Shown here: positions 1 through 29,394 of the stretch, piece by piece
How positions within the stretch are numbered: the first letter of the stretch is position 1
Layout: each line of letters begins with the position of its first letter
IMG/VR virus record: IMGVR_UViG_3300020438_000186
Coordinates: 1 to 29,394 of that record
Source: a virus
Lineage: Duplodnaviria; Caudoviricetes
Reading direction: 5' to 3' (one strand)
DNA: 29,394 bases
The notes under the pieces: generated by a model
Told to the model about the DNA's origin: nothing
Seen by the model: the letters and a program-made list of their open reading frames with translations, nothing else
The model's database searches: none
Translations under genes and position numbers: made by a program

Positions 1-858
1 TACGACCTTATCATCTTTGATGAGGCCGCTTTGGCTGATGGAAGAGACGCCTTCAATGTTGCCCTTCGCCCCACGCTCGATAAAGATAACTCAAAAGCCA
101 TCTTCATAAGCACACCAAGGGGGAAGAATAATTGGTTTTCAGATTTTTTTCACAGGGGATATTCCGATGAATTCGTGGAATGGGCGTCTATTAGAGCTAC
201 TTATAAGGATAATCCGCGTATGTCTGAAACGGATATTGCGGAAGCTCGAAAATCAATGTCCGAGGCCGAGTTTAGACAAGAATACGAAGCTGACTTCAAT
301 ACTTATGAAGGTCAGATCTGGAACTTTAACTACGAAGACTGTACCGGTAACTTCGAAGAAATTGACACGTCCAAGATGGATGTCTTTGCAGGACTGGATG
401 TTGGCTATAGAGACCCTACGGCCTTTTGTGTAATTGCCTATGACTGGGATGAAGAGACGTTCTACTTAGTGGATGAATACTTAGATGCTGAACAAACTAC
501 AGAAAAGCATGCACAGGAAATCAGCCGCATGATTGATAAGTGGGATATAGATTATATTTATATTGATTCCGCTGCACAGCAGACCCGTTTCGACTTCGCT
601 CAGAACTATGATATATCAACAATTAACGCGAAGAAGTCAGTTTTAGATGGGATAGCACAAGTTGCAGGTATAGTAGATAATAACAAATTACTTGTTGAAC
701 AGACTTGTAAACAAACACTTTCTGCGTTAGATCAATACCAGTGGGACCCCAATCCAAATTTAATGAAAGAGAAACCGAAACACAATTACGCATCGCACAT
801 GGCCGACGCGTTAAGATATGCATTATACTCATTTGAGACTTCAGCAACAAGTTTTTAG
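1..858 (+). CDS. terL: Terminase large subunit, C-terminal part (5' end outside window)
   Basis: Frame 1 is open from base 1: YDLIIFDEAAL (Walker B), FISTPRGKNNWF (motif III/coupling), RNase H-like nuclease motifs FAGLDVGYRDPTA and HMADALRYA; lies upstream of portal. The TTG at 31 in the ORF track is not the real start. Confidence 0.95.
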   Translation, partial: YDLIIFDEAALADGRDAFNVALRPTLDKDNSKAIFISTPRGKNNWFSDFFHRGYSDEFVEWASIRATYKDNPRMSETDIAEARKSMSEAEFRQEYEADFNTYEGQIWNFNYEDCTGNFEEIDTSKMDVFAGLDVGYRDPTAFCVIAYDWDEETFYLVDEYLDAEQTTEKHAQEISRMIDKWDIDYIYIDSAAQQTRFDFAQNYDISTINAKKSVLDGIAQVAGIVDNNKLLVEQTCKQTLSALDQYQWDPNPNLMKEKPKHNYASHMADALRYALYSFETSATSF

Positions 859-869
859 GATACCTGGTC

Positions 870-909
870 AAAAATAGTTATTGACATAGTATCTTAAAGT
901 AGATATAAT
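870..909 (+). promoter_or_regulatory. Sigma70-type promoter P1 with A-tract upstream element
   Basis: AAAAATA (870-876), TTGACA (881-886), 17-bp spacer, TATAAT (904-909); intergenic between terL and the HNH gene. Confidence 0.9.
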
Positions 910-942
910 TCTCTTACTGAAAATTGGAAAATCCGAAACCCG

Positions 943-1308
943 ATGGCCGAACTAAAACGTGATATAGTAAAATATATCCGAGATAAAGCGAAGAATAAGT
1001 ACGAGAAAGGTTCGGAGTGTCATATTTGTGGAGTAGAGAATCAGCTTGATTTCCACCATTACTACACATTAGCACCTTTAGTTCATAAGTGGATTAAGAA
1101 AAATAAATTAGATCCGAAGTATATTCTCGCAATAAGAGAAGATTTTATAGAGGAACATCACGACGAGTTATATGTACACACTGTTACTCTATGTCATAAT
1201 CACCATAGACAACTTCATAAAGTATACGGTAGAGACCCTGGCTTAGGAACAGTACATAAGCAGAAGCGTTGGGTAGAGATTCAAAGAGAAAAACATGGCA
1301 TGGTATGA
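943..1308 (+). CDS. HNH-type endonuclease (position of the T5 nicking endonuclease between terminase and portal)
   Basis: CHIC...LDFHHY...TLCHNHHRQLH zinc-binding/HNH pattern; synteny with T5-like phages. Confidence 0.8.
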   Translation: MAELKRDIVKYIRDKAKNKYEKGSECHICGVENQLDFHHYYTLAPLVHKWIKKNKLDPKYILAIREDFIEEHHDELYVHTVTLCHNHHRQLHKVYGRDPGLGTVHKQKRWVEIQREKHGMV

Positions 1309-2539
1309 CAGATTCTTAAACCGAAGTGAAGAGGATATTTATGAAAAATTAAATCCTGTTCAACAGTACTTTGGAACAGAGTCACAATCGTCTCGTGAGC
1401 ACACTCAAAGTTATGAAAAGTATTATGAGACTTTAGAGATTGTTAATCGCGCAGTAAATATGGTTGTTGATGACTGTGCGGAAATACCTGCAGTAGTACA
1501 ACCTATTGGAATGTCAGGAGTTGTAAAAGGGATAAAGCGTTCAAAAGTTCAAAAACTTATAAATGAGGAACCAAACCTATTCCAAGACATCAGCTCCTTC
1601 AAGCGTAATTTAATTACTGATTATATTCTTGATGGCAATATTTTTATTTATTATGATGGTGCTCACTTCTACCATATCCCTGCCACCGATGTTACAATCC
1701 ATGCAGACCCAAAAACTTATATAAATAGGTACACATACGCGGACGTAGACTACTCCCCGAATGAGATTATACACATAAAAGAAAATTCCTTCCATGATAT
1801 ATATAGGGGAGTTTCTAGATTAAAACCTGCCGTTCGTACTATGTCTTTAATGGCAAATATGCGGCAGTTTCAAGATAATTTCTTTAAAAACGGGGCTGTG
1901 CCAGGGCTGGTTTTAAAAAGTCCTAATACTTTATCGGAGAAGATTAAGGAGCGAATGCTTCAATCTTGGCAGGTAAGATACCAACCTACAGCAGGGGGTA
2001 GACGGCCTCTAATTCTGGATGGTGGAATAGAAATAGATGCTATTTCAAATGTTAATTTTAGAGATTTAGATTTCCAGAGTTCTATAGCCGAGAATGAAAA
2101 GATTATATTAAAGGCGCTGGGAGTACCTCCAATTTTATTAGATTCAGGTAATAATGCAAATATACGTCCAAATATGAGGATGTATTATTTAGAGACAATA
2201 CTACCTATAGTACGAAAAGTTAACTTTGGACTAGAAAGATTTTTTGGTTTTAGTGTAAAGGAAGATATTACTAATATTCCTGCTCTACAGCCTGAACTAC
2301 GGGATCAATCACAATATTATTCTTCATTAGTAAATGGCGGAATTATAAGTGTAAATGAAGCACGAGAACAGTTAGGCTTTGACGCATTAGAAGGCCAAGA
2401 CGACGTAAGAGTTCCAGCAAATATTGCTGGAAGTGCTGCTAATCCTGATGAAGGTGGAAGGCCTGTTGAAGATTCAGAAGATTCAGAACCGACAAATTCA
2501 CCAGAGAACTCAGATAATTCAGAGGAGTCAAAAGAATGA
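1295..2539 (+). CDS. Portal protein (HK97-family, T5 pb7-like)
   Basis: Motifs ILDGNIFI, EIIHIKENS..YRGVSRL, FFKNGAVPGLVL, ILKALGVPPILL, GIISVNEAREQLG; 414 aa; acidic low-complexity C-terminus. Confidence 0.93.
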   Translation: MAWYDRFLNRSEEDIYEKLNPVQQYFGTESQSSREHTQSYEKYYETLEIVNRAVNMVVDDCAEIPAVVQPIGMSGVVKGIKRSKVQKLINEEPNLFQDISSFKRNLITDYILDGNIFIYYDGAHFYHIPATDVTIHADPKTYINRYTYADVDYSPNEIIHIKENSFHDIYRGVSRLKPAVRTMSLMANMRQFQDNFFKNGAVPGLVLKSPNTLSEKIKERMLQSWQVRYQPTAGGRRPLILDGGIEIDAISNVNFRDLDFQSSIAENEKIILKALGVPPILLDSGNNANIRPNMRMYYLETILPIVRKVNFGLERFFGFSVKEDITNIPALQPELRDQSQYYSSLVNGGIISVNEAREQLGFDALEGQDDVRVPANIAGSAANPDEGGRPVEDSEDSEPTNSPENSDNSEESKE

Positions 2540-2823
2540 AAAAGATAAAGCTACATGAAAAGCATAGGATGTTAGCCTTGAAATACTTTGCAGATACTTC
2601 TGTAAAGCAAGGGTATCTTATAAGCAAGGAGGAGGCACTAAAAACCAAATGGTTGGACGAGTCTTACCTTGATGATGAGGTTTGGTTCAGTTCTTGGGAT
2701 AGTATTATAGGAACCATGAAAAAAGTTTTCCCAGAAACTAAGGACCTGAAACCAAAAGCCAAAGCAGCCCCTAAAGTTGTTAAAAAGGGAAGCTCGGGAG
2801 AAGAGAATGGAAAAAGTATTTAA
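2536..2823 (+). CDS. Hypothetical protein with Lys/Pro/Ala-rich C-terminal tail
   Basis: 95-aa ORF, ATGA overlap with the portal stop, SD GAGGAG upstream; fills the gap between portal and protease. Confidence 0.7.
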   Translation: MKKIKLHEKHRMLALKYFADTSVKQGYLISKEEALKTKWLDESYLDDEVWFSSWDSIIGTMKKVFPETKDLKPKAKAAPKVVKKGSSGEENGKSI

Positions 2824-4750
2824 TTTAACCTCTACTTTTAAGTCCCATACTGATGAGGATGGAAGTATAAAAATTCGAGGTATGGCTAGTACTGCTGATT
2901 TTGATCGCGCGGGCGACTCTATTTCAGCAGATGCATGGACTAAGGGTGGGTTAAATAATTTTGAAAAGAATCCTATAATTCTTTTCAATCATGATTACAA
3001 TAGACCTATTGGAAGAGCGACGCAAGTTAAAGCTACTGATAATGGTCTTGAGTTAACAGCAAAAATTAGTAATGCGGCTAAAGATGTAGCCGAATTAGTT
3101 AAAGACGGTGTTCTTGGAGCCTTTTCTGTTGGTTTCCGAGTCAAGGACGCTGATTACTTAGAGGAAACCGACGGATTGAGAATAAAGGACGCTGAATTGT
3201 TTGAGGTATCGGTAGTATCTGTACCCTGTAACCAAACAGCTACTTTTTCACTGGCGAAGTCCTTCGACTCTATGGATGAGTACGAAGATTTCAAAAAAAC
3301 TTTCACTAATAGTGACGGGGCGCAAGTCCAAAAGGAGATAACGATGTCTGAAGAGACACAACAACCCGTTGACTTGGAAGCTTTTGCTAAAAAAGTAGCT
3401 GAGGAAACTGCTGCTAAAATTGCAATGAAGCAAGCCGAGCAAAAAGCAGCCGATGAGGCTGTACAAAAAGAAGCTGTTGAAAAAGCTGCTGCGGAAGCAG
3501 AAGCTAAAGTTCAGCAGGACGAAGAAGTCAAGACGGCTATCAAAACTGGCGTAGAGTCAGGAGCTGATCGTCTTGTAGCAGACATGCAAAAAGAATTCGA
3601 AGCTGCAAAAGCGGAAGAAATCAATGAGCTTGTTAAGAAGTATGAAGCCGACGTTAAAGAGAAGGCTGACGAACTCGAATCTATGCGTAGCCGTAAGTTT
3701 GAGTTTGGTTCTAAGAGCAAAGAGAACTTTGCTAAAGACGCTCTTCACGCTAAAGTACTTGGCGCGATTACCAAGAAAGGTTGGGATACTGACCTCGGTA
3801 AGGAAGTCATGGAAAAGCAAGGTGTAGACTTTGGTACACGAAGCTCTGCTGGTAATCTCGATATTACTGTAAGTCAACAGTTCGAAGAAGAAGTTGCACT
3901 GGAAACTCGCCTTGCCGGATTATTCCGTGAAATTCCTGTAAGTTCAGGAGCAACAGTTATGCCTTTTGCTGCAGATACTAATGCTGCAACTTTCGGTACA
4001 GCTTTTGATGTTGATACTGCTGGACAGCGTATTGACAATGGCGGAACAGATGGTCAGTGGGACGCTACTAATAACGTACTACAAACTGAGCGTTTAGCAG
4101 CAGGTACCTACATTGATAATAATGTAGATGAGACTTCTTTAGTTTCATTCCTGCCAATGATTACCTCAGCTCTTGCACGTTCCCACGCTGTAGCAATCGA
4201 TAAGATGATTCTTCTCGGTACTAGTGGTCCTACTGCTGGTATTGCAGGCGGAACTGGAGCTGACAAAGGTTCTGGTCTACAAGCATCTACAGCAGCTTGT
4301 ACTGCACAGCAAGATGGTGCACCTGCATTCGCAGACAGTATGCTTGAAATTGGTCGAGCAGCTATGGGCAAGTATGCGGTTAATCCTGCTGACATTGTTT
4401 ACGTTGTTACTATCGATGCCTACTACGATCTACTTGCACAAGACGGAAAGTTTGTGACTGTAGATAAGGCTGGCTCTGATCTCGCCACTAATATCAACGG
4501 CATGATGGGTACTATATTTGGTTCGCCACTTATTGTTTCCGCGGAAATGGTTGCTGCCAACACAAGTACTGCAGCTGCTATTATAAATACTAGCCGATAT
4601 GTTCTTGGAAGACTCAAGGGTGTTAGCATTGAAACTGATTACGAAGTTGGTAAGCAGCGAAATGTTCTGGTTGCTAGCCAGGCACTAGGATTTAAGTCAC
4701 TTGAAGGCACTTCAGGTGCTCATACCTTAACCTACGCGTCTAACGCTTAA
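2807..4750 (+). CDS. Prohead protease (HK97/U35-type) fused in frame to scaffold (delta) domain and major capsid protein, 647 aa
   Basis: ATG 2807 preceded by GGGAG. Protease motifs IILFNHDYNRPIG, GAFSVGF, ELFEVSVVSVPCN; no stop before an Ala/Glu/Lys coiled-coil region and an HK97-fold capsid region (LARSHAVAIDKMILLG, GTIFGSPLIVS). Confidence 0.88.
   Translation: MEKVFNLTSTFKSHTDEDGSIKIRGMASTADFDRAGDSISADAWTKGGLNNFEKNPIILFNHDYNRPIGRATQVKATDNGLELTAKISNAAKDVAELVKDGVLGAFSVGFRVKDADYLEETDGLRIKDAELFEVSVVSVPCNQTATFSLAKSFDSMDEYEDFKKTFTNSDGAQVQKEITMSEETQQPVDLEAFAKKVAEETAAKIAMKQAEQKAADEAVQKEAVEKAAAEAEAKVQQDEEVKTAIKTGVESGADRLVADMQKEFEAAKAEEINELVKKYEADVKEKADELESMRSRKFEFGSKSKENFAKDALHAKVLGAITKKGWDTDLGKEVMEKQGVDFGTRSSAGNLDITVSQQFEEEVALETRLAGLFREIPVSSGATVMPFAADTNAATFGTAFDVDTAGQRIDNGGTDGQWDATNNVLQTERLAAGTYIDNNVDETSLVSFLPMITSALARSHAVAIDKMILLGTSGPTAGIAGGTGADKGSGLQASTAACTAQQDGAPAFADSMLEIGRAAMGKYAVNPADIVYVVTIDAYYDLLAQDGKFVTVDKAGSDLATNINGMMGTIFGSPLIVSAEMVAANTSTAAAIINTSRYVLGRLKGVSIETDYEVGKQRNVLVASQALGFKSLEGTSGAHTLTYASNA
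3344..4750 (+). CDS. Major capsid protein precursor from internal start (468 aa, T5 pb8-like)
   Basis: AAGGAG at 3332-3337, 6 nt before an in-frame ATG at 3344 (MSEETQQPVDLEAFAKK); coiled-coil delta domain follows; size matches a T5-type capsid precursor. Confidence 0.8.
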   Translation: MSEETQQPVDLEAFAKKVAEETAAKIAMKQAEQKAADEAVQKEAVEKAAAEAEAKVQQDEEVKTAIKTGVESGADRLVADMQKEFEAAKAEEINELVKKYEADVKEKADELESMRSRKFEFGSKSKENFAKDALHAKVLGAITKKGWDTDLGKEVMEKQGVDFGTRSSAGNLDITVSQQFEEEVALETRLAGLFREIPVSSGATVMPFAADTNAATFGTAFDVDTAGQRIDNGGTDGQWDATNNVLQTERLAAGTYIDNNVDETSLVSFLPMITSALARSHAVAIDKMILLGTSGPTAGIAGGTGADKGSGLQASTAACTAQQDGAPAFADSMLEIGRAAMGKYAVNPADIVYVVTIDAYYDLLAQDGKFVTVDKAGSDLATNINGMMGTIFGSPLIVSAEMVAANTSTAAAIINTSRYVLGRLKGVSIETDYEVGKQRNVLVASQALGFKSLEGTSGAHTLTYASNA

Positions 4751-4780
4751 TAGCATTTTGATTACTTTTAGTAATCATGG

Positions 4781-4813
4781 AAACTGGGGGAGGTTCTCCT
4801 CCCTCAAGTTTTT
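4781..4813 (+). terminator. Intrinsic terminator after major capsid gene
   Basis: GGGGGAGG-TTCT-CCTCCCTC stem-loop (4786-4805), flanked by AAACT/AGTTT and followed by a T-tract. Confidence 0.8.
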
Positions 4814-4825
4814 ATTAATTGACTT

Positions 4826-5413
4826 ATGGCAGATTTAATAACATTAGCTAGTTATAAAGAGGCAGAGGGCTTGAGTACTCCAAAAGAGGACTTGAGAATT
4901 AATGCTTTAATACCTTCTGTAAGCCAATTAATAAAAACTTATTGTGGTAATAGTTTTGTAGATTTTTATTCAAGTAACAAAACAGAAACTTTTAGTATTG
5001 ATTGGAGCACTTATATTGTCCAACTTACTGAAAGTCCTGTTAATGCTATTGTAAGCGTTCAAGAACGACAATCGTACTCTGACTCTTATGCTACACTGAC
5101 AACAGGAGCGTATGAGTACGCTTTAGACAAAAATACAGATAGTGTTTTTCGCACTAGCTCTGGTAGCTACAAAAACTGGGCTCAAGGAGTAGATGCCGTT
5201 AAAGTAGTGTATACTGCAGGATATAGTGCTGTGCCAGACGATTTAAAATTAGCAGTAATTGATTTAATTACGTACTACTTGAAAGACGAACATAAAGAAA
5301 GAAGAACAATACAAGGAGCAAGCATACAAAACGCTGCCAGTTCTTCACAACGAGATAATGTGGCATTTCCAGATCACATAAAGAGAGTCTTAGACTTATA
5401 TAAGAATTTTTAA
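4826..5413 (+). CDS. Head completion / head-tail connector protein (T5 p144-like)
   Basis: MADLITLASYKEAEG start and VKVVYTAGYSAVPDDLKLAVIDLITYY, typical gp6/gp15-like connector motifs; follows capsid gene. Confidence 0.85.
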   Translation: MADLITLASYKEAEGLSTPKEDLRINALIPSVSQLIKTYCGNSFVDFYSSNKTETFSIDWSTYIVQLTESPVNAIVSVQERQSYSDSYATLTTGAYEYALDKNTDSVFRTSSGSYKNWAQGVDAVKVVYTAGYSAVPDDLKLAVIDLITYYLKDEHKERRTIQGASIQNAASSSQRDNVAFPDHIKRVLDLYKNF

Positions 5414-6786
5414 TGAGTAGTTCTTCTTTATATGCGTTCTTAGAAAAACTAGATAAGGAATTGTCAGAGGGGGCAACAAAAAACAAAGCAGCCTCCGAAG
5501 CATATAGAACACAAAAGGGGAACAAGAAAACAAGTACTCTTACTTATAGACCTAGAGAAATCACTGAGGCTATAACAAATTTGACAGAGATTCCTAAAAA
5601 GTTAAGAAAGAAGTATGATGATCTCGTAGCGGGTTTAACTGCTGATATAAGAATTCTTTTTAAGAAAAAAGCGGTAGAAGTAAATACGAAGAATCCGGGC
5701 GATGCTAAAGTACGAGGTAATAAACATTCTGTTTCTATAAGAATTATAAAAAGGGGTCAAAGAGATAATTACACTCTGTTAAAAAAGACCTATGAAGATA
5801 GATTAGATGAATTTTATACGGCTTTTCTTACTCTTATAAATGCGCCGGGCGGTTTAAAAAGATACAGTGATTCTGCGGGCGGAGAAGTAACACTAACTAG
5901 AGGAAAAGTATGGGGGCAGACGCATGAAGGCGGTGCTAATATTTTTCATATGATGAATGACGCAGTATACGCAGCTATTCAGCATACAGTTCAGGGGGCA
6001 CAAGACCCTTCTGGTACAGAGATAGCAAAAGATTTAGCAAATCTAAAAAGAGCAGACGCACAAATTATTTTAGACATAATGAAAGACGGCCCTAAAGAAG
6101 AAGTAAATATGGGAATCTCTAGTGCTCTTATCAACTCACAACAAGGCGGGGGTATAAAAGAGCAAGGTGCAAAAGCAAATCTAGATGCTGCTATAAAGTC
6201 CTTAAAGCCTTTTATTCTCGCCACTGAAGGCTCGGATAGTTTATTAACGGGACGAAGAAAAAAGATAATTAAAGAGATAGTTAAGCCTTTTAAAAATAAA
6301 AAAGGAATTAAAGTTAAGCATGAAAATATCAAAATTAATCAGAATAAGAGCAAGGTAAATTTAGTAAAAAAGCCCGGTAAAACTATTGTAGAAAAAGGTG
6401 CGGCTCTTTCCGTAATGGGTAAAAAGGCAGTAAAACGACAGGAAAAACGGAAAGCAACAACCTCAGGAATGAGTTTAGCAAATATACTAGGAGTTCTAAA
6501 TAACCAACTACCCAAAACAGTAGCTAATAACATGGGTAGTCCTAGACTTGAAAACCAGACAGGAAGATTTGCTCAAAGTGTGCGGGCTATAGATGTAACA
6601 AACACTGCGCAAGGATTTCCTAGTATTGGATATACTTATATGAGAGATCGGTATGGGCCTTATGAAAGTACAAGCGGATCTAGGTTTGCAGATGTAGATA
6701 GAGATCCTAGACCATTGATCGATCAATCAATAAGAGAGATAGTAATAGGCTTTGGTTTAGGAAGACTTTATACTAGGAGATTATAA
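5413..6786 (+). CDS. Tail completion / neck protein (T5 p143-like), extended and Lys-rich
   Basis: TAATG overlap with the preceding gene; C-terminal LENQTGRFAQSV...YTYMRDRY...RDPRPLIDQSIREI resembles p143-type proteins; synteny. Confidence 0.7.
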   Translation: MSSSSLYAFLEKLDKELSEGATKNKAASEAYRTQKGNKKTSTLTYRPREITEAITNLTEIPKKLRKKYDDLVAGLTADIRILFKKKAVEVNTKNPGDAKVRGNKHSVSIRIIKRGQRDNYTLLKKTYEDRLDEFYTAFLTLINAPGGLKRYSDSAGGEVTLTRGKVWGQTHEGGANIFHMMNDAVYAAIQHTVQGAQDPSGTEIAKDLANLKRADAQIILDIMKDGPKEEVNMGISSALINSQQGGGIKEQGAKANLDAAIKSLKPFILATEGSDSLLTGRRKKIIKEIVKPFKNKKGIKVKHENIKINQNKSKVNLVKKPGKTIVEKGAALSVMGKKAVKRQEKRKATTSGMSLANILGVLNNQLPKTVANNMGSPRLENQTGRFAQSVRAIDVTNTAQGFPSIGYTYMRDRYGPYESTSGSRFADVDRDPRPLIDQSIREIVIGFGLGRLYTRRL

Positions 6787-7238
6787 TGACCGCAAGAACG
6801 TATGCTTCAAGAAGAAAACGAATTGTTGACGGTCTTGTTACTAAGTTAAAAACAATAAATGGTCAAGGGGCTTTTTTAAGTGATGTTGGAGAGAACGTAC
6901 ATCCAACACTAAAATTTTGGGATGAAGTAGATGAATTTCCCGCACTTCATTGTAATGCTGGAAGCGAGACGAGAGAGTATCGAACAGCAGGAGTACGGGA
7001 CAGATTTCTTTCAATAACAATTCGATGTTATGTGCAGGAAGAAGATGCACAAGAAGCATTGAATGAGTTAATGGAAGATGTCGAAACAGTTATTGAAGAC
7101 AACTCAAGATTAGAGTATAGTGACAAAATGAATAATGTTTACCATACTCAACAGATTACCATTGTCAGTATTGATACTGATGAAGGTGTACTTGAACCTT
7201 TAGGAGTAGGTGAAATGCTAATAGAGGTTCGTTACTAA
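6786..7238 (+). CDS. Tail terminator protein (T5 p142-like)
   Basis: 150 aa, TAATG overlap; FWDEVDEFPAL, ITIVSIDTDEGVLEPLGVGEMLIEVRY; immediately precedes tail tube gene. Confidence 0.82.
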   Translation: MTARTYASRRKRIVDGLVTKLKTINGQGAFLSDVGENVHPTLKFWDEVDEFPALHCNAGSETREYRTAGVRDRFLSITIRCYVQEEDAQEALNELMEDVETVIEDNSRLEYSDKMNNVYHTQQITIVSIDTDEGVLEPLGVGEMLIEVRY

Positions 7239-7279
7239 GAAAATTCTGACACGAATAAAAATTCACGATCAGTCTTTTC
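7239..7279 (+). promoter_or_regulatory. Imperfect stem-loop in the 5' leader of the tail tube gene
   Basis: GAAAA..CTGA...GAAT-AAAA-ATTC....TCAG..TTTTC nested complementary blocks; SD GGGAG downstream is left free. Confidence 0.4.
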
Positions 7280-7301
7280 AAGTTCATAGTGGGAGATAAC
7301 T

Positions 7302-8945
7302 ATGGCCGAATATTTACATTTTAGTAGAGACTCACGTCTCTATATGGCAAAAGATGGGCGTCTCTGGTCTATTCCTGTGCTTGATGGATTTAGTTTTTCT
7401 CAGGCAACGAATTCATCAGAAATAACGTTGAATGAGATGGAAGATGCTTCAGGTAGATCACGTAGAGGTCGTAAGATGTTTACTGACTCTCTATCTGCAG
7501 CAGAATGGTCTTTTAGTACTTACGTTCGTCCGTTTAAGTCCGCAGGAAACGGTGGAAGTGTTTTAACTGGAACCTCAACTATTAAAGGAAGAGCAGACAG
7601 TACTGCAACGCATCATCACGCAGTAGAAGAGGCTCTTTGGGTTGCAATGGCAGGACAAAATGTCTATGTGCCAACTACGGGAAAATTTAAACATGGTGCA
7701 ACAGGTGGAGCAATATCCTCACTTGTAATTGCAAGCGGTGAAACTGATGCAGACTCTGGTGATAGAGTAGATGCAACGTATAATATTGCTATTCCTACTG
7801 TCGGTGCTGATGCTGATGCAAGCGCAACAGTAACAGGAGGTACTCAGCAGGGCGGAACAAACGCAGTTATAAAAGTAGTAGTTTCTAGCGGTACTGCAGT
7901 TGCAACAGTTACAGAAAGAGGGCAAAAGTTTGAGACTGGACAAAGCATTACCATTGGCGACGAGCTTATGGGAGGCGATGGTACTGGAGATGCGTTAGTT
8001 CTTACAGTAACTTCTGAATCTTTTACTTCTGATGCAACTGATATGGATATTAATTTCTATGACTCTAGTCGTGCCTCTCTTGGTACTTTTGATCTTTACT
8101 ATGTGTTTAGTGATAGAAGTGACGGTAGGTTGATTTATAAGCTAGAAAATGCAGTTGTAAATGAAGCAGCTATTGATTTTGATATTGATGGTATTGCAAC
8201 AGTTAACTGGTCAGGAATGGCGGGTCAAATTAAGGAAGTTCCAACAGGTTTAGGTGCAGGGCAGTATACTGCTCAGGATACTTATCCAAACCCAGGCGCG
8301 GCTGGAGCAATATGGATCGATACTAATGATAGTGACCGGTTCTATATGTCAACCAGTGCAACTAACGCGGAAGCTACTTGGTGGGCGGCTATTGATGAAG
8401 CAAGTACAAGTACTTCTAACTTTATCCGTAACCGACTAACTAACTTAACGTTAGCTCCTGAGACTGCATTTAAAGCTGCTACCTCGTTCACGAATGCGGC
8501 AGGAAATTCAGACACTTACGAGACTAGCTACTCTGTGGCAATCACGGGCGGAAACGTAACTATCAGTAATAATATTAGTTACCTGACTCCTGAAGAACTC
8601 GGTAAGGTTAACCAACCAATCGAGCATATCACAGGAACACGTTCAGTTAGTGGAAGCCTTACCTGCTACTTAGCAAGTTCAGATGCTGCTACTAATAGAA
8701 GCCGGGACTTGTTTGCTGACTTAGTATCCGATACCAATACTGTTATTAACAAGTTTGCTATCACACTTGCCGTGGGTGGAACGGACACAACGAAGCCTCG
8801 TTTTGAGATTTCTGTGCCGACTGCACACCTTGAAATACCAAGCCACTCTATTGAGGACGTGATTTCTTTGGAAACAAACTTCTCTGGTGTAGGCACAGGT
8901 GTTAGTGAAGGTGACGAAATAACGCTTAAATATATCGGAGTATAA
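7302..8945 (+). CDS. Major tail tube protein (T5 pb6-like) with internal insertions
   Basis: IPVLDGFSFSQATNSSEITLNE, AEWSFSTYVRP, VNEAAIDFDIDGIATVNWSG, NNISYLTPEELGKVNQPIEHITGTRSVSGSLTCYL, AHLEIPSHSIEDVIS; SD GGGAG; synteny. Confidence 0.9.
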   Translation: MAEYLHFSRDSRLYMAKDGRLWSIPVLDGFSFSQATNSSEITLNEMEDASGRSRRGRKMFTDSLSAAEWSFSTYVRPFKSAGNGGSVLTGTSTIKGRADSTATHHHAVEEALWVAMAGQNVYVPTTGKFKHGATGGAISSLVIASGETDADSGDRVDATYNIAIPTVGADADASATVTGGTQQGGTNAVIKVVVSSGTAVATVTERGQKFETGQSITIGDELMGGDGTGDALVLTVTSESFTSDATDMDINFYDSSRASLGTFDLYYVFSDRSDGRLIYKLENAVVNEAAIDFDIDGIATVNWSGMAGQIKEVPTGLGAGQYTAQDTYPNPGAAGAIWIDTNDSDRFYMSTSATNAEATWWAAIDEASTSTSNFIRNRLTNLTLAPETAFKAATSFTNAAGNSDTYETSYSVAITGGNVTISNNISYLTPEELGKVNQPIEHITGTRSVSGSLTCYLASSDAATNRSRDLFADLVSDTNTVINKFAITLAVGGTDTTKPRFEISVPTAHLEIPSHSIEDVISLETNFSGVGTGVSEGDEITLKYIGV

Positions 8946-8954
8946 TAACCCCTA

Positions 8955-8994
8955 AAAAATAATTCTTGACATTTGTGGTGTTTTGAAATATAAT
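8955..8994 (+). promoter_or_regulatory. Sigma70-type promoter P2
   Basis: AAAAATA (8955-8961), TTGACA (8966-8971), 17-bp spacer, TATAAT (8989-8994). Confidence 0.9.
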
Positions 8995-9008
8995 ATAGGG
9001 TAAAGATT

Positions 9009-9038
9009 AGGGGGTCTTTTTGGCCCCCTTCTTATATT
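9009..9038 (+). terminator. GC-rich hairpin, probable terminator or 5' stabiliser
   Basis: AGGGGGTC-TTTTT-GGCCCCCT (9009-9029) followed by TCTTATATT, an imperfect U-tract. Confidence 0.55.
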
Positions 9039-9049
9039 GAAGAGATGAA

Positions 9050-9961
9050 ATGCCTAGCCTCAGTTTTAAGAAAGAAGTCGAAGTACGAGTGGTTTATAAT
9101 AGCACTCGATACAAGATAGATGTAACTGAGATTGAGTTCAGTCAAACTTTTCAAGAAAAGAGTTATGCAGTAAAAACATTACATAATCAGTCAAGTTTTG
9201 AAGGTTCTGTAATAAATCGAGCAAACCCTGCAGAGTTTAGCTTAAATTTTTACTTATTAAAAGAAGATAAACATAAAGTATTATTTGACCGTCTTCTTGA
9301 TTCTGCACAATTTGATATATACATTTCAAATCCGGGAGGTGTTCCATTAGGTACTTTGCCTAACCCTATTCCGGATCAAGTTTGGAAGCTAGAAAACTGT
9401 GTTATTCAAGATGGGAATTTTGAGATTAATAAATCTAGACCCCTGCGACTAAGCATAAGTGGAGAAGCAACTAAGCTGTCAAAATTTAGTGGGACGATTC
9501 CAGGTAGTGAACCGGCGGCAACTACCTCAACATATATCGTACCCACTCTTTCCACGTTAACGCTGGGGTCTGATGATGTTTCTGGTTCTGTAATTGGTGT
9601 AAATGTAGAATTACAGAATGATATAAAATGGAATAAATATGATACTCTACAAGGAGCAGCTGCAGTAACTGATGTGGCTACTACAATGTACCCTAGTACT
9701 TTCTCTAAAGGAAAACAAGTATTGGGCGGAAGTATTCAAAAATACTTGATTGAAGGGAGTACTAGTGTTCTAACATGGAATCAGGATACCAGTTTAAGAT
9801 TAAAAGCAGGAAACGGTACACAAGGTTTAGATTTTAATATTAGTAATTGTTCATTTACAAACAGGATGTCAGCAGGCGGTATATTTGGGGAGGAATATAA
9901 CTGGCGAATGACTCAAAGACCAACAGCGCTTTCAAGCGTTATAACTTATACAACAGCATAG
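9050..9961 (+). CDS. Baseplate tube / minor tail protein (T5 p140-like)
   Basis: 303 aa directly after tail tube gene; EFSQTFQEKSYAVKTLH, INRANPAEFS, VELQNDIKW motifs of a tube-like paralogue. Confidence 0.8.
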   Translation: MPSLSFKKEVEVRVVYNSTRYKIDVTEIEFSQTFQEKSYAVKTLHNQSSFEGSVINRANPAEFSLNFYLLKEDKHKVLFDRLLDSAQFDIYISNPGGVPLGTLPNPIPDQVWKLENCVIQDGNFEINKSRPLRLSISGEATKLSKFSGTIPGSEPAATTSTYIVPTLSTLTLGSDDVSGSVIGVNVELQNDIKWNKYDTLQGAAAVTDVATTMYPSTFSKGKQVLGGSIQKYLIEGSTSVLTWNQDTSLRLKAGNGTQGLDFNISNCSFTNRMSAGGIFGEEYNWRMTQRPTALSSVITYTTA

Positions 9962-9975
9962 GAGTATGTAATTTT

Positions 9976-10428
9976 ATGGAACTAAAAAAATTAGTAGTCG
10001 ACAGTAAGGCGAAGTGGATTGACTTCTCTGGACTCGACGGGTTCTCAGTAGAGATAGCAAACCTCTCACGAAAAGAATTAACAGGTATACGTAAGAAGTG
10101 TACTACAACAAAATTTAATAGAAAGTCTAGAATGGCAGAAGAAGTTTTAGACGATGAAAAGTTTGTTACCGAGTTCACACGTAAAACTGTGAAAAATTGG
10201 AAAGGACTTACTTTGGCGCATTTGGAAACTTTAATTCTTGTTGATATAGATGACCAAGATCCTAGTAAAGAGGTAGAGTACTCGGAAGATAACGCCGAAG
10301 TACTTGTAAGTCAATCAACTGAATTTGATACTTGGCTCAATGAGGTAGTCTTTGACCTTGATAACTTTCGTAGCGAGCCAAAGGGAGAAGTGCCTAGAAA
10401 GACTGGAGGAAATGTTCAAAAATCTTGA
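9976..10428 (+). CDS. Tail assembly chaperone (gpG-equivalent)
   Basis: 150 aa, SD AGGAG; VKNWKGLT and FDTWLNEVVFDLDNFR; two genes upstream of tape measure. Confidence 0.8.
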   Translation: MELKKLVVDSKAKWIDFSGLDGFSVEIANLSRKELTGIRKKCTTTKFNRKSRMAEEVLDDEKFVTEFTRKTVKNWKGLTLAHLETLILVDIDDQDPSKEVEYSEDNAEVLVSQSTEFDTWLNEVVFDLDNFRSEPKGEVPRKTGGNVQKS

Positions 10429-10771
10429 CTCCGGAATGACCGCAGAGCGGTACTTCGAGATGCAAGAGCAAATGGGGCTAGAGATAGAGGAAGATAAAAT
10501 TCCTCCTTCTATGGACGATTTTCCGGATCTTGTACTTGATTCCATACAAATTTTTAACCGACTGGGAGATAGGGTATTTCCTGAAATCGGGTATATAGGA
10601 AAAGACTATACAAATCTTAAACTATATATGAAGGTTTACGGCATAATGGAGGAAGATAAAGATTTTCTTCTAGAAATTATTGAATGGTTAGACGCCAGAG
10701 CTATCAAAAAGTCCGCAGACCAATTAAAGCGGGAATATGATAAGATGAAGAGAAAGTCTAGTGGCAAATAG
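10352..10771 (+). CDS. Tail assembly chaperone second ORF (gpT-equivalent), probably reached by frameshift; start uncertain
   Basis: Overlaps the previous ORF in the +1 frame; MTAERYFEMQEQMG, IFNRLGDRV...GYIGKDYT; directly precedes tape measure. Confidence 0.75.
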   Translation: MTLITFVASQREKCLERLEEMFKNLDSGMTAERYFEMQEQMGLEIEEDKIPPSMDDFPDLVLDSIQIFNRLGDRVFPEIGYIGKDYTNLKLYMKVYGIMEEDKDFLLEIIEWLDARAIKKSADQLKREYDKMKRKSSGK

Positions 10772-13700
10772 TATTATATTTAAAGTTAAAGTCGAAAAAG
10801 ACGGTAACTTAAAAGTTGTTGCTAAAGAAGCCGGTGCTGCAGCTAAAAGCACCGATGACCTTAGTAAATCTACTGATCGTGCTACAAAAAGTCGTAATCG
10901 TTTCCACAAAGCAGAAAAAGGAGTAGGCCAAGCAGGTCTTTCCAGCGCAAAAGGCTTTTCAAAAATGAACCAAACCATGGGCGGAAGCGGTGGTTTGGTT
11001 GCGGCTTATGCAACGTTAGCCGCTAATATCTTTGCTCTTACTGCCGCATTCGGGGCACTTTCTAGAGCCGCTCAAGTAGAAAAATTAAAAGAAGGCATGG
11101 TAGCAATGGGGCAAGCCTCAGGTATCGCTATGAATGCCTTGTCTAGTAATCTTGTAAAAGCTACGGGCAACGCAATAAGCATGGAAGAAGCAATGAGAAC
11201 CACCGCACAGGTTACTAGTGCAGGTTTTGATCCTAGTTATATCGAAAGACTAGGAAGTGTTGCAAAAATGGCTAGCCAAGCATTAGGACGTGATCTTGGC
11301 GACGCTATGCAAAGGATCACAAAAGGTGCCATCAAAATGGAGCCGGAACTTCTTGACGAACTAGGAATTATGGTTCGTCTAGATGACGCTACAGCTACTT
11401 ATGCGGCTAGTTTAGGCAAATCTGCCGATGATTTAACTCGATTTGAGAAACAACAAGCCTTTATGAATGCAGTCCTTACAGAAGGAGAAGAAAAGTTCTC
11501 CGCTTTAGGGGATGTGGATGTAAATCCTTATACACAGTTGTCAGCAACCTTTGCTAATTTAACTGAATCAATATTAAACTTTATTAATGGGGCTCTAAAA
11601 CCCGTAATAAAACTACTCGCAAGTAGTGGAACGCTTCTTACAGGTGCATTGCTTGTATTTGCTTCAACAGTAGGTAAAATGGCTCAACCCGCAATGGCGT
11701 CTCTTGTTGGAAAAATGGGAGAATGGTCAGCCAAAAGTGCAACTGCAGCAGTTGATCTTGTAAAACTTACTGGAGCAACAGGAAAAGGCTCTAAAAAAGT
11801 AATGGAGCTTAAAAAAGAGTTAGCAGCAGGAAATGTAACAACTGAAAAATGGAAATCGGGGTTACAAGGGTCTGTTAGGTCTATGACCGCGTATCAGCGT
11901 TCTTTAACCAACAATATAAAATCCAATGGACTATTTAGTAAGTCAACTTGGAACTCATTAGGAGCTTTGCGACAGTCTAAAAGAGACCATTTAGGATTAG
12001 TTAAAGCAAAATTAGCACTAGATTTAGCTAATATTAGAAACTCTGAAACCAATGCTATAAATACTCTGCAAACCAAAGGATTGTCAGCAGGCATTAAGCA
12101 GCTTAGTGTTGATATGGGTCGTCTGTACGCAGTTAGTACTGCAGCTACGGTAGGTCTTGGAAGAATGGCAAAAGTGATGGGCGTTCTGAAAGGTGCCGCT
12201 AGAGCAGCAGGTGCAGGAATAGCCTTTATGGGAGCAGCCATAATGGCGGCTTTGAATTGGATTGGATTAGCTATAATGGCCGTAATGCTTCTATGGGAAG
12301 GCTATAAGGCCTTGAAAGAGATGATGCAGTCTGAAGAAGAAACCAAATTACAAGCTGCAGCAGAAAATGCAAGTATAGCTTTTGATGATCTTAAAACTAA
12401 TTTAAATGAAGTAGATTTAGCTATGGAGGGTCAGTCCACTAAAATTAAAACTGTTTCAGATAGATATATTGCATTAAATAATATCATGAATACAGCAGTC
12501 GGAGAGTATACAAAGCTAGCAGCAGCACAAGCAGAATTAGATGCAAAAGAAGGTATCGGTGGCGATCAAATAAATAAAGACAGTAAAGTATTAAAACAGG
12601 TTCAAGACCTTGCAAAAGGCTCTAAGGTAATGAGTGCAGCTTTAGAAGAAGCAGGATTAAACCTAAAAGATCTTGAGGAAGGAAATGTAACCTTAAACCA
12701 GTTAAATACGGCTATGGAAACCTTAAAGAAAAATAATAATGAGACAAATACTGCAATGGCGGGTCTTGCAAAGGAAATTAAAGCCTTAGACGAGCCTTTG
12801 ACCACATTTCTAGCAAAAATAAAAGATACTAGTGATGTTGATGACATAGTTTCGGGGTTTAAAGAGTTAGATGAATATGTGAATAATACAAAGAATAATG
12901 CTTCAACTTTTGATAAGCTATCAACTTTTGCAGAAAAAGCGGGTGACGATACTTTAAAGTTACTAGGTATTTCTGCAAAACAGGTAGAAAATTCTAAAAA
13001 GGATGTGGACGAGCAAGAAAGATTATGGAAAATTCTTAAAGGTAGATTAAAAACTACTAAAGAAACTTTTGAAGACGAAAGAACCCAACAAATTACCTAT
13101 AAGCAAAAAATGTCAACCCTAAAAGCAGAGCTAGGCTTGTTAAAAACTAAAAAAGGTTTATCTGGTGCAGCAGCTGCTACTTTTGAGAAAGAATCAGAAA
13201 TTGCGCAGGCAACTCTAGATCGAATGGATCAAGATATAAAATTAAAAAGAACTGCTGCAGGTTTGGGAGAAAAGGACAAAGCCACACAAACAAATATTTT
13301 AGAGCTGGAAGCTGAACGAGCCGCGTTTGCAGCTGCTAGGCCCGATCATTTACAGAAGAGTCTGGATGTAGAAACAGAAAACTTAGCCATTTTACAACGT
13401 CAGCAAACAGCCAGAAAAGCCCTTTTAGATATAACAAGTAAAATGATGAGTGCTCAAAATAAGATGCTAGACTTAGAAGAAGAGCAAAACAAACGTAACT
13501 TACAAGCCGCAAACAGAGCAGACCCTAATAGAGGATATAGCTCTGAATTAAATGCAGCAGATAGATTAAAAGCTGCTGAAGGCGAAGCTAAAGTTATGTT
13601 AAAAATCAATAAAGATGGAACCACAACTGAGACAAAAGCTCTAAATTTATTAGATAGACGAAAACTAGCGGCTGAAAATGAATATCAAATGACTTTAATT

Positions 13701-15113
13701 AGGATTGAGCTAGAGTCTGCAATGAATCTTGCTAAGTTAAAAACTCTTGATGCCGAGATGCGAGTTATACATGCAAAAGAACAACAATTCTTAAAAGAAC
13801 AAGCAGCTAAAGATCCAAATAAAACTTTTACTGCAACATCATATGAAGACTCAACTATAGGAAAAAGTATAGCAGCTGCTATAAATATTTCAGGTCCTGG
13901 AGGTCCCGCAGAAACATTACAGAAGAATCTTGCTAAATCAGTACGTGATGGTGTGGTTAATGGAATAACAGAAGGAACTGAAAAAACTAAAGAGGAGCGT
14001 ACAGGCGAAATTCTTGGGGCAACTGGAGGAACTACTGCCGAGGTAATTGGAGCTCAAAATGAAGCGGGAGGAATAGGGGAGTTAGATAAAACTTCTCAAA
14101 AATTTCAAGCAATGCAAAATGCTATGGCTCCTATGATGGAAAGTATGAGACAACTAGGACCAGAAGGAGCACTAGTCGCATCAGTAGCGCAAGGAGCTTT
14201 AGTAGTTGGACAAAGCTGGTCAAAAGCAGGAGAAGTACTTTCTTCTAAAGCAGAAACATTTGAAAAAGTAGGGGCAGTTGCAAGTGCTGTTTCACAAACC
14301 TTTCAACAGATAGGACAAATAATGGCAGCAGCTTCTCAAGCTAGAATTGCTGGTATTGATAAAGAGATTGCAGCAGAAAAGAAAAGAGACGGTAAATCAG
14401 CAGAGAGTCTTGCAAAAATAAAACAATTAGAGAAAAAGAAAGAGCAAGAAAAACGAAAAGCCTTTGAAATGCAGAAAAAAATGCAAATTGCTTCAGCAAT
14501 AGCAAGTACTGCTGCTGCAGTTGCAGGCGCATTAGGAGCGCCCCCTCCAGGACCGTGGAATATTGCATTAGCAGCAATGATCGGTGCAATGGGCATGGCT
14601 CAAGTAGCTCTTATATCTTCACAAAGTTATCAAGGAGGGAGTGGAAGTGCAGATGTATCCGGACCTGCTAGTATTGCTGTAGGGGAGCGTAAAAAGTCTA
14701 GTGACCTAGCAAAATCTCGGTCAGCCCGAGGCGAGCTAGCATACTTCCGAGGAAGTCAAGGAGTAGGCGGCGCAGAGAACTTCCGTGGAGCTTTTTACGG
14801 CAAAAAGCACAGAGCTTATGGAGGCACAACGGGTTATGTAGTCGGAGAGCAGGGACCTGAATTATTCATGCCAGATAGACCAGGTACTATTGTACCTGCA
14901 GACGATACTGCGGAAATGACAGGCGGAGCATCAAACGTAACATTTAATATTAGTGCTGTAGATGCAACAGGAGTAGAAGAAGTGTTAACTAAACAACAAG
15001 GACATATTATATCAATGCTTAGATCAGCAGCAAATTCATATGGCGAGGAATTTTTTGAAGAAATAGACGATAAAGTTCTTACTCCTCACCAAGGCTTTGT
15101 ATCGAGATACTAA
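10761..15113 (+). CDS. Tape measure protein (T5 pb2-like N-terminus)
   Basis: 1450 aa, Ala/Lys/Glu-rich helical; GLVAAYATLAANIFAL, KMEPELLDELGIMVRL; hydrophobic segments; C-terminal YVVGEQGPELFMPDRPGTIVP motif typical of siphophage TMPs; GTG start. Confidence 0.93.
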   Translation: MANSIIFKVKVEKDGNLKVVAKEAGAAAKSTDDLSKSTDRATKSRNRFHKAEKGVGQAGLSSAKGFSKMNQTMGGSGGLVAAYATLAANIFALTAAFGALSRAAQVEKLKEGMVAMGQASGIAMNALSSNLVKATGNAISMEEAMRTTAQVTSAGFDPSYIERLGSVAKMASQALGRDLGDAMQRITKGAIKMEPELLDELGIMVRLDDATATYAASLGKSADDLTRFEKQQAFMNAVLTEGEEKFSALGDVDVNPYTQLSATFANLTESILNFINGALKPVIKLLASSGTLLTGALLVFASTVGKMAQPAMASLVGKMGEWSAKSATAAVDLVKLTGATGKGSKKVMELKKELAAGNVTTEKWKSGLQGSVRSMTAYQRSLTNNIKSNGLFSKSTWNSLGALRQSKRDHLGLVKAKLALDLANIRNSETNAINTLQTKGLSAGIKQLSVDMGRLYAVSTAATVGLGRMAKVMGVLKGAARAAGAGIAFMGAAIMAALNWIGLAIMAVMLLWEGYKALKEMMQSEEETKLQAAAENASIAFDDLKTNLNEVDLAMEGQSTKIKTVSDRYIALNNIMNTAVGEYTKLAAAQAELDAKEGIGGDQINKDSKVLKQVQDLAKGSKVMSAALEEAGLNLKDLEEGNVTLNQLNTAMETLKKNNNETNTAMAGLAKEIKALDEPLTTFLAKIKDTSDVDDIVSGFKELDEYVNNTKNNASTFDKLSTFAEKAGDDTLKLLGISAKQVENSKKDVDEQERLWKILKGRLKTTKETFEDERTQQITYKQKMSTLKAELGLLKTKKGLSGAAAATFEKESEIAQATLDRMDQDIKLKRTAAGLGEKDKATQTNILELEAERAAFAAARPDHLQKSLDVETENLAILQRQQTARKALLDITSKMMSAQNKMLDLEEEQNKRNLQAANRADPNRGYSSELNAADRLKAAEGEAKVMLKINKDGTTTETKALNLLDRRKLAAENEYQMTLIRIELESAMNLAKLKTLDAEMRVIHAKEQQFLKEQAAKDPNKTFTATSYEDSTIGKSIAAAINISGPGGPAETLQKNLAKSVRDGVVNGITEGTEKTKEERTGEILGATGGTTAEVIGAQNEAGGIGELDKTSQKFQAMQNAMAPMMESMRQLGPEGALVASVAQGALVVGQSWSKAGEVLSSKAETFEKVGAVASAVSQTFQQIGQIMAAASQARIAGIDKEIAAEKKRDGKSAESLAKIKQLEKKKEQEKRKAFEMQKKMQIASAIASTAAAVAGALGAPPPGPWNIALAAMIGAMGMAQVALISSQSYQGGSGSADVSGPASIAVGERKKSSDLAKSRSARGELAYFRGSQGVGGAENFRGAFYGKKHRAYGGTTGYVVGEQGPELFMPDRPGTIVPADDTAEMTGGASNVTFNISAVDATGVEEVLTKQQGHIISMLRSAANSYGEEFFEEIDDKVLTPHQGFVSRY

Positions 15114-15114
15114 T

Positions 15115-15933
15115 ATGGCTTTTTTAACTGTATTACCAGATCCTTCTACTAAAAGAAGCTATTGGGGCGCCAAAGATGATACTGGAGATCCGGGGCCAGG
15201 CTTTTCAAGTGTAAAGCTAACTTCAGATCAGAAAGTAATGTTATCTCGAACTAATTCTCAGCGCGTTATTTCTAGAACTGCAGGAGGACAAAAATGGGAT
15301 ATTGACATAGGATATCATCCTATGACTAGGGCAGAATTTAACCCTGTTTATACTTTTTTACTTCAGCAAAGAGGCCCTTTAACTCCTTTCTTTGTAGAAC
15401 TACCACAATATGCTAGTTCTCAGAATGCTTTATTTAATACAGATACAAATGAATCTGGAGACGCTACTTATAATACGAATACATTTGCAACAACTGGAGT
15501 AGAGGCTGCAGGTTCCACTTCTGTTGTTTTAACTCAGCCAGCGGATTGGTGTTTAAAGACTGCTGCAGGAGTAGATATTAAAGCAGCTAATTCAAATACT
15601 ACCGAGGAGCCTTTTAATATACCCGCAGTAGGCGATGTCTGTAGCTTTACTGACACATCTAATAGCAACCATGCAAAAGTGTACATGGTCACTTACATAG
15701 AGACTTATTATAAATATACTACTCTTCCCTCCACTGGAAATGGCGAGGCAACAGACTCTAGAAGAATACGCGTAGGAATAACTCCTCCACTAGCAAAAAG
15801 TGTTAGTTCAGGTTCTATTGTAAAATTTAAAGAAGTACAATTTAAAGTAATTTTACCTACAGCAGTTAGAGAATACTCTTTAGGAACCGATAATCTTTAT
15901 AAATTTAACCTAAAACTAGAAGAATACTTATGA
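15115..15933 (+). CDS. Distal tail protein (Dit, T5 pb9-like)
   Basis: ATG 15115 just after the TMP stop; LPDP...GPGFSSVKL, QKWDIDIGYHPMT, ends YKFNLKLEEYL; synteny. Confidence 0.82.
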   Translation: MAFLTVLPDPSTKRSYWGAKDDTGDPGPGFSSVKLTSDQKVMLSRTNSQRVISRTAGGQKWDIDIGYHPMTRAEFNPVYTFLLQQRGPLTPFFVELPQYASSQNALFNTDTNESGDATYNTNTFATTGVEAAGSTSVVLTQPADWCLKTAAGVDIKAANSNTTEEPFNIPAVGDVCSFTDTSNSNHAKVYMVTYIETYYKYTTLPSTGNGEATDSRRIRVGITPPLAKSVSSGSIVKFKEVQFKVILPTAVREYSLGTDNLYKFNLKLEEYL

Positions 15934-18900
15934 GTTTAAGAGCACTACATACTGATGTTCAAGGGGCTCTCTTGAAGGGAGATCCCTTTGTTTATGCACA
16001 TTTAATAAAATTTGAAAGAGTAATAAAAACTGTAAGTGCAAAACCTTCCGAATCTGCTACTGATTATTCCTATATTACAGATGCTTCCGTCGATATTTCT
16101 TGGGATGATGGTAGTACAGATGTTGCAGATGATCCTAATGGGGCACAAACTTATGTAGCAAATCGCCTTTTAAAAGTAGGGGGGATTAATGAAACAACTG
16201 AAGCTAAAGCCTCTAATTTAGCAATAACTGTATCCTCCGTTGCTTTAGGTGCTACTATGGTAGCCAGCAGTACTAATAGAATAAACCTCACGAGAGTTAA
16301 TACTAGCACGTATCCCTATACTGGTGCTTTAACTTTGCTTGATTCAAATGTTGATGATTGGGTTGAGAGCGGTTTTTCAGAAGGGGATAAGATTACAATC
16401 ACTCACCCAACTAGTGATTGGAATGGTCTAGAGGCGACAATAGACTCTTTTACAAGTTCAAATATACAAGCAAATATTACTTTTGTCGGAAAAACCCAAC
16501 CTGCTGCCTATCAAGTTAATCAATCTAATGCCACTATTGACTTATCAACTGATGAAGTCGTTGCAATCTTAAATAATCCTAATGATACTAGTTATGCTGG
16601 TTATATAAACAGAGAAGTTTTTATATATAAAGCACATATAAATTCTGATACAGGAGCCATTATTGGCGAACCTTATTTAGTATTTAAAGGAATTATTGCC
16701 AAAGCTAAACTATCGGAAGACCCCTCGAAAGACTCAAAAGTTACATGGAGTTTAACAAGTCATTGGGGTGACTTTGTAAGAGTGAATGGACGTAGAACTG
16801 CAGATTCAGATCATCGAGCTATTTCCAATAATGGTGAGCCTGATCCTTCTTCTTTACATCGATTTGAATATGCGGGCGATATGGGATTTATGCATAGTGA
16901 AACAGCAGTAAATATTATTGCAATATACCAAGTAATGGAAACTCGGTATAAGATGAAAAGCTCTGGATTTCTTGGTCTGAAGAAGAAGATGAAAGAGTAC
17001 CAAGTAGAAGTTGATAGAGATGTCGACTTACGAATAAATCTAGAAGCCAAGTATCTACCTGTAGTTTACGGAGTTAATAGAGTTGATAGTATTCCGGTTT
17101 TTGCAGATTCATTAAAATCGGATTCGGCAATGATTTATGTTGTCTATGCAATATGCGAGGGAGAGGTTAGTGGGCTCTACGATATTTATGTTGATGACCA
17201 ATCTCGAATATGTATAGATAAAAACGACTTTGACACTAGATCTACCCAAACAGGTGAAAAAACTATTGATGTTATATGTGAGGGTAGAATGGATCGTGGA
17301 GATACCTTAAGTTCCTCTGCTTCCGCTAATAGAGCTGTAGGAGTTAACGCAGGTCTGGATATCTATACTGCTGGTTGGACAGGGCCTTTCGGTAATGCTT
17401 TATTCTATCACCAAGGTCGTAACTATGGGCGTAACAGAGCTCCAGTAATTAATAATAATTCTGATGCTGGCGTAACCCACGAAAAACAAACTACTTTACA
17501 ATACCCTATTAAAAGCACGCTACAATTTCATGCGGGTCGTCCTTATCAACGCTCCAATGATATGCTCACAGGTATTGCTTCCGCAGGAACAGGAACAGGA
17601 ACCGGAGGTTTTAAACTTCAAGGGGATATAGCAGAAGATAAAGATAACTACTGGAATGCAAACCATAGATTACTCGATACTGCATATGTAGCTGCAGAGT
17701 TCGAAATTGCTGAAGGGGATGTAACAATTCCTCAACTTGATTTTGTTATTCGAGGAAAAGAAATTGAACAATACAATTACGATTATTCCTATAATGTGGC
17801 ACCAAATGTAATTCCCGCCACAGCAGCTACTTTACGAAGCACTTATTTTAAAGTAGGCGATAAAGTAGACTTTTATAAAGGAAACGGTGCTGCTCTAGCT
17901 CAAGATGTTCAAATAGCTGCGATAACTAAGTATATAAACTCTAGGGAAGAAGAAGTCTGGAAGTTTAGATTTGTTTCCGATCCTTTAGTTAATAATAGTA
18001 CTGTAACATCTTTCAAAATGGTTGTAAATGGGGAAGCCCATAACCATGCTAGTGCTTATTGGATGGTTACTTGGGACCATAAAACGTTATCCAGTAATGT
18101 TCTAACTAAAACACTAACTAAACTAGTAACTACAAATAGTGGTGATGCTAATGCCACAGCGACAGATAATGGTACTACTGGAGGAGTTGACATAACTAAT
18201 CTACCTGCTGATCTACAAACGTGGATAGATTATTTAAAAGCTCAGGGCGGTATTACTATTTCAGTGATGGGAACTAGCTTTACCATTACCGCCGAAGATT
18301 TATTAGAAAATTTAGCCCAAATTACTATAGACAGTGGGGGAACCAACGCTACCGCAGTACCTGATGGTTCTGATACAAAATTACAGCTACCAACAGGAAA
18401 AGCGGATGCTGGAGAGATACTAATAACAAACGGTCTTTATATTGGTGACGCAACCGGTGTAGTAACTTCGACAGATGCTGCACAGGACGACTATTATAAA
18501 GGGCAGCGAGTAAGAATTACTCAAACTCTAGCAGGAGGAGATATAAGAACCCAAACTAGAGAAATCATTGGGTATGACGCTTCAGAAAAAATAATATATA
18601 CAGGAAGCTTTGGTCCCGCAGAAGAAAACTCGGCCAGTGTAGGTAACTTTACTGTAGCGGAAACAACCAACTGGAACAACTCTGTTAAATTAACTAGTGT
18701 ATCAGGTTTAGCGGTTAATAATGTAATTACTGGGGTTACCTCGACAACAGGTGGAGCGAATGCTTATATCCCCCACGATACAAAAATTACTGATATCAAT
18801 ACTACAACTAAGGTTATAACCGTTAGTAATATTTGTTCCTTCCCAAAAAATTCCGTTATTTCTAGTGCAGTGTCTACTAATTCTGAGGGTACGGTTGCTA

Positions 18901-21900
18901 CTGGGCATCCGTTTGAATTTATGCCTTTAGGAACAGATAAAAGTACTACTGCTAATACTAAATGGGAGATTTTACCTTTAGGAGACACAAAAGTATCTAT
19001 TAATCCAGCAGCTCAATTATTAGATTATCTGACGAGTAGAAGGTATGGAAAAGGATTAGACATAGATAAAGACATAGATTTAGCTAGTTTTCAAGCAACT
19101 ATGCGAGCTTGTGATACCCGTTCTGACGTAACTTTAATTTTACCTGCTGGTACTTATAATGCAGGAGATAAATACTCTCTTACTACAGTTGTCGAAGTTG
19201 ATGGTTCTAATCAAAACTTTTTTCAATGGCAGGGCACAGTAAAAGAAAAAGAAGCGTGTACTGGCTACTCAGTCAATAATTTAGAAGCGGTTACTTTTAC
19301 TGATTGTATTGGAAAAATAGCCCATAAATGGTATAACTGGAAGTCTTTTGATAGAGGCAATATATATTACCATAAAGTTGGAAATGTTAATCGGATATAC
19401 GGTGCTGCAAATACCGGCGTTATATCTAGTGAACCTACTACTGGTCATGAAACTAGTTTAACTATTGTTAAAGAAGGCGGAGGAAATGTAGCTGTCTGGT
19501 TAGGTGCAGATGTTGCAGGTAACGGAGGATCAACTGCTACAGAATCTTCTTGGGATCATAACCCGGTGGTTAAAAGCTACGACGGTAGTGGGCCTGAAAA
19601 GAATTTCTCTCCTAGTGGGTATTCATTATACGACTCTGATGACGTAAAATATTGGAGGTATTTAGGCTGGCAAAATCATAGTCAAGATGAAGTAACTCGT
19701 CATCAAACTAACGCTGTAATTAGAAGCGAGACTCCTTTATTTGATAATGTTAACTCAATGCTAGAACATTTTAATGGAATATTAAGGTACACTAATGGTA
19801 AATACGAATTAGACATAGAAACAGCGGCGCCTACTATTCCCGCCACTATAACTTATGATAGTGTTGCTTACCCCGACCCTAGACGAATTCATGCAGACGA
19901 CATTATCGGGGCTATTAGTGTTGATGATGCGGGACTAAAGGGTAGTGCCAATACTGTATCTGTAGGTATATCTGACCCTGCCATAAGGTATGATAAGCGT
20001 AGTGTAAGTTTTTATAATAGTGACTATTTAAAAGAAGATAGAGGAATACCTAAGAAAAAATCGGTAAAAACTCCTCTAATAACGAACTATTTTAATGCTA
20101 GAATGAACGCTGAGCAGTATTTAATTGACTCTCGGTATGCAAGAAAAATTAGTTTTTCACTTGGTCCTCAAGGCACTTTATTATTAGCAGGCGATATAAT
20201 TTTAATAACTTACCCTCGTTTTGGTTGGGAAGATAAAGAATTTAGAATTAGTAATCTACAGATAAAAGAAGACTGCTTAATACAAGTAACTGCTGAAGAA
20301 CATGATGATTCTGTTTATAAAATTGGAGCAAAGAAAAGAAAGCTAGGTTCTGATGCAGGCGGACGAAGCGAGGGAGGTACTGGCAGAGCTGGAGGAGGTG
20401 GTAAAGCTCCCGATAACCCTACAGGATTGACTGCTACAGGTATAAATAATGCTATTAATTTAGCATGGGATAATGCTGGAAATTTTGGTACCAAAGGGAA
20501 TAACGTAGAAATTGCTTGGAATACTGTCATTTATAGACATACTAGCAATAGTTTTGCTGATGCAACTCCTATTACGACATTTGCACCCACAACAGCTTCT
20601 GAAGCGATAACTTCGTACAAAGACCCATTTCCAGATATTACTTCTGATACAACTTATTATTACTGGATTAAGCATGTACGTAGCGGAGTAAGTTCTGTTG
20701 TTCATCCCACTGCAGCTAACGGTGTTGATGCAGGCAACGGAGTAAGTGCAACAGCTATATCCGCTGCTGGTTCTACTGGTATTCTATATTTGTATAAGAG
20801 TTCGATAGCCGAACCCACAGACGATCCTAGTGATGATAGTGTATTTCCTACTGTAACTGTTTCTTTATCTGGAGCTAATGCGGGTAAAATTACAGGAGTT
20901 GCGTCTGGACAAAGTTCTGCTGCTCTTACAAACAATCAAATTATAGATACGGCAGGTAACGGTACAGGATGGTATATTGAACCAGTCGACGCAACAGACG
21001 GAGATCATTTTGTTTGGGTAGTTGCAGCAACCGGTAGTAGTGCTGGTGCAACTGATGAAATTGCAAGAGCAGAGTGGACAGAGCCTGTTAAATGGTCTGG
21101 AGGCGCAGGATTAAATCAAGCAACGGTAGTCCTTTATCAACTAACAAACTCTGGTAGCGCTCCCGCAGACCCAAGTGGAGACCTTATTTATACTTTTGCT
21201 TCGGGAGCATTAACTACTAATAATTTAAATAATTGGAGTACTGCTGCTTCTTCGCCTGTAGCAAATAATCAATATTTATGGAGAATAACTGCTGCAGCCA
21301 TAGGTAGAAAAGATACCCATACTATCCCTGCGGCAGACTGGGCGACTGCAGTAATACATTCCCAATTCGGAGTGGGAGCAGACGGAGCCAGTGCTAAAGC
21401 AGTAAAATTAACTGCAAATAAGTATGCTATTGCTTTTAATCAGGATGGAACAGAAAATGATGCTCTTACTTTTACAGCTACCCCTCAAGGACTAACAGGA
21501 ACAGGAACTTATAAATTCGATGTAGATGCGGGTAGTGGTTTTGTACAAAAGCAAGCTGCAAGTAGTACTGCTACGTATGCAATGGCTGATGCAGATGAAC
21601 CAGCCTCTGGCGACGCGCATGTTGTTAAAGTAACTATGTATGACGGAGGTACTGCAGTTGCAACTGATTCTGTCTCTGTTTATGGTGTTCAAGATGGTTC
21701 TGATGCTTTAACTATTATTTTTACAAACGAAGCCCATGTTCTGCCTGCAAATAATGCAGGTGCAGTTAGTTCTTATGCAGGGTCTGGAACAGATATTAGA
21801 ATTTATAAAGGAGCTACTTTATTAACTGCTGCAACAAGTGGAACAACTGTAAATACTTTTAAAGCTACAGCAAGTGCTTCAAGTATAACTGCTTCTTCTT

Positions 21901-22673
21901 CAACAGGTGTCGTTACAAACGTTTTAGGTACAAACGACACTTTAAGGTATGCTAATCATAGTAGTATGACAGCAGACAATGCTTCTATTACTTATACGAT
22001 AACTGCATACACCGCTGCAGGAACTACTACTCTTACAAAAGTACAAAGTTTTTCAAAGAGCAAAAAAGGAGAAACTGGAAATACACCTGACGCTCCAGAT
22101 GATGGAGAGGACGGAAAAAGAACTGTACATGGATACCTTTACTATGAGAAGACTACCTCTGGCTCTCCAGTTGCTCCTGGGGAGAAAACATATACATTTG
22201 CCACAGGTGATATAGATGGAGCAGCAACAGGCGGTAACGCCAATGAAGTTAGATCACTAGCAGATGGCACCGCTACAAATGCTTGGACAAATGAACCAAG
22301 ACCTCAAGACCCAACTAATGGGAATACACATTGGACAGTTCGATACTTTGGTACAGAAGCAGCTGCAAATAGCTCCAATTTAGAAGTAACTTATTCAAAT
22401 ATAGTACAGTACACAAACTTTACAGGAGTTGTAACCTTTACAAATGGTACTTTTAGCTCGGGCGATACAGCATTAAATAATCCCAGCAGTAACAGTACTT
22501 CTATTGATGGCGGAAATATAAGAACAGGTACTATTGACGCTAATCAACTAGCAATTTCTAATAATGCAAGTGGATCTACAGGTATTTTTATGAGTGCTAG
22601 TAACAATCAACCAAAAATAGAGATACATGATGGTACTGCAATACGTGTCGTACTTGGTTATTTAGGTTCATAA
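15930..22673 (+). CDS. Baseplate hub (Tal, pb3-like) plus central fibre/spike in one 2247-aa protein
   Basis: ATGA overlap with Dit; hub motifs WSLTSHWGDFVRVNGR, YLPVVYGV, YAICEGEV, SINPAAQLLDYLTSRRYGKGL, GDIILITYPRFGW; FNIII-like APDNPTGLTATG...YYYWIKHV; C-terminal spike-like IDGGNIRTGTIDANQL...RVVLGYL. Confidence 0.85.
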   Translation: MSLRALHTDVQGALLKGDPFVYAHLIKFERVIKTVSAKPSESATDYSYITDASVDISWDDGSTDVADDPNGAQTYVANRLLKVGGINETTEAKASNLAITVSSVALGATMVASSTNRINLTRVNTSTYPYTGALTLLDSNVDDWVESGFSEGDKITITHPTSDWNGLEATIDSFTSSNIQANITFVGKTQPAAYQVNQSNATIDLSTDEVVAILNNPNDTSYAGYINREVFIYKAHINSDTGAIIGEPYLVFKGIIAKAKLSEDPSKDSKVTWSLTSHWGDFVRVNGRRTADSDHRAISNNGEPDPSSLHRFEYAGDMGFMHSETAVNIIAIYQVMETRYKMKSSGFLGLKKKMKEYQVEVDRDVDLRINLEAKYLPVVYGVNRVDSIPVFADSLKSDSAMIYVVYAICEGEVSGLYDIYVDDQSRICIDKNDFDTRSTQTGEKTIDVICEGRMDRGDTLSSSASANRAVGVNAGLDIYTAGWTGPFGNALFYHQGRNYGRNRAPVINNNSDAGVTHEKQTTLQYPIKSTLQFHAGRPYQRSNDMLTGIASAGTGTGTGGFKLQGDIAEDKDNYWNANHRLLDTAYVAAEFEIAEGDVTIPQLDFVIRGKEIEQYNYDYSYNVAPNVIPATAATLRSTYFKVGDKVDFYKGNGAALAQDVQIAAITKYINSREEEVWKFRFVSDPLVNNSTVTSFKMVVNGEAHNHASAYWMVTWDHKTLSSNVLTKTLTKLVTTNSGDANATATDNGTTGGVDITNLPADLQTWIDYLKAQGGITISVMGTSFTITAEDLLENLAQITIDSGGTNATAVPDGSDTKLQLPTGKADAGEILITNGLYIGDATGVVTSTDAAQDDYYKGQRVRITQTLAGGDIRTQTREIIGYDASEKIIYTGSFGPAEENSASVGNFTVAETTNWNNSVKLTSVSGLAVNNVITGVTSTTGGANAYIPHDTKITDINTTTKVITVSNICSFPKNSVISSAVSTNSEGTVATGHPFEFMPLGTDKSTTANTKWEILPLGDTKVSINPAAQLLDYLTSRRYGKGLDIDKDIDLASFQATMRACDTRSDVTLILPAGTYNAGDKYSLTTVVEVDGSNQNFFQWQGTVKEKEACTGYSVNNLEAVTFTDCIGKIAHKWYNWKSFDRGNIYYHKVGNVNRIYGAANTGVISSEPTTGHETSLTIVKEGGGNVAVWLGADVAGNGGSTATESSWDHNPVVKSYDGSGPEKNFSPSGYSLYDSDDVKYWRYLGWQNHSQDEVTRHQTNAVIRSETPLFDNVNSMLEHFNGILRYTNGKYELDIETAAPTIPATITYDSVAYPDPRRIHADDIIGAISVDDAGLKGSANTVSVGISDPAIRYDKRSVSFYNSDYLKEDRGIPKKKSVKTPLITNYFNARMNAEQYLIDSRYARKISFSLGPQGTLLLAGDIILITYPRFGWEDKEFRISNLQIKEDCLIQVTAEEHDDSVYKIGAKKRKLGSDAGGRSEGGTGRAGGGGKAPDNPTGLTATGINNAINLAWDNAGNFGTKGNNVEIAWNTVIYRHTSNSFADATPITTFAPTTASEAITSYKDPFPDITSDTTYYYWIKHVRSGVSSVVHPTAANGVDAGNGVSATAISAAGSTGILYLYKSSIAEPTDDPSDDSVFPTVTVSLSGANAGKITGVASGQSSAALTNNQIIDTAGNGTGWYIEPVDATDGDHFVWVVAATGSSAGATDEIARAEWTEPVKWSGGAGLNQATVVLYQLTNSGSAPADPSGDLIYTFASGALTTNNLNNWSTAASSPVANNQYLWRITAAAIGRKDTHTIPAADWATAVIHSQFGVGADGASAKAVKLTANKYAIAFNQDGTENDALTFTATPQGLTGTGTYKFDVDAGSGFVQKQAASSTATYAMADADEPASGDAHVVKVTMYDGGTAVATDSVSVYGVQDGSDALTIIFTNEAHVLPANNAGAVSSYAGSGTDIRIYKGATLLTAATSGTTVNTFKATASASSITASSSTGVVTNVLGTNDTLRYANHSSMTADNASITYTITAYTAAGTTTLTKVQSFSKSKKGETGNTPDAPDDGEDGKRTVHGYLYYEKTTSGSPVAPGEKTYTFATGDIDGAATGGNANEVRSLADGTATNAWTNEPRPQDPTNGNTHWTVRYFGTEAAANSSNLEVTYSNIVQYTNFTGVVTFTNGTFSSGDTALNNPSSNSTSIDGGNIRTGTIDANQLAISNNASGSTGIFMSASNNQPKIEIHDGTAIRVVLGYLGS

Positions 22674-22683
22674 TAACCACCGC

Positions 22684-22723
22684 AAAAATAAAACTTGACT
22701 AAGCATGTCCTTTGAGATATAAT
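22684..22723 (+). promoter_or_regulatory. Sigma70-type promoter P3 driving the fibre gene array
   Basis: AAAAATA (22684-22690), TTGACT (22695-22700), 17-bp spacer, TATAAT (22718-22723); SD GGAG before ATG 22742. Confidence 0.85.
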
Positions 22724-22741
22724 TTCAGAATGGAGATATAA

Positions 22742-23080
22742 ATGACCGCAGCAACATACGACTTAGTGATCGACCAAGGGTCCGACTTTGCGATTGACTT
22801 AACAATTACAGAGGGAGGAACGGCGAAAAATCTTACTGGCTACTCAGGCAGGGCACAACTGCGTACGACTCATGCAGCCTCTAGTGCGACTGCAAGTTTT
22901 ACTGTATCTGTAGTTAATGCCGCTAATGGGACAATGAAAATGGAAATGCAAGCTGTTACTACAACGGGTATTGCTGCCGGTAGATACGTATATGATATGG
23001 AAATTCATACAGCTAATAATGCTACGGTTAAAAGACTAATACAAGGGAGCGTGACAATAAATCCTGAGGTAACTAGATGA
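22742..23080 (+). CDS. Collar / fibre-attachment protein (position of T5 p132), Ig-like
   Basis: YDLVIDQGSDF...NLTGYSGRAQLR...GRYVYDMEI...RLIQGSVTINPEVTR; first gene after the hub. Confidence 0.72.
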   Translation: MTAATYDLVIDQGSDFAIDLTITEGGTAKNLTGYSGRAQLRTTHAASSATASFTVSVVNAANGTMKMEMQAVTTTGIAAGRYVYDMEIHTANNATVKRLIQGSVTINPEVTR

Positions 23081-23484
23081 CAACCTTAGGAACAAAAGTT
23101 GCTATTACCGAAGAAGTTACAGAGGTTTCGGTAACTAATAATAGTAGTATTCAGGTTACTTTAGATGATACTACTACTACTCTTGTTACTGTAAATAACC
23201 TTGCACTTCCAGCACAATTTCAAGATGCAGCAAATATTGCAATAACTCCTTACAATACTATAACATCTAGCAATCTACAGACTGCTTTGCAACAACTTGC
23301 AGATCAAAGTTTTAGAGGTGCTGATGCCCCCACAGGGAGTAATATAGAGCAAGGAGATCTTTGGTACGAAACAGATACCGAGACATTAAAAATCTACAGA
23401 GAAGTTTCTTCCAACGTGTTTAACTGGGTTCCAGTAGCAATGGGCACAGGGGATTCTGACACTTTAGACGGAGGGTCTTACTAA
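23077..23484 (+). CDS. Short fibre/linker protein ending in LDGGSY
   Basis: 135 aa; beta-rich N-terminus, SSNLQTALQQL helix, APTGSNIEQGDLWYETDTETLKIY...W module; ATGA overlap. Confidence 0.65.
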   Translation: MTTLGTKVAITEEVTEVSVTNNSSIQVTLDDTTTTLVTVNNLALPAQFQDAANIAITPYNTITSSNLQTALQQLADQSFRGADAPTGSNIEQGDLWYETDTETLKIYREVSSNVFNWVPVAMGTGDSDTLDGGSY

Positions 23485-23503
23485 GACCCGATAGGCTTTT
23501 ATT

Positions 23504-24364
23504 ATGGCACAAGTAATTAAAATCAAAAGATCTACAGGAACGAGCGCTCCTTCAACGCTTGCAGTAGGAGAATTAGCCTATAGTAAAGGTAGTGACACTT
23601 TTTATGTGGGAGACCCTGCTACTGCTAATACTCCTATTGCTATTGGCGGAGCGATTAAAAACAATGCAGGTACACCAGTACTTGCAACAGGAATTACAGC
23701 AGATGAGATAGCATCTTTAATTCTGCCATCAATTTCCTCGAATATTACCCTTGGAGATGCTACAGACGTAACTCTTACGACTGCGGGGGGATTAACGGTA
23801 ACAGGTAATCTTACTGTTAATGGTACAACAACTACTGTTAACTCGACTACAACTACCGTCGATGATCCCATCTTTACGGTTGGGGGAGATTCAGCACCGG
23901 GTTCTGACGATAACAAAGATAGAGGTATCGAATTCCGTTGGCACAATGGTAGTGCAGCAAAAGTAGGTTTCTTCGGATTTGATGATAGTACAGGTAAATT
24001 TACTTTTATTCCTGATGCTACTAATAGTTCCGAAGTATTTTCTGGAACTGCAGGTACAGTTGTAGCAAATCTAGAAGGTAACGTAACTGGTAATGTAACA
24101 GGTAATGTAACCGGCGACCTTATAATTGGTGGGCATACAGTAAGCGATATCGATATTGGTAGTGAATTTAATGATGTTGATGATCATTTAATGAGTGCGG
24201 GTGCAATTAAAGAAAAAATTGAAGCATATGGGTACGCCTCGGGTGACATAACTCAATTAGTAATTTCGAGTACGGATGCAAGTATTACAGGTACAGGTAC
24301 AGGAGCCAGCGGAAATATTTCGTTTGACTTACAAGTAGGAACTATAGACGGCGGAACATACTAA
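23504..24364 (+). CDS. Fibre protein with Mtd_N-like N-terminal module, ending IDGGTY
   Basis: MAQVIKIKRSTGTSAPSTLAVGELAY; LTVTGNLTVNGTTTTVNSTTTTVDDP; DRGIEFRW; GNVT repeats. Confidence 0.75.
   Translation: MAQVIKIKRSTGTSAPSTLAVGELAYSKGSDTFYVGDPATANTPIAIGGAIKNNAGTPVLATGITADEIASLILPSISSNITLGDATDVTLTTAGGLTVTGNLTVNGTTTTVNSTTTTVDDPIFTVGGDSAPGSDDNKDRGIEFRWHNGSAAKVGFFGFDDSTGKFTFIPDATNSSEVFSGTAGTVVANLEGNVTGNVTGNVTGDLIIGGHTVSDIDIGSEFNDVDDHLMSAGAIKEKIEAYGYASGDITQLVISSTDASITGTGTGASGNISFDLQVGTIDGGTY
24077..24112 (+). repeat. 3 x 12-bp tandem repeat encoding GNVT
   Basis: ggtaacgtaact ggtaatgtaaca ggtaatgtaacc. Confidence 0.85.
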
Positions 24365-24375
24365 TAGGATAGGTC

Positions 24376-25209
24376 ATGGCTCAGGTAATTAAACCAAAAC
24401 GTAGTTATACAGCTGGAGATGCTCCTACTACTTCCGATCTTGCAGTCGGTGAAATTGCAATCAATACCGCTGATGCTAAACTATATATTCGTGATAACTC
24501 GAATAATATAGTTGCAATTGCAGGCGGTGGCGGTACTGCAAGTGGTGCAACTACAGAAGTAACACAATCGAGTCATGGTCTTGCTATCAAAGATTGTATT
24601 CGCCACAATGGTACAGCATGGGTAAAAGCACAAGCAGATGATGGCGCCACTTTAGCACTAGGAGTAGTTACTGAAGTAGCTAATAGTAATACTTTTACAG
24701 TTGCACAGTCAGGACGATTTGAGTTAAGTTCACACGGTCTTACAGTGGGACAATGGTATTATTTAAGTGCTGCAACTGCTGGACTTTTAACAACTACTGA
24801 ACCTACAATTTCACAGCCTTTAGTATATGTAGAAGGATCAAATCATTTATTTGTTTATCCTTATCGTCCTACAAATCTATTAGTAAATGGTAGTGCCTCT
24901 ATAGTACCTGGCGATGGTACTGTTACTCTTGCAAAAATGGCAGTAAACAGTATAGATAGTGATCAGTATGTAGATGGAAGTATTGATACCGCACATATAG
25001 CGGATAATGCGGTAACTCTTGCAAAAATGGCAGGTGGGACAGATGGAAATCTTATAAGCTACGATGCTAGTGGAGATCCAGTAGCAGTAGCGACTGGTAG
25101 CGCAGGACAAATTCTAACCTCTGCTGGAGCAGGTGCGCCTCCAACATTTCAGACTCCAGCAGCAGGCGGACCGAGTGTTGGTAAAGCTTTCTTTATGGGA
25201 CAATTATAA
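24376..25209 (+). CDS. Fibre protein with Mtd_N-like N-terminus, ending in hydrophobic helix GKAFFMGQL
   Basis: MAQVIKPKRSYTAGDAPTTSDLAVGEIAINTADAKLY; central WVKAQAD..LGVV..GQWYYLS domain; VTLAKMA repeats; GSAGQILTSAGAGAPPTF motif. Confidence 0.75.
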   Translation: MAQVIKPKRSYTAGDAPTTSDLAVGEIAINTADAKLYIRDNSNNIVAIAGGGGTASGATTEVTQSSHGLAIKDCIRHNGTAWVKAQADDGATLALGVVTEVANSNTFTVAQSGRFELSSHGLTVGQWYYLSAATAGLLTTTEPTISQPLVYVEGSNHLFVYPYRPTNLLVNGSASIVPGDGTVTLAKMAVNSIDSDQYVDGSIDTAHIADNAVTLAKMAGGTDGNLISYDASGDPVAVATGSAGQILTSAGAGAPPTFQTPAAGGPSVGKAFFMGQL

Positions 25210-25517
25210 TGGCAGTTAAAATATCGGGTGTAAACCTAGCAGCAAATACAACAGCAAACATCGGACAGGCAGGTTCAAATGGTGGAACTTATACTGTGCA
25301 CATATTAAATCGAGGAACTTCTTCTGCTTTCGTGCAGTTAGGTGTAGGAGATTCTTCTGCAACCTTTGATACAACTCAAAAGCTGTTGGAAAATACTTCT
25401 ATAGGAGTGAATGAAAGTTTAAGCTTCTCTCCTGTAGTTGCGGGTGCAAGTGACTATGTAATTGGCAGATCAACCGTGGCGAATGTAAACATGGTGATGA
25501 TGGGACACGACGAATAA
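25209..25517 (+). CDS. Small beta-sandwich adaptor protein (copy 1)
   Basis: 102 aa, TAATG overlaps at both ends; TVHILNRGTSSAFVQL...TSIGVNESL pattern similar to 27115..27450. Confidence 0.65.
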   Translation: MAVKISGVNLAANTTANIGQAGSNGGTYTVHILNRGTSSAFVQLGVGDSSATFDTTQKLLENTSIGVNESLSFSPVVAGASDYVIGRSTVANVNMVMMGHDE

Positions 25518-26482
25518 TGGCTGGTTTAGTTTTCAATTCAAAAAAGAGAGCGATGCCTACTTTCCCTGCTCCTGATACTTCTCTTCAGCCGTATTTCGGT
25601 GCTGCACATACTTATGCAGCTAGATCCTATCTGCCAGGATTTAATGGTGGTACAGCAGGCAGAAGCATTATGATACCAATGAATAGTAATAGTGCAAATC
25701 TTATTATGTACGATATTGAGGGGGCAGCAACAGGTAGCGGAGCTTGGGCCAGTGGTCTTACTGTTGCAGAAGCGGCTGGATCTGCAAATGCGGATAAATG
25801 GGTCGGATTCTGGATGGATAATACAGATGCAATGCTCTATATGTTAACGTCAGATACAACTACTACAGATCCTGATACTTTTTACCTGTCCAAAATAAAC
25901 GAAGCAGGAACAGTTACAGCGATTGGAAATGCTCAACTTGCACAAGCTGCCCATAATAATATGTATCATAATACAACAAGCACTCAAGGAAAGCTTAGAC
26001 GTTTAGGCGGAGATGGCTCTGGAAATTTTTCAATTTACAATACCTATGGAGCTGGTGGCACAGCAGCTGCAGCAGCTCCGTACAGAGGGGTGGATATTCA
26101 AATTAGTGCATCAAATGGGGCATTAAGTTATTCAAATATAATGCCAGCAACCTTTGGGGACCCCTACTATCTTCTTGGTATGAATCTGGGACCAACTGAT
26201 AATAATATTATTGGAGGTTTCTACAGTCTGTTTAGTCCTATTTCAGATGGACCTACTGGTGGTATAGCCAATACTAGTAATGGCAAAGGCTACTATCTGG
26301 TATCCTTAGGAAGTTTTCATACTAATGGAGTTGTTTTTGGGGCTTCAACATCTAATCCTGTTCACTGGAGGGAAAAGTATGTTCTTACAGGTGCTGGGCA
26401 AGCTTATGGCCCTCAAATTTATGATAGAAACGATATACACAGATGGCTAGATCAAGTGGCGGAATACTATGGAATACTATAA
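25517..26482 (+). CDS. Putative receptor-binding / fibre tip protein
   Basis: 321 aa, Gly/Ala/Ser/Thr/aromatic-rich, coupled to the adaptor gene; family not recognised. Confidence 0.5.
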   Translation: MAGLVFNSKKRAMPTFPAPDTSLQPYFGAAHTYAARSYLPGFNGGTAGRSIMIPMNSNSANLIMYDIEGAATGSGAWASGLTVAEAAGSANADKWVGFWMDNTDAMLYMLTSDTTTTDPDTFYLSKINEAGTVTAIGNAQLAQAAHNNMYHNTTSTQGKLRRLGGDGSGNFSIYNTYGAGGTAAAAAPYRGVDIQISASNGALSYSNIMPATFGDPYYLLGMNLGPTDNNIIGGFYSLFSPISDGPTGGIANTSNGKGYYLVSLGSFHTNGVVFGASTSNPVHWREKYVLTGAGQAYGPQIYDRNDIHRWLDQVAEYYGIL

Positions 26483-26777
26483 ATATTTAGAAACTGGAAT
26501 GGACGGAATTCAAATATTCCGTGCTTCTATATGGCTTAACCTTTTAACAGAGGCAGAGATGTGTGCGTTTTTTAGAACCTCTACTCAGATTATAGCAGAC
26601 ACAGCTTTATTAATGAGTAACAGGGATTGGGAGGTAGATGTTACTAGTACAAGATTTGATCAGGTAATGACCGCTTGTGTATCAGAAGAGATTTTTACTT
26701 CTGATAGAGTAGCTCAGTTTAAGCGTGGGGTAAGACCGATAACCGAAGCAGAGTACAGGTTTCCAATAGGGGTATAA
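26469..26777 (+). CDS. Hypothetical protein, possible partner or chaperone of the preceding protein
   Basis: 102 aa, overlaps the preceding stop; helical, acidic composition unlike the fibre genes. Confidence 0.55.
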   Translation: MEYYKYLETGMDGIQIFRASIWLNLLTEAEMCAFFRTSTQIIADTALLMSNRDWEVDVTSTRFDQVMTACVSEEIFTSDRVAQFKRGVRPITEAEYRFPIGV

Positions 26778-26780
26778 AAT

Positions 26781-27110
26781 ATGTCAACATCACCAGTAGC
26801 TTCATCAGTTTCAGATATTACAGCAACAATAAATACAAATTCAGTAACAGAATTTGTATGTACGAGTAACCAAACTACTTTTACTATATCTTATACTGTA
26901 GGTGAATTAATGGTATTCTTAAATGGTATCCTTTTAGATAATGGAGTAGACTATGCGGCATCGAATGGAACTTCTGTAGTATTAACAAATGGAGCTGCAG
27001 CAGACGATGTCTTAACTATAAATACCGATAAGTTTACATTTACAGCCACCTCTGTAGCCACCACAGCATCAGTAGACGATGCCACAGCACTGGCAATCGC
27101 ATTAGGATAA
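26781..27110 (+). CDS. Short virion protein with one beta domain and C-terminal helix ATALAIALG
   Basis: NQTTFTISYTVGELMVFLNGILLDNGVDYAASNGTSVVL, a module common in phage fibre/baseplate proteins; SD GGGG upstream. Confidence 0.7.
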   Translation: MSTSPVASSVSDITATINTNSVTEFVCTSNQTTFTISYTVGELMVFLNGILLDNGVDYAASNGTSVVLTNGAAADDVLTINTDKFTFTATSVATTASVDDATALAIALG

Positions 27111-27114
27111 AAAT

Positions 27115-27450
27115 ATGGCAAATACATTTAAAAATGCATTCGCAGCAAGTGTAAATCACGCGGCTTATGTTGATTTATATACTGTTCCGTCTAGCACAAC
27201 TACGGTAATTCTTGGTTTAGCACTTTGTAATAAGACAGCAAATGCTGTAAATGTTACAGTGCAAATGCAAGATACTTCTGCATCAAACGCAGACTTTCAA
27301 GTTCTTGATACTGTGAGTATACCAGCAAGAACAACTTTGGAAGTACTAGCTGGACAGAAATATATTTTAGAAACAACAGATGTGTTGCGAGTAAAAGCAG
27401 GAACTGCTTCCGCACTTGATGCCACACTAGGATTGATGGAGATTACCTAA
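27115..27450 (+). CDS. Small beta-sandwich adaptor protein (copy 2, MANTFKN type)
   Basis: 111 aa; LYTVPSSTTTVILGLALCNKT...SIPARTTLEVLAGQKYILETTDVLRV; SD AGGA. Confidence 0.72.
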   Translation: MANTFKNAFAASVNHAAYVDLYTVPSSTTTVILGLALCNKTANAVNVTVQMQDTSASNADFQVLDTVSIPARTTLEVLAGQKYILETTDVLRVKAGTASALDATLGLMEIT

Positions 27451-28820
27451 TGCCTTTTCTTGGGAGAAGCCCCGAAAAAGTAGGAATTAGTGATGGTAGT
27501 ATTGTTACAGCCAAAATAGCAGATGATGCAATAACCGCAGCCAAAATAGCAGATGATGCAGTTGTAACAGCCGCTATAGCAGATGATGCAATTACAGCAG
27601 CACTTATAGCAGACGATGCAGTTGTAACAGCTTCTGTAGCAGATAACGCGATTACTAGTGCTCTTTTAGCTGCAGGAGCAGGAGGCTTGGATTGGGATAC
27701 TACTGCTAAAACTTCAAACTTTACGGCAGTAGCAGAAAAAGGATACCTTTTAAATACAGCAGGTGGAGCAGTTACTGTTACTTTGCCAGCTTCTGCAACA
27801 GTAGGAGACAAAATAACTATAGTCGATGCTACAGCCAGTGCTTCTGCTAACAATATTACAATAGCTAGAAATGGATTAAAAATTTATGGAGGCACATCAG
27901 ATGTAATTCTTAGCCGAGACAGGGCTTCAACTTCTTTAATATATGCAGATACAACAAATGGTTGGGTTCCTTATGGAGGAGAAGATTATTATACTAATTA
28001 TGGGATTGAAGTTTTAATTGTAGCTGGAGGAGGTTCCGGAGGTGCTAATAAATCTAATGGTAATGGCTCTGGAGGAGGCGGTGCTGGCGGCATGCAAAAA
28101 ATTAGTTATAATGCTATTCCTGCCACAGCGTACTCGATCGTTATAGGAGCAGGCGCCTCTCAAAACACAAACTATAGCACAGGTGCTAGAGGTGCTAATG
28201 GAAGTAATACTACCGCGTTTGGCAGTAGTTCTGTTGGAGGTGGTGCAGGTGGTGGAAGTAATGTAGATACTGCTGGAGTCTCTGGAGGTTCTGGAGGCGG
28301 GGGCGGTAATGCTGGTGGAGATGGTGGAGCCGCTGGAACTTCGGGACAAGGAAATGCTGGAGGAAACACTTCATCTGGTAGTCCATGGAGAGGAGGCGGT
28401 GGCGGTGGTAAAGGAGCCGTCGGCGGTGATGGAGAAACCTCAGGAAATGGAGGAGCAGGCTCGAATACTTACGCTACTTGGGCAACCGCAACCAGTTCAG
28501 GTGCTAATAGTGGTTACTACGCTGGTGGTGGAGGCGGTGGAGTGTACTATACTGCTGCTGGCGATACTACGGGTGGTAATGGCGGAGGCGGTAAAGGTGA
28601 ATCTGGAAATGGCGGAGATGGAACTTCAGGAACTGCAAACACCGGAGGTGGTGGAGGTGGTGGAGCAAGTCACTCTAACGCTGGTAATGGCGGAGGTGGA
28701 GGTTCAGGCATTGTAATTGTTCGCTACCCGGGTGCTCAAAGAGGTACAGGCGGAACAATAGCTTCATCAGGCGGTTACACCTACCACAAATTCACTTCTA
28801 GTGGAACTTATACAGGATAA
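27450..28820 (+). CDS. Fibre/adhesin with 10-aa repeat stalk and glycine-rich C-terminal domain
   Basis: MPFLGRSP start; (I/V)xxAxIADDA repeats; NTAGGAVTVTLPASATVGDKITIVD domain; EVLIVAGGGSGG...GGSGIVIVRYP...YHKFTSSGT Gly-rich domain. Confidence 0.8.
   Translation: MPFLGRSPEKVGISDGSIVTAKIADDAITAAKIADDAVVTAAIADDAITAALIADDAVVTASVADNAITSALLAAGAGGLDWDTTAKTSNFTAVAEKGYLLNTAGGAVTVTLPASATVGDKITIVDATASASANNITIARNGLKIYGGTSDVILSRDRASTSLIYADTTNGWVPYGGEDYYTNYGIEVLIVAGGGSGGANKSNGNGSGGGGAGGMQKISYNAIPATAYSIVIGAGASQNTNYSTGARGANGSNTTAFGSSSVGGGAGGGSNVDTAGVSGGSGGGGGNAGGDGGAAGTSGQGNAGGNTSSGSPWRGGGGGGKGAVGGDGETSGNGGAGSNTYATWATATSSGANSGYYAGGGGGGVYYTAAGDTTGGNGGGGKGESGNGGDGTSGTANTGGGGGGGASHSNAGNGGGGGSGIVIVRYPGAQRGTGGTIASSGGYTYHKFTSSGTYTG
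27501..27650 (+). repeat. 5 x 30-bp imperfect tandem repeat (10-aa units)
   Basis: Units end in tagcagatgatgca or close variants at 30-bp period, with alternating (A/G)TTGT(T/A)ACA and AT(A/T)AC(C/A)GCA starts. Confidence 0.9.
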
Positions 28821-28832
28821 AAGGAGTAAGTA

Positions 28833-29210
28833 ATGGCACATTATGCAAAAGTAACAGACGGTATCGTACAAGAAGTACTTGTAGCAGAGGCAGAGTTCTT
28901 TGATAACTACGTTGACGACAGCCCAGGAGAATGGATTCAGACTTCGTATAATACAAGAGGTAATGTTCATTATGCTCCTGATAGCAGCGATCCCGATGGC
29001 GGAACTGCTTTAAGAAAGAATTATGCAGGGGTTGGTTTTCATTATGACGGGGTTGGTTTTTATTCACCACAACCTTTTCCAAGTTGGACACTTAATTCAA
29101 CTACTTATCTATGGGAGCCCCCTACAGCATTGCCTGACGACGGCAAATTGTATGTGTGGAATGAAACCGATAAAAAGTGGGATGAAGTAGAAGAGACCCG
29201 GAGCTCATAG
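28833..29210 (+). CDS. Small partner protein of the Gly-rich fibre (MAHYAKV type)
   Basis: SD AAGGAG; WIQTSYNT...LRKNYAGVGFHYD...FYSPQPFPSWTLN...WEPP...YVWNE, a family seen next to Gly-rich fibre genes. Confidence 0.75.
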   Translation: MAHYAKVTDGIVQEVLVAEAEFFDNYVDDSPGEWIQTSYNTRGNVHYAPDSSDPDGGTALRKNYAGVGFHYDGVGFYSPQPFPSWTLNSTTYLWEPPTALPDDGKLYVWNETDKKWDEVEETRSS

Positions 29211-29219
29211 GAGTAATAA

Positions 29220-29360
29220 ATGCCTTTTATAGGAGAACAACCAGCAGAAGCAGCAAGTTTAAAAGTAGTGGGTAGATCCGCTACAGTTACAGTCGAATTA
29301 ACAGCCGGTACCATAACAGTAACAACTAGGTCCGGAACGGTGAGCGTAGGAGTAGAATAA
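29220..29360 (+). CDS. 46-aa microprotein MPFIGEQP... (missing from ORF track)
   Basis: SD AGGAG (29209-29213), ATG 29220, TAA 29358-29360 overlapping the next ATG; MPFIGEQPAEAASLKVVGRSATVTVELTAGTITVTTRSGTVSVGVE. Confidence 0.7.
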   Translation: MPFIGEQPAEAASLKVVGRSATVTVELTAGTITVTTRSGTVSVGVE

Positions 29361-29394
29361 TGGCAGATAGGTACGCACTTGTTGTAGATTCAAC
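29360..29394 (+). CDS. Start of next gene (MADRYALVVDS..., truncated by window edge)
   Basis: TAATG overlap, SD AGGAG upstream, open to the window end. Confidence 0.55.
   Translation, partial: MADRYALVVDS

What the first reader, a model, noticed from the sequence alone, without database searches (positions are those of the whole stretch)
23077..25209. Daisy-chain fibre: C-terminal DGG[S/T]Y plug always followed by an N-terminal MAQVIKxKRS socket
Seen: gene A ends DTLDGGSY*, gene B starts MAQVIKIKRS...LAVGELAY and ends GTIDGGTY*, gene C starts MAQVIKPKRS...LAVGEIAIN and has a different C-terminus. The peptide and the domain occur only as adjacent pairs across gene boundaries. Known: T5 has one long L-fibre gene here; the N-terminal module resembles Mtd_N-type domains. 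Inference: the fibre is assembled non-covalently, collar to A to B to C, by peptide-in-domain docking. B has both ends, so it could self-polymerise and give fibres of variable length.
Basis: partly seen in the sequence, partly recalled or inferred. Interest (0 to 1): 0.8.

Follow-up and report, generated by a model that had tools for sequence, protein, structure and literature searches.

The report
Peptide-plug joints chaining phage tail fibres
In this T5-like phage three neighbouring side-fibre genes carry matching ends, a six-residue tail on one protein and a 50-residue cap on the next (the same cap that starts the T4 long tail fibre tip), and these are predicted to clip together, so the fibre is likely built from swappable segments in a fixed order rather than by one segment polymerising.

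Summary
After a T5 p132-like collar gene, A ends LDGGSY, B has a cap plus IDGGTY, and C has a cap only. The cap is the N-terminal domain of T4 gp37 (Mtd_N-related). T4 gp36, which is known to bind that region, ends QDFGYY. Across viral contigs the pairing is strong but not 'always': 60 of 94 KIKRS-type caps and 82 of 117 Mtd_N-type caps follow a plug gene. Plug and cap types co-vary: the plug ends aromatic in 60/60 versus 0/82. A 3:3 model of the B tail with the C cap scored 0.91 against a best control of 0.27; that mark was reached by 116/157 solved and 2/215 mismatched pairs. The docking reading is supported but unmeasured. Self-polymerisation of B is less likely: middle and terminal caps form distinct classes, A plugs usually differ from B plugs, and B length is set by the gene (133-784 aa). 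It is not excluded, and cyanophage A-1(L) has a polymerising middle subunit with a different joint. My ten literature searches found no description of the motif pair. This scan has noted the joint before in other genomes.

The parts
22742..23080 (+). Collar protein, T5 p132 / LtfC-like (112 aa); inferred anchor of the side fibres
   Evidence: PHROG 3304 E 4e-22; Pfam LtfC E 2e-5, below the curated cut-off; PDB 8hqz_Q E 0.003, T5 p132 7qg9_R E 0.06
23077..23484 (+). Gene A (135 aa), proximal segment: N-terminal part unstructured as a monomer (inferred collar-binding), a helix, a cap-like small beta domain, then the plug
   Evidence: residues 81-112 weakly match the cap profile (hhalign prob 37%, E 3.5e-4); at least 341 homologues
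23464..23481 (+). Plug 1, LDGGSY-stop
   Evidence: family consensus D[AG]GSY in 113 of 120 homologues, none ends DGGT[YF]
23504..23659 (+). Cap (socket) of B, middle-link class (GELAY)
   Evidence: cap HMM E 1.5e-16, 3.7e-17; class analysis
23504..24364 (+). Gene B (286 aa), two-ended middle segment with a shaft domain shared with cyanomyophage structural/fibre proteins
   Evidence: PHROG 697 residues 78-230 E 5e-45; 301 phage records, 300 of them named as cyanophages; two-ended B-type proteins 133-784 aa
24344..24361 (+). Plug 2, IDGGTY-stop
   Evidence: B residues 277-286 are the main predicted interface with C
24376..24531 (+). Cap (socket) of C, terminal class (GEIAIN); homologue of the T4 gp37 N-terminal domain
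   Evidence: PHROG 1699 long tail fibre distal subunit E 6e-8; T4 gp37 44% identity, E 6e-4; AF2 pLDDT 88.5; complex
24376..25209 (+). Gene C (277 aa), distal segment without a plug; replaced by a different protein with the same cap in close relatives
   Evidence: L002 has an identical A but a 579-aa C; L026 and L048 have 68-69-aa C genes; residues 121-161 weakly like A-1(L) gp81 (E 3e-4)
26781..27450 (+). Second, separate junction type downstream: F ends DATALAIALG, G (111 aa, MANTFK...) follows
   Evidence: 23 of 23 distinct G homologues with an upstream gene follow a hydrophobic C-terminal tail; binding not tested

Best explanation
A, B and C are separately encoded segments of the side tail fibre of a T5-like siphophage, likely trimeric, likely joined end to end in the fixed order collar-A-B-C by a six-residue C-terminal plug that is predicted to dock on the T4 gp37 / Mtd_N-type cap of the next segment. 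In the model three plugs add as parallel strands to the first strand of three caps. The IDGG residues meet the two lysines of the IKxKRS strand, and the terminal Tyr packs against Pro17, Asp21, Ser10 and Lys8 (predicted). B is a spacer whose length is set in the gene (shown across relatives). C is the exchangeable distal module (exchange shown, host-recognition role inferred). A probably replaces the pb1 N-terminus that threads into the T5 collar (inferred from synteny only).
For: (1) Association. In loci fetched with B, junctions are 32 plug-cap, 16 plug-other, 9 other-cap and 562 neither; over all loci 264/89/100/979, odds ratio 29. Cap-anchored scans: 60 of 94 and 82 of 117 caps follow a plug gene. 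(2) Subtype covariation. The sixth plug residue is aromatic in 60/60 before KIKRS-type caps (59 of them exactly C-terminal) and in 0/82 before NPVL-type caps. In 70%-identity clusters with a plug it is 28 of 29 versus 0 of 10. (3) Conservation is at protein level: all synonymous codons occur at D-G-G in 89 plugs. (4) Known anchor. T4 gp37 scores E 7e-14 on a cap HMM built without it. gp36 ends QDFGYY, phiEap-3 gp36 IDFGSY and an Acinetobacter T4-like gp36 LDYGTF. Trimeric gp36 binds the N-terminal region of gp37 (PMC3004832). (5) Plug and cap are fused in one frame in L341, L426 and L369. (6) ESMFold2, C(1-52)x3 with B(247-286)x3: ipSAE 0.91, best of 3 controls 0.27; runs share at least 95% of contacts; partner pLDDT at least 94; the mark was reached by 116 of 157 solved and 2 of 215 mismatched pairs, counts only roughly applicable. 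The interface includes the invariant P17 and near-invariant K8, G25 and A28. No solved relative of gp36, the gp37 N-terminus or the cap profile was found in the PDB copy. (7) Fixed order. Caps with GExA[YFW] carry their own plug in 72 of 82 cases, caps with an aliphatic residue in 10 of 103; only 4 of 96 aromatic-class caps follow a cap-bearing gene.
Against: No binding has been measured. Only the B-C joint was modelled, not A-B, B-B or collar-A. About a third of caps have no strict plug in the adjacent gene (34 of 94, 35 of 117). Some of these are degenerate plugs or have an intervening gene, but others have none, for example Rhodococcus phage ReqiPepy6 (5 cap genes, no plug seen), S-8S56 and ACG-2014f. 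12 of 113 plugs have no cap within 900 nt; 6 of 10 records searched further had no cap match, all incomplete. Loci are related and the scans were anchored on the motifs, so the p-values overstate independence. The plug pattern was widened after I had seen. The model of A gave no fold match to T5 pb1. In 15 of 65 A-B pairs the plug cores are identical.
Confidence: 0.78

Rival explanations
1. The same joint, but B also docks on itself, so the fibre is A-(B)n-C with variable length.
For: B has both ends, and its plug differs from A's by I/L and T/S only. In 15 of 65 A-B pairs the plug core is the same. An anchor / 14x middle / cap fibre is shown experimentally for cyanophage A-1(L) gp82-gp81-gp80 (PMC10966104).
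Against: Middle and terminal caps are distinct classes. None of 120 A homologues ends DGGT[YF], while close B relatives keep DGGTY. 31 of 35 A-B pairs from loci not chosen by the plug pattern differ in the core (hand count). B length varies 133-784 aa in the gene. The A-1(L) subunits have no cap and no DGG tail.
Confidence: 0.12
2. The plugs are docking sites on a hub, and B and C attach in parallel or as branches rather than in series; some fibres may be A-C directly.
For: Vibrio phage 1.208.B has two plug-only anchor genes before two cap genes. BPP-1 Bbp9 has two internal D[FY]G motifs besides its terminal one. Plugs are similar enough that cross-docking is plausible.
Against: In the window A has one plug and no internal copy. 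The cap classes track position in the gene order.
Confidence: 0.05
3. No direct binding: the motifs are linked only by shared ancestry of a fibre cassette or by a DNA recombination site, and the DGG tail is a trimer-closing motif.
For: Plugs without a nearby cap exist, and related loci are not independent.
Against: Codons vary freely and the spacing between genes varies. The pairing recurs in sipho-, myo- and podophages with unrelated bodies. Subtypes co-vary. The model interface is mainly the plug.
Confidence: 0.05

Closest known systems
Phage T4 long tail fibre, gp36-gp37 joint
   Same: The gp37 N-terminus is the same cap; gp36 ends in a D-x-G-x-aromatic tail; trimeric gp36 binds the gp37 N-terminal region (PMC3004832 passages).
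   Different: T4 has one such joint in a myophage fibre, and gp36 has no cap. Here the joint is used twice in series with a two-ended segment, on a siphophage collar. The passages read do not resolve the T4 interface.
Pfam Mtd_N (PF18454): Bordetella phage BPP-1 Mtd and streptococcal HylP N-terminal caps
   Same: 28 of 101 caps hit the family at E up to 0.1, best 2.6e-12. The gene before mtd, bbp9, ends ADLGGIA. Classic Mtd_N-type caps follow DGG plugs in 82 of 117 cases.
   Different: B and C score no Pfam hit. Direct comparison with BPP-1 Mtd is not significant (E 0.11) and fold scores are weak (Z 2.6-2.9). The KIKRS subtype uses an aromatic terminal plug, the NPVL subtype does not.
Phage T5 side (L-shaped) fibre: p132 collar plus pb1
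   Same: Same tail layout: Dit pb9-like, p140-like, central fibre, p132-like collar. In T5 the pb1 N-terminus is thought to intertwine with the collar (10.1101/2022.09.20.507954 passages).
   Different: One fibre gene in T5, a chain of short genes here. No sequence or fold similarity of A to pb1 was detected.
Cyanophage A-1(L) neck fibre gp82-gp81-gp80
   Same: Three adjacent genes for anchor, middle and terminal trimers (PMC10966104 section read); C has a weakly similar bead segment.
   Different: gp81 polymerises about 14 times through N-terminal beta-hairpins and has neither cap nor DGG plug. B is an elongated, length-variable protein.

Membership tests
T4 gp36-gp37-type fibre joint | Downstream protein begins with the gp37 N-terminal domain | tested here: met
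   gp37 E 7e-14 on the cap HMM; C cap vs T4 gp37 44% identity, E 6e-4; PHROG 1699
T4 gp36-gp37-type fibre joint | Upstream protein ends in D-x-G-x-aromatic | tested here: met
   gp36 QDFGYY, IDFGSY, LDYGTF versus LDGGSY and IDGGTY here
T4 gp36-gp37-type fibre joint | Physical trimer-to-trimer binding | tested here: inconclusive
   Predicted only: 0.91 versus best control 0.27; no measurement
T4 gp36 family | Body homologous to gp36 | tested here: not met
   A and B have no gp36 family hit in Pfam or PHROGs; only the tail is shared
Pfam Mtd_N (PF18454) | Score above the family cut-off | tested here: not met
   B and C: no hit at E 0.1; 28 of 101 related caps hit
Pfam Mtd_N (PF18454) | Same small beta fold as the Mtd / HylP cap | tested here: inconclusive
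   Monomer model: 1yu0 Z 2.9, rmsd 2.9, 40 aligned; 2c3f Z 2.6, rmsd 2.9, 46 aligned; both below unrelated rows; Foldseek E 0.56-1.4
T5-type side fibre module | p132/LtfC collar gene directly before the fibre gene, with p140 and pb9-like genes in the tail module | tested here: met
T5-type side fibre module | pb1/LtfA-like N-terminus inserted in the collar | tested here: inconclusive
   A residues 1-45 have low pLDDT as a monomer; no match found
A-1(L)-type polymerising bead-chain fibre | Middle subunit is a gp81-like bead with an N-terminal hairpin | tested here: not met
   gp81 does not match the cap profile and has no plug
A-1(L)-type polymerising bead-chain fibre | Middle subunit present in many copies per fibre | not testable with these tools
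   needs proteomics, SEC-MALS or EM

The most novel reading that the evidence does not exclude
Plug and cap form a general connector code for viral fibres with at least three matched subtypes (KIKRS with DGGx[YF] or D[FY]GxY; NPVL-type Mtd_N with DGGx[AVP]; RRGTT-type Mtd with D[FY]GS), which explains the T4 gp36-gp37 and BPP-1 fibre-Mtd joints alike; and two-ended segments whose own plug equals the upstream plug (15 of 65 pairs, possibly B here) polymerise into variable-length fibres, as A-1(L) gp81 does with another joint.
Probability: 0.15. Interest if true: 0.85.

Novelty: new variant of a known kind. Interest (0 to 1): 0.62.

Why it matters
How gp36 grips gp37 in T4, and how Mtd-type caps attach to their fibres, is not explained in the papers I could read. 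A six-residue tail plus a 50-residue cap gives a precise hypothesis that can be tested by mutation in T4 itself. It also lets fibre assembly order be read from sequence for many unannotated marine phage genes: about 1500 IMG/VR stretches hold one narrow DNA form of the plug (estimate), and 1357 phage records match the cap at E up to 1. It marks the B-C joint as the point where distal modules are exchanged between close relatives. It also offers a small trimer-to-trimer coupling pair for protein engineering.

Tried and rejected
Sequence searches of the PDB with the C cap, the cap profile, T4 gp36 and the gp37 N-terminus gave no true relative. Fold searches with the cap and with A gave nothing at E 0.001 or Z 5. 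crAss001 gp29 (7qof_j, Z 2.5) was followed up as a possible solved plug-cap pair and rejected: it binds a capsid hexon pocket (PMC10172136 passages). A-1(L) gp81 as a homologue of B was rejected. Profile comparison with BPP-1 Mtd was not significant. D versus G showed no similarity, so assigning C-D to the second junction type is untested. The cap alignment was too diverse for the search for related loci, so the prokaryote-genome and metagenome collections were not scanned. The DNA pattern for the NPVL-type cap came from a recalled consensus, not from a call. Searches for cap genes elsewhere in 10 records with orphan plugs found matches in 4; all 10 are incomplete, so this is uninformative. 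A DNA-level repeat or recombination site was rejected on codon variation. Literature: ten searches; 'DGG motif' with phage, tail fiber and C-terminal gave 0 papers, and the Mtd docking search gave 0. Subscription journals, figures and bioRxiv supplements were not visible. The T4 distal-rod model in 10.64898/2026.03.06.709160 may show the joint in figures I could not see.

Full report
Context. The window is the head and tail module of a T5-like siphophage: terminase, portal, protease, major tail protein, p140-like tube protein, tape measure, pb9-like distal tail protein, a 2247-aa central fibre/hub, then a p132/LtfC-like collar gene at 22742-23080. It is a 29.4-kb virus record estimated 55% complete. 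In T5 the collar anchors three trimeric side fibres, probably through the first ~50 residues of pb1 (10.1101/2022.09.20.507954, passages). Here the collar is followed by short genes A, B and C.

Observation. The motifs are exactly as reported. Two of 26 window genes end in the plug, none carries it internally, and 3e-5 such ends are expected from composition. The cap occurs twice, at the starts of B and C.

Association elsewhere. Four sets of viral loci were examined: 80 fetched with B (the best 80 of 585), 123 by a plug DNA pattern, 123 by a KIKRS cap pattern and 120 by an NPVL/Mtd_N cap pattern (consensus recalled). Plug-anchored: of 113 distinct plugs, 71 have a cap within 150 nt, 13 within 151-900 nt (often past a small intervening gene), 12 have none and 17 were unjudged. 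Cap-anchored: 60 of 94 (7 of 101 matches dropped as out of frame or lacking upstream DNA) and 82 of 117 follow a plug gene. Misses include degenerate plugs such as ITGGNF, and true absences. Junction counts over all loci are 264 plug-cap, 89 plug-other, 100 other-cap and 979 neither; in the B-fetched set 32, 16, 9 and 562. These loci are related and motif-selected, and the plug pattern was widened, so the counts show strength, not a clean probability.

Covariation. Before KIKRS caps the sixth plug residue is Phe or Tyr in 60 of 60, and it is the last residue in 59. Before NPVL caps it is aromatic in 0 of 82 and the tail is often longer. After clustering caps at 70% identity the split is 28 of 29 versus 0 of 10 clusters with a plug; 15 and 6 clusters lack one. 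A third pairing, D[FY]GS followed by an RRGTT cap, appears in L032 and L066. BPP-1 bbp9, the gene before mtd, ends ADLGGIA and has two internal D[FY]G motifs. Plug and cap are fused in one frame in L341, L426 and L369. Codons in the plug vary freely, so selection acts on the peptide.

Identity of the cap. It is the N-terminal domain of T4 gp37: E 7e-14 on an HMM built without T4. A tblastn with the C cap matches 1357 phage records at E up to 1, mostly T4-like long tail fibre distal subunits among the 50 listed. T4 gp36 ends QDFGYY, and two other T4-like gp36 proteins end IDFGSY and LDYGTF. Trimeric gp36 binds the N-terminal region of gp37 (PMC3004832, passages). 28 of 101 caps hit Pfam Mtd_N, but B and C do not, and comparisons with Mtd itself are inconclusive. 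Cultured carriers of plug-cap pairs include Colwellia phage 9A, Vibrio phage 1.208.B, S-CBS1 and Arthrobacter phage Gusanita. Counter-examples are ReqiPepy6, S-8S56 and ACG-2014f.

Structure prediction. Three copies of C(1-52) with three of B(247-286), each with a 75-row alignment, scored ipSAE 0.90-0.91 against a best control of 0.27. The runs share at least 95% of contacts and partner pLDDT is at least 94. The mark was reached by 116 of 157 solved complexes and 2 of 215 mismatched pairs; these counts hold only roughly for this job. The interface is C residues 1-11, 15, 17, 21-23, 25 and 28 with B residues 277-286, plus two or three residues further back. The contact register rises in parallel, which I read as strand addition. 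Lys6 and Lys8 meet IDGG, and Tyr286 meets Pro17, Asp21, Ser10 and Lys8. Pro17 is invariant and Lys8, Gly25 and Ala28 nearly so. No solved relative was found by sequence that the model could be recalling, although unliganded Mtd and HylP structures exist. Close cousins of true partners also pass this test, so it cannot settle the order.

Fixed order or polymer. Caps with an aromatic residue after GExA (B type) carry their own plug in 72 of 82 complete genes, aliphatic ones (C type) in 10 of 103. Only 4 of 96 B-type caps follow a cap-bearing gene, against 59 of 115 C-type. A plugs differ from the B plug core in 50 of 65 pairs, and in 31 of 35 outside the plug-selected loci (hand count). In A's own family 113 of 120 end D[AG]GSY and none DGGT[YF]. 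B-type proteins range from 133 to 784 aa, so length is tuned in the gene. Close relatives keep collar, A and B but exchange C (L002, L010, L026, L048). Against this, 15 of 65 pairs have identical cores, the window's two plugs differ only conservatively, and a polymerising middle subunit has a precedent: the A-1(L) neck fibre is gp82, about 14 gp81 trimers and gp80 (PMC10966104, section read in full), though with another joint. I put polymerisation at about 0.12.

Shown, predicted, inferred. Shown: the motifs, their association and covariation, homology of the cap to gp37, exchange of C. Predicted: the B-C interface. Inferred: trimeric state, A-B docking, collar-A attachment, fixed order, and a host-recognition role for the distal genes.

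Novelty. The joint itself is old (T4 gp36-gp37). The motif pair was not found in ten searches of the open library. Passages of the RBPseg atlas (PMC12143355) and a Klebsiella RBP atlas (10.64898/2026.05.12.724579) have no occurrence of 'Mtd'. A 2026 T4 preprint fits the fibre in maps of about 7-8 A without describing the joint in the section and passages read. Passages of PMC12892980, PMC10172136 and 10.64898/2026.02.16.706137 added nothing on it. Subscription papers, figures and bioRxiv supplements were not visible. This scan's index lists ten earlier notes on the same or a like joint in other genomes. They are unchecked AI notes and not independent evidence; I had reached the T4 link before reading them. 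What this window adds is the T5-like collar context, the position-specific cap classes and a controlled complex model. Verdict: new variant of a known kind, interest 0.62.

Noticed in passing
window 26781-27450; L003, L026, L048, L240: A second junction code: 23 of 23 distinct homologues of G (about 111 aa, MANTFK...) with an upstream gene follow a gene ending in a hydrophobic tail such as ALAIALG or AMAIAL. In L026 and L048 gene C is only cap plus ALAIALG (68-69 aa), an apparent adaptor from the first code to the second.
   Followed up: partly
window 26781-27110: F resembles the body of C in L003/L005 (E about 7e-11) but lacks the cap, and is conserved in that form in L001 and L002. How it attaches is unexplained; it may start a second fibre branch F-G-H.
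   Followed up: partly
window 27450-28820: H (456 aa) ends in a glycine-rich domain (Pfam Gly_rich_2, E 9e-12), reminiscent of the polyglycine adhesin gp38 of T2-type phages; a candidate receptor-binding tip.
   Followed up: no
window 23308-23433 (A residues 78-119): A's C-terminal domain is weakly similar to the cap core, suggesting that the common GDLWYDT-type fibre domain and the cap are related.
   Followed up: partly
L066, L067, L089, L095 and others: The same collar-like gene plus A-B-C cassette occurs in other phage loci. In L089 and L131 the plug gene is followed by what I recall as a T4 gp13 neck-type gene (label recalled, not tested), so the cassette may also build neck fibres.
   Followed up: no
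L082 4599-6125 (BPP-1 bbp9): Two internal D[FY]G motifs plus a terminal DLGG; these could give several Mtd docking sites per fibre.
   Followed up: no
L088, L112, L127, L138, L142, L159: A small gene of 60-120 aa, by eye coiled-coil-like, often sits between B and C; possibly a fibre folding chaperone.
   Followed up: no
window 24736-24858 (C residues 121-161): Weak similarity to the bead protein gp81 of the A-1(L) neck fibre (E 3e-4).
   Followed up: partly
window 9976-10771: Two overlapping tail assembly chaperone frames (PHROG 313 and 3914), consistent with the usual programmed frameshift before the tape measure gene.
   Followed up: no
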